Source: Macrostomum hystrix (lineage: Eukaryota > Animalia > Platyhelminthes). Taken from it: DNA of 64,000 nucleotides. The position numbers and the translations under genes were made by a program. Location of the stretch: the NCBI GenBank assembly GCA_950097015.1, contig CATNEN010000025.1, positions 5,828,001 through 5,892,000 on the forward strand. Direction: 5' to 3'. This document shows positions 1 through 64,000 of this stretch, piece after piece. The notes below the pieces were generated by a model, which did not search any database, had not been told where the DNA came from, and was given only the letters and a program-made list of their open reading frames with translations. The first letter of the stretch is position 1. Every line of letters starts with the position of its first letter.

Positions 1-1
1 A

Positions 2-544
2 CTCCGGTCTGAACTTGAAGACCGACACAAAGAATATAAGAAGGCGATGGAAGATCAGCAGGCGGTCGACCTAGACGCAGTTGCCATGCGGCGCTTTACG
101 CGCTTGGCGCTACTGCGTGCTGTCTTTAGGGCTGTCTTTACGTCGCAAGAATTGGCGAACTCATCCCTGTCAGGCCGAAGAATTGCTGGGTACGTTTCGG
201 CGCCGGCGAACCCGGCCAAAGTTGCTGTCGCGAGGCAGTGGCTGCAGAACGCCGAGGTGCCAATTTACCGCAATGAACTGCATCGCGCATTCACTCGGTG
301 CGGCGAGACGGCGAGATTGCAGCTGGGACTGCCGAAGCGCAGCCGACCCAAGCGTTCGACTGCGGCCCGCACACCTGGCCAGTCATCTCGCTCGAAGGCT
401 ACCACCTCTGCAGAACATGTTCTGCGCATAATTATCGAACAGACTGAGGAGTCTCATAACACTGGGACGCAGTTTCTCAACGCAGGCGACTTGGACGGCA
501 ACAGTCGTCCAAGTGACTTGTTGCTGGAGATGCTGAACGATTGA
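2..544 (+). CDS. BEN-domain-like protein, 5'-truncated by the window edge
   Basis: The frame is open from position 2 (LRSELEDRHKEYKKAMEDQQ...) to TGA at 542-544. The segment FTRLALLRAVFRAVFTSQELANSSLSG...NPAKVAVARQWL resembles the BEN signature LLxxxFTxxELxxSSLxG...LDPxKV. Recognised by eye only. Confidence 0.6.
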   Translation, partial: LRSELEDRHKEYKKAMEDQQAVDLDAVAMRRFTRLALLRAVFRAVFTSQELANSSLSGRRIAGYVSAPANPAKVAVARQWLQNAEVPIYRNELHRAFTRCGETARLQLGLPKRSRPKRSTAARTPGQSSRSKATTSAEHVLRIIIEQTEESHNTGTQFLNAGDLDGNSRPSDLLLEMLND

Positions 545-661
545 TGATCAGGGACGAACAGGGTCGTGAATTGCTGGTGATAGAGCTGACTGACAGGGAC
601 AGATCACAGACATGGACAGATCTCGAGATAGACGGAGAGAGGACTGGGGGAAAGGGATTGT

Positions 662-745
662 GGCCATTTGAGGATATTGGAGCAGGGTGGTTCTGGCCAT
701 TTGAGGATATTGGAGCAGGGTGGTTCTGGCCATTTGAGGATTGGG
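662..745. repeat. Short tandem repeat, 33-bp unit x about 2.5
   Basis: The unit ggccatttgaggatattggagcagggtggttct is repeated directly. Confidence 0.85.
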
Positions 746-2045
746 GTAAGGGGATTGTGGCCAGTGTGACTTTATGCACCAACTTTTTGTATTTCGTGAT
801 TTGAGAGGTGATTGTGGTCAGTGTGACTTTTTGCACCTACTATATTAGCATTTTGTGAGATGTGTCGAGTCGATGATGTGATGATGATGAATGTTCGTAA
901 AATACAAAGTGTTCTTGCCAGTTTAAGCCCCTGCTTTGGGTGTTCGTGCAGCATAACTACAAGCAGCTTCAGCTGTGCCACTTGGAAACAAAAAATGTTA
1001 CTGGAAACTAGTTGTGAATATGTCTTTGTAAAGCTTCTTTTTTATTTAAAACATTTCAACACAAATCTCGTTGGATTTTGCGTCTGCATTTAAAGGCCTC
1101 GCCATGAATTAAAGTCAGCGTGACTTTCATCAGTGTACTAAGTATGTACTTCCGCTTTCCATCCGGATGTTCTCCCGGATTTTCGTCCGGATCACGTGAA
1201 TCTCTCTTTGCCCAGTTTTCGTCAGCTTTTTGATCCGGGTAGTCATCCGGTTTATGCGTCTGATGCAGTCGTTTTGTCTGGAAAATAACCCGCCATGTGG
1301 TCTGGTTAATTCTGGATGAAATTCCGGACAAGTTTTCGGATGACAGTCTGGATTTCAACCGGACCAATCGGTTTTTTTCCAGACATTTTGGTCCGATTTT
1401 AAACTTTTCCTCTAGTTTTTTCTGGACGAATCAAATGGGAAAAATACATTACAACCCCGGATGACACCCAGACGTGTATACAGACAAACTGCCGGACCAC
1501 TTATCCAGGCGGGATAAAATTTTGTATGCAAACCACAGAACTTGCCTTCTGCTTATTCTCTGAAAAGTCTCTGAAACTGAAAAACCTGCTTTTATTTCAA
1601 TCCATGTATAGGTATAGTAAATAAATTCTGTCAGATCTTTAACCATTCCATGTTGGAGTCTAGCACTGTTTGATTTTTTAGCCATTTAACATTGGAGTCT
1701 GATGCTGGATCTCTAGCCATTGTCACTGCTATATTATCAATAACCTTAAATTTTAGGCAGTTGTTAGACAAATAGCCATTTGATTATTTACCCAGTTAGT
1801 GATTTTATTGTTAATTTTAGATTTCATACCAAATGTATACATTAGAAAGAAGGCACTAAACTATGCATGTCAGATGAGATCTTCCCTTTAAGCCAAATTT
1901 TAAGCCAAGTTTATATCTAACTAATGTCTGTTTGATTTGTAGTTTTATCCAACTAAAAAGTAACCTAAGTTCCTTTGAAGCGTGAAGTTGTAGCAACTCA
2001 ATCAAATATTTCTACAAAGTCAACTGGGTCACCAGCGAAGGACAA

Positions 2046-2640
2046 GGCTCCAGCCGAAATCGTCATATGAGGGTGGTAAAAAAAATAACAACATTATCTA
2101 AATTGTCATATTGTCCACATTGGATAATGTGACATTAACAAAGTCATCATATTGTTAATTTATTGGCTCTGCAAACAGCTTTGTTGAAAGCATAAGCGAA
2201 GTGAAGCATACATTTTTGGCCTTGTCTCACTTGGCTCTACAAAAATAATGTCATTTGAGCCACTCAAAGTACACTACACATTACATAACATGTGCACTGA
2301 ATTTCATTCAGCATGTGCACGTAGCTATGTACATGTAACTCAATTGTGCCCTTCTATTGCATCGTCATGATTTGCAATATTTGCATATTACATTTGTCAA
2401 TTCATTGTGCCTACCTAATGCTTTTATCAGTGCTTTTTTTATCTGCATTTACTTTTAACTGCCTTTAAATCAATTAATTGTTTGAATTATGCATAATCAA
2501 ATATTCAAATCACATTCATAATTAAAATGAGCAATGAACAAATAGTCAAGATTGTCATATTAAATTGAATATTGTGACACTTTTGCTCAAATCGTCATCA
2601 TCATATGACGTTTTAGAATATGACAATTTGATCTGTACCC
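2046..2640. mobile_element. Non-autonomous DNA transposon (MITE), 595 bp, GG..CC termini, 8-bp TSD (Merlin/MULE-like)
   Basis: Perfect TSD AAGGACAA at 2038-2045 and 2641-2648. Degenerate TIRs: GGCTCCAGCCGAAATCGTCATAT versus the reverse complement of the right end, GGGTACAGATCAAATTGTCATAT. No ORF. Confidence 0.75.
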
Positions 2641-3417
2641 AAGGACAATACCTGGATCAACAGTGAGGACCACAATTTCAACTCCTTAATAGGCTTTCTT
2701 TTTGAGTGATTAACTAAGTTATAAGGGGTTGTAGCGCTACCACGAGAACCTCTATCATTTGTAAGAGAAAAGAATTAACCGGACATATAATCAAATGGCT
2801 ATTTGTCTGGTAGGCCTAAACTGGACAAATAACAACTACCTAAATTTTATGATAAAACGATTAAAATAAACAGTTAAAAGTCTTTTTCTTCTACAATTTA
2901 TTTTTGCGTAATATAATATTTAGCATAATATTTACTTCAGATTATTTTATACAAAATTATATCCCTCTAAAATCTATAGCTTTAGGCTATTTACAAACTT
3001 AGAGATAAATAATAGTTAGCAATTGAAAGCATTCTAGATTCATTTAAAATTAGGAATAGTAAATTAGTAACTATTAGTAAATTTAGTAAATACTAAAGTA
3101 TTTATACAGAATCATTCAGAGCATATTATAATTCTATTAATTTCATAATATGAACATTTTTCAGCATCAAAACTAATCCTTTTCGGTTTAAAGGTCCAGT
3201 GTTGTTGATTTAGCTATTTCTTATAGAACTAATTGAAACATAAGGGTTATAGAAATTAACATTCAATAATTATTAAACATATGTAGCATTTTTATGTATT
3301 TATACATTATTATCCTTTTAGATATAAACCTAATAATTCTAAGAGAAAATAAGTAATATGACTCTTAATGTAAAGTTCAGGTATGAAGTGCATGCTGTTC
3401 TGTTTAAATATACTTAC

Positions 3418-3507
3418 ATCTTGTGTTTCAAGAAACTCGAGGAAGGTTGACGCCAAGTTGCGATCTAAATACAAGCTTAGTGTTTTAGTTAGGTCATACG
3501 CTGCCAT
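3418..3507 (-). CDS. EIF3E: Eukaryotic translation initiation factor 3 subunit E, exon 1 (30 codons); downstream exons not found in the window
   Basis: MAAYDLTKTLSLYLDRNLASTFLEFLETQD matches the eIF3e N-terminus ([26 protein letters not shown]). It is followed by the donor GTAAGT at 3417-3412, phase 0. Confidence 0.8.
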
Positions 3508-3770
3508 GATTTAGCTAACTGAATAAACTACTACAGAGAAACACGAAGCTACTCACTACTTTACCACGCTGAAAAGAAAAACTTTGCGTTGTCCAATTTT
3601 AAATCTGTGCTTTTTAGTTGAGGTTTAAAACAAACGCGGATGATCCCACAATAAAAAAAAGATAAATATTTTTAGAATTACTTTGTATTATGCCAACAAA
3701 AAACTGAATGCTAGTTTTATTATTGCAATTATATTTTTCAATGTCATCAAAACTTAAATAGTCTAACTGC

Positions 3771-3817
3771 CAAGGACCACTAGAAGAAAAAAATGGCCCT
3801 TCTTCTAGTGTTCCTTG
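3771..3817. repeat. Inverted repeat/hairpin, 18-bp stem (1 mismatch), 11-nt loop
   Basis: caaggaccactagaagaa ... ttcttctagtgttccttg. Confidence 0.8.
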
Positions 3818-6057
3818 CTAACTGCTTTTACAGGACGGAAAATAGCTTAAATTAAAGCTTGGCCTCTGAAAAATAACTTTCATACCAGACGTTTGTTCTA
3901 TGAGAGGTTCGCATGAGCTTTAAATTCCCGCAAGTAAAACATTAGACTAATTCACACGGACATTGTAGTTTTTATTGCTATGAATTTTATTAATAATTTA
4001 TTCATTTAATTATTCAGTTCTTCATTTTATGTAAGGTTTATAGTTTTGCATAAAGCGCTTCATATTTTCAGGCGGTCAATTAGTTTTTGCGTTAGATACA
4101 ATTTAAGAGTACCGTAATTTTATCTCTATTAACAAGCGTTTGAGATCGAAAAACGAAAAAAACTTTGTTACAGAAAAAATTGGGAATGTTGACAATCAGT
4201 TTATAATAGCTATTAATATATCGTTTATTTATTTACGCAGCTAACTACAAGCTAACTGTTATAATTGCATATACAAAGCTATAGGGTGCAGCCAGAGCGA
4301 AGATTTTACTATTAAAATAATAAATGTGATAGCTAGAAAACGAAGCATTGCTATCAACATAAATAGAGAACATTCCGTGGTTTATAATAGGCTATTCGAG
4401 GCTCCATTGATTTATGTGCAACTTTACGTGCTTCGTGGAACCCAGAAGTTTTACATCTATCTGCAACGAAAAAAATAGTTAATATATCGCATCACTATAA
4501 ATAAATAATTTAATATACACAGAAAGTAAAATATTATAATTATCGCAGTATTGACAACAAAGCTTTGTGTTCGCTCGAATGCTTTAGAGTTCTCTGTACC
4601 GTATTTAGTGAGCTACAATACCAAATAACAGTAAGGTAAATTTAAATTGCATTAAAAAAACCGAGTGCAAGTAAAAACTAATTAGGTCTAATTTACAGTT
4701 TAAAATTAATATTTTTAATTCAGGCGAAGTCAATAAAACTTTTGCTTAATATGCTCGTCTTTCGTTTATGTTTAAATTAAACTTTTTTAATTAAGTTAAA
4801 AAAATAATAATGAAGTAGTTTTTAATTTTCGTAGTTCCTTTTTTAGTTTTGCACTTCGCAACACTATAGTTTTAAACACGCAAATTAGGGACTAGAGAAA
4901 AAAGAAAAGCTAAACAAGCAGACTTGCAGAAGCTACAAAAAATTTATACAACAATACGATTTATCTCATTCTTGATTGCATTCGATTAGTTTAGTGTGCG
5001 AAATTCGATCCGTTAGATTCGGTAAAAAGAAGTCGGGATTTTCCAGGATTTAACACAGTTCTTTTCAAGTTATACACATGAAAAGTGATCTGAAAAGATT
5101 AAATATCGTAGCATAAAGTACACTTCAGGTTTATGAAAACTGTTTCGCGTGCTTAACTAAGAGACGCATAGATAGATCTCTTAGATAACTAAGAGATAGA
5201 CACAGACAGAAATGACACCTTACCAAGTTGGAACAACACCTAAAAACCAGCACTTTCAGATACAATTAACAGACAAAAAACGTCACCATTGTACATAACA
5301 GTGAATCTTGCATACTGACTCACTGTGATGCAATGAAATAGAAAAATAAAACAGAGCAGAATAATAAAAAAGAAGAACTATTGCAAATAAGCGACCAAAA
5401 CAGACTGCGTTTAGCGCCCGCTTTTTATTATGCCAGAGTTATTGAACGCATGCGCACGTGTGTGTGTGTGTATGTGTGTATGTGTGTGTCGGCCTGGGGT
5501 TCGGTGCTATTTAACAGTGCAAATATGGCAATCAGCATCAGCATATGGAGAAGAATGAGAAGATTGCCAAACAAAGGAAGTGCCGAAGGGAGACAGACAG
5601 CAACAGCATGCTAAACAACTTGGTAAGCAAAAGTTTTTTAGTCAGATTGATAAAAGATGGCGCCGTAGTAGAGACGGGGGAGAGTTAAGATCGGAATGCA
5701 AGGAAATTTATAGTACTTGGGTAGTAGTTTCTAAAGATTTTGCTACAAAAAAGCACTACAGACTACTGGTAGTAGGCCAATGCTTTAAAAAATGTCTGCT
5801 TATGCTGTTCATTATTTCCGTTATTCCTTGGATTCCGTAATTACAGTGCCGCAGTTCTTTGAATTGCGTTATTAGAAAGAAAGAGAACAGACAATAAATG
5901 AGGTCGCCGTGCTCGGTAACGCCAAACATAAATAGTCAGTTTAAGCAAATATATCAGCGACAACAGAGAAATTCAGCAACAGATTAAAATGATCGATGGA
6001 GTCGCGACCGACTTCGAGGTGAACTCTATCTCACTCGCTGTCTCTCTATTTTCGCGT

Positions 6058-6141
6058 TTAACCCTTGGGCACAAAGCCGGCAATGAGACCGCCAACAATG
6101 AAGAGCAGAACAATCAGGCAGATGATCATGATGATCTTCTT
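6058..6141 (-). CDS. STX1: Syntaxin terminal TM exon B ([27 protein letters not shown])
   Basis: Acceptor atatttgcag, phase 0, hydrophobic tail anchor, TAA at 6060-6058. Confidence 0.88.
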   Translation of the reverse strand, partial: KKIIMIICLIVLLFIVGGLIAGFVPKG

Positions 6142-7376
6142 CTGCAAATATGCGCAAGCGAAGGATGGGCGGACAAAATTTTGGTTATGTTGGATTAATA
6201 AGCCCTTAAAGTTACATTGGAGTCAAGAGATAATCAACAAGTGGGCCGCGCCACTATGTACGTTATATTTTCAAACCCATATGTACATTCATCGCACCCA
6301 CCTCACGCTGCCCGACTGCCACCAGCCAATAGCAGGCAGGCTACGCAGTTCGCAATGACTAATCAATTAATGCTTAATTATCCGAGCCAGCATTGATTAC
6401 GAGACTAAAGCAGAAAGTAAGTGCTTAAATGTGCAAAAACAAAAACGAAAACAACATTTATTTAGGAACACAAGATGTGTTGTATAGACGCGCTAACATA
6501 TTAGTCAATAAATATCCATAACTTAACTCGAGTGGCTTAAGCTATTAAAGAGCGTTTATTGGCGTTGAAGTCAACCGAATAAATAATATAATAGTGAAAG
6601 CGCGCAGACTCAGGCAGTGTAAACATGCATAGAAATATTGCAGCTAACTACAAAGCAGGGTAAAGCCATTGATGAGTTACTTTAGTGATGTTTGGGAGCA
6701 AAGGGAGTAAGCTCACAAAATAGGAAAACTATACGTTGAAATTCGCCTTAAATACCGTTTTCAGCACAGTTTATAAAGAGGTCCATCTATGATCTCTATT
6801 CTGGTCTAGTTAAATATAATCGTGGAAAACTTAACAGTGCAACAAATTATCAACACAAGCAGTCTGTCTGAACAGCGATGATAGGGAATATTTTACACTA
6901 ATCTGGACCTCAAAGAGCAATGACAGCAAGGACTACAAACGAATAATTTACGAGCGTATAAATAATAGAGAGACCTCGGTACACGGCAGGAATAGTAAAA
7001 CTGACAACGATAAACCAACACTGCAGACTTTAAATATCTTAAATTTCTATTTATGATTTACATTTAAAATTAGTTTTTTTACTACTATAAGTACAAAGTC
7101 GCACATATTTTAGAGGAGTTTCAATCGATTTGAATTACCAAAAACAGTTCAGTAGCAAAATAATACTGAAATAATAGGCATAATATAAATACGGGATAAC
7201 TAAATTAGCTATTTTTAATCGACGGGAACTATCAGCACTAACTCACAGCCGACAGGAAGAGGTACTTTATATGGAACAAATTTTCACCAAATGTAGGCGT
7301 TAATTCAGAATCGAAACCTAGTTTTGGAACCAAACTTGGACACGGCCTAAAGCGCTTAATTATTTAGTTAAAATTA

Positions 7377-7417
<41 letters not shown>

Positions 7418-10400
7418 TTGTTTATCAACCGCGTTGGCTTCCGAGTACGGAGCCTAGAATGATAGCGACAATCACTAAGACGATCACTATGGCAACGATT
7501 ATCAGGCAAATCCGCTTCTGAAAATAAGTTGTGCAGGGTTTGATTGGGCGTTACAACATTGATATATTATTCACGATTATGTATGACAACATTAAAAGTG
7601 TGTTCAAACTAAATAAAAATTACACAATACGCAAAACAACAACAACGTTATACAACACTGAAAATATAGATAAAACAGAATGTTGAGTAAAGATAGTTAA
7701 GCCGGAAGCGTGCTTAGTGAATGCAGAACTAGCAAATCTATGAGTGCGTTGCTTTGGCTCGTTTGAATTTTAAAATAATCTTATGCCCAAGTATTGAATA
7801 AAGCATATAAGCCAATAACAATCCACTCCTACACTTTATTAGCTAACTAGCTATACTGGCAGAGTAACCCGATACAATGTTACATAGCATTCTTCAAGAT
7901 GGCTTGTTTCGGAGACACACATGATTGGGCATTGTCAGAGCAGAGACACACATGATTGGGTAATGTCAGAGACACACATGATTGGGTAATGTCAGACACA
8001 CACATGATTGGGTAATGTCAGACACACACATGATTGGGCAATGTCAGAGACACACATGATTGGGTAATGTCAGACACACACATGATTGGGCAATGTCAGA
8101 GACACACATGATTGGGTAATGTCAGAGACACACATGATTGGGTAATGTCAGACACACACATGATTGGGTAATGTCAGACACACACATGATTGGGTAATGT
8201 CAGACACACACATGATTGGGCAATGTCAGAGACACACATGATTGGGTAATGTCAGACACACATATGATTGGGTAATGTCAGACACACATGATTGGGTAAT
8301 GTCAGACACACACATGATTGGGTAATGTCAGACACACACATGATTGGGTAATGTCAGACACACACATGATTGGGCAATGTCAGAGACACACATGATTGGG
8401 TAATGTCAGACACACATATGATTGGGTAATGTCAGACACACACATGATTGGGTAATGTCAGAGACACACATGATTGAGTAATGTCAGACACACATGATTG
8501 GGTAATGTCAGACACACATGATTGGGTAATGTCAGACACACACATGATTGGGTAATGTCAGACACACATGATTTGGTAATGTCAGACACACATGATTGGG
8601 TAATGTCAGACACACACATGATTGGGTAATGTCAGACACACATATGATTGGGTAATGTCAGACACACATGATTGGGTAATGTCAGACACACACATGATTG
8701 GGTAATGTCAGACACACACATGATTGGGTAATGTCAGAGACACACATGATTGAGTAATGTCAGACACACATGATTGGGTAATGTCAGACACACATGATTG
8801 GGTAATGTCAGACACACACATGATTGGGTAATGTCAGACACACATGATTGGGTAATGTCAGACACACACATGATTGGGTAATGTCAGACACACACATGAT
8901 TGGGTAATGTCAGACACACATGATTTGGTAATGTCAGACACAAATGATTTGGTAATGTCAGAGACACACATGATTTGGTAATGTCAGACACAAATGATTG
9001 GGTAATGTCAGAGACAAGCAGTTTCTAGTTCATGACTCACCCGCCGCGCTTTGCTTTGGTACTTGACGGCCTTCTTAGTGTCCTGCTTGGCAGTCTCAAT
9101 GTAGTCAACGGCCTGCTGCACGTTGAACTCGATGCGGTCGATCATCTCTCCCTGAAGTTGCACAGGAAGTTTTGAGTTGATTAGAATAAATGAGAAGATA
9201 TGCGCAATCTACTACTTAATAGGTAAGTAATATCACATGGGCTCTACCTGGCTCTCAACCAGCATGGCCATGTCTAGGAACATGTCGTGCAGTTCCTTGA
9301 TGCTCTTCTCCAGCTTCATGATGTCCTCGTGCCTGGCCTCGATGTCAGCCAGAGACTGCTTGGCCTGCTGAGTGTCTGTCATGATCTGCGAGGCGGTCAG
9401 TAATTAGTGCGAGCAATTCGTTTACTATATAGCGTTAATTGCTGGTTGACAGCAATTGAAGCAGTTGAAGACTCGGATATCGTAAAATAGAGATCGGAAG
9501 TTTGAATCTGAGCCCGAGCGAAAAAATTGTGTCCTTTGGGCAAGACACGTAATTCAGCCAACTGTAAAATGAATGCCAGCATTATTAAAAATGATAATAA
9601 TAGCAAAAATTGTTGCGGGCAATGGCACATCATTTGGTGACACTAGACTCGCAGCCAGAGAGGAGGCAATTCTGCCCATTTCGCTGACTCCTGAGCACAC
9701 ACGCACACAGATACCGTACACAGGCACACGCTCACGCAGGTGTGTACATCTGCCCTGACTTTCTCATTGTCAGGCAGTATACACTTTCACTGTGCCTTGG
9801 AGATTGACCCTTAAGGGCGTAAATTGCACGACAAGCCCCCAAGCCTTCTCTCCGCGGCTGCGCCCCAAATAAATGTGGCCTCGCAGCGGAATCGAACTCA
9901 GGGACCTTGGTGCGAGAGGCGAACGCGTCAACCGCCCTGCCACTCACTGCCTAGGATCCCAGCTTGCTGTGATTTGGGTAGGTGTGGCACCCACACCATT
10001 TAACGGACTAGTAGGTAGCGCACTATTAATCCAGACAGAAAACTCACCCCTTGAGTAAAGATGGCCGGATTTCCTGACTCCAGCATGTTCTCCAGCTCGT
10101 CATTTGTCGTCTCCCGTCCGGCTGAACAAATTGAAATAAAATATGGATTTAATATGCAAATAATAAAAAGGTTTTCGTTTTTTAAATGACAAAAAACTGT
10201 GTTAAGGTAATTTAAGTGAATGTTTAATTATGAAACTAAAGTCAAGTTTAAAAAACCATTGTTAAAATATTAACTAATGAAAAACATATAAACACTGTCA
10301 CCGTAGTTATCTAATATTAACAATTTCGCCGCAGCAGCGACGTGATTTCGGGTCACCTAGCATCAAAGACTTTGATCATTATAGCTATGATCCTTTTTAA

Positions 10401-13400
10401 CTAACAATTGAATTGCAAAATGTAGAATTCCTTCTGCTTTTTGTTTAGACATTAGATTCCAAGTAATTAACAACCGTGAGATAACAAACACAAAGCATTA
10501 GCCAATAAATTAGAAATGTGCGAATTGTACTTTTAAAAAAGGTTAGTAATTTACCTACAAGCAATCTTTTGCTCCAAGAATAAAAATTAATTAACAGAGC
10601 AAACAATAAGCCACATTTTCATAATAATAAAATCTGATGAAACTTTCTTCCTTATAAAATGTAGTCAAAGCGTTGCCTACCTGACTGCTGGAGTCTGTCA
10701 GTTGACAGACATCGGCTGAAATACAGATTAATAAATCATTTTCAAGACGACCATCTTAAATCAGAAAGTCTCAAAGCGATCATTTATAAATCTGCTTAAA
10801 ATTTAGGAAAACTATACCAGCTTAGGCATTGACAGCTAAAGGATGCAGCACATAACAAACAATATGATTTATCAATACATTTAGAACACCGACGACAGCT
10901 GACACGAAGCGCGAAGAAACGGTACGGAATTCAGCATTTGCTGAAAGCAACAAGCAAGAGAATAAAAACCTGTCTGATCAATCAATATCTTGTGGACTTA
11001 AGTGACGCAATTTGCAGTAAACTATTTCAGCTATTTACAAACTATTCAAATCTTCTTAGTTCTAATGTCGGTCAAAATGTACTTCTATACTCTCTTGCTT
11101 CTTCGTTTGTGTGCGCCTGTCTTTGTCTGTCAGTCTGCGCCTGTCTTTTTCTGCCCGTCTGTGCTGTCTTTGTCTGCCCGTCTGCGCCTGTCTTTGTCTG
11201 TCCGTCTGCGCCTGTCTTAGTCTGTCCATATGCGCCTGTCTTTGTCTATCCATCTGCGCCTGTCTTTGTCTGCCCGTCTGTGCTGTCTTTGTCTATCCAT
11301 CTGCGCCTGTCTTTGTCTGTCCATCTGCGCCTGTCTTGGTCTGTCCATCTGCGCCTGTCTTTGTCTGCCCGTCTGCGCCTGTCTTTGTCTGCCCGTCTGC
11401 GCCTGTCTTTGTCTGCCCGTCTGTGCTGTCTTTGTCTATCCATCTGCGCCTGTCTTGGTCTGTCCGTCTGCGCCTGTCTTTGTCTGCCCATCTGCGCCTT
11501 TCTTTGTCTGTCCGTCTGCGCCCGTCTTTATCTGTCCGTCTGCGCCTGTCTTTGTCTGTCCGTCTGCGCCTGTCTTTGTCTGTCCATCTGCGCCTGTCTT
11601 TGTCTGTCCATCTGCGCCTGTCTTTTTCTGTCCATCTGCGCCTGTCTTTGTCTGTCTGCCTGTCCGTATGCTTACTTTGCATCGTCCGTCTGCCATTTTT
11701 ACTTGCTGTCACTGCTTCAGTGTTGGTAGCTTAAAATGGAAAATTTCTTGACTAAGCTCAAGCATTAACACCTGCATTGTGCCGACTCATCAGGGGTAAA
11801 AAGCGGCTTTTATAGGAAAAAGCAGGAAATAAAAATCTGTCTATTGTCGATTAGCATCCGGAACATTAAAAGCGGTACAAAAAGCATACATTTTCTGCTT
11901 TCACTATCGAACCTTCTTGTTGTTCAAAAAATTGCTCTTACCAAAATCAGACAATCGAAATAACATGACCCGATATGTTGTGAAATCAGTAAAAAAACAA
12001 TTATTCTGACAGCTGACAAAACAGTCACCACAACATAGTTACACTAGGATTAGTTAGTTTCTCGCAATTCCTGGACACAAAATAGTTCTGCTTTTTAACG
12101 ACGACTAAAAGAATACTTTTATCCCTTTTTGGGCGGGGTTGGCGTCTTACTTAGAGCCAAATGGCGGGCAATCTTAGATTTGCACCGCTCCCTGTAGTCA
12201 ATCTGGCAGGCGTTGTAGTCGTTCATAACTTCGACAAATTTGCGCGACAGAGTGGCGTGCTGCAAATAAATCGTGCAGTCGAATCATAATAATTTGCTAT
12301 TATGAATCATCATAGGGTCGGCAATACTGTCATAGTCCGCCAACAGAAAATCGGCCTTGCAAAAACTGGTTGATTAACAGCTATAGTTAGTAAATAAATT
12401 CGAACTTATATTTGAATGTTTTTAGGGATTTCCCATATTTCTTTGTCTAAAAATAGCAACCGATCTAATTAGACGTTTGGCCAATTGCTACGACTTTAGG
12501 CTTGAGGTTTCCCAACTTTGTTTCTAAAAATAGCAACAAATCAACGCGCCTCGACTCGACCAATCGCAATTCGCATGAGACCGATTTTCCATTAAGTTCA
12601 TAGGTTAATTAGCAAATGTACAATTTGTAGCAATATGAAACAAGTTAAAATTTCGAGATACCACGCAGTATTACGCAAGCATTTACAATAGGAATAAATA
12701 GTGCGGATGCATCGCCAGCTTATATTGTAAGTGTCAAAGAGTAAATTTTTCTATAAATAAATCAGACTTTAATTTTTATCAGCATACCAAACAAACATTT
12801 TCTAAACAAAAAACTAACTCAAATCGAAGAAAACAACCATTGCTCTGTGATAGGAAATAAACTTTGACTGGTTGCAACCGGGCATAGCATGCATCGGTGC
12901 ATAATAAACTCTTTATCGCAGGCAGTTATTATTTTTGACGATTAAAGAAACGCGAAAAAAACAGTAATAAATAAATATTTGTTTTAAAGAAAATTTAAAC
13001 GCTATAAATTCTAAATGCTATTATGTCTAAGCAAAGTAGTTAAAATCAAACGAGTTCGTTTCTTTCGTGTCGAAATAGTGAATAAATAATTAGTGAAAAA
13101 ATATACTAGTGAGAAAATTTTCTTCTAGATTAAAGATTTAATTTTTTAATCAAGTCTAAATAAATAATCAAGAAATGATTTTTTGATCTAGAGAAGAAAA
13201 TAAGAAAATCTAATTTCCTTATTAATCTACAAAAAAATCAATAATAATGATATACAAAGTGTTTAGTGTTAATTTTCAGCTAGTAATCATTTCTATGCAA
13301 AGAAATCGTGCAATGCAGACTTGCTTAATATAGAAATTGAAAAGTTGATAAATTGATCAATTGATCAATTCTGATATATTTACCAATCTCCATTTGCCTC

Positions 13401-16400
13401 TTAATTCTACCCTTGCAGGCGTCTCGGTAGTCAATTTGGGCTTTGTTATAGTCACTCATGACCTCTATGAACTTGCGCGATATTGTGGAGTACTGCAAAA
13501 TTGTTCCCGAGCGAGGCCAGTGATTAGAGATTTGATGGCACAGCTAACTCGACCTTACTAATCAATTAGCACAACGGCTCTGAATTACAGCTATTACTTG
13601 TTCCTTCAGGCCATCGACTGTCTCTACCCCTGTTCCTTCAGGCCATAGATAGTCTGTACCCCTGTTCCTTCAGGCCATAGATAGTCGCTACCCCTGTTCC
13701 TTCAGGCCATAGATAGTCTCTACCCCTGTTCCTTCAGGCCATAGATAGTCCCTACCCCTGTTCCTTCAGGCCATAGATAGTCTCTACCCCTGTTCCTTCA
13801 GGCCATAGATAGTCGCTAACCCTGTTCCTTCAGGCCATAGATAGTCTCTACCCCTGTTCCTTCAGGCCATAGATAGTCTCTACCCCTGTTCCTTCAAGCC
13901 ATAGACAGTCTCTACCCCTGTTTCATGACGCCATAGACAGTCTCTAACCCTGTTTCATGACGCCATAGACAGTCTCTAACCCTGTTTCATGACGCCATAG
14001 ACTGTCTCAAAACATTTTCTTCAAGCCAATTGACTGTCTCTACACTTTTTTCTTTAAATACAACCCGCACTCTAATATTATAGCCATTTGTGAAATACTT
14101 TTGTAGACTTATCTTCCACTTCAATTAAGCTGCTACATAAGCCAGGGACTACTAAATACTAAATAAAGGAGTATTTAGTTGTTCCTGACAAAAGCAAGAG
14201 TTTAGACTTTTGAATAATATTTAACTGGCTTCCTTCCTCAAGAACCTGAAGTAAAAAGCCACAAAAAGACAGCTTTTGCGCCACGTTCCTGTTAACTTTT
14301 TTAAAAGCCAGTTCAAACGAACCCGAAGCCGCTAGAATTAAATGCATCTTCTAACCCAGCAAGTTTTAAACTGCCCTCAATTATTTTTCTGACGGAAAAA
14401 CTACCGATGCATAGACCACATTAACAAATGAGCAAGTAATGCAATACACTGTACGGTTAGTATAGCTGAGAATTATTATAACAATTTTCAAATAAGTTCA
14501 ATAAAAATCTGTCTGTGCCAATCCGAGACTTGTAAAAAAACATTATGAAACTTGAAGACACAGACAGGGCGTGAAATTCAAATACTGAAACATTCATGAA
14601 AATAGATAGAACAATATAGAAAATGACCGTTTATTTAAACCAAAACAAACAACCTCTGCCATTGAGATAAACACCCTGTGTCGTTTTTATAAATACTCTC
14701 TGCCTTTGAGGTAGACACCTCTGCCTCTGAAGTAAACACCTCTGCCTTTGAGGTAGACACCTCTGCCTTTGAGGTAGACACCCTCTGCCTTTGAGTAAGA
14801 CACCCTCTGAATATGAGGTAGGCACCCTCTGCCTTTGAGTAAGACACCCTCTGAATTTGAGGTAGGCACTCTCTGAATTTGAGGTAGACACCCTCTGAAT
14901 TTGAGGTAGACACCCTCTGAATTTGAGGTAGACACCCTCTGCCTTTGAGGTAGACACCTCTGCATTTGAGGTAGACACCCTCTGCCTTTGAGTAAGACAC
15001 CCTCTGAATTTGAGGTAGACACCCTCTGAATTTGAGGTAGACACCCTCTGCCTTTGAGTAAGACACCCTCTGAATTTGAGGTAGACACCCTCTGAATTTG
15101 AGGTAGACACCCTCTGAATTTGAGGTAGACACCCTCTGAATTTGAGGTAGACACCCTCTGAATTTGAGGTAGACACCCTCTGCCTTTGAGGTAGACACCC
15201 TCTGAATTTGTGGTAGACACCCTCTGAATTTGTGGTAGACACCCTCTGAATTTGAGGTAGACACCCTCTGAATTTGTGGTAGACACCCTCTGAATTTGAG
15301 GTAGACACCCTCTGAATTTGTGGTAGACAACCTCTGAATTTGAGGTACTCGTAGATACCCTCTACCATTGAGGTCCGATGGTGAAGGCGGGCATCACAGT
15401 TTTCTATAGTCTATTCAGGGGCATACAATGACAGCGTTTCAGCGTCAATTTAGAAATTTTCAGAAATGGTTTAAAAAATAGATGAAGCATCTGGGCAGCT
15501 GTTTTGTAGAAGACAGCCAGTTTTTTAAAGTAGTAGATAAAAAATGTTGACTAGTACAAAGATCAGATGCGCTTACTGTCCCTAGAATTTTATTAGAAAT
15601 GCAGACAGCCCCGAGTAGTCAATAACTAAACAGTGCGTCAGCTGTGCGCTAAATAAATCAACAGATTTTCACAGTGAGTGAGCCTTGCTCAGCAGTTGAG
15701 GGGGTTAGGGTTGAGAGGCAACACCATCGACTCTAGCTTCGAAATCGCCTAGATCGAATCAGCGGCGAGGCCACATCTGTTTTGCTTGTCGAGAAATGAT
15801 GGCACAAACGCTTCTCTAGCGACCCAAGCGCTTCTTTAAAGGCTTCTCGAACGACTCAAAACACCTCTAACGACTCAAAACGCTTCTTAAATGACTCAAA
15901 ACGCTTCTTTAACGACTGAGAACGCTTCTCTAACGACTCAAAACACCTCTAACGACTCAAAACCCCTCTAACGACTCAAAACTCTTCTTAAGAGACTCAA
16001 AGCGCTTCCTAAATGACTCAAAACGCTTCTTAAATGACTCAAAACGCTTCTTTAACGACTCAAAACGCTTCTTAAATGACTCAAAACGCTTCTTAAAAGA
16101 CTCAAAACGCTTCTCTAACGACTCAAAACCCCTCTAACGACTCAAAACTCTTCTTAAGAGACTCAAAACGCTTCTTAAATGACTCAAAGCGCTTCTTAAA
16201 TGACTCAGCGCTTCTTAAATGACTCAAAGCGCTTCTTAAATGACTCAAAGCGCTTCTTAAATGACTCAAAGCGCTTCCTAAATGACTCAAAACGCTTCTT
16301 AAATGACTCAAAACGCTTCTTTAACGACTGAGAACGCTTTTCTAACGACTGAGAACGCTTCTCTAACGACTCAAAACGCTTCTCTAACGACTCAAAACGC

Positions 16401-19400
16401 TTCTCTAACGACTCAAAACGCTTCTCTAACGACTCAAAACGCTTTTCTAACGAGTCAAAACACTTCTCTAACGACTCAAAACCCCTCTAACGACTCAAAA
16501 CTCTTCTTAAGAGACTCAAAACGCTTCTTAAATGACTCAAAGCGCTTCTTAAATGACTCAAAGCGCTTCTTAAATGACTCAAAGCGCTTCTTAAATGACT
16601 CAAAGCGCTTCCTAAATGACTCAAAACGCTTCTTAAATGACTCAAAACGCTTCTTATATGACTCAAAACGCTTCTTTAACGACTGAGAACGCTTCTCTAA
16701 CGACTCAAAACGCTTCTCTAACGACTCAAAACACTTCTCTAACGAGTCAAAACGCTTTTCTAACGACTCAAAACGCTTCTCTAACGACTCAAAACGCTTC
16801 TCTAACGACTCAAAACGCTTTTCTAACGACTCAAAACGCTTCTCTAACGACTCAAAACGCTTTTCTAACGAGTCAAAACGTTTCTCTAACGACTCAAAAC
16901 GCTTTTCTAACGACTCAAAACGCTTCTCTAACGACTCAAAACGCTTTTCTAACGAGTCAAAACACTTCTCTAACGACTCAAAACGCTTCTCTAACGACTC
17001 AAAACGCTTTTCTAACGACTCAAAACGCTTCTCTAACGACTCAAAACGCTTCTCTAACGACTCAAAACGCTTTTCTAACGACTCAAAACACTTCTCTAAC
17101 GACTCAAAACCCCTCTAACGACTCAAAACTCTTCTTAAGAGACTCAAAACGCTTCTTAAATGACTCAAACGCTTCTTAAATGACTCAAAGCGCTTCTTAA
17201 ATGACTCAAAGCACTTCTTAAATAACTCAAACGCTTCTTAAATGACTCAAAGCACTTCTTAAATGACTCAAACGCTTCTTAAATGACTCAAAGCGCTTCT
17301 TAAATGACTCAAAGCGCTTCTTAAATGACTCAAAGCGCTTCTTAAATGACTCAAAACGCTTCTTAAATAACTCAAACGCTTCTTTAACGACTCAAACGCT
17401 TCTCTAACGATTGAAAAGCTTATGTAAAGCTTCTCTTTAACTATTCGGAGTAGCGTCGTTCAAAACGATACAGAACAACTGAACAACACTGACTGTTACG
17501 CATATATAGCGCAATTATCTTTGTAATATCGTTCATTAAAGTGAATTGAACGCTATTAAAACTACATCTGACGCCAGTATCATACTTATCCAGACGAGAA
17601 ACAGAGTCAGACACAGACAAAAATAAAGAAAAGCTTGTTATCAAAGTCCATTTTTAGCCAGAAGCCAAAACCTAAATTTGGGCACGACTTTGGTTGTCGC
17701 ATTTCACCGGCTTAAAGAAGCTTTCTCGCTAGCAATGCACTTTCCTCCGCTCTGTCATTATCATCATCCTCGTCTTATCTTTAGGATAATTCCGGCATTG
17801 AGTGGACACGAAATAACAGTCCTAAATCGTACGAAGCGTGGGCGTAGCAAGAGGACTGCAAAGCGACTCATATTAGTCAGCCTCGGGTGCAGTGTACAAT
17901 TTAGTTACAAATTGCTGCATAACTGTCGACTCGTAAAGACAGCAGGAGGGGCGAATTTCACTCGATCCTAATGTACTTTCTTGAAGCCATATTTAACCTA
18001 AATCCTGTATCTACGAAACCTTGTGTTTTCTCTAATTCGTGTCACAAATTACATTCATTTTTTTCGTATTCTACCAGCAAATGAGTATTATCAAAAAATG
18101 TGTCTCGTTTGAATCTACGTTTATTTACTTTTTTTATATTTTCCTTTAATCTTTCCTACGAATTTTGTATTTTTAAAACAATTTTTACTCGTCGATTTCC
18201 CAGAATCTCATGCATTATAATCCCAATAACTCTGATTCGATATTCCTCAAACGTAAAACTTCCCTAATCTGACAATCAAATAATTTCGCTTGCTTCCAAC
18301 TGTTCTCAAACAGAGTAGGGAGGGTGGGAAATTGCAATAAGGCCCATATGAAAATAGGTATTCATTAAGTTTTAGTTGATCCGGGGGTTGTGAAAGCACC
18401 TCTACGTCAAATATGTGGCTTATATTGTGTGTGTGTGCTTCTAGTAAATAAATCGGTGAAAAAAATTAGGAAGGAAGCGTAGCAGCAATTCTTCTAGTTG
18501 AAGCGGCTTATCCGCCTGGTGCGGAGTACAATGGTAGGACGGTAGGGGAGCGAGAAAGAGGGAGAGAGGAATGAGAAGAGGAAAGGAAGAAAGAGGAAAT
18601 AAAGTGAGACGAATAAGAATAAGGCATCTAGCTTCTATAGGGCTGAAGGCAGTCTACACAAAAGTGAGCATTGTAAGCACTGGACGAATATAGGCCTTTA
18701 TATAGAAACTATACATAGGAACTATCTTAGAAACTGTGGTCATTTTCTGTACATTACTATGTTTCGTGTTGAATGATTAGGCATAGTTGAGACAGGCAGA
18801 TAAACTATTTTTGCAATGCGAAGAAATGCAACAATTTAATTTAATTGGCATCAAATACGAGACAGGAAATTTGTTAACTTACTCAAGTCGCACCCATTTT
18901 GACAGGTTGAAGGTTGACGGGGACAGGAAAATGAGAGACTGGAATGCAATACTAAATAAAAGTTTCATCCATAATTTTAACGCAAAGTTCAGTATTCAAG
19001 AATGCCATGCATGTCCTAAATTCGATAAAAAGGGGGAGGAAATCATAAGAATGATAAGATAAATAAAAAAGCGAGACGGGTCGACAGGAGAGAGATGAGA
19101 CACAGGAGAGATGAGACACAGGAGAGATGAGACACAGGAGAGATGAGACACAGGAGAGATTAGACACAGGAGAGATGAGACACAGGAGAGATGAGACACA
19201 GGAGAGATGAGACACGGGAGAGATGAGACACAGGAGAGATGAGACACGGGAGAGATGAGACACAGGAGAGATGAGACACAGGAGAGATGAGACACAGGAG
19301 AGATGAGACACAGGAGAGATGAGACACGGGAGAGATGAGACACAGGAGAGATGAGACACGGGAGAGATGAGACACAGGAGAGATGAGACACAGGAGAGAT

Positions 19401-22400
19401 GAGACACAGGAGACATGAGACACAGGAGAGATGAGACACAGGAGAGATGAGACACGGGAGAGATGAGACACAGGAGAGATGAGACACAGGAGACATGAGA
19501 CACAGGAGAGATGAGACACAGGAGAGATGAGACACAGGAGAGATGAGACACGGGAGAGATGAGACACAGGAGAGATGAGACACGGGAGAGATGAGACACA
19601 GGAGAGATGAGACACAGGAGAGATGAGACACAGGAGAGATGAGACACAGGAGAGATGAGACACGGGAGAGATGAGACACAGGAGAGATGAGACACGGGAG
19701 AGATGAGACACAGGAGAGATGAGACACAGGAGAGATGAGACACAGGAGACATGAGACACAGGAGAGATGAGACACAGGAGAGATGAGACACGGGAGAGAT
19801 GAGACACAGGAGAGATGAGACACAGGAGACATGAGACACAGGAGAGATTAGACACAGGAGACATGAGACACAGGAGAGATGAGACACAGGAGAGATGAGA
19901 CACAGGAGAGATGAGACACAGGAGAGATGAGACAGGGGAGAGATGAGACACGGGAGAGATGAGACACGGGAGAGATGAGACACAGGAGGGATGAGACACA
20001 AGAGAGATGAGACAGGGGAGAGATGAGACACAGGAGAGATGAGACACGGGAGAGATGAGACACAGGAGAGATGAGACACAGGAGACATGAGACACAGGAG
20101 AGATGAGACACAGGAGAGATGAGACACAGGAGAGATGAGACACGGGAGGGATGAGACAGGGGAGAGATGAGACACGGGAGAGATGAGACACAGGAGAGAT
20201 GAGACACGGGAGAGATGAGACAGGGGAGAGATGAGACATGGGAGAGATGAGACACGGGAGAGATGAGACACAGGAGAGATGAGACACGGGAGAGATGAGA
20301 CATGGGAGAGATGAGACACGGGAGAGATGAGACAGGGGAGAGATGAGACATGGGAGAGGTGAATGTGCCAGATTTGGGCTGGTGTAAATTATCGTGTCGC
20401 CAGACTAGTGTATACAGTAAAGCTGGCCTAGATACAAGATGAAACAGGTCGATGAAAAAATGATGATGACTGCCGAGGAAATGGCTAGAAAACTGGGACT
20501 GCTCTGCACGCATCTCTTCGACTTGGACATCCGATTAATCCTACCCTAATCTTAACATAGCTATATTACGACCACAGTTTAATTTCAGCCGCTATTCTTA
20601 CGCATCAATCGATATTCGATTTCATAGAAGCTTTCGATTTCAGATTCGATTTTGTAAGCGGGATAGGAGTAATTTTTGAATCGATTTTACAAACCCTGCC
20701 TGAGCATCATTGAATTACTAAAAAAATTGAATACCGAAATAGATAGATATTATTATATATTTCACTGTCAGTGAGAGCAGAACCGTGACACTAAAAAAGT
20801 ACTTTTTTCATCTTCTTTAGCCGAAGTGCGTGGAGAAAGCAAAGAGAGTCTTTCCCAGTTTGCTGCTGCATCGCCAGCTACTATCAGGCCGGCCTCTTTA
20901 AACGACCGGCCTTAAAGCTCTTGGACGAATAGAAGAAAGAGCACTTGAGTTGTAGAAGAATGAGAGAGAGGGAGAGAGGAAGAGAGGGAGAAAGATGGAG
21001 GAGGAAGACAGGGAGGCAGAGAAAAAGTGTTTGAATGCCATAAGGATGGCCTATGCCATACCTCAATGCTTTAGATTGGTAGAATATTGCACAGCCTTAG
21101 CTATAAGTCAATGGTGAAGCAGTGAAATGTGACCAGTTTGAGTTGGGCCAGTCAATCCACCAAACCAGCGAGACAAATTGTGGATGCCGGAATAGGAAAC
21201 TGTTGCGATCTGGAGGCCCAGTGTCACTCATTCCATACCTGATTGCCTTCCCAAACTGTCTCCCTACCTCACCAGCTCGCTCAACCACTGAGTGTGTGTG
21301 TGTGTCTGTGCGGACGCTCGCAAGCTTCAATTACTGATCATTTTACGGGAGGGAATTAATACTTTGGGAAATGAAAATGCTAAATTGGGAATAGCAATCT
21401 GTCGCGGGTAAATAAAAGTGCAAGACTGTGTGGGGGCAGAGACAGGTGGGAGATGGGATGGGAGGAAAAGTATAGAGAGACAGGAGACAGGAAAGGCTTA
21501 CTGCATGCACGAATAGTTATTGGGGCCAAGACTGGGAATCCAACAGAATGTGATTCAAGTTTAGTAAAATATCGCCTATTTCGATGTATCATTTTCGTTC
21601 TGGTAACTTTTTAGAATGGTGACGATTTAACTCGTCATTGGAATTGCGAAACTCCAAATTCCAAATAATTTGAACTTGTAATTCCGAAACTCTGTAGTTC
21701 CGAAACTCTGTAATTCCGAAACTCTGTAATTCCGAAACTCTGTAATTCCGAAACTCTATAATTCCGAAACTCTGTAATTCCGAAACTCTGTAGTTCCGAA
21801 ACTCTGTAATTCCGAAACTCTGTAATTCCGAAACTCTGTAGTTCCGAAACTCTGTAATTCCGAAACTCTGTAATTTCGAAAGTCTGTAATTCCGAAACTC
21901 TTTAATTCCGAAACTCTATAATTCCGAAACTCTGTAATTCCGAAACTCTGTAATTCCGAAACTCTGTAGTTCCGAAGCTCTGTAATTCCGAAACTCTATA
22001 ATTCCGAAACTCTGTAATTCCGAAAGTCTATAATTCCGAAACTCTATAATTCCGAAACTCTGTAATTCCGAAAGTCGGTAATTCCGAAAGTCAACAATGC
22101 CGAAACTCTGTAATTCCGAAACTCTGTAATTCCGAAAGTCTGTAATTCCGAAACTCTTTAATTCCGAAACTCTTTAATTCCGAAAGTCTGTAATTCCGAA
22201 AGTCTGTAAATCCAAAATTCCGAAACTCAGTAATTCCGAAATTCCGAAACTCTGTAATTCCGAAACTCTGTAATTCCGAAAGTCTGTAATTCCGAAACTC
22301 TTTAATTCCGAAAGTCTGTAATTCCGAAAGTCTGTAAATCCAAAATTCCGAAACTCAGTAATTCCGAAATTCCGAAAATCTGTAATTCCGAAAGTCTGTA

Positions 22401-25400
22401 ATTCCGAAACTCTGTAATTCTGAAATTCCGAAACTCAGTAATTCCGAAATTCCGAAAATCTGTAATTCCGAAAGTCTGTAAATCCGAAATTCCAAAACTC
22501 TGTAATTCCGAAACTTTATGATTTTGAAATTCTACAAACTGTTAAACTCTTTAAATTTCGAATACCAATACCGAATCTAGTGAATTCCACTTCCCGTTCT
22601 GAAGGAAAGATGTTCAAAGCACGAAAATATTTAGTTTTTCTCGGTTTATTTAGTTAAAAACAACCGCTGAGGAGGATGCATACAAGTGTGAGTGCTAAAC
22701 TGCAAAATCCCCCGGAACTATTAGTTAAAAAGTCTAGAACACTGAGTCGTCTCATTAACCAAAACAGAAAAAAATTGACGAGTCAGAATTGAGAAGGCGC
22801 TCAGTGAAGCAAAAGTAGAACTCATTTCTCTAAATAATTAATCAATACACACACAAGGCGAGCAAAGCCGCGGGGGTGTCTTGGGTCCTTTCTGCCCAAC
22901 GATGCGAACGAGAAGCTAAAGAGGGCGAGGGGCGACAGGCGAGGGCGAGACTACTGCATAGTCCATGTGGGAGATGAAAACTGCCGGTAGAAAATTATTC
23001 TAGCTGGCCTGTATTGGCAATTATAGCGTGAAAATTCACTGACTATCTCTGCTACTGCTAGGGTGAATATAGACCCAGTACTAATATAACCAAAAACTAA
23101 CATTATTACTAGTGCTATTGCATGTGTTTAATAACTAGCTAGCAGGACTCAATCAAAAACTCTATCTAGCAACTCTATCTAGAAGTTCCCATCACACTTT
23201 CAGCCTACAAACTTTGCATGCGTTTGAGCGGATTATTGGGGAGAACTTAAAAATCTGCATGGCTGTCAAAACCCGAAACTTTAAAATCTGCATGGTTGTC
23301 AAAACCCGAAACTTTAAAATCTGCATTGGCTGTCAAAACCCGAAACTTTAAAATCTGCATGGCTGTCAAAACCCGAAACTTTAAAATCTGCATGGCTGTC
23401 AAAACCCGAAACTTTAAAATCTGCATTGGCTGTCAAAACCCGAAACTTTAAAATCTGCATGGCTCAAAACCCGAAACCGTATGCAAATTAAAAAAAACAA
23501 ATAAAAAACATTTATAAGCCAAAGAGTTTTTTTATTCCGAATTGAAAGTATAAAACTTGACTAGTTTCGACAAAAAATTAGCATCAGGAGTTAAAGCAAA
23601 GATTGAAGCAGCACTTTTTGCCATGTCATTAGAATCAGAATTTTTTCGTCAACCAATTTTTTTTCAGTGTAGCAATGAGAATCTAAATCGAAAATCGAAA
23701 CCATCAGATTTGGCATCGACTCAATGGAAAAAATGATCAGGGGGGTTTCGGGATGCCGCTAACAGGGCTGCATGTCATTTGTGACACACCTTGGGCATAA
23801 ATTCGCAATTTCAATAGCAGAAGGTTGTCAAGTTTGATTTTAACAAAGAAATCAATTGTCTCAAGGACACGTCAGTTGATGTTAAATGAGTGAGGATAGG
23901 GGGAGGGGGGAATTAAAGATGTCGGGAAAGAATGAAACAGATTCTCATGTTCCCTATCCAGTGTTTTTTGTGAGGAGCAATAGGCAGAGAAGAATGAGAA
24001 TGAACACTAGACCTCGCTTGATTAATTAGTTGAGAGATGGAGAGAATGAGAGAGGAAGAGAGGGCCGCACCAGAGACGTCCATGGCCGCACTTTGCAATT
24101 GGATATGACGGATGCTCCGGGTGAGAGCTGTGTGTGTGCTCAGGGGGGGGCGGTGCGGCCTAGGTAGAGAGGCTGCGGCAGGGGGGGCAAAGCTCGCGGA
24201 AGAAGAAGGCGGATAGAAGAGCACAAGACAGAGAACGGCGGGTGGCCAGGCCGAGAGGAAGTTTTAGCATGGGGGGAGGCGGATTAGCGGAGGCTTAAAA
24301 CTCTGCAACTATGCAACGGGGCCGCATAGGTTAGCATTGGGATCCTGTCTGGGGGGATCAAGGACACGCGGCTCTAGCACAACACTGGATAAAAGCGTGG
24401 AGAACAGGATGATGAAGGGGAAGATGGGGGGCAGAGGGGAAACTGGATCACCTCTGGGAGATGCTAATTACGGCCAGACCGTGTTGCTGGGCTTGGAGAA
24501 GAAAGTTTTTTAGACGACGCAGAGGAATTTGGAATGAGGAGAGAGAGAGACAGGGAATGGAAGAAAAAAGTGATTAAATGCGGATTAAAAAGCACTTATT
24601 TGCATGTCATAATATGAGCATTGATAGAGTAATATAATTGTATGACTATTTTGTTTAGCCTTAGGATTGGCACAACTTTTCTGGCATTTCATTTCTATTT
24701 GATTAAATAAAAGTACATTAAAGCATTAATTTTTCCGTCATCAGTACTAATTTAGACAATCAGTTAGACTTACCTGAGTCTTGCGAATACGCAGATCAGC
24801 TGACGACTTATTGCTGGTCTCTTCTTGTTCAATGTTCTGCTCGATTACTGCAAATAATTTGGCGACAGACATGCACGATTGATATTATCATGCTTTCATA
24901 TCAATTTAAATGGCATGGCCTAACTTCTAGGTATCCTAGGACGTCAGTGATTCCCAGACATATCCACTATGTGAACGATGTGTACATTACTTAAAGCAGT
25001 ACCAGATAAAAGTATATTCCGGTGTCTAAAGTCGCTTTCCAAATGTTTTTAGTTTACATTTGAAATTGCTTTACAGGATTGTCAAGAAGGGACAGAAATG
25101 ACAATAAAACGTTTGGACACGAGAGACGTTTGAGTCGTTCAAGAAGATTTTGAGTCGTTACTCGTGAAGATTCGCTTTGAGTCGGTAGAGATTCACTTTG
25201 AGTCGTTAGAGATTCGCTTTGAGTCGTTAGAGATTCGCTTTGAGTCGTTAGAGATTCGCTTTGAGTCGTTAGAGATTCGCTTTGAGTCGTTAGAGATTCG
25301 CTTTGAGTCGTTAAAGATTCGCTTTGAGTCGTTAGAGATTCGCTTTGAGTCGTTAGAGATTCGCTTTGAGTCGTTAGAGATTCGCTTTGAGTCGTTAAAG

Positions 25401-26106
25401 ATTCGCTTTGAATCGTTAGAGATTCGCTTTAAGTCGTTAGAGATTCGCTTTGAGTCGTTAGAGATTCGCTTTGAGTCGTTAGAGATTCGCTTTAAGTCGT
25501 TAGAGATTCGCTTTGAATCATTAGAGATTCGCTTTGAGTCGTTAGAGATTCGCTTTGAGTCGTTAGAGATTCGCTTTAAGTCGTTAGAGATTCGCTTTGA
25601 GTCGTTAGAGATTCGCTTTGAGTCGTTAGAGATTCGCTTAAAGTCGTTAGAGATTCGCTTTGAATCGTTAGAGATTCGCTTTGAGTCGTTAGAGATTCGC
25701 TTTGAGTCGTTAGAGATTCGCTTTAAGTCGTTAGAGATTCGCTTTGAATCATTAGAGATTCGCTTTGAGTCGTTAGAGATTCGCTTTGAGTCGTTAGAGA
25801 TTCGCTTTAAGTCGTTAGAGATTCGCTTTGAGTCGTTAGAGATTCGCTTAAAGTCGTTAGAGATTCGCTTTGAGTCGTTAGAGATTCGCTTTGAGTCGTT
25901 AGAGATTCGCTTTGAGTGGTTAGAGAAACAAGAAAAAGTACTATTCATAAATAAAAATACTTTTTAAAAGGATAACAGAAAAAGTCTGTCTGTCTTGTCT
26001 GATTTATTTTTCTCTCTCGCCCTCTATCGCAAGCCAACTAAAAAATGATTGATCTGCTTCGGTAGCTGGCTGTGTGAGCTTTAAACACGGTTTAAAGTGC
26101 GACTCA

Positions 26107-26153
<47 letters not shown>

Positions 26154-29100
26154 TTTTGTATCAACATCACGATTTGAATCTAGACTTTAAGTCTCTACCG
26201 CGGTACCCGCAACTATTGCGGCGTCAGGAAATATGCAATGTGCACTATAGAACATAGAAAAAAGAATTTCTAAAGCAATCTTTATATTTTTCATTACAGA
26301 TAAGGACGGGCCTAGCCCCGCCCAAAATGCTCTCTCTCTCTCTCTATTATCAATCTCCCAATCGGATAGAGGACGTGGTTAGTAAATGCAAAAAATTGGT
26401 CGTGCACATGCGAGAGACGAGAAAGAAGAAGAAAGAGAGTAAAGAGAGAGAGGCCTAAAGCGCGCGCGGGAGCGGAGGGGGGCGGGTGCCGGTTTGTTCG
26501 AGGCTCAAAGGCCAGGGATAGAGAAGTGATGTAGAACCGAACCCGTGGCATTCATTAGGCTTCAAGGGTGCAACATCCGTCAGTAGCACCAGGAGCCTCT
26601 CTTCTCATTTCATCCCCATCCTCCATCTCACTCTGCCCTTTTAGTACGGACTCCGGACTCAATCCTCACTAACCCTCCCCTCAACCCCAATTCTCAATCT
26701 ACACGCGCACAAGTCATCCGCCTCTCGCCGTTCTAATCTATCCATCTCCACGCCTGTATAGTAGTAACAGTAGTAGCTGCTTAATAATAGGGCGAGGAGG
26801 CGATGAATGGGAGAGTCGGGGGGGGGGGCAAAGATGATGAACAGAAGAAGAATGGCTAGAAATGGAGCTGTCTCCTACTGGCCTAAGATCTCAAACCAGC
26901 GGAGGCTGAGTCGAGACGAAAGATTCTCAATTCTGTTGCCCTCAACTCCGCCACCCACCCAGTCTGTCCGCCTGGAGCTAGAGAATCCGTGTTCAGTGTT
27001 CATAAATTAACTAATTGAAAATTACTCGAAAGATCTGTCTAAATTTATTTTGTCTCGGTAACGCGAGAAACATCCCACAGTACTAAATAATATACTAAAC
27101 CTTTAAAATACTGCTTGGCATCCAGCCAACAGAACATCCAGCAAACTAACTAACGTGACTATTTATAGAACGGAAAATTCTTACAAACTCACCCTTGAGC
27201 TTTCCGCGAACCTTATTAGCAGTCTTCTTTATTTCTGACATGAGCTCCTCCAGTTCCTCTTTCATTTCTGGAAAAAAACACTCATTTATACAATTCAAAA
27301 AGAGAATGTTGATAAGTGCCTGACTAGCCTGAGGATCTGGGAGAGTGGCTGATTAGCCTGAGGATCTGGGAGAGTGGCTGATTAGCCTGAGGATCTGGGA
27401 GAGTGGCTGATTAACCTGAGGATCTGGGAGAGTAACTGATTAACCTGAGGATCTGGGAGAGTGGCTGATTAGCCTGAGGATCTGGGAGAGTGGCTGATTA
27501 ACCTGAGGATCTGGGAGAGTGGCTGATTAACCTGAGGATCTGGGAGAGTGGCTGATTAACCTGAGGATCTGGGAGAGTGGCTGATTAACCTGAGGATCTG
27601 GGAGAGTGGCTGATTAACCTGAGGATCTGGGAGAGTGGCTGATTAACCTGAGGATCTGGGAGAGTGGCTGATTAACCTGAGGATCTGGGAGAGTGGCTGA
27701 TTAACCTGAGGATCTGGGAGAGTGGCTGATTAACCTGAGGATCTGATAAAGTGGTACTCTGATCCCTTGACTTACTTTCGTCCTGGTTAGGTGAAGCTAG
27801 AATGGAGGAGTGCTTCATCTTGACCTCGTTAACATGCTCCTGAATCTTGTCGATCATTTCGCGAATTCCCTCAACTTGTTCAAAGAATTCGTCCATAAAG
27901 CCGCCGCCTTTGTCCTCCATGGGAATGGAGGTCTGGTCTTCAACGCCAACATCCGAGTGGTCGTCATGGCCGGCCTAATCAACAAAGAGACATTGTTTAG
28001 ACCATCAAAGGATATCATCCCAGGGTAAAAATACCATTGCTCCAGTTCATTGGGTACCAGTCATTGCTATAGAATAGAATGGGCAGCAAACAACCCACCA
28101 ACGCAACCCAATATAAAATAAATTACATTTTGTTTACCAACCCATAAATTGTAGAAATATATATGAACAATATATACAAAACTTACTTAACTAAATCTCA
28201 ATAATTTTTTGTTAAAACTACTTTTGTGAAATGAAAATATTTTTTAGTGACTAGTAGGATGGCAATCAATTTATAAAAAAAATAAAATTATCAATTCTAC
28301 CTAACTGGGCTCACACTTATTATTTTTAGAACTGGTATTTTGACATAAATTATACAATTTCTTTAAAAAATGCCAAAATCTTATATTCAAGACAACTGAA
28401 ATGATCAATTAGGTCACAGAATCAAAAAGAAGATACACAAAAATTTCTGACTCTTAAGTGCTTAATTAAATCCACATTTAATATAGTATTAATTTAGGTC
28501 TAGCATTAAAACAGTGTTGATTTTACTTGTAAAAAAGAAACCTAAACTGTGTATATTGTCTATGGTTTTCATGCCCATATTATATTATAGCTACTAAAAT
28601 ATCCATTTTCTTCAATAGTGTGATACAGAAAAAAAACTAAAAAGGCTGCATAACAACAGTGACTTTCAATTCATGATATCTTTATTTATATCCTAAGCAT
28701 TATTATAAATTCAAATCTAAATAACAGATTTAGATCATTACAGAGAAATATCATTACAGAACATTTTCCAAAAAACTTAAGTTTAGAGAACTGTCTTCAG
28801 TTGTTATTTATAGCTATGATATCTACAAAGAAGCAAGTATATAAGTTAGTGGACACAATTATACAATATACACAATTATTGTTGTGGCTTTAATTTGCTT
28901 ATCTTCAGAAGACAGAAATATAGATAAGTTAATATCTTGATATTCAACTGCATAGCCATGAAATTATAGAGTTTAAGTATTAAGAATTAGGTCCATAAAG
29001 TTTCTTGCCAAGAACTGAATAATCAACCTTCAGAGTAATAAACTTGAAAGTAACTAATATTTTAACTCTAGAAGATCACTTCCCTGTGTTTGATAATGGT

Positions 29101-29590
29101 CTTTTACATCGGTTAATTTTGATTTTTAGTAAGTTATACTAGCCTGTATCAGTGGTTATAATTTTTTGTATCATATCCAAAACAAAAACAAATATTAATA
29201 TCATAACTTGTTGATGGACGGCTATTGAAGTTCAGATAGAGCAAAAATACTATTGTTAAGTCAATATTCATTTCGAAAAAGGTTTAAAGAGTTATAGGAT
29301 TTGTTACGATTCTGACTCAGAATTACTTTTGGCAACATAAACTGTTAATTAGCCAGTGCTAAGCTGAGCAATAGCTAAATAGCTAAAATATAAAGAGTAG
29401 CTATGTTAGAATCTGTTCTATACTAAACTTATTAAAATGCAGCCTACAGTAGCGAATATACTTATTCACGCTCTGCTTAAATTAAAAGTAGTTCACATAT
29501 AGACTTTAAAATAGTTATTCTAACCTAGATTTTACTTACATTTCCAAGGCCTTTAGCTTGCCTGAAATCTGCCAGCCTATCCTTCGTCAT
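6058..29590 (-). CDS. STX1: Syntaxin-1 (Qa-SNARE). complement join: 29540-29590, 27776-27974, 27193-27267, 24774-24847, 12151-12259, 10048-10121, 9248-9385, 9041-9151, then 6058-6141 (304 aa) or 7425-7517 (307 aa)
   Basis: N-peptide [11 protein letters not shown]; Habc [19 protein letters not shown]..., [41 protein letters not shown]; linker [22 protein letters not shown]; [48 protein letters not shown]; [11 protein letters not shown] followed by a TM segment. All introns are GT-AG and phases join into one frame. Exon sizes 75/74/109/74/138/111 match the STX1A architecture as I recall it. Confidence 0.95.
7378..7417. repeat. (ACAG)n microsatellite
   Basis: About 10 copies of acag. Confidence 0.9.
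7425..7517 (-). CDS. STX1: Syntaxin alternative terminal TM exon A ([30 protein letters not shown])
   Basis: Acceptor ttattttcag, phase 0, hydrophobic tail anchor, TGA at 7427-7425. Confidence 0.82.
   Translation of the reverse strand, partial: KRICLIIVAIVIVLVIVAIILGSVLGSQRG
7913..9016. repeat. Minisatellite, 24-28-bp unit (gacacacacatgattgggtaatgtca), about 42 copies, in syntaxin intron 8
   Basis: Direct tandem repetition with a variable CA tract. Confidence 0.97.
9455..9585 (+). mobile_element. Partial SINE family B copy
   Basis: B-box-like gtttgaatc, followed by the central motif ttgtgtcctttgggcaagacac shared with the copy at 48958. Confidence 0.5.
9590..9956 (-). mobile_element. tRNA-derived SINE family A, near full length
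   Basis: Minus-strand head with A box (gtggcagggcgg) and B box (gagttcgattcc). The body is closely similar to 55003-55270. It ends in an (att)n-like tail. Confidence 0.8.
10681..10715 (-). other. Candidate 35-nt syntaxin alternative exon (phase 1 in, phase 0 out), frame-compatible replacement for exon 6
   Basis: tctgtatttcag|CC GAT GTC TGT CAA CTG ACA GAC TCC AGC AGT CAG|gtaggc. Supported by splice signals only. Confidence 0.3.
11108..11665. repeat. Minisatellite, about 24-bp unit (ccgtctgcgcctgtctttgtctgt)
   Basis: Tandem array that explains the repetitive ORFs at 10938-11751. Confidence 0.95.
13604..14010. repeat. Minisatellite, 32-bp unit (ccctgttccttcaggccatagatagtctctac), about 12 copies
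   Basis: Direct tandem repetition. Confidence 0.95.
14698..15362. repeat. Minisatellite, 22-bp unit (ccctctgaatttgaggtagaca), about 30 copies
   Basis: Direct tandem repetition; explains the ORFs at 14631-15368. Confidence 0.95.
15850..17410. repeat. Minisatellite, 21-bp unit (aacgactcaaaacgcttctct / aatgactcaaagcgcttctta), about 74 copies, with internal block duplications
   Basis: Direct tandem repetition with two alternating unit variants. Confidence 0.96.
19085..20358. repeat. Minisatellite, 16-bp unit (gagacacaggagagat), about 80 copies
   Basis: Direct tandem repetition; explains the 455-aa and other ORFs at 18952-20513. Confidence 0.97.
21686..22515. repeat. Minisatellite, 16-bp unit (tccgaaactctgtaat), about 50 copies
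   Basis: Direct tandem repetition. Confidence 0.96.
23249..23477. repeat. Minisatellite, 33-34-bp unit (aaaatctgcatggctgtcaaaacccgaaacttt), about 7 copies
   Basis: Direct tandem repetition. Confidence 0.93.
25130..25925. repeat. Minisatellite, 21-bp unit (gagtcgttagagattcgcttt), about 38 copies; reverse-complement relative of the 15850-17410 array
   Basis: The reverse-complement unit AACGACTCAAAGCGAATCTCT matches AACGACTCAAAACGCTTCTCT at 18/21 positions. Confidence 0.95.
26109..26153. repeat. (CAG)n microsatellite, about 15 copies
   Basis: Direct repetition, intronic. Confidence 0.9.
27325..27746. repeat. Minisatellite, 29-bp unit (ctgaggatctgggagagtggctgattaac), about 14 copies, in syntaxin intron 2
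   Basis: Direct tandem repetition. Confidence 0.96.
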
Positions 29591-31141
29591 TATTAATATA
29601 TAACAAGTAAGCAAATAATTAATTAATTTGCACAACCCCGCAAGTTACTTTTTAAAAGTCTATCCACACTCAATTGGAAACAAAAGTATGGAGATTTAAA
29701 GAAAAAGCAAGTATGGTACTTTCTCTATTTGCTTTCTCTGTTTCTTAGAATTTCGACTTGTAAATTTCTTGAAGATGAAATAAATATTTTAACAAAATGT
29801 ACTCTAAACATTTTATTATTTTGGCGACGTTTTTGCTTGCATGGCGATAGCAGTGCACCGATTAGTAAAAAATGCTCACAATATGTATATTTATGTATTA
29901 GTATATTATATCTATCGAACTTATAGTTCCCTCTATATTGAAATACTATGCGCATTTTTCGCCAAAGGCAAACATTTTTTCCATGTGAATGAACCTTTAT
30001 CTAAGCTTATGCATTTGCTAGCTCTTCTTGGGCTCCTTTTTGCTAGGGACAATACGCTATTGATATTGTTTTTTATCACCAGCCAAAGTTTCGTTAAAAT
30101 ATTAATTGTTGCAGTTTGTGTTACATCGACCTATCTATCCTTCAAACATAATACCAGAAATGGCTTAACATGCTGTTTGCCTGCGTCAAATGCGCTCGTA
30201 AAATGCTAATGATTGTCTTGTCTTTAAAATACCGACGGTGCGGTCCACAGACCGCAGTGGAACACATATTAAGTTTTTCTATACGAAAAGCGTGCACAAT
30301 AAAGACGCACTATTTGCTTTGCAGGCATGCAAGCAGCACGCGCTAGAGCCGCACCCCCGTCTGGACTAAGCACAATAGGACTGCAATAATGATGGGCGCC
30401 ATTCTTTCCTCGGAAAAGCAACATTATAATTGTAAAATGCTGGGTAGTATGGCTGCATCTTGGGGTCGTTCAATAGCTCCTGTGGTACTTAAAGCTCCAT
30501 TTAATTGCTGCAATGCATGAAACGAGTGGAGGTCGGAGGTATAAGACCGCAGCTTCGACCGCGCAGTTGAGTTACTCGCAGAATTAGATAAGCCTTCAAA
30601 AGCTTAAAAAACGCCTCATGCAGAGACGGGAGACACAGCTATTCTTACTATAAAATTCATTAAACTCATCTGCATACAACAGAAAATGGTGCACTGAGCT
30701 ATAGCTATACAGTATCAAAAAATGAAGGGGAAGGTCTGCTGCTTTTACTCATTGAATACTCACTAGCAGTATGTGCTCCAGAGAACCCTAGATATTACAG
30801 TTAGTTATAAAACTAAACGTGGCATCACGAAAATGTTTATAATTCGTGTTGTTTAAGACTTCGATAAATTATAATTTACATTTTAGAGCTCAGTGAGTAA
30901 AGTATTGGAAGAGGATCTCAGTATCCCAATAATCTTAAACTGTAATGCGCCCTTAATCAATTATTTAATATAAGGCCTTTTCCATGGCATGCGAAATGAA
31001 ATTTAAACTTCCGATATTGCATACTACACATTATTTTAAAAGGATAATATGGTCTAACCTTAGGGGTTCGTTGCAGAACGGTCTAAATCGTTTGCCACTT
31101 GAACAAAGGTAACTGAGCTCGATTCCGTGGCGAGGCCCTAT

Positions 31142-31349
31142 GATCATGGGTCAGAGGATCATGAGTCAGAGGATCATGGGTCAGAGGATCATGGGTCAGA
31201 GGATCATGGGTCAGAGGATCATGGGTCAGAGGATCATGGGTCAGAGGATCATGGGTCAGAGGATCATGGGTCAGAGGATCATGGGTCAGAGGATCAAGGG
31301 TCAGAGGATCATGGGTCAGAGGATCATGGGTCAGAGGATCATGGGTCAG
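31142..31349. repeat. Minisatellite, 15-bp unit (gatcatgggtcagag), about 14 copies, preceded by a SINE-A-head-like fragment
   Basis: Direct repetition. The upstream gagctcgattccgtggcgaggcc resembles the SINE-A B-box region. Confidence 0.92.
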
Positions 31350-32033
31350 GAAGAATTGAAGAATTAAAGAATTGGCAATTATGTTGTAATTATAATTAAG
31401 TAGTACATGGAGCAACAAAAAAGGTGCGCGTAAAAGCACAAGTACACAAAAATTATGTAAGTTTATTTTCTCGTTTGCCTTGTCACCTCTATTTGATCGG
31501 TAAATTTATTATTCTCTAAGAAATATTCAAACGCCCAAACAACTAGACAATAGACATTGTGTTGCTTTTCTTCCTCAACTAGTATAGCTACATATTTCAG
31601 CAGCGAAGCAGCAGGGCATAGGACAATAGGGTCTAAGTGTAGCTTGGAGTAGCTTGAACTCTCTCAGCAAAACGACACCTCGCTGTAGCCACAGAGACCC
31701 AATCCCGCATAAATTCGTGACCAAGAGAACAATGAGTCTGATAATGCGATTCACCTCACTTCATCAAGCAACGCCCCTAGACGCACAGCCAGATAGCCAG
31801 TGGGCAGCCGCCAACTCAGCAGAGATTGAGTCAAGCCTCACCTGTATGAGTGGCCAGGAGCAGCCAGTAGTCAGTCGGTGCTTCAGCTCGGGGTGGGCGA
31901 ACATGAGCGCGGCCTCAAGAGAATTGATAAATAAGCAAGCCAGAGCGAGCAGCAGCTGGCACCTGCAACCTGTCGTTGTTATCCATTTTAAGCTGCAAGG
32001 TGCGAATCTAAAAACACATTCAACAATACAATT

Positions 32034-32817
32034 ATGGAGGCCTTCAAGGACGCCTGGCTCGCCATCGACACCCAGGGCAGGGGCCAGATCTCCTCCCGGG
32101 AGCTGACTGTCTACATGAAGAAGAACAACTATGACGATGCCTTTGTCAACGTGAGTTTCAACGTGCAACTCTCAGTTAGTCTTAGCAAAATGCACCAATA
32201 GCAATGTTTACCTATAATCTCCTAATCACACAGAAATGGCTTCGCCTGTTCGACAAGGACAACTCCGGCACAATCGAGGTCGAGGAGTACTGCGACATTC
32301 TCGGACTCAACCACAAGCAGCTGTGGGTGCTCCAGATTAATTTGATTTATGCATTGTAGTCTAAGTTATTCAGTGCCAAGCGTCTTATTAAATGCACTGT
32401 CTGTTTTTCCTTCATCAAGGATGTCGGAAGTCCGCGTTCGCGTCTCTGGCGGCGGCCTGCCTGCTGGAGTCGAGTTCATCTCGGGCGATATGGATATCTC
32501 CTGGCAGATCAAGGTCGCCCAGTTGTGCCTTGAAGGCCTGCGCACCAACGGAAACCTGAAGGTTGGAGTTGCAGCAGTTTTATTTAGCAGTTTATTGACA
32601 TTATGATGCATGTACTAATAAAGCCATGACTAATTATGCCTTTCAGGATGTGCCAAAGTGGATCAAGGTCCAGGCCGACAAGCAGTTCAACCAGCTGTGG
32701 CACTCTGTCATTGTAAACGGCCAGTTCTGGTGCTACTACGGCCACGAGCCCGGATTCTCGTTCGTGTTCCGCTACGAGAAGTACATCTTCATCATCTGGA
32801 AGACACCCCTGGCCTGA
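32034..32817 (+). CDS. Tegument-allergen-like protein TAL-1 (2 EF-hands + DLC-like domain), 172 aa. join 32034-32150, 32234-32322, 32420-32561, 32647-32817
   Basis: MEAFKDAWLAIDTQGRGQISSRELTVYMKKNNYDDAFVN|KWLRLFDKDNSGTIEVEEYCDILGL...LPAGVEFISGDM...LWHSVIVNGQFWCYYGHEPGFSFVFRYEKYIFIIWKTP. This is the same architecture and motif set as Schistosoma Sm22.6/SmTAL1. Introns are GT-AG and phases are consistent. Confidence 0.92.
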
Positions 32818-33399
32818 TTCTTTGGCGCGGTGCGGGACGACTTTGGACATTAGTACCCGTTTCTAAACTTTAGCTAACATATTTTAGCTCTAATAACGAC
32901 ATAGCCATCGAAAGCCTAGTGTGTACAATGTTACTGGTATGCTAGAATATCTTCTATTGCGTTAGTATTGTTTCTTTAATTTATACCAATCTAATTTTAC
33001 TCTGGGAAGGAAGAGGTTTTCGCTTTGATTCGGAAATTATATACCAGTTGCTAAATAAAAAACGCATAAAGTTTCTATCTGCGTCAGAAAATACGTTATG
33101 AGGTTCTTTATTCCATGCATTTGTTTTCATGCATACTCGTACATACTCATACTCATACTCTGAGCCACTCTTGCACAGGTCGGAGGGCAACCTTACTCGC
33201 TCTTCGAGTCAGGATTATATATACTTTGACAAACAACTTAGCGAATTTATCATAAAGTATGAAGAATGTAGAATTCAGTCGTATTTACCATCGCAAGTAA
33301 GGACCGGTTGCAAGGACCACTAGGACACTTCATTAGCCTATATAGTCTAGAAGTCCTTGGTTGCTTGGCAAGGATATTGCGAGCTCATTTAGGTGCAAT

Positions 33400-35700
33400 T
33401 CCCAGTCGAATGAAACACACCTCAGTTGAATTAAAGTGCTCCTACTTTCAAAAAAGGCCAGTGCACGATCGTCACGCCGAGGTACTTGATCTGGTACTCG
33501 ACCTTAAGCACTCCCTCCGTCAATTTTCACCTGAACTTCGGTCGCCTGCTCCTGCGGTTGAGACTGAAGATGCCAACTTCGCGCTTGTTTGAGTAGCCAT
33601 TGAGCAGCCATTCATTCCTCCACTGTACTCTGCGCCTTCTGGACCTCCTCATTGGCTTCCTTAACAGGCTTTGACGCGCACTATACCGCCAGATTGTCAG
33701 CGAACATTCGGATCTTCACAAGCCTTGGGATGTCATCAACAACGTTTTGCTGGATATGATGAAGAGCACAGGCGCATGACTCCCCTTGTGGAAAATTCCG
33801 CTTCATCGTGACCGACGTCCCTTCGTGACGCTGAGGCGGACGCAGGTGAGCCTATTGATGTGCCAGGCCTGCACCCACCGGATCAGCCGGCAGTCAAAGC
33901 GCATTTTTCCGAGCAGTCCGAGCAGTTCCGGTTCCGTTTTTGGCAACCAACGCAAAGCCGATCTTCGTCTTCAGCTGGTAGCTGTCAGCAATGTCTTGGT
34001 GCATGGCCAGTACATGGTCGATAGTAGTGCGGCCAGCCCTGGTCAGGGTGCCTTGCTGTCATCCACCTCGTCCTCTTTGTACATAATTCGATCCTCCTCC
34101 GTCTCGGGCTCTCGTAGCGCTTTGTTGAGGAGCTTCCTCTTCAAGCTCCGGCTGTCCTTCGGGACTTTGACCATACTGTCGTCCGCAATACGAAAGGTCA
34201 TGGCTTTGTCCGCCAACGTGCCTCTCACTGCCTTCAGACACGACTTCCGCGGTAACCCTGGGGCCCTATATTTGCATTGGCCCACCAACTTCCAGCGGTT
34301 GTTGACACGCTCCCACCAGCTGTCTCTGGCTTCAGCATGCATGACCTCCAGCGGGTCTGTCATGCTAGTGGGCCTTGGTTGGCTCCGGTCTGCTGGTCCT
34401 CCTTCAGGCGTCGCTCCCGGCTTCCCAGATTTCCTAATCCCTCCGTGAGATAGCCTCAGCGACCTTCTCGCTTAGCGACATCTTCTTCACCAGCCTCGAC
34501 TTGACGAATCTTATGTACTTGTGTGCCGCCTGTAGCAAAATTTTGGTGATCCGAGTCGAGCCGCCGCAGTGGGGTCGCCAGCTATTGAACACCGCAGTGC
34601 TGCATAAGGTGATGTCCGGTGAGCTGGGGCATTCGCTGCCTCGTGCGGACCTGGTGGGTGACCCAACTCAACTCCACGAAAGTCCGTCGCCTCATACAAA
34701 AAATCCTGGTTAAGCCACGGTGCCCAGCATCTCCAGGTCGCCTTCCACGCCACCAGCTGCATCTCCACGAAACCACCCGGAAAGGTACGTTTTCTCTGAT
34801 GAGCAAAGCCACCCCGATTCATTTAAATGTCTGCGCTCCTCTGCAGCCTGCGTCACGCCTTTGGTCCGTCGCTTTCTTCTCTGGGACGGCAGTTATCGCA
34901 CTGGGTTTGTGTTTCTACTCGCATTCGTCTGCTTCAGCCAAAGCTTCCGGAGCCAGCGCGAGCGGAAGCGCCGTGATCCCCCCCCCCGAAGTCTATTCCC
35001 TGGGCCTTCTGTTTATTGCCATTGTTTTTGTTGTCGTTGGATTCTAGGAGGCTAAGCCCAGTCGAGCCCAGTGTGACCGCCAGCCAGAGAGGGAACATAC
35101 AGGGCATCATGGGAGGTGTACTGTCAGCAGAGGCAATTTTATACTGTTTCCCAACCCCACAAGGCCAGACAACAGCGATGTCATCCCAGGCGCTCTAACC
35201 AGAGGACCAGACACGGCCACGTTAAGGGCGTGTGCCGGACTTGTGCGCAGAGGTCAATCGCACACCCAACAGAACGATCGGCCTGCCAGCCTTACAGCGG
35301 GGCGGAGAGGGCGCCGAAAAACACGGCCCCCACTGACAAACGAAACTTGGATATTTTCGCTCTCCTTTAAACGGCAGCCACTTGTAGACGGTGACAGCGT
35401 GTGAAAAATAAGCCGTTTCGCTGTGTGAAAGGTGTGTCCTTGACCATGGTTTGGGGCACCCTCTCACTGGTTGGTCAGACGGACTGTTGATGCTGCCGTG
35501 ACCTTGCAGACGAAGCAGGGGTGGACCACCGGGACCACCTACTAGCTGACGCCACAGACCAGGATGAGGCCTGTGTAGTGCCTGACGGCCCGGAACTTCT
35601 GGAATCTTTCCCTCTCATCTCGCCATTTGTCACATTATCTCAACCAAGTTGAATACGGCATGCTTCAGGATCATCTGCCTCCCTCGCCAGATCATATCAT
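33400..35700 (-). mobile_element. Decayed non-LTR retrotransposon (APE + RT LINE) with frameshifts and stops; ends approximate
   Basis: Minus-strand remnants in the expected order: GVALLIRENVPF (APE, ~34800); HVLAMHQDIADSY; RLIRWVQAW..NR; KGSHAPVLFII; DDIP..IRMFADNLAV (YADD-type, ~33693-33704); KYLGVTI (~33474-33488). Confidence 0.8.
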
Positions 35701-35716
35701 TATCCCTGCTATAGCA

Positions 35717-35780
35717 CAGACTAGGGGGGAGTGACAGCGCGTTGGCCTCTCGCACCAAGGTCCCTGAGCTCGATTCCGCG
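35717..35780 (+). mobile_element. SINE family A head fragment
   Basis: cgcgttggcctctcgcaccaaggtccctgagctcgattccgc nearly matches the head of the 9590-9956 copy. Confidence 0.7.
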
Positions 35781-35937
35781 GTTGTAGCTGTCCCCAAACG
35801 ACTGTGACCTCGTCGAGGATTCAGAGTTTACGGAGCTTGGTGCGAGAGGTAGTCGCGTTTTCCCCACAAAGATTCCTTAGTTCGAATCTGTTTGTCAGAC
35901 CTCAATTAACTGGCCAAGGCGTTCAATGTCCGCCTGG

Positions 35938-36000
35938 ATCAACATCAACATCAACATCAACATCAACATCAACATCAACATCAGCATCAGCATCAACATC
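35938..36000. repeat. (ATCAAC)n microsatellite
   Basis: About 10 copies. Confidence 0.88.
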
Positions 36001-36956
36001 CTGTTTCACAGTATGACTGTAGAGCCTGCTGCGAGATCAGAAAAATAAACGACTATGAAAAGAATATAAGAATTTGTTTAACATGAAGGCCTGAATTTCC
36101 ATCAAGAAGTTGTCATCTATCACATTTGGTTTTCCACTACAGAGTTATTGTATCTTTAAGTTTTAGTTGATCTCCTTAACATGGCTAATACACTTTGGAA
36201 ACTAACTTTTAAACTTTTGGATTATTTCGTAGTTGCTTCTAGTGAAATTACTCTTAAAAATGGTGCTCAGACTAGATAGCAGACTGGTCTGCGTTTTCGT
36301 GTTAATACTTTTATTGTATGCTTCTTAACTACTGGATTTTGTTAAAAAATGCTGGTTTTCTCTTGTGTTACATTTACTAGTTTAGTCTAGTTACATTTCT
36401 AGTTTTGCAGAATTGTTGGGGCCAGCCAGGAGTGTCTGGTCGGCTGAAACGTGTTGTAGAACACTTCGGTATTTTATCATTTTTAAACAACCAGATGGAT
36501 GCGTACAATCAGCAGCGATTCTTACTGCGTCCTACTCTGCCTCTCCGAAAGTACCCCTGTCTTGCCACCGACCTGGGTCATTAAGTGCTGTTTCGAGCCT
36601 TCATTGTTAAACTTCCGAGGCGAAAAATGCTTCTCATTCTCTTTTCTGTTAACCTCCAGACCATTCGGGCCGAGTGTCCACTGATCAGTCAGTGCTCGCA
36701 CTCTAGCAAGAATACCTGCTAAGGCTTTGCCTTTTTCTTTAGACTAAAATTCTAGCGCACCGTTTCACCCCCCAAAGGACCCACCAATCGCCATTTGGGC
36801 CCTAGCAACCAACAAAACTTCGGGGTCAGCGTCCACTTGAGGAAGGGGTTGACGGCAGGCATCCATCAACCCCCTGTGCGTCCCGAAGTGCATAAATATC
36901 GGAGCTCACAGACTGGTCACCACTGGACAACAGACGTTTCAGTCATAACTTTAGAC

Positions 36957-37635
36957 ATGGAGGCCTTCAAGAACGCCTGGCTCGCCATCGACACCCAGGG
37001 CAGGGGCCAGATCTCCTCCCGGGAGCTGACGGTCTACATGAAGAAGAACAACTATGACGACGCCTTTGTTAACGTGAGTTTCAACGTGCAACTCTTTTAG
37101 TCTTAGCATAATGCTAAAATACATTATTGACTAAAATTTCCCATTCATGCAGAAATGGCTTCGCTTGTTCGACAAGGACAACTCCGGCACCATCGAGGTC
37201 GAGGAGTACTGCGACGTTCTCGGACTCAACCATCGCCAGCTGTAAGTAAACTCATTCATTTGACTCAGCTCAACTGAAAGCATTCAGATCCGCTCGCTTG
37301 ACTCGAACCTCAAACCATTTAGCATGTCGGAAATCCGCGGCCGCGTCTCTGGAGGCAGTCTGCCGATCGGCGTCGAGTACATCTCTGGCGACATGGACAT
37401 CGCCTGGCAGATCAAGATCGCCCAGCTGTGTATCGAGACCCTGCGCTCCACCGCCATCATGAAGGATGTGCCCAAGGCGATCAAGACCCAGGCTGACCGC
37501 ATCTACAACCAGCTGTGGCACGTGGTCATGGTCAATGGCCAGTTCTGGTGCTACTACGGCCACGAGCCCGGATACTCGTTCGTGTTCCGCTACGAGAAGT
37601 ACATCTTCATCATCTGGAAGACACCTCTGGCCTAA
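36957..37635 (+). CDS. Tegument-allergen-like protein TAL-2, 172 aa. join 36957-37073, 37153-37241, 37323-37635 (lacks intron 3)
   Basis: Close paralogue of TAL-1, with EF2 DKDNSGTIEVEE and a DLC domain ending IIWKTPLA. A TATA-like cataaata lies about 65 nt upstream. Confidence 0.92.
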
Positions 37636-38939
37636 GTGCCAATTAAAGACGCTATAGGGGCCCGTTGCAAAGCCTCTGTGAACCTCTAACTGTTCACTTG
37701 TGATCTATTTCATTTTAGCGACCTATTAGGACATTACTTTCCCAATCACATATGACAAGCCATTTTAGCTGCGATTACAAAAACTGTAATACAGATTTTT
37801 TTAAATCCAGTGCTTAAATAAAAAATAGTACCAAAACTTCACACGACATTCCAACTGTTTCTGAAATCTGCGTCGTCTTAAATTAATTTAATTTCCGATT
37901 TCGCAAATTTGCTATTTGCTAATTTTGCATATATTTGCTAAAATTTATCTGACAGAAAAATGTTACGTCAAATAATTAGTAAAGTGGAGTGTATCTGCAT
38001 TGCAATGTCATGATGAAAAAAAAGTCATAAAAATTTATTGGTGCAATTTTTTTGGTGGAAAAAAACATTGTCTACCGATTGGTACGAGCTGTTGTTGAGC
38101 ACGTTTTACATCAAAACGTGTCTAAATAGCATCACTCTTATTATCTGCATATCTGTCTGTCTTTCCTTTTATTTTATACATTTCACAGCTAGTTGGTCTT
38201 TGAGTAGTTCGTACCGTACTAGTCCCTCTGCATCATGAGTAGGGCCGTGTTGAGTTCGGTGTTAGCCAACTACTTACTGTAGGAGAGGCTTGGTACTCGA
38301 GTACTTAAGTCCGTTAGCAGCAAGGCATTTCGTTAAAAACAAATTTCGATACTGTAGCTTTCGTTAAAAAAATTTCTCAGCCTTTGTAGTAACTCCTGGT
38401 GGCAAAAGCGAACTTCAAATATCGAATGGATGTTTTCGAAGTGCTGCGAAGAATCGATTTTTGAGCGAGAATCTCAGTTTCGTTTTTATTAAGTGTACAT
38501 GTGTATATACGCATATCCATGCGCATACATAAGTTCCGTCTACTATTCTACTGTTCTACTGTACGATACTACTAACTGTAGACAACTTTGCGCCATGCTA
38601 TTCTTGAAGCAGATACACTTGAGTTTTCACAGATACGAAAAGCAATCTAAAAAACTCTGTCGAGAGTAAAACTACTACTCCGTATGAGCTTACTTTAAGT
38701 AGTATCCGATGCCTTTTAGCGAATTCTCACGCCAACGAATGCCAGAAGACCAGAAACATAACATTTTGTTTTTTTTTCATGTTTTTTGTTTCAAAAGACG
38801 CCGGCTGTAGTTCGGCAAGCGAAACGACCCACAACCCAAGCTTATCCTCAGCTAAATACGAGTACCTGCTATCACATTTTAGGAAGCAAAATTTCTAGAT
38901 TCATTTCTGATTTTGTACTTTTCACATATCTTTTCACTT

Positions 38940-39025
38940 ATCTCTCCCGGGAGAGATGAGACTCGAGATCTCCCCATGTCTCATCTTTCCGTGTCTTATC
39001 TTTTCGTGTCTTATCTTTCCTGTCA
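38940..39025. repeat. Fold-back junction of the 16-bp gagacacaggagagat satellite family
   Basis: Perfect 18-bp palindrome atctctcccgggagagat (38940-38957), then agatgagac...gtctcatct and three degenerate reverse units. Confidence 0.6.
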
Positions 39026-39375
39026 TACTGAGTAAAAAAATGAAGCAATAAAACAAATCAACATTTAAATTTTATACAAAACCGTGAAATCCTTATAGAG
39101 CTATTGTTTTTTACTTTAGAAACTATGTATGTATTTGTCTAGGGCACTTTCTGAGCACAAAATATTGACTATCACAAACACTGCATGTTGTGATTTTACA
39201 GTCATTTTGACACTGGACGAAACACATAATGAGAGCCTTTTAAAATATTTTGAATGAAATGTCACCTACCTAAAGCATAAAAATACTAATGTGGCTAAAC
39301 AAAAAACTGTGGTTCACACGAACTAAAATGGCAAAGGTCAGAGCTTAGGGAGGACAGCTCCCAGCTACGCGCAGT

Positions 39376-39923
39376 CTAGACCATCGGCGTCTTCCACAGG
39401 ATGAAGACGAACTTCTCGTAGCGGAACACGAATGAGAAGTTGGGCTCGTGACCGAAGTAGCTCCAGTGCTGGCCCTTCACGATCACCACGTGCCACAGCC
39501 GGCCGTAGAGCTTGTCAGCCTGGCTCTTGATGCCCTTGGGCACATCCTGAGAGTGATTGGCGTGGAATATTCACCGCCAGATTTTACTAACTTTGATGAA
39601 CCCAACCGACACGGGATATTGTTTATTAGAATGCTTGACTCACCTTTAGCGCAGCGCTGGAGCGCAGGCTGTCAAGGCTGAGCTGTGCCAGCTTCGCCTG
39701 CCAGGAGGCGTCCATGTCGCCAGCGATCACCTCAACACCGGCTGGGAGCTCACTGCAGCGGAGTCATGTAGTAAAAGTATGAGAATGTTTGTTAAACCAA
39801 TGACACACGAAATCATGACATCGTTACCGATAGTACTCATTCTCAAACATTAGACGCAATAGTTTTCCAATGCTAACTGAACGAAAATTAAATGCTTTTT
39901 CAATTTCAGCCTTACCTAGCCAT
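39376..39923 (-). CDS. TAL-3: TAL-type DLC-only protein, 95 aa. complement join 39916-39923, 39644-39752, 39376-39546
   Basis: MAS|ELPAGVEVIAGDMDASWQAKLAQLSLDSLRSSAALK|DVPKGIKSQADKLYGRLWHVVIVKGQHWSYFGHEPNFSFVFRYEKFVFILWKTPMV*. A 21-nt exon (39916-39936) has a good acceptor (aatttgcag) and donor (gtaagg), and AG+T joins in phase. No EF-hand exons were found upstream. Confidence 0.78.
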
Positions 39924-40892
39924 GTTGCCGAAATAGCTGCAAATTAGACTTTAAGAAAAAGGCGGTACTGTCCAGAGCAGTTCTTTTGGCGTAGTGCCGA
40001 CACAGCGCAGATTAAAATATTTATATGGCTATTAAAGAAATGATGCTGCAGCACCGTCTACTCTTTCTTACCATTTGGTCCCTCTTTGTAGCACTTCGCA
40101 ATGCTCTATTTTTCATCTGGTCAGAGCAGCCGAGACTAGTCACAACCCCCTCCACGAGCCACAGCGCCTAAGGCCATGCCATTAGGGTCCTCCAGATATG
40201 AATAGGACTGGCCCTGTCACAATCTCCATACACAATAGAAGCCCACGCCCTAGAACCCTCTCTACATAGAACGGTCACAATGTCCAAGGTGGGTGCTATT
40301 GTGCTCGTGTTTCTGGGTGTGTTGCCTTTTTCATGCTAAGCAATGCTCGCAGAACATTTATTTAAGCTTATGCAAAATATGCGACTCAAAGCTTTGAGCT
40401 TCTTCATTGTTCTCTATGGTTAGTTTCGCAGTCTTCAGTAGGCTTTTGAACTGCAATTTATGGCAGATGCTGGTCTGTATAACAGGCACAAAGTAATTTT
40501 TGGATAGATGAAAAGAATGAAAGCTAGAATAGAGGTCGCTGAAAAAAAGACAAATAGATTTTTCGCTTCAGAATAGGTGAGTTTGGAAGATCGGATTTGA
40601 GTTCCACTAACTCTGGTAAAGAGAGAGACCATGTAATAGTACGAGAATCATTGGGTTATAAGCATGTGAAAGGATGATTTTGAAATCGAAAGAGTGACCA
40701 TGCAAGTGGGTGGACTAAAAAAAGCTTATGTAAGAGTACAAATATGCCTAAATTAACAGAAGCACTCATTGTTTTACATATTGTTCCCGTTTAGCATATC
40801 AGACATCGTTCGGACACTTTGGTTTAAAGCTTTCAGGAAATTTTAGGTCTTTTAGTCGTTTTTTAACGTTGCTCATCAGTCGAATTGACGTC

Positions 40893-41296
40893 GTTGTAGG
40901 ATATCGATGTTGTTTTTGGAAATCGACGTTGTTCTAGGAAACTGACGTTGTTCTTGGAAATCAACGTCGTTCTAGGAAACTGACGTCATTCTTGGAAACT
41001 GACGTCGCTCAAGGAAATTGACGTTGTTCTTGGAAATCAACTTCGTTCTAGGAAACTGACGTCATTCTTGGAAACTGACGTCGCTCAAGGAAATTGACGT
41101 TGTTCTTGGAAATCAACGTCGTTCTAGGAAACTGACGTCATTCTTGGAAACTGACGTCGCTCAAGGAAATTGACGTTGTTCTTGGAAATCAAATTCGTTC
41201 TAGGAAACTGACATCGTTCTAGGTAATTGACGTCTTTCTTGGAAATTGACGTCGTTCTTGGAAATTAACGTTCTTCTTGGAAATTGACGTCGTTCA
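40893..41296. repeat. Minisatellite, 19-bp units arranged as a 76-bp 4-mer higher-order repeat
   Basis: gacgttgttcttggaaatc-aacgtcgttctaggaaact-gacgtcattcttggaaact-gacgtcgctcaaggaaatt, repeated about 3 times. Confidence 0.92.
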
Positions 41297-42285
41297 AGCA
41301 CCTTTACAGCGTTCGATCCACTGAAGTAATTCTTGCGAATTGACGACGCTCTGGCAAATGGATGTCGTTTAAGGTCTGCATATTCGACAAAATTTTGAAC
41401 TTGTAATGCCTGAAAAACGAAGTTTGGTGCTTTAAAATTCTTACATTGTTCGCAATTCTTAAGACTTAAATATTTAAAATCAATAATAAAGATTTTATTA
41501 CTTTTCATCAAGAGAAGAGAAATTTCTACAGCATCCAAGATTTCACAGCAAGCGAAAGAAAAATAAAAAGAGAGAATGTCTTTTTTAGTCCGCTAGAATG
41601 GACGCCCAAAAAAGCCCAAAATGAAATGCTTCGCTTTCTGCAGGTTAGACAGGCAAACCCCAGGTGACAGGCGCCGTTCGGCTCTCCACTGGCAGACAGT
41701 AGCCACAGCGGCCCTTTCTACTCGTCTCGTCTATTGAATTCGGCATCGAAGACGTGCAGGCATTCTTGATGGCCTTTCCACCCGCCTCGGACAATGGAAT
41801 AGACAGCCAGCGCTTTCTGCAGCAGCCAGGTTTTAGTTGAAAACGAAGCATGAAATTTGTTTCGCACAACAGCGTCAGTTTTTATGGGTGTATAAATAGA
41901 GTACTCCTTATAGTATTCGTCCGATGTTTGTAACAACTGACTAATCTTATTTAGCTTTTACAACAGTAGTGGTATCATATCAAGAACTGTAGCAAAATAA
42001 TTTCATAGTATTATAGTAAGATCACAAGATCCTACATATTACATCTTGTTGGATCGAAAGCATTTTAAGACTTATATAAAGTTGTTGAGTTGTGGAGCTG
42101 TAACGCGTGGAGCTGGAATCCACAATTTCCTAACTCCATATAGCTTTATGCCTTATAAGCATAAAAATATATAAATACTACTTTAAGTAATTTTTATGCG
42201 CCTCAGAAGATGCGCCTTTTTCGTTCGGCTGTTACACTTCTAGCAACAAGGGGATAACTTTTTATTTTGTGTGATTTTTATAACA

Positions 42286-42317
<32 letters not shown>

Positions 42318-42319
42318 AG

Positions 42320-42352
<33 letters not shown>

Positions 42353-42379
42353 CATCTATCTATCCATCTATCTATCTAT
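42286..42379. repeat. (TATC)n microsatellite
   Basis: About 23 copies. Confidence 0.92.
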
Positions 42380-42721
42380 GCCTCGCGCTTGTGAGCGCTA
42401 GTGACATCTTCCTTAGTGACATACAAAAACGTTTTGTAGACCGTTTGGTCTAAAATTCGTCAAGGAAAGTGTTCGATTCATTTTATTGTTATTATATATG
42501 GCATATATTATTAAATTATATTCTATTATATTATATTATATATTACATAAGGCATATAGTACTCATATATTTTAGGTCACTTTTCGTCGACACAGAAAGA
42601 AAGCAGTAACAAATACAGTATTTAGTTTCTGTCGCGTCCTCCGTTTTCTTTCAGCGCTTTCCCGAAGTCAAACGTTAAGCTACTGCAGAATCCGTAATCT
42701 GCCTCAAGATTCTTCGATTCC

Positions 42722-44143
42722 TTATTCGACCTCAAAGTCAGCCAGCGGTCCTAGAGTTCTTGGCTTGGAAATCTTCTGCCAATAAGCGATAGAGACAATC
42801 AGCAGACAAGTAGCCGTTCCGAGAGCGCAGTGAAACTTCGGCTTCGAGCCACCAACTCCTGCATGGGTCAAATCGAAACTATTCAAAACAGATTTTACGG
42901 CCCAGCTGAGTAAGGCCGTTAAACCCCACACGGTGTAGAAAATTCCAATACAGGTAGCCTTGGCATCTCTTGTTGCCACGCAGAAAATCAGCTCATAATA
43001 TGCTAGAATCACAATGATGTGAACTAGTCCATCGCAGAATGAAAATGCGAAATACACAGCTGATGTTGCGAATGGATGTCCGGAAGCGTAAGTCCTGATG
43101 GAATCTGTTCGATAGTCAATCAGACTGATCACCACCAGCGGGATTTTGATCAGCACCATCAGAATGTGGCCGCTGAGGATGCGTACATGTAGAGTCACCC
43201 AGCCAGGTACGCAGCGCTTGTAACCTGCTATGGCCGCGAGAACGCTGGCTACAATCTCGCCGATAATGAATCCAACTGGACCAACGTACGAAGCGGCATC
43301 AGGGCCGCATTTGGTGTGCGTAAAGTATTTCAGCTGCTGCCAGTACAAATTGTACCTGTACAGATTTACGCAGGTGCAATACGGGATGATACCGGCGGCA
43401 ATCAAAAAGAGCCTCAATAAACGCTTCGGATTTGGCATGGAAAAAGAATTCCGGTTAGCAGCGAGTCTGGCAGGTCTCATCCGGCTGAGCTGGTCGTTGT
43501 ACACCAGCCTGAGAGAGCCCAATGCGACTCCTAGGAGCGAGAAGCTGTGCCCGGTGAAAACTCGCAGAATTGCAGGAAAGTTTCCCAACAGTTCGCCACT
43601 GGCCGAAGCGATAAGGTAGAGACTGATCACCAGAAGCCTGTTGTGACTGTCATTTGAAAAAAGCATCATCGCGTAGAGTATGAGAGAATCACCGAAGCTC
43701 ATAGACATGCGTATCGGAACCAGGTCTAGCAGACATGATGGCAACTGACGAATGATGTCGAGAAGCTCCAGGATAGTCAGTGTGATGGCTCCGCACAGTT
43801 GCATGATTGTGTCGACCCACAGCATTCGGAGAGCTCCAAAGAACCTATCTGATAGGGACCCGCCGAGTGAGGGCAGTGCGAAAGCAATTGTTGCCATGAC
43901 AACGACCAGGGCGACTGGCATGCAGCGACACTTGTGATCCTCATCCGGGCTATCGTCCATTGTGCAATTCCTGGAATCGGACAGCACTACGTCGAACGAT
44001 ATCATCATGTGATTAAACATATTGTTACTAATTTTTATGACGATGAACGCGATAATGATCTTTGTCAGTGTCCTTCCACTGACTATCGGATGGCTATAGC
44101 AGAGTCGGCAAGTGGCGTCGTCTCCGGCAGGTTCACAGACAGA
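42722..44143 (-). CDS. Divergent MFS transporter, POT/PTR2 (SLC15)-like; uninterrupted ORF, true start uncertain
   Basis: 432-aa ORF (42722-44020) with multiple hydrophobic segments, GGSLSDRFFG (MFS motif A-like) and AYYELIFCVATRDAKATCIGIFY (like the SLC15 EFxYxxAPxxMKS region). The frame stays open 41 codons further upstream, including another hydrophobic segment (TKIIIAFIVIKI). Confidence 0.7.
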   Translation of the reverse strand, partial: SVCEPAGDDATCRLCYSHPIVSGRTLTKIIIAFIVIKISNNMFNHMMISFDVVLSDSRNCTMDDSPDEDHKCRCMPVALVVVMATIAFALPSLGGSLSDRFFGALRMLWVDTIMQLCGAITLTILELLDIIRQLPSCLLDLVPIRMSMSFGDSLILYAMMLFSNDSHNRLLVISLYLIASASGELLGNFPAILRVFTGHSFSLLGVALGSLRLVYNDQLSRMRPARLAANRNSFSMPNPKRLLRLFLIAAGIIPYCTCVNLYRYNLYWQQLKYFTHTKCGPDAASYVGPVGFIIGEIVASVLAAIAGYKRCVPGWVTLHVRILSGHILMVLIKIPLVVISLIDYRTDSIRTYASGHPFATSAVYFAFSFCDGLVHIIVILAYYELIFCVATRDAKATCIGIFYTVWGLTALLSWAVKSVLNSFDLTHAGVGGSKPKFHCALGTATCLLIVSIAYWQKISKPRTLGPLADFEVE

Positions 44144-44254
44144 CTACCAATGTCTGCATCGTTTCCTTCCTCTTCTTGCAACATTGATGTGCTTGAAGAA
44201 TCTGATGTGTAGCTATCCGTGTAACCATTCACTGTGGTTAACCGAGACTGTTTG

Positions 44255-44450
44255 TCTCTGCCCAACGCATTTTCGCTAAGATAAATACTTCTTGCTTGTG
44301 CGCCATTTAGTTCGAAATTTCGAAAGCCTAACAGCTGATGACAAAATTGTGTATTTAATGACACAGGAAAGCACAGAATTAACAGAAAGTTTTGTGGACT
44401 TCATAGAAAGCATACTTAAAAAGCTAGATAAAAAAGCCACTGCCCTGAGG
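44255..44450 (+). mobile_element. Possible 3' fragment of a LINE ORF2
   Basis: CPTHFR*DKYFLLVRHLVRNFESLTADDKIVYLM resembles the post-RT C-terminal tail of CR1/L2-type LINEs. Pattern recall only. Confidence 0.3.
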
Positions 44451-44514
44451 CCCATAGTTAGAATGCTTGATTATACGAGTACGTAGTTTTAGTTATCTTA
44501 TATTTGATCGTAAC

Positions 44515-44860
44515 CAGTGGCGCAACCAGGGCGGGCGGGGTGGCGGCCGCCCCCCTTCGACCCGCGGGGCAATGTACGCAAAGGGCAATGTACGCAAAGG
44601 GCAATGTACGCAAAGGGCAATGTACGCATAGGGCAATGTACGCAAAGGGCAATGTACGCAAAGGGCAATGTACGCAAAGGGCAATGTACGCAAAGGGCAA
44701 TGTACGCATAGGGCAATGTACGCAAAGGGCAATGTACGCAAAGGGCAATGTACGCAAAGGGCAATGTACGCAAAGGGCAATGTACGCAAAGGGCAATGTA
44801 CGCAAAGGGCAATGTACGCAAAGACCGCCCCCACTAAGGCAAAACCTGGTTGCGCCACTG
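44515..44860. mobile_element. hAT-type MITE (346 bp) with an internal 16-bp minisatellite
   Basis: Perfect 16-bp TIR CAGTGGCGCAACCAGG...CCTGGTTGCGCCACTG. 8-bp TSD ATCGTAAC/ATCGTAAA (7/8). Internal array (gggcaatgtacgcaaa) x about 16 at 44566-44823. Confidence 0.88.
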
Positions 44861-46109
44861 ATCGTAAATTGCAAAAACACAATAGCTATTCTCTTTTCGT
44901 GAGCGAAGTGATTTCAGTCTCAGTTTTAATTTTCTCTTTAAATTTCAATATTTCATTTTCTGTTTCAATAATCATTCATCATATGTTGATGAAATTTTGA
45001 CCTTAAGCAAAGGTTTCTCGCATTTATATCCCGACCATCTGCTTTACTACTACACTCTAAAAGCTTTCTCGAAGCTACAGACCCAATTGAGCAGCCAAAA
45101 GTGGCGAATTAGCCTCGCACTATATTTTAATGGGACTTAACTAAGTCTATATTAACAGTAGGACTACCAACCCATTTTGCCGCCCGTTTTTATACCAAGG
45201 GGGATTTCCCAACCCCTGAGAACATTTTTTGGCAGCGCCTGAAAGCTAACCGCGCAGGGTGGTGACTGATTGGTTGACAGACTAGGCGATGGTGTACTGT
45301 ATAGTTTAGCTGCGCCTAATATTTAGGCCTCAGCAGTGAAATTTTAGAAATTCGCGTCAGGGTGTCCAGAGTGGCCTATTTCCACATTTTTTGCATTTGA
45401 AGGTCCCGCAGTCCTTCTAGATAAAGGTAGGTGACCACCAAAGACGGAGATGATGCAGGCACATTCGGGTGACATGCTGATAAAGTTTGAAGGTCTGGAA
45501 AGGCCGCACTGAGGCGCAGTGCAAATTCGTGTATAGGGGTGTATGAAATACACTAGCTCTTATGGGAAAAATCGGACCTTCGGCCAGAAACATTGAATAT
45601 CTCGACGGTCTGAAGAGCTGGCGACTTGTTTCTTGTTTCCGAAGATGCGCAACAAAAAGTTGGCCCGTGTTCTTGAGTTTCGTGTGCTTGCATTGTTCCG
45701 TTCGGGTGCAGCAAAAAATTGTCAGGGGGGATTCCCCCCCCTGGTAGTTCTACTGTTAAATCGCAGTCTAGCTGTGAAAGCAATGAGCAATTGAAAAGTC
45801 AATTCAAAAGTATTAAAAAAATTTCATGTAGTCGCTGTTATCAGTTGTAAGCCCAAACGTTTTTTATTCTCAGAAACAAATTGAATGATCTCAGCAGTAA
45901 GCTACTTCAAGTAACAACTTTGAATTACCCAGCAGTACATGTTGATTATGGCTTTTGAATAAGGCTAATCTTTTAGACCTGAGTATTCCTTGGAAAACAT
46001 CAAGTCAAAAGTGTTCCTAGATAACCATAGCGCTAGATAATGATAGATAATGGACTCAGAATCTGTCCACTGCAGTTTAACATAGAACTAATCCCACTCC
46101 GTGCTCCAA

Positions 46110-47134
46110 CTAGGCAACTGGAGTCTTCCAGATCAGGAAGATGAACTTCTCGAAGCGGAAGGCCAGCGAATAGCCGGGTGCGTAGCCGAAGTCGCACCAG
46201 AACTGGCCGTTCAGGATGACCACGTGCCACAGCTGGCTGAATCGCTTGTCGGCCTCCTTCTTGATCCACTTGGGTACGTCCTATCGAGTAGAATCAAATT
46301 CACTTCATTTTTAACAGCTCTAGTAAGCGAGGAATCAGAGACAGTTTACCTTCATGTTGGGGTTTGAGCGCAGTCCCTCCAGGCAGAGCTGGGCCATCTT
46401 GATTTGCCAGGACAGCTCCATGTCGGTGGTGATGATGGTCACTCCGGCTGGCAGGCCACCACTGGCCACCTTTTCTCGGACCTCGCTTATGCTGCACAAT
46501 GTGTAGGTTATGGGGTGCACCTGATATATTTTCCCTTAATAGTAAAAATGACCTGATAGATAATAATGTTTGTTTCTTGGGTATTTTGCATGTCCTATCT
46601 ACTATACTAATTCTACTATACTAATAGCGACAGTAAGGTGAAAATACCTATTAAATAAATACATATATTAAATATGTTTAGGCGATGTCGACTTATTACA
46701 CTACTTAAAGTGGCAGTATAAGTAATTTTCTATGTTTCTTTATTAGCAATTTATTCATTATAAGTAATCCGACATTATAGCAATATCCCCAATAACTTAT
46801 ATCCCATGTTCTGAGTCCTCCCAAAATAATTCCATAGACTGTGTAGTCCTCACGTTTGCTTATAGTTGAGGCCGAGCACATCGCAGAATTCCTCCAACTC
46901 GATGGTGCCCGAGTTGTCATTGTCGAACAGGTTCAGCCATTTCTGTCAAATAAAATAGAAGTCAATTGGCGTGTGAAATTAGGAGGAATAGTTATAAAAG
47001 TGTACTAAAGCTCTCACGTTAACAAAGCTCTCATCGTAGTTGTTCTTGGCCATGTAGACACGAAGCTCCTCAGCGCTGATCTGCAGCTTGCCCTGCGTGT
47101 CGATGGCGAACCAGGCATCCTTGAAGGCTTCCAT
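46110..47134 (-). CDS. Tegument-allergen-like protein TAL-4, 172 aa. complement join 47018-47134, 46854-46942, 46350-46491, 46110-46280
   Basis: MEAFKDAWFAIDTQGKLQISAEELRVYMAKNNYDESFVN|KWLNLFDNDNSGTIELEEFCDVLGL...LPAGVTIITTDMELSWQIKMAQLCLEGL...|DVPKWIKKEADKRFSQLWHVVILNGQFWCDFGYAPGYSLAFRFEKFIFLIWKTPVA*. It has the same three intron positions as TAL-1. Confidence 0.92.
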
Positions 47135-47220
47135 TCTAAGTACGGGTCTTCTATGCGAGAAAAGATGCTGCAGTGACACTTGACGATGAGTCGGTGATGC
47201 TCACTGTAAGGTGTTGTAGG

Positions 47221-47230
47221 CATTTATAGC
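47221..47230 (-). promoter_or_regulatory. Putative TATA box of TAL-4
   Basis: Minus-strand gcTATAAATg about 90 nt upstream of the ATG. TAL-1 (gataaataa) and TAL-2 (cataaata) have similar AT-rich boxes. Confidence 0.35.
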
Positions 47231-48371
47231 AAACCCCGATGCATGCCACCTGACCTGAGTCAGAGATAATGGAACGCGCTCAGTGCGCGAAGCATGTGAG
47301 GGGTGTGCTGTCGTCTTTTTGTTTCGGTAGCGAATTGCAGCAGGCGAAGAGACAAATAAGTGATGCATTTCACCAAGTTTTGTTTACTCGTTTTACTATG
47401 GCATTGCAGTTTGCAGGTATGAGCTTTAGGAACTCGTGCCTGACCCCATTGTGCTCTGATTGTCTATAGAGATGGCTCAAATGTTTGAGCTCGGGGGGTG
47501 GTTCGTGGCACACAAGCACTAGTGAATGGCAAATTTGGCTTGCAAATTGTAGACAAATTGTGCGTTGACTAAATGAAAAGGGTGTTATTGTATACCAATA
47601 GCAGAGCTCGCGGTAGCATTTGAGACTATATTTTCTTTTGAAGCTTCATTTATTGATGGCCCTACGACAGCCTCTTCAAAGCCCGCGCCATTATCTTTCT
47701 TACTTCTGCTATTGTTGAGTTTGTAGCGCTGCAAAGTGAGTCAAAGTGATGTCTCTAAGGCACTCGTACAGTGTACAATGTAGATTTTGTTTCCATTCTG
47801 TTTTCCTGCTTGCTTGCTAAAAACTAGCAGCAGTTTGAAATGCATGCGAGAGTTCAGTTTCTTCTATAAATTTGGAAATTAAATTTATTTAAACGTACGT
47901 TTGGATCAGTTAGAAAGTGAACAGCTGAATTAAAGTCCTTTTAATGCAGGTGCTTCGCTTGACAACCGTAAAAATCATGTATAAATTAAGTATACTTGTC
48001 CCAGTTGGGCCAGACAAGCATTTCAATTTTGCCTATCCGATTCCCACCAATGCGCGACAAAAAATCTAAGAAGTACGGGCGTTTTTGCTCCTCCGATGCC
48101 ATAACGCCATTGCGTTCTTCTAGGAGATTCTAGGAAAATTCTAGGATTTTCGGTCAAAGTGATATTTCTAAGTCCTTTGCACTAAGTGAAAATAGTCCAC
48201 TGAGAGCTTTCTAGAGTCTGAATAATTCAGAAACTCCCTTATTCTTCAACTTATACTTATATCGACACTGAAAGCTGTGTGCGGCTGTTCAGTCTCGAAC
48301 AGGGGGTGCACACCCTCAATTAATAAATGCTGGTAGCCATTGAACAACTGATCGCTAAAGAAATGCAGATC

Positions 48372-48460
48372 GATTTAAGTGTCTTATCAAGGGACACAAG
48401 TTTTCCAGTGGAGGTGCATGAGTCTGGAATCGAACCGCTGCCGGACGGTAAAGTCGTGAG
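48372..48460 (-). mobile_element. Partial SINE family B copy
   Basis: Minus-strand ggttcgattcc B box followed by ttgtgtcccttgataagacacttaa. Confidence 0.55.
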
Positions 48461-48957
48461 TCGATATGCATGTGTCCAAATCTCGGCTTCGTGCAGTTCT
48501 CTATATAAATTTGGGTTATAACTAATCGAGTTTTATAACAAGCTTCAGGTCCATACAGGACGAAACTTATACGATATAGTACATATTTTTATGTATCGCA
48601 TTTAATTTATGATTGTTTCTGAGCAATGTTCTTTAGTAAAAGCCACAGATATAAATGTTTACTCCGATGACTACGTAAAGAAGAAGGACGAAACACTCAT
48701 TTATTTGAATAGAATGTTAGAAAAGACTGGTTAATCGAGTCGTCCTTGGGTTATATTGGCTAGGCAAAGGCTACCTATGTATAATAAATAAAGGCTTGCC
48801 AACGACGGGCAATTTAACAGTGGAGCTATGACAAAATTTTCTATACATTATCGACAAAAGAACACTTTTTCGGAACTTTAAAACATTTAAACTGTGGGAA
48901 ATAACTGCCTATCGGTTTGACTCAGTTTTTAACGAAAGTGAGGTTGTAGCCAACAGA

Positions 48958-49283
48958 GGTTGTAGCGGCCTATAGTGGTTAGGGCGTCGGACTCACGACT
49001 TGAAGGTCTGGGGTTTGATTCCCTGAAACAATGATCTACTGAAACAATTTGTGTCCTTTAGCAAGACACTTAACTCTGTATTGCTTCATTTCACCCAGCT
49101 CTTAAATGGGTACCAGCATTAGCTGGTATATTTGAAGGTGGGTGTGGCGTCCCCCCAGTCCATGGACTGAACAGCTGTACGCAGTCTTCAGATGCGCCGC
49201 GCAATAGCTGCGGCTGTGCTGTCGGCTGCACATCTGGCCCGATTGGGACAGGTCACAGGTGTAATCAATTATTATTATTATAA
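48958..49283 (+). mobile_element. tRNA-derived SINE family B, near full length
   Basis: Head tagcggcctatagtggttagggcgtcggactc...ggtttgattcc; central ttgtgtcctttagcaagacacttaact...cacccagct..aaatgggtacc; 3' ccagtccatggactgaa...caatagctgcggctgtg; (att)n tail. Relatives at 60620, 63190, 54310, 48372 and 9455. Confidence 0.8.
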
Positions 49284-49343
49284 AATAAAGTAATCCTGTC
49301 TTAAAGAAGTTAAAATTGTCTCGGTTGATTTCAACAAAAAAAG

Positions 49344-49416
49344 TATATGTAGTAGGGCTCGTTCCCAGGACCCTGGGATTAAGAGCCCTATACTCTACCG
49401 ACTAAGCTAACCGTGC
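49344..49416 (-). pseudogene. tRNA-Lys(CTT)-derived pseudogene
   Basis: GCACGGTTAGCTTAGTCGGTAGAGTATAGGGCTCTTAATCCCAGGGTCCTGGGAACGAGCCCTAC aligns with tRNA-Lys(CUU). The T-loop is mutated (GGAACGA) and the 3' acceptor strand is missing. Confidence 0.75.
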
Positions 49417-50739
49417 CTATCAACTAAAAGGCTGCCGGAAAAAACTGACGGAACTCTTGCCGTTTACCATATGGGTTCGGTGCCGGATCTCAAGCCACTC
49501 CATCCTTTATGGCGATCCTCGTAATTGCCGGATTACTTCGTTAACCTTCGATTTATTCGTTTACCGGAGAATTTTTTTACTATACTAGTATTATGGACAA
49601 AGCTTGATTTCAATGAATATTTTGACGAAAATTGCTTAACACAGGAAATTAAACTTCATGCAGCATACTTAACTTAAATTAATGCGATGCGCATTCGTTA
49701 TTCTATTCCGACAAATTTAAATCTCGCCTTTGAATTATGTAATAAATCATTGTTAGTTCAATTGTAGATCGAAAAGATAAAGTGCCTTGCCACCGCTGAT
49801 GTACGAATTACACAAGTTGGCTATGTATGATTTGTTTAACAATATAAATGATGCATTTATCACTGCCGATTATACTCTATCATGTCTATTGTTCAGAGTA
49901 GGACAACGTGTCAATCAGTAGCTATATATTTTATGTATATATTATATATTATGTAGCTATGCTAAAATGTAACTGATGAACTGTTTGTTTAATTTGTGTA
50001 ATCTAGACGGTCCCAGGTCGGTGACAGTCATTTCGGTGACAACTCAAGTCGTTTCGGTGACAACTCAAGTCGTTTCGGTGACAACTCAAGTCGTTTCGGT
50101 GACAAAATGGGTCAGTTCGGTGACAACTATTCTTGCACCTGAATATGCTTAGAAAACAGCCTTCCATGTGAACTACGCACACCTATTAAGTATTATTAAA
50201 TAATGATGCACGAATTTGTTTTAATCAATGTTTGGTGCCGATGGCAGGTCTTCGTTTTTTTACTTTCCAAACTACTTTCGAGTAGTTTGGATACTTTCTA
50301 CTTGAACGAATAGCAAATTAGCTCGAGAATATTCAAACAGTTGTTCTGTCTTTTCTCTGAATTAATTGTTGATTATCCTGATTTTAAGTCACACGTAGAA
50401 TGACTGCAGCAGTCAATATGATTAACTCTGAAAAGGACAAGCAATCAGTATGCCAATTTTCAAGTTTGCTACTTGCTAAGTCTCCTTCCTTAAAGTTAAG
50501 CTTGCATTAGTTCTGCCAGAATTCTGGCACATATGAGCTAATTCCGGCCACATTTGAGCAGTATACAGACTGGATGAATCCGTCCCTGTGGGAAGAAAAT
50601 TCACTAAGCTCTCTATAGAGTGTTGCGCAACATATGCATGGCAGCATGGTTGCTGTGGTTTTAGCTGGTTGAATAATGACAGTGAAATTAAATGTGAATA
50701 AGTAGCTTAACGCCAGTATCCAGTTATGTTGGAGCGGAG

Positions 50740-51051
50740 GTGCAAATCCTAGCTGAACAGGGGTTTGAACCCCAGGTGATTCACTCCAACAGTACCATTG
50801 CAGCAGTAAACGAAAGTATAAGCTCGAAAGGCTTAGGTGATAACAGTGACACCAGGCCTGGGGCGTCATTGAATGAAGACGCCGTGGAAAGTTCCGGCGC
50901 AGGTCAACAAGCTGAGGACTTGGTGGCACCAAGTGAACCGGCAAGTGCTGGTTCGACACTTTCTCCGGTCATGACGACCCGTTCCGGTCGTCAGGTGCGC
51001 AAGCCTCAACGTTTTCTAAGCAGAGTGGTGCGATTTTGTACTAGACGTTAG
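50740..51051 (+). other. Possible Ty3/Gypsy pol C-terminal remnant inside the TIR element
   Basis: A low-complexity acidic stretch ending TTRSGRQVRKPQRF, a motif typical of the post-integrase tail of Gypsy elements. Pattern recall only. Confidence 0.3.
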
Positions 51052-51572
51052 ATAACCGTGCCTACGTGCACCTAGGAAGTTAGCTCGTACATGTAGCAAA
51101 GATTTCGCCGCCTACGTCCCAAGTTCATACTGTATAAAACTAGGGAATAAGTTCTCTTTTTAAATTAAAAATATGAAAAAAAACGTCAAAAAAAGGAAAA
51201 AAGTTTTCCTGAAAATTAAATAAAAAATAAAAAAGCAAGTTAAAGAAACTAAAATTTGACATTATATTTATTTCTTGGTATCGGATACCAGGTTGCTGTT
51301 AGTCCGTCCGCTTTCCGCACTTACTGTTCAGTGGATGCCTGCGCTTCGGGCTGTAGGGTTGACGGTGCAGCGAGCACTCTCCGTTCATTTCTCTGCATGG
51401 TTCCTGGCATCATTTTCGCGGTCTCGTGAGTTTAGGTCGCCGGTTTTTCTTCTCTCTCCTTTCCTTCTCTTCTCGGGCGGGTGGCTCAGTTAGTTAGTAA
51501 AGGGGCGGGCAGGCCAGTCGCCGCCAGCTGCCAAGACGTCGGTGGCTGCTGCACAACAGGCGTTCCACGGCC

Positions 51573-51895
51573 GCCACAGGCGATCAAGGCCACAACAGGC
51601 GTTCCAGAGCCACCACAGGCGATCAAGGCCACAACAGGCGTTTCAGGGCCAGCACATGCGATCAAGGCCACAACAGGCGTTCCAGAGCCACCACAGGCGA
51701 TCAAGGCCACAACAGGCGTTCCAAGGCCACCACAGGCGATCAAGGTCACAACAGGCGTTCCAGGGCCACCACAGGCGATCAAGGCCACAACAGGCGTTCC
51801 AGGGCCAGCACAGGCGATCAAGGCCACAACAGGCGTTCCAGGGCCAGCACAGGCGATCAAGGTCACAACAGGCGTTCCAGGGCCACCACAGGCGC
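51573..51895. repeat. GC-rich minisatellite, 39-bp unit (acaacaggcgttccagggccaccacaggcgatcaaggcc), about 8 copies
   Basis: Direct tandem repetition inside the TIR element. Confidence 0.93.
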
Positions 51896-54309
51896 GACCG
51901 TGACGTTGCCTCGAACTCCGTAAATGACTTGTAGAGCACCACACCGTACAGCGATCTAGTCAGGAATTTTTTATATGATAACTTGGACTATAATCAATAC
52001 TATAACAGTTCTTCTAACGAATATCTCCAATACAATATTTTTCTCATATCGTGTTTCCGCCAGTGCATTTTAATTTCCTAAATCAGTCAAATATTTTTTC
52101 GTGCCAATTTTGTGACCAAGAATATTCGTATTTCGATTGTCATTTCCAGCATTATTACTCGTAGTAGGTTGCTTGCGAAGAAAAATTTAGTTTGCTTCGG
52201 TTTTTAAACACCCTTTCACGTTGTTCGACTCTAAGAGACATTTATACTAGCTATTTATCGTAATTTAATGTTTTCAATCTTTTTGCGCTCACCTACCGCC
52301 TTTTGGGGAGAGAGGCGGGTGTGACGGTATAACCTTTAATTGTAGTTTAATTGGTAGTTTAATTGCTTATTTTTTTTATAGTAATTCGCTACATTACAAG
52401 TTGCTGACAAGATTATTATTTATATGCTAAGCATGTTTACTAATTATTGTTATATTGTATCATTCTAAAAATTAGCTGTTCTTTTTAAAAAGCAACGTAT
52501 GTATATTTTTCTGCTCTACCGTGCCTTGTGTCGAGCGTGTGAGCATCGAGATTACTTTGGAAATATATATACACACTTATTTATATCAAATATAATTCGA
52601 CGATATTACCGCTACACTAACCTTTATTCGTCACAATGTGCTATATAAAGAATATAAAAAATGTAAAAATTACTTTCGCAATTAAAAAAATGAAACGGCA
52701 TACCGACGCCACACGTATATAAAAAAAATTCGTGTATCATTATTTAATAATATTTAATAGGTGTGCGTAGTTCACATGGAAGGCTGTTTTCTAAGCATAT
52801 TCAGGTGCAGGAATAGTTGTCACCGAACTGACCCATTTTGTCACCGAAACGACTTGAGTTGTCACCGAAATGACTGTCACCGAAATGTCTTGTCACCGAA
52901 ATGACCTGGGACCGAGATGACCATCTAGACCATATAAAAATGTTTTATGTATTAGCTAGAATGTACTGTGCGATAATAGGTGGAGAATTTTTTTTCTTGT
53001 TTGTTGGCAACTGATGTCATCTAAAATGTCTAAATTCATCACACCAGTTTACTTTACCTAGACTATTTTTATGCAAGATGAAATCAAGCTGTGTAAACAA
53101 AAAGTTCAGCCAGATATTTCGATAAAACTTGAAAATTTGCTACTTCTAAAGGCTTCGACCCAGTCAATAGTCAGGAAGATATGCTTTGCTTAGTAAATTC
53201 TGGTACTGAAAGGGTTTGAATAAATGCCATGATTAGTCTATGCACTCAGTATTAAAGAATAAATATTTCAAATTAGGATTTCTGAATTGAAAAACTTATG
53301 CACAGAGGACATGGTTCTGACTATACTATAGGGCCCAGTATTTTACTGTCCTGAGAAATTTTGCATTTTTTGTGTTATAATTATTTGTATATTTGTATTT
53401 AAAATCTAAAATCATTTTGACACACTGAAATTTAAAGTTTTGATTTTTTGTCCATTAGGCCTATCAAGTATTGCCACAGAGTGAAGCTAAATGCTCGATT
53501 TTAAGACAGGCAAACCTTAGTACTGACCATGGCATTCAATATTCAAATATTGGTATATTCCAACAAAGAAATTAGATTATTATTACTAATAAGAAAATTT
53601 AAATCAAATCTGTGCTTATATTTTGTCATTTGGTTACTGTTATACTGTTAGTCTATCAACTATTGAGACTATGTGAGTATAGAAGCCTAATGTCATAAGT
53701 GGATCTACCTAGTACAAGCCAGCCATCATTGTGTTAGTTAGATATTTCAGTCATTTATAAATTGTATTTTATCCTCAGTGGAGTGGACTAGGGCAACCCA
53801 ACCCATCAGTATAAATATTTCCTAACCTTCTTTCTAAAGTGCATCTAACACTATGCACATATAGAGGTATAGACAATGTTGCTTAGTCATTGTCCTTTAT
53901 CATTAATTCCCTTAAGTATGCAATTTAGCATTCCCCTATCCTTGGCCTCTTGTGTTTGGCATAGATTGTAGTATTGTTCTTTTTTTGCTACTAGTTTCTA
54001 TACCTAAATGTTTAAATAGTTTTTTTAGTATATAGTTCTACTGTAACTATAGCTACCTATTCTAAACTATAAATGTCTCAAGTTCTTTAAATTGTATTTG
54101 TTTTTAAAATTATTAAATAGGCACATTACACCTATCATTAATACTTCTCTTTTAGTTAATCAACAAAATGTAGCTATGTTTTTTAGTAAGTACAAATAGA
54201 CTTTGATATTTATCATAAAAATAGATGAAATAATAAAGGATATATTAGAAGTAGAAATTTCACTTGATTTTTTATGATTATTTAAATATATAGTTATAAT
54301 TGATTACAT

Positions 54310-54375
54310 ATTAAGTGTCTTGCTTAAGGACACAAATTGTCCCAGTGAGTCTGGAATCGAACCCCTGGCCTTCAA
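54310..54375 (-). mobile_element. Partial SINE family B copy
   Basis: Minus-strand ggggttcgattcc...atttgtgtccttaagcaagacacttaa. Confidence 0.6.
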
Positions 54376-54511
54376 ATTGACAACTCTATTATTATTATTT
54401 TCTAATTACAATACATACTCCTGCTTATAAGCATGTTAGTTCTTTAAAGAATATAAAAAACAAGCTTACCTAACCATTCTAGTGGGTTTTTTGAATCAAG
54501 CTGATGCTATA

Positions 54512-54829
54512 ATGGAGAAGCAGCTTAAATCGCAACTAGAAACTGTCATGAACACAGAGGGTGTTGTTGCTGTATTGGCAGTAGATTCGCGTGGCTTACC
54601 ATTGGCTAGCAAGGGTGCCGTCTCTGGTGACATCTCTGGTGCTGTCAAAAGCTTAGCAGACCACGCCGCTGCTCTCGCTAGAGAAGCCTCCAGTGGTGGA
54701 GGCAATGGAGCTGGTCCCCGAGTGACGGCTGTGTCAGTGAACACTGACAGTCTAAGTTTGCTGGTGTCGCAAGCCTCGGCTGATGCCGGCAACGGTGTCA
54801 CAACGGCAGTGTTCAAGTTGAACTCGTGA
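54512..54829 (+). CDS. LAMTOR5: Ragulator complex protein LAMTOR5 (HBXIP), 105 aa, intronless CDS
   Basis: MEKQLKSQLETVMNTEGVVAVLAVDSRGLPLASKG...SGAVKSLADHAAAL...TTAVFKLNS matches the LAMTOR5 pattern ([29 protein letters not shown]...TVAVHKMAS). Confidence 0.85.
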   Translation: MEKQLKSQLETVMNTEGVVAVLAVDSRGLPLASKGAVSGDISGAVKSLADHAAALAREASSGGGNGAGPRVTAVSVNTDSLSLLVSQASADAGNGVTTAVFKLNS

Positions 54830-55002
54830 GATTCAAAGGAATCAACTAATTTATGTAGTGTCATTTATTCTCTTTCAATAGGAATCCAATGAACAGGCTA
54901 CGTTTAGAATCCCATTTGCAAGTGGAGTCTAGTAACCCGAGAACCAATTCAGTTTAGAGTCCCGTCAACAGTTTTATATTTGATCCCGTGAACAATGTCA
55001 AT

Positions 55003-55270
55003 AGTAATAATAATTGCAGGAGGGCTGCGGGAAATGGCACATCATTTGGTGACACTAGACCCGCAGCCAGCGAGAAGCTAATTCTGTCCAATTCCCTGAC
55101 TCCTGAGCACACGAACACAGATACCATATGCAGGCACACGCTCACACAGGTGTGTACATCTGCCCTGACTTTCTCGTCATTGTCTGGCAGTGTACACTTT
55201 CACTGCGCCTTGGAGGTTGGCCATCAAGTGCGTAAATTGCACGACAAGCCCCCAAGCCTTCTCTCCGCGG
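55003..55270 (-). mobile_element. SINE family A, 5'-truncated copy (no tRNA head)
   Basis: High similarity to 9600-9860 (atggcacatcatttggtgacactagac...ctgactcctgagcacac...aattgcacgacaagcccccaagccttctctccgcggc). Confidence 0.85.
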
Positions 55271-56029
55271 CAAGTGCGTTAATTGCTCTGCCAGCGACCC
55301 AATGTGAAAAGTACATTTGGAGTCCCGTGAACAGTTTCAGTTGAGAATCCCGTGAAATTAGTTTTTCTATTTTTTGTAAAAGGAAGTTTTTTGAGTACCT
55401 GGTTATTTTTTCGGTCAACTTACTTATGATACTACTGACAAATAGTGAATGATGATCCTTTGTTGCGCAATTCTTATAGGGAATTCATTTTTGATTACTG
55501 ATTTGATTTAATATGAAGACATTAGACTTGTAAATACATATGATTTCACTATATAGCATATGGACACGAGACTCAAACATGTCGCTTTTATTTTATAACT
55601 GTTTAATAACGATTATTCAGGGCAGAGTAATATGTTATCAAATTTAAACTGCATTGCTAAAGTTGAGTTATGAAAGCCATGCTTACTCTGATGTGCGCTG
55701 ATTTTTTTTGATTCAGTTTTTTATTCGGTCTAACAGTAACTTCAGTCTAAACAATGTAACCAATTGTCTCCGAATTGTGCTAGGTTGCTTTCATGTTTCC
55801 AGCCATTTTGTGAATTTCTTTCCTCACAATTCTTCTTAAGCCTATTTGCATGCCTATAAATAAACATAAATGCACTATATGAAGTCAGTTTTGTTGGTTT
55901 ATTACTTTTAATCCTTGAAACCCAACGGGAAGTTTCCATTTGCAATGTGAAGATCTTTCCTAGCAATATTTATATAGCCTTAGCCAATCAAAATCAGTTA
56001 CATGCTCCAAGCTAATTATTTATTTTCCA

Positions 56030-56880
56030 ACTTCAAGCCAATCAGAATCTGTTTCTTACTTCCATCCAATTAGAATCTTTTTCATGCTTCCAGCCAATTA
56101 GAATCAGTTTCATGCTTCCATCCAATTAGAATCTGTTTCATGCTTCCATCCAATTAGAATCTGTTTCATGCTTCCAGCCAATTAGAATCTGTTTCATGCT
56201 TCCAGCCAATTAGAATCAGTTTCATGCTTCCATCCAATTAAAATCTGTTTTATTCTTCCAGCCAATTAGAATCTGTTTCATGCTTCCAGCCAATTAGAAT
56301 CTGTTTCATGCTTCCATCCAATTAGAATCTGTTTCATACTTCCAGCCAATTAGAATCTGTTTCATACTTCTAGCCAATTAGAATCTGTTTCATACTTCTA
56401 GCCAATTAAAATCAGTTTCCTACCTCCAGCCAATTAGAATCTGTTTCATTCTTCCAGCCAGTTAGAATCTGTTTCATGCTTCCAGCCAATTAGAATCTGT
56501 TTATGCTTCCAGCCAATTAGAATCTATTTCATGCTTCCAGCCAATTAAAATCTGTTTCATGCATCCATCCAATTAGAATCTGTTTCATGCTTCCAGCCAA
56601 TTAGAATCTGTTTCATACTTCCAGCCAATTAGAATCTGTTTCATACTTCTAGCCAATTAAAATCAGTTTCATACCTCCAGCCAATTAGAATCTGTTTTAT
56701 TCTTCCAGCCAATTAGAATCTGTTTCATGCTTCCAGCCAATTAGAATCTATTTCATGCTTCCAGCCAATTAGAATCTATTTCATGCTTCCAGCCATTTAC
56801 AATCAGTTTCGTACCCTCTTATGCTTCCAGCCAATTATAATCTGCTTCATGCTTTTAGCCATTTACAATCAGTTTCATAC
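56030..56880. repeat. Minisatellite, 28-bp unit (ttccagccaattagaatctgtttcatgc), about 30 copies
   Basis: Direct tandem repetition ending about 130 bp before the RBM8A ATG. Confidence 0.95.
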
Positions 56881-57006
56881 CCCAATTCAGAATCTGATTT
56901 CAGCCAATCATAGTCAGTTTGATGCTCGGATTCATAAAAAATTAGTTTCACAACCCGCATCCGTAATTCTTCAGTTTTAAGTGCGCCTGATTCGCGGATC
57001 ACAATC

Positions 57007-57570
57007 ATGACCGACACCAGAGACGTTATTCGCATCACGGACGACACCGACGACGACTTCGATCAGGCCGTTGGAGGCGCCGGCGATGAAAGCATTCGCC
57101 TAGCCAAAGAGGGCGCTAAGCGGCGCAAAGGTCGCGGCTTCGAATCCGAGCAGGACAGAGACGACACAATGGAATTCGACGCTGTCGGCGTCGACGACGG
57201 CGATCTAGCCGGTCCGCAGCGCTCAGTTGAAGGCTGGATTCTGTTTGTGCGCAATCTGCACGAGGAGACCACTGAGGACGACCTTACTGACAAGTTCAGC
57301 GAGCACGGTGAAGTCAAGAGCTTGCACCTGAACCTAAATAGGCGCACAGGCTACATCAAAGGCTATGCTCTGGTTGAGTTTCAGCATTTTAAAGAGGCCT
57401 CAGCTGCCCAGGCCGCCCTTAATGGCTCCGATTTGAATGGCCAACGGATGCACGTCGACTGGGCCTTTACCCGCGGTCCCTCTGTTGCCGGCGGCGCATC
57501 CGGGCGCAAGTCACGGCGTCAGCGAGACGGCGGCAAGCAGCAGCGAGCTGAGCGCAGTCGCAGTCGATAA
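57007..57570 (+). CDS. RBM8A: RNA-binding protein 8A (Y14/Tsunagi), exon-junction-complex core, 187 aa, intronless CDS
   Basis: KRRKGRGF; [57 protein letters not shown]; VDWAF; RS-rich tail. Confidence 0.95.
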
Positions 57571-57745
57571 AGAACTTCTACTCAAGCCTTCTCAAGTTTA
57601 ATCTGTGCTTAATTAACTGACTCCATTAGGTTCTTGTGTTTTGCAGCTATCAATAATTTTGAACTTTGTCATAGCTTAATGTCTGTTGTAATGTTTGCTA
57701 GAGTATGCCCTGTTGGCTCAAATACAAAAACTAGCTGTTTCATGG

Positions 57746-58575
57746 CTGGTATAGTGACTGCAATTCCATGGTATCTGACACCTGGTATAGTGACTGCAAT
57801 TCCATGGTATCTGACACCTGGTATAGTGACTGCAATTCCATGGTATCTGACACCTAGCATAGTGACTGCAACTCCATGGTATCTGACACCTGGTATAGTG
57901 ACTGCAATTCCATGGTGTCTGACACCTGGTATAGTGACTGCAACTCCATGGTATCTGACACCTAGCATAGTGACTGCAACTCCATGGTATCTGACACCTG
58001 GTATAGTGACTGCAATTCCATGGTATCTGACACCTGGTATAGTGACTGCAATTCCATGGTATCTGACACCTGGTATAGTGACTGCAACTCCATGGTGTCT
58101 GACACCTGGTATAGTGACTGCAACTCCATGGTATCTGACACCTGGTATAGTGACTGCAATTCCATGGTATCTGACACCTGGTATAGTGACTGCAACTCCA
58201 TGGTATCTGACACCTGGTATAGTGACTGCAATTCCATGGTGTCTGACACCTGGTATAGTGACTGCAACTCCATGGTATCTGACACCTGGTATAGTGACTG
58301 CAATTCCATGGTGTCTGACACCTGGTATAGTGACTGCAATTCCATGGTGTCTGACACCTGGTATAGTGACTGCAACTCCATGGTATCTGACACCTGGTAT
58401 AGTGACTGCAATTCCATGGTATCTGACACCTGGTATAGTGACTGCAACTCCATGGTATCTGACACCTGGTATTGTGACTGCAATTCCATGGTATCTGACA
58501 CCTAGCATAGTGACTGCAACTCCATGGTGTCTGACACCTGGTATAGTGACTGCAATTCCATGGTGTCTGACACCT
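57746..58575. repeat. Minisatellite, 36-bp unit (cctggtatagtgactgcaattccatggtatctgaca), about 23 copies
   Basis: Direct tandem repetition. The unit length is a multiple of 3, which explains the 314- and 279-aa repeat ORFs. Confidence 0.96.
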
Positions 58576-59084
58576 TGAATAGTGCCTCCGATTCCTAGGG
58601 ATTATGTTAGATACAGAAGCACCGTCAATGCTACTACATGCGTTTAAATGTGCATTTTTACCATCTGTCCCTTTGAATCTAGTGTATGTGCCGTGTTGTT
58701 GACGTACGAGCGTAGTTAATTTCTCCCGGTCTTGTCACCTACCGTTTCTCTACCCCTTTTGTTTGTTATGTCACGCTAACTAGCTTGTGTATGATCAGCG
58801 TTTCTCACTCGTATTTTTTATCGTTCAAAGCCGTTTAAATACTAATAATTCTCTATTTCCCAGTAACATATGTGCTGAGTCACTAAATATAATTGAAATC
58901 GGCATTTTTTCAATTATAACTTTATAAGTCTGCTTGAAATGGTCCGTTCATTATGTTTTATCTTTTACTCATTAGTTGGTTTTCTTTTTTTGGTTTTGGC
59001 GGGTACAAATCCGTTTATTAAAACGGATTTGTCCTTGAAATGATAGTAAAAATCGGTGTTCTGACTGGAGGGTATGTCTGCTGA

Positions 59085-59550
59085 CACCTAGCTGTTATGA
59101 CTGCTGACACTAGGCTGTTAAGACTGCGGACTCAGTGGTAATATGACTGTAGACACTAGGCTGTTATGACTGCGGACTCAGTGGTAATATGACTGCAGAC
59201 ACTAGGCTGTTATGACTGCGGACACTAGGCTGTTATGACACTAGGCTGTTAAGACTGCGGACTCAGTGGTAATATGACTGTAGACACTAGGCTGTTATGA
59301 CTGCGGACTCAGTGGTAATATGACTGCAGACACTAGGCTGTTATGACTGCGGACACTAGGCTGTTATGACACTAGGCTGTTAAGACTGCGGACTCAGTGG
59401 TAATATGACTGTAGACACTAGGCTGTTATAACTGCGGACTCAGTGGTAATATGACTGCAGACACTAGGCTGTTATGACTGCAGACACTAGGCTGTTAGGA
59501 CTGCAGACACTAGGCTGTTATGACTGCGGACTCAGTGGTAATATGACTGC
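59085..59550. repeat. 23-bp two-variant minisatellite with a 131-bp higher-order period
   Basis: Units gactgcggacactaggctgttat and gactgcggactcagtggtaatat. The higher-order repeat starts at 59121, 59252 and 59383. Confidence 0.93.
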
Positions 59551-59670
59551 TGAATATATTGTATTATAACTGCTTACGCCAACCGAGGTGTATGCCACAG
59601 GCACATTTTAATGATGTGACATTGCTTGACCAGTGCACATCCTGATAATCGACATCTCCGTACCTTTCAG

Positions 59671-60546
59671 TCCACCCTATTTCCGTCATCCACCGCCCGC
59701 TTGCGGCTGGCGCAGCAGCTGCTGCTTCAGCTGCGCCAAGCCTCACCGTCAGTCGCTTGCCAGCGCTTCTGTAGCAGCCGATCTCCAAAAGACGATGACA
59801 ACAGCCAGACCGCTGAGCAGCAGTTCACGCACGACTACTGGATGCGCCGTTGGCAGTCGCTGGCTCCCGAGTCCGATGTTCCGGCAGCAGCCGCTGCAGC
59901 CGGCTGGCCGCGCTGGCACCGGCCCCAGGTGCATCCGTTTCTGATTCGCTACTGGCCCACGCTGCAAGCCGGTTTGAACCAGAACCAGCAGCAGCAGCAG
60001 CAGCAGGTCCTGGTGCCTCTGTGCGGCGCCAGCTTAGACCTGGCATGGCTAGCCGAACAGTCGGGCGTTGCCGGCGTTACGGGCGTCGACCTCGGCGGCG
60101 AGCCGGTGTTTCGTCGCCTAGGCCTCCAGCCTGCGCTCGACCGCTCCGACCTGTGCCCGGGCCTGCATTGCGTCCGCTCCGGCCGGCTGCGCCTGTACGG
60201 CGGCGACCTGTTTCACCCGGCCCTGAGTCGACTGGAGGCCGGCCGCTCCAACCTGGTGTGGGATCGCGGCTCCCTGGTGGTCATCAACGCTGCCGATCGT
60301 CGCGACTATGTGGCACTGCTGCACTCGCTGTGCGGCCCGGGTCACCGGACCCTGCTAGAGACCACCGTGTTCCCCAGGGCGCTGCACCCGGGACCGCCGT
60401 TCTGCATCGATCACGACCAGGTGATGTCGCTCTATAGCGAGCTGTACCACGTGCACCTGCTGGAGGTGTTCAGAGATGACGAGCGTAGACTGCTGTACAA
60501 CCTGCCTGAACTGTTCTATCATTATTATCTGCTAACTGCAAAATAA
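59671..60546 (+). CDS. TPMT: Thiopurine S-methyltransferase-like SAM-dependent methyltransferase with an N-terminal extension; no genomic ATG for the N-terminus
   Basis: HDYWMRRW, WHRPQVHPFL, VLVPLCGASLDLAWLA, VTGVDL, YGGDLF, VWDRGSLVVI...RRDYVALL and GPPFCI all match TPMT motifs. A phase-0 acceptor (cctttcag) lies at 59663-59670. Confidence 0.85.
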   Translation, partial: STLFPSSTARLRLAQQLLLQLRQASPSVACQRFCSSRSPKDDDNSQTAEQQFTHDYWMRRWQSLAPESDVPAAAAAAGWPRWHRPQVHPFLIRYWPTLQAGLNQNQQQQQQQVLVPLCGASLDLAWLAEQSGVAGVTGVDLGGEPVFRRLGLQPALDRSDLCPGLHCVRSGRLRLYGGDLFHPALSRLEAGRSNLVWDRGSLVVINAADRRDYVALLHSLCGPGHRTLLETTVFPRALHPGPPFCIDHDQVMSLYSELYHVHLLEVFRDDERRLLYNLPELFYHYYLLTAK

Positions 60547-60619
60547 TTCATTTCTGTTGCTACGCACTTTACGGACTACGGCTGTCCCTAGTTTTCTCTG
60601 ATCTTCTGATTAACACACA

Positions 60620-60874
60620 AGGGTAGCCAGTGGCACAGCCGCAGCTATTGCACAGCGCCTGTGTACAGCTCTTCAGTCCATGGACTGGTGTGGCCGCCAC
60701 CCCATCTAAATATCTACCCCAGCTGATGCTGGTACCAATTTCACTTCTAGCTAAACTGAAGCACTATGGGAGTGTATTGTCTTCCTCATTCACAAAAAGG
60801 GCTTCCCTTGGGTTGAGATTCGAACTCCCGATCTTTTAGCCAGAAGTCCGAATCTCGAAACCACTCGGCTACAA
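60620..60874 (-). mobile_element. SINE family B-related copy
   Basis: Minus-strand tRNA head (tagccgagtggtt...gggagttcgaatc), then ggtaccagcatcagctgg, ccagtccatggactgaa and caatagctgcggctgtg, all shared with 48958-49283. Confidence 0.75.
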
Positions 60875-60924
60875 TATCCCAGTCTCTTACCGTGACGGTC
60901 TCTTACTGCAAAGACTCCTGTGAA

Positions 60925-61160
60925 GTTCCCCTGACACCCCGCTGACACTCCATTGTTCGCCTGACACCCCGCTGACACTCCATTGTTCCCCTGACACCCT
61001 TCTGACACTCCATTGCTCCCCTGACACCCTTCTGACACTCCATTGTTCCCCTGACACCTTCTGACACTTTTTGTTCCCCTGACACCCTTCTGACACTATT
61101 TTGTTCCCCTGACACCCTTCTGACACTCCATTGCTCCCCTGACACCCCGCTGACACTCCA
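60925..61160. repeat. Minisatellite, 30-bp unit (ccctgacacccttctgacactccattgttc), about 8 copies
   Basis: Direct tandem repetition. Confidence 0.92.
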
Positions 61161-61479
61161 CTGTGTTTTGCCAGGTCATACAGATCATCTCCAATCGTAT
61201 TTGCATCTGTTCCGGTGCTGGCTTAATTTCGATATTGATTTTTTACAGTTTTTTTCCTACCCGATGAGAGTAAGTCCGGCTGATCATTTTTTTCACATAT
61301 AACTTATTTTTTTTCTCCATCATATATGTCTAGCTGTTGTATAAAGTTATCCAGACATTTATTACAAACTAGTTCTTGAAGTCGACTCTAGTGATTATAT
61401 TTTTTATTGGCACAATCGCAACTGTTTATGATTTTACGCTATTATTCATATCATGCTTGTTTGCTTTACCAGAACATCA

Positions 61480-62208
61480 TCTTCCAGATCCTCAGATTTA
61501 TCCCCATCCTCCTAAATCCTAAAGTTTATCCCATCTCTCATATCCTCATTTTTACCCCCAATCCCAGATCATAAGTTTTATCCCCTATTTGACCCCAGAT
61601 CCTAAGGTTTATCACCTATTTGATCCCAGATCCTAAGGTTTATCCCCTATTTGATCCCAGATCCTAAGGTTTATCCGTATCATCCCAAATTCTCGGTATT
61701 ATCCCCTATCCGATCCCAGATCCTAAGGTTTATCCCCTATCTGATCCCAAATCCTAAGGTTTATCCCCTATCAGATCCCAGATCCCAAGGTTTATCCCCT
61801 ATCAGATCCCAGATCCCAAGGTTTATCCTGTATCTGATCCCAGATCCTAAGGTTTATCCCCTATCCGATCCCAGATGCTACGGTTTATCCCCTATCTGAT
61901 CCCAGATCCTAAGGTTTATCCCCTATCTGATCCCAAATCCTAAGGTTTATCCCCTATCCGATCCCAGATACTACGGTTTATCCCCTATCCGATCCCAGAT
62001 CCTAAGGTTTATCCCCTATCCGATCCCAGATCCTAAGGTTTATCCCCTATCTGATCCCAAATCCTAAGGTTTATCCCCTATCTGATCCCAAATCCTAAGG
62101 TTTATCCCCTTTCTGATCCCAGATCCTAAGGTTTATCCCCTATCCGATCCCAGATCCTAGGGTTTATCCCGTATCTGATCCCAGATCCTAAGGTTTATCC
62201 CCTATCCT
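61480..62208. repeat. Minisatellite, 31-bp unit (gatcccagatcctaaggtttatcccctatct), about 23 copies
   Basis: Direct tandem repetition. Confidence 0.95.
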
Positions 62209-63189
62209 TCCTCATGTATTTCCCGTATCCTAGCTTAAATCCGCAGTTATTATACTATCAAATAAAATACCGGTAAATAATCCGTACAAAGCAATAATAA
62301 TAGTTGGAATTTGTTCTATGGCTTTCTATTATCGCGCCTGCTATTAATTTGTTTAAATAAACCATTCGCACTACTGCTTACCCTACAAAAGTAGTGTGCT
62401 CAGTTATCTGGCGTCGATTCTATGTAACCGCGAACTCAGAAATCTCTGTGGCGCATTGCTGCGCTCTTGTTTTCTTGTCCTAAATAGTCAATTCGCAATG
62501 AGTCCCAGAGCTGCTGGCAGCAGCTGCGATTTCCACATCCCCCGAGCCCATATAATCCCATTCTTCATGGCATCCCCCACTAGCGGCAGGTATTCTTCCA
62601 CTGACAGAATTGATGAATTGAGGCCGCGTGGACTCACTTCGTCTTACTCCAAACTGGACGAATTGGGGAGGGGGAGAAAGGATTGGGAAGGGTAGGTGTG
62701 ACGCCACCTGAGACCCGGCTGGCTCCTGTTTGGTGTCTGATAAGTGAGAAGTCACAATTACAGCCTTTATTTAGGATGGATGAGTTGGGGGAGACATTTG
62801 GCTAGAAATTGGGCCAACTTATCCCTTTCCCACACCTGGAGCAGGGAGGAAGAAGCTGACGTGAAACATTAGTCTTCTTTTTATTTATAATCCGGCTGAC
62901 AAAGATTTTCTGGTGCCCACTTTTTTCTTCTCCTAAGCCTTTTAGAATTAGTTTGTTAATTAAAGTTTTCCTTTGTCCTTTAACCAGCTTGCTTCTTGAG
63001 AAAGGGCTAAATAAACCCCATGTAAAAGGAGGAATTCTAGATTTTCAACTCCGACAAGGTCTAGGATTGGAATCTAGTTGTAGAATGTGGGATCAGAGAA
63101 TTGTTGTGAGTTGTCGTGAAGTATTCTCCTACGACAGTGCAAATTAGTAATTTGGAGCAGATGTACCTGCGTACAGTATCTGGCCCATG

Positions 63190-63300
63190 ATCCTTGCAGT
63201 GAATGTCACTAACGCTCGTTATTGGCTGGTTAGAAATGGGGTTGCTTGTGTCGGACCCCAGTCCATGGACTGAATAGTTTGTACGCAGCCTTTGGACTCA
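63190..63300 (+). mobile_element. SINE family B 3' fragment
   Basis: ccccagtccatggactgaatagtttgtacgcagcc matches the family B 3' part. Confidence 0.55.
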
Positions 63301-63844
63301 AATCGCTTCTATCATTTATCAATCTAGCTGGTACATAATCGCTTAGTAAAACTGCGAGTACAAAAATTATGGGGGAATCTGAATATTATTTCGATCTACA
63401 CTGGCCCCTGTCCCATCTGAGTTAGATAGATTATCTTGATTATTCGATCGTTGACTTTAAAGCTGGCCTTTCTGTCGTTCTGTTTTCGCGGCGGCGGTGG
63501 CGTGGAGAGGACTCAGGGTACACGAGCTCCAGAGATGGGGCCGCGACTGGGCGGGCCCGCCACAAGAGGCGGCTAATGAGGCCCAGGATTCTCTATAGTC
63601 ACTTCCCATTCCGTTTCTCCCGGCGGTCTCTCTTGGAGAGACCATCTCGGAGTGGGCCTGGGATTTGTTGAGCAGGATACGAAGTGAAGCCTAAAAAAAG
63701 GACTAAATTTAAACTTGTCTGTCAGGAATTGCACAAGTTGCTTCAGCTAACTGACTTAAGCTTAATTCCGCATATATTGCAGACGTGTTAGCGTGGCTGC
63801 GATTGGGAAAAATATTTCTTTGTAAATATGTAGATAAGAGATAT

Positions 63845-64000
63845 AGTGATTGAATGACTCTGGATGAGATAGATTGTGACTAAATCAGTCTATGGATGAG
63901 AATAGATAATGAATGATCAGTCTATATATGAGATAGATATTGACTGAACCAGTCTATAGATGAAATAGATAATAAATGATGAGTCTATAGATGAAATAGA
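63845..64000. repeat. Degenerate ~32-bp tandem repeat running off the window edge
   Basis: Recurrent gatgagatagat...cagtctat units. Confidence 0.7.

What the first reader, a model, noticed from the sequence alone, without database searches (positions are those of the whole stretch)
59600..60546. TPMT-like gene with no genomic start: the spliced-leader AUG would supply Met1 and create a mitochondrial-type presequence
Seen: the frame is closed upstream (ATG ATG TGA at 59611-59619). The first in-frame ATG (59842) lies inside the conserved YWxxRW motif. A pyrimidine-rich acceptor cctttcAG (59670) is exactly phase 0. Known: flatworm spliced leaders end in AUG, which can act as the initiator. Inference: SL+exon gives MSTLFPSSTARLRLAQQLLLQLRQASPSVACQRFC|SSRSPK, which has 5 Arg and no acidic residue in 41 aa plus an RFC|SS-type cleavage site. 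That is a presequence-like leader on a normally cytosolic methyltransferase family. Protein targeting would then depend on trans-splicing.
Basis: partly seen in the sequence, partly recalled or inferred. Interest (0 to 1): 0.72.

Follow-up and report, generated by a model that had tools for sequence, protein, structure and literature searches.

The report
Start-less flatworm TPMT gene, spliced-leader start
In this Macrostomum flatworm a thiopurine-methyltransferase-family gene has no usable start codon of its own, and RNA assemblies break from the genome exactly at the predicted splice acceptor, so it most likely starts at the AUG that ends the trans-spliced leader (a known flatworm habit); that its N-terminus sends the enzyme to mitochondria is plausible but untested.

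Summary
The gene is a single-exon TPMT-family gene (PF05724). An in-frame TGA lies at 59617-19. A TTTCAG acceptor ends at 59670 in phase 0. The only early genomic in-frame ATG (59842) sits between two nearly invariant Trp residues.

RNA-type contigs from three runs of two studies all leave the genome exactly at 59670/59671. Two carry 23 further non-genomic letters, and none covers the unique 59551-59640. I could not see the leader letters themselves. Their length (24 with the shared G) is what a k=31 assembly should keep of a leader shared by thousands of mRNAs. The published M. hystrix leader ends in ATG.

Both M. lignano orthologues are annotated 5'-partial from the homologous position and contain no methionine at all.

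The first 41 residues (50 in M. lignano) are Arg-rich and acid-free and lie outside the TPMT fold. However, amphipathicity is not significant, the proposed RFC|SS cleavage site fits no strict motif and is not conserved, and no targeting predictor could be run.

Verdict: the spliced-leader start is well supported (about 0.8) and mitochondrial targeting is open (about 0.45). The scan has already reported the same device for other genes of this genome (TOP3A, cardiolipin synthase, D2HGDH). This is a new member of a known kind.

The parts
57007..57570 (+). Upstream neighbour on the same strand: an intronless RRM gene (RBM8A/Y14-like by eye). It is context for a possible polycistron.
   Evidence: ORF. 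Pfam RRM_1 9.2e-19. 82% identical to M. lignano L002 2076-2528, which also lies upstream of the TPMT gene there.
59073..59550 (.). Tandem array (23/46/131-bp units) immediately upstream, within the presumed outron or intergenic region.
   Evidence: Tandem Repeats Finder.
59617..59619 (+). In-frame TGA that closes the reading frame upstream. It is preceded by ATG ATG at 59611-59616.
59665..59670 (+). Trans-splice acceptor TTTCAG. It fits the [T/C]TNCAG motif enriched at M. lignano SL acceptor sites.
   Evidence: Sequence. Motif from PMC8629364. Contigs of X5, X6 and X2 stop matching the genome here (table 8).
59671..60546 (+). Single coding exon: 291 codons plus TAA. With the leader AUG it gives a 292-aa protein. 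There is no intron.
   Evidence: ORF. Contigs X5 record 6 and X6 record 14 are collinear from 59670 to 60746/60749 with 0 gaps.
59671..59790 (+). Presequence-like N-terminal region (residues 2-41 of the SL-AUG form): 5 Arg, no acidic residue, and a low-confidence predicted helix at exon residues 7-23.
   Evidence: composition; AlphaFold2: H7-23, pLDDT 40-55; residues 24-47 disordered; dN/dS 0.45, GC3 0.74.
59795..59797 (+). The only other ATG before 59842. It is out of frame, has A at -3, and opens a reading frame that ends at 59944. It would intercept ribosomes that skip the leader AUG.
   Evidence: Read (ORF 59633-59944 frame).
59839..59853 (+). W-x3-W motif (WMRRW) of the TPMT N-terminus, containing the first genomic in-frame ATG at 59842-44.
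   Evidence: W57 and W61 nearly invariant. M. lignano has Leu at the Met position.
59911..60474 (+). TPMT domain (Pfam PF05724 envelope), with VLVPLCG, GVD, WDRGSL and GPPF motifs.
   Evidence: Invariant columns. Alignment to human TPMT 2bzg, E=1.7e-23.
60547..60749 (+). 3' UTR, at least to here. RNA contigs end at 60746/60749 inside a dispersed expressed repeat (60631-60741).
   Evidence: tables 2 and 8.

Best explanation
The locus is an intronless TPMT-family S-adenosylmethionine methyltransferase gene of a Macrostomum flatworm; earlier scan notes name M. hystrix. Its pre-mRNA is trans-spliced at the TTTCAG acceptor ending at 59670. The spliced leader, which ends in AUG, is joined directly to 59671 in phase 0. 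The leader's AUG is therefore the first AUG of the mRNA and the only one that can give a full-length enzyme (292 aa). Shown: the anatomy, the family, and the exact RNA/genome break at the acceptor. Also shown: the species' leader ends in ATG, and the M. lignano orthologues have no Met codon. Inferred: that the 23 non-genomic letters are the leader, and that ribosomes start at its AUG. The first ~41 residues form an Arg-rich, acid-free extension outside the methyltransferase fold. This extension most likely acts as an organelle (mitochondrial) targeting peptide. That last step is inference only; I put it at about 0.45.
For: (1): contigs X5 record 6 (1100 nt) and X6 record 14 (1103 nt) match 59670-60746/60749 without gaps, and each has 23 more letters before 59670 that do not match the genome. 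X2 record 5, from another study, matches from 59670 and has 3 unmatched letters before it. Depth is zero in 59551-59640 in all four runs, so these are spliced RNA, not DNA. I settled the orientation of minus-strand records from table 7: the loose-end median of 158 is (255+61)/2. (2) The match starts at G 59670, as expected if the leader's final G coincides with the G of the acceptor AG. (3) 23+1 leader letters plus 7 exon letters make 31, the word length I recall for Logan contigs. With about 7,254 trans-spliced genes (PMC10468722), a shared leader should stop being unique after 6-7 exon letters. A private cis exon gives no reason for both assemblies to stop there. (4) The M. hystrix leader ends ...TTATTGC-ATG. 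The acceptor fits the [T/C]TNCAG trans-splice motif. (5): both M. lignano orthologues are annotated 5'-partial from the homologous base and contain 0 Met. Copy g2 has no ATG anywhere in its open frame. (6): the N-terminal 52 codons have dN/dS 0.45 and GC3 0.74 (domain 0.17 and 0.77), whereas the upstream DNA has GC 0.42; the frame is kept across a 7-8 codon length difference between the species. (7) Starting at ATG 59842 would delete the nearly invariant W57. An out-of-frame ATG at 59795 with A at -3 lies before it. (8) The SL AUG is an established initiator in flatworms (Cheng et al. 2006, as cited in PMC9851317; PMC10468722 supplement). (9) Presequence-like composition is conserved in both species despite only 50% identity. 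Named animal TPMTs have short N-termini of 6-16 aa with their own Met.
Against: The leader letters themselves were not displayed; one search hid 68 loose-end rows. The SL identity is therefore indirect. The runs are not on record as RNA. In M. lignano the two bases before the homologous junction are TG, not AG, which I cannot explain. The leader AUG has a weak context (U at -3). For targeting: the hydrophobic moment of the N-terminus is no higher than in shuffles (p about 0.2). The AlphaFold helix 7-23 has low confidence. No predictor or localisation data exist.
Confidence: 0.75

Rival explanations
1. The spliced-leader start is real, but the N-terminal extension is not a mitochondrial presequence. 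It could be a disordered tail, a signal for another compartment, or a regulatory segment, and the enzyme stays cytosolic.
For: Amphipathicity is not significant and there is no strict or conserved MPP cleavage motif. The region is low-confidence or disordered in the model. It evolves faster than the domain (dN/dS 0.45). Mammalian TPMT is treated as spatially separate from mitochondrial sulfide oxidation (PMC13089183).
Against: Both species keep 41-50 residues with 5-6 Arg and no acidic residue, followed by an acidic patch. Both keep a phi-x-x-phi-phi segment (AQQLL / LQWLL). The same genome uses SL-AUG starts on presequences of accepted mitochondrial proteins, according to earlier scan notes that I did not check.
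Confidence: 0.4
2. A cis-spliced upstream exon, not the spliced leader, is joined at 59671. It supplies the ATG, or it is only 5' UTR.
For: The 23 non-genomic letters were not read. A 23-nt terminal first exon would also give equal lengths in two runs.
Against: A length of 24 with the shared G is what a shared leader gives at k=31. The acceptor fits the trans-splice motif. About 20% of the genes of this species are trans-spliced. The M. lignano models are cut at the homologous base, as SL trimming would do.
Confidence: 0.08
3. Translation starts at the genomic ATG 59842, and the open frame upstream of it is untranslated leader.
For: It is the only early in-frame genomic ATG. The SL AUG has a weak context. 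An open frame of 57 GC-rich codons is not rare by chance (about 0.19 by my estimate).
Against: This start would remove the nearly invariant W57. M. lignano has Leu at this position and no Met anywhere. The upstream segment shows purifying selection and coding-type GC3. An out-of-frame ATG in good context lies at 59795, before it.
Confidence: 0.07
4. The gene is a recent bacterial transfer or a contaminant, since it is GC-rich and intronless, and it is not a working animal gene.
For: GC is 0.65-0.70 against 0.42 for the window. There is no intron. The tree does not place it inside the animal TPMT clade.
Against: It is expressed and spliced. It is flanked by flatworm repeats and a syntenic RRM gene in two species. 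The orthologues show dS about 0.84 and dN/dS 0.17. The best solved relative is human TPMT, with a shared ...YLLT-x-K end. Other exons of the window reach GC 0.57-0.61. The backbone of the tree is unresolved and the branch is long.
Confidence: 0.05

Closest known systems
Flatworm mRNAs that use the spliced leader's 3'-terminal AUG as initiator methionine (Cheng, Cohen, Ndegwa & Davis 2006, J Biol Chem 281:733, as cited in PMC9851317)
   Same: The leader ends in AUG and is joined in frame to an exon that lacks its own start. The leader AUG is required to make the full-length protein.
   Different: Here the case concerns a free-living macrostomid and a TPMT-family gene. Translation from the leader AUG is not shown for this gene.
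Other start-less, presequence-bearing genes of this same genome reported by this scan (TOP3A s1-316732, cardiolipin synthase s1-363654, D2HGDH s1-300447; unchecked AI notes)
   Same: The device and the kind of RNA evidence are the same: a short foreign leader joined at the first exon.
   Different: Those are accepted mitochondrial proteins. TPMT is treated as a cytosolic enzyme in mammals.
Human/mouse thiopurine S-methyltransferase (PDB 2bzg, 2gb4)
   Same: It is the same family by sequence, E=1.7e-23. The PLCG, WDRG and PGPPF motifs are conserved, as is the C-terminal YLLT-x-K.
   Different: The Macrostomum protein has a basic, acid-free N-terminal extension and a poly-Gln/Ala insertion, and it sits on a long branch. 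Named animal orthologues in my sample have 6-16 residues before the W-x3-W motif and their own Met.
Alternative trans-splicing that adds or removes a mitochondrial presequence in trypanosomes (from my own knowledge; Nilsson et al. 2010 is cited in PMC9851317 for altered signal peptides)
   Same: The place where the leader is joined decides whether a targeting peptide is translated.
   Different: In trypanosomes the AUG is genomic and the choice is between acceptor sites. Here the AUG itself comes from the leader, and only one acceptor was seen.

Membership tests
TPMT family (Pfam PF05724) | Profile match above the curated cut-off | tested here: met
   110.2 bits against a cut-off of 26, E=1.5e-31.
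TPMT family (Pfam PF05724) | Conserved SAM-binding and active-site motifs (W-x3-W, VLVPLCG, acidic residue after strand 2, WDRG, GPPF) | tested here: met
   Invariant or nearly invariant columns in A1 and A3. GVE is GVD here. Residue-by-residue alignment to human TPMT.
TPMT family (Pfam PF05724) | Methyltransferase fold | tested here: inconclusive
   The AlphaFold2 model shows alternating strands and helices from residue ~48 onward, but mean pLDDT is 66.7 and the alignment is shallow. I did not run a fold search.
Bacterial Se/Te thiopurine methyltransferase equivalog (TIGR03840 / NF009732) | Score above the equivalog cut-off | tested here: not met
   106 bits against 223, and 100 against 213. 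It is a family relative, not that equivalog.
SL-AUG-initiated flatworm mRNA | The species' spliced leader ends in AUG | tested here: met
   M. hystrix leader 43 nt...TTATTGC ATG (PMC10468722 Suppl. Table S3).
SL-AUG-initiated flatworm mRNA | The leader is joined to the exon at the proposed acceptor in RNA | tested here: inconclusive
   Three contigs break from the genome exactly at 59670/59671, with 23, 23 and 3 non-genomic letters. The letters were not shown, so identity with the leader is inferred from length.
SL-AUG-initiated flatworm mRNA | The leader AUG is in frame, with no stop before the ORF | tested here: met
   The exon starts in phase 0 at 59671.
SL-AUG-initiated flatworm mRNA | No genomic AUG can give the full-length protein | tested here: met
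   A stop lies at 59617. The first in-frame ATG is inside the W-x3-W motif. The M. lignano orthologues have 0 Met.
SL-AUG-initiated flatworm mRNA | Translation actually begins at the leader AUG | not testable with these tools
   This needs ribosome profiling or N-terminal proteomics.
Mitochondrial matrix-targeting presequence | N-terminal 20-60 residues rich in Arg, Ser, Ala and Leu and free of acidic residues | tested here: met
   5 Arg with 0 Asp/Glu to residue 41. M. lignano: 6 Arg with 0 Asp/Glu to residue 50.
Mitochondrial matrix-targeting presequence | Amphipathic helix | tested here: inconclusive
   Maximum muH is 0.48, and 20% of shuffles reach it. AlphaFold helix 7-23 has pLDDT about 40-55.
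Mitochondrial matrix-targeting presequence | MPP cleavage motif (R-2, R-3 or R-10) | tested here: not met
There is no strict R-x-[FYL]-[SA] or R-10 match. A strict motif is not obligatory, so this only weakens the case.
Mitochondrial matrix-targeting presequence | Predictor score or experimental localisation | not testable with these tools
   No TargetP, MitoFates or DeepLoc here, and no localisation data.

The most novel reading that the evidence does not exclude
Macrostomum has moved a TPMT-type thiol/sulfide/selenide methyltransferase into mitochondria. The targeting peptide exists only on trans-spliced mRNA, because its Met1 is the leader's AUG; in M. lignano the gene has lost every Met codon. 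That would place methylation-based sulfide detoxification beside the mitochondrial oxidation pathway in a sediment-dwelling worm.
Probability: 0.4. Interest if true: 0.5.

Novelty: new member of a known kind. Interest (0 to 1): 0.35.

Why it matters
For annotation: genes like this one are called 5'-partial or are started at a wrong internal ATG, as both M. lignano models show. Gene finders for flatworms need to add the leader AUG. For biology: if the extension is a true presequence, it would be the only animal TPMT with an organellar address among those I could find. Recent work (PMC13089183) proposes TPMT as a methylating route for HS- that is spatially separate from mitochondrial oxidation. 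A mitochondrial TPMT in a sulfide-exposed meiofaunal worm would be a natural test of that idea. The general mechanism is already known, and this scan has seen it repeatedly in this genome.

Tried and rejected

(2) I looked for the species' own protein in the protein collection so as to fetch the RNA contig. It is not there; only M. lignano orthologues were found. I did not look up M+exon, because that sequence is not encoded in the window as such.

(3) ARAGORN and Rfam on the window found no tRNA and no RNA family, including around 60560-60960 at E<=1. My tRNA-like impression of about 60790-60875 is therefore unconfirmed.

(4) A first tblastx synteny check missed the upstream RRM gene. tblastn with the ORF found it in L002.

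(5) Cheng et al. 2006 is not held, so I cite it through PMC9851317.

(6) The Schistosoma phytochelatin synthase paper looked like a precedent for trans-splicing-dependent targeting. It states the opposite: it found no evidence of trans-splicing and attributes the isoforms to cis alternative splicing.

(7) A family tree to decide between vertical descent and transfer was unresolved: long branch, open backbone.

(8) Strict MPP motifs and the hydrophobic moment gave no positive support.

(9) I did not run the large representative search. The family was already clear, and no claim here rests on absence of relatives.

Full report
**What is there**

- The ORF frame is closed by TGA at 59617-19, preceded by ATG ATG.
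- The 17 codons between that stop and 59671 hold no ATG.
- A pyrimidine-rich acceptor, TTTCAG, ends at 59670, so an exon starting at 59671 is in phase 0.
- The first in-frame genomic ATG is 59842.

The ORF (59626-60546 as listed) is a TPMT-family methyltransferase.
- Pfam PF05724 scores E=1.5e-31, 110 bits against a cut-off of 26.
- It does not reach the cut-offs of the bacterial Se/Te equivalogs.
- The best solved relative is human TPMT (2bzg, E=1.7e-23). PLCG, WDRG and PGPPF are conserved, and the C-terminus ends ...YLLTAK against human ...YLLTEK.
- In a 13-sequence alignment the two Trp of the N-terminal W-x3-W motif are at least 90% conserved, and the Met of ATG 59842 lies between them.

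**Which organism, and which leader**

Earlier notes of this scan call the genome Macrostomum, and one names M. hystrix. I did not verify the species name independently. The closest proteins are two M. lignano proteins at about 70% identity. The window also holds an exact 24-nt copy of the 5' half of the Macrostomum leader.

The published M. hystrix leader is 43 nt and ends ...TTATTGC-ATG (PMC10468722, Suppl. Table S3). The same paper reports 7,254 trans-spliced genes (20%) at its 10x threshold. Its supplement states that all known flatworm leaders end in AUG and that this AUG is sometimes used as the initiation site. In M. lignano the top motif at trans-splice acceptors is [T/C]TNCAG (PMC8629364). 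TTTCAG at 59665-70 fits it.

**RNA evidence (contigs only)**

No listed holder is on record as RNA. Even so, X5 and X6 total only 46-50 million letters of contigs, and in all four runs the depth is zero over the unique stretch 59551-59640.

| Record | Length | Match to the window | Letters before 59670 that do not match |
|---|---|---|---|
| X5 record 6 | 1100 nt | 59670-60746, 2 differences, no gap | 23 |
| X6 record 14 | 1103 nt | 59670-60749, no gap | 23 |
| X2 record 5 (another study) | 247 nt | 59670-59913, no difference | 3 |

For minus-strand records I had to decide which end carries the unmatched letters.
- Table 7 gives a median loose length of 158 behind 60741 for X5.
- That equals (255+61)/2 for records 11 and 12 only if record coordinates are in the record's own orientation.

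Three assemblies from two studies therefore leave the genome at exactly the predicted junction, and the gene has no intron.

The match begins at the G of the acceptor AG. That is expected if the joined sequence ends in G, as the leader does.

The row with the loose letters at 59670 was among the 68 not shown, so I did not read the leader.

Its length is nevertheless informative. This step is inference, and the contig word length of 31 is from my own knowledge.
- 24 leader letters plus 7 exon letters make 31.
- With about 7,000 trans-spliced genes, about 1.8 other genes should share the first six exon letters and about 0.4 the first seven.
- A contig running into a shared leader should therefore end exactly about there, in every run.
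- A private upstream exon gives no such expectation.

**Comparative evidence**

The two M. lignano copies (PAA92640.1 and PAA82684.1; loci L001 and L002) are both annotated 5'-partial. Their CDS starts at the base homologous to 59671. Neither protein contains a single methionine. In copy g2 the whole open frame, from the upstream stop to the stop codon, holds no ATG. At the position of M. hystrix ATG 59842, M. lignano has Leu.

| Measure (M. hystrix against M. lignano g1) | 52 aligned N-terminal codons | TPMT domain |
|---|---|---|
| Amino-acid identity | 50% | 76% |
| dN/dS | 0.45 | 0.17 |
| GC3 (M. hystrix sequence) | 0.74 | 0.77 |

The reading frame is kept across a 7-8 codon length difference between the species. 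GC falls to 0.42 immediately upstream of the acceptor. The N-terminal segment is therefore coding sequence.

In the mature mRNA the only ATG between the leader and 59842 is an out-of-frame one at 59795 with A at -3. It would intercept ribosomes that skip the leader AUG.

**Is it a mitochondrial presequence?**

For:
- With the leader Met, the first 40 residues hold 5 Arg, no Asp/Glu (the first is at residue 42), 10 Ser/Thr and 11 Ala/Leu.
- M. lignano keeps the same character: 6 Arg and the first acidic residue at 51.
- Both species keep a phi-x-x-phi-phi segment, AQQLL / LQWLL.
- AlphaFold2 puts a helix at exon residues 7-23 and disorder to about residue 47, with the TPMT fold beginning after that. 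Confidence is low there.
- Named animal TPMTs in my sample (Nucella, Petrolisthes, Chamberlinius, Ylistrum, Mizuhopecten, Ptychodera) have 6-16 residues before W-x3-W and their own Met. Saccoglossus has a long extension, but of mixed charge.

Against:
- The hydrophobic moment is reached by about 20% of shuffles.
- No strict R-3 or R-10 motif is present.
- I could not run a targeting predictor.

Some unnamed TPMT-family proteins from environmental data (P0037, P0060, the P0006 cluster) also carry targeting-like N-termini. Such extensions are therefore not unique in the family.

I rate mitochondrial targeting at about 0.45.

**Surroundings**

- The upstream neighbour on the same strand is an intronless RRM gene at 57007-57570, RBM8A/Y14-like by eye (Pfam RRM_1).
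- Its orthologue also precedes the TPMT gene in M. lignano.
- A LAMTOR5-like ORF lies further upstream, also on the + strand.
- The 2.1 kb between the RRM gene and TPMT is mostly tandem arrays.
- A conserved same-strand pair with a trans-spliced downstream gene suggests a polycistronic precursor. Nothing here tests that.

**Origin**

The gene is GC-rich (0.65-0.70; window 0.42) and intronless, and it sits on a long branch. The tree leaves it in an unresolved polytomy with an animal clade, a bacterial-type clade and two unnamed sequences. Other exons of the window reach GC 0.57-0.61, and the gene predates the split of the two species (dS about 0.84). I see no case for recent transfer. The deeper origin is open.

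**Comparison with what is known**

The leader AUG as initiator is established in flatworms. According to Cheng et al. [quoted passage not shown] This scan has already reported the same device on other genes of this genome. TOP3A, cardiolipin synthase and D2HGDH have follow-up reports; MRM2, a TFAM-like gene and CDK5RAP1 have first-reader notes only. Those are AI notes that I did not check.

The new elements here are the gene family, which is treated as cytosolic in mammals (PMC13089183), and the complete loss of Met codons in the M. lignano copies.

**Unexplained**

In both M. lignano loci the two bases before the homologous junction are TG, not AG. Copy g1 has a genomic ATG exactly where the leader AUG would sit, and copy g2 has CTG. 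Nearby AGs would put the leader AUG out of frame. This could be a non-canonical acceptor, an expressed copy elsewhere, or an artefact of leader trimming.

**Verdict**

The spliced-leader start is well supported (about 0.8) but not read letter by letter. Mitochondrial targeting is plausible and untested. This is a new member of a known kind, of modest interest.

Noticed in passing
window 60894-60917 (+): An exact 24-nt copy of the 5' half of the Macrostomum spliced leader (GACGGTCTCTTACTGCAAAGACTC), preceded by CCGT. It lacks the leader's 3' half and ATG. A 30-bp tandem array follows at 60925-61164. Earlier scan notes describe leader relics in retrotransposon LTRs of this genome. I did not test whether this one lies in an LTR.
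   Followed up: partly
L001 and L002, 5990-6006: The M. lignano TPMT copies have TG, not AG, before the base homologous to the M. hystrix trans-splice junction. Copy g1 has a genomic in-frame ATG there, and copy g2 has CTG and no ATG in the whole frame. This may be a non-canonical acceptor or an annotation artefact.
   Followed up: partly
window 54482-54829, 57007-57570, 59671-60546 (all +): Three small intronless genes lie on one strand: LAMTOR5-like, an RRM gene (RBM8A/Y14-like by eye), and TPMT. The RRM-then-TPMT order is kept in M. lignano. A possible polycistron; untested.
   Followed up: partly
window 60631-60741: A dispersed repeat in the 3' UTR. It is present in dozens of other RNA contigs, with many variants, at 50-100 times the summed depth of the TPMT contig. 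The TPMT contigs end inside it.
   Followed up: no
window about 60790-60875 (-): By eye this stretch looks tRNA-derived, with D-loop-like GCCGAGTGG and T-loop-like GTTCGAATC. ARAGORN and Rfam (E<=1) find nothing. It may be a decayed tRNA-derived SINE, or nothing.
   Followed up: partly
window 57746-58595 and 59073-59550: Two long tandem arrays (36-bp units, 23.6 copies; 131-bp units, 3.3 copies) fill most of the space between the RRM gene and the TPMT acceptor. The M. lignano intergenic region also holds tandem repeats, of unrelated sequence.
   Followed up: no
proteins P0037, P0060, P0006 cluster (environmental): Unnamed TPMT-family proteins with long, basic, acid-poor N-terminal extensions that look like organellar targeting peptides. 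P0006 ends ...YLLTAKG, like the Macrostomum protein.
   Followed up: no
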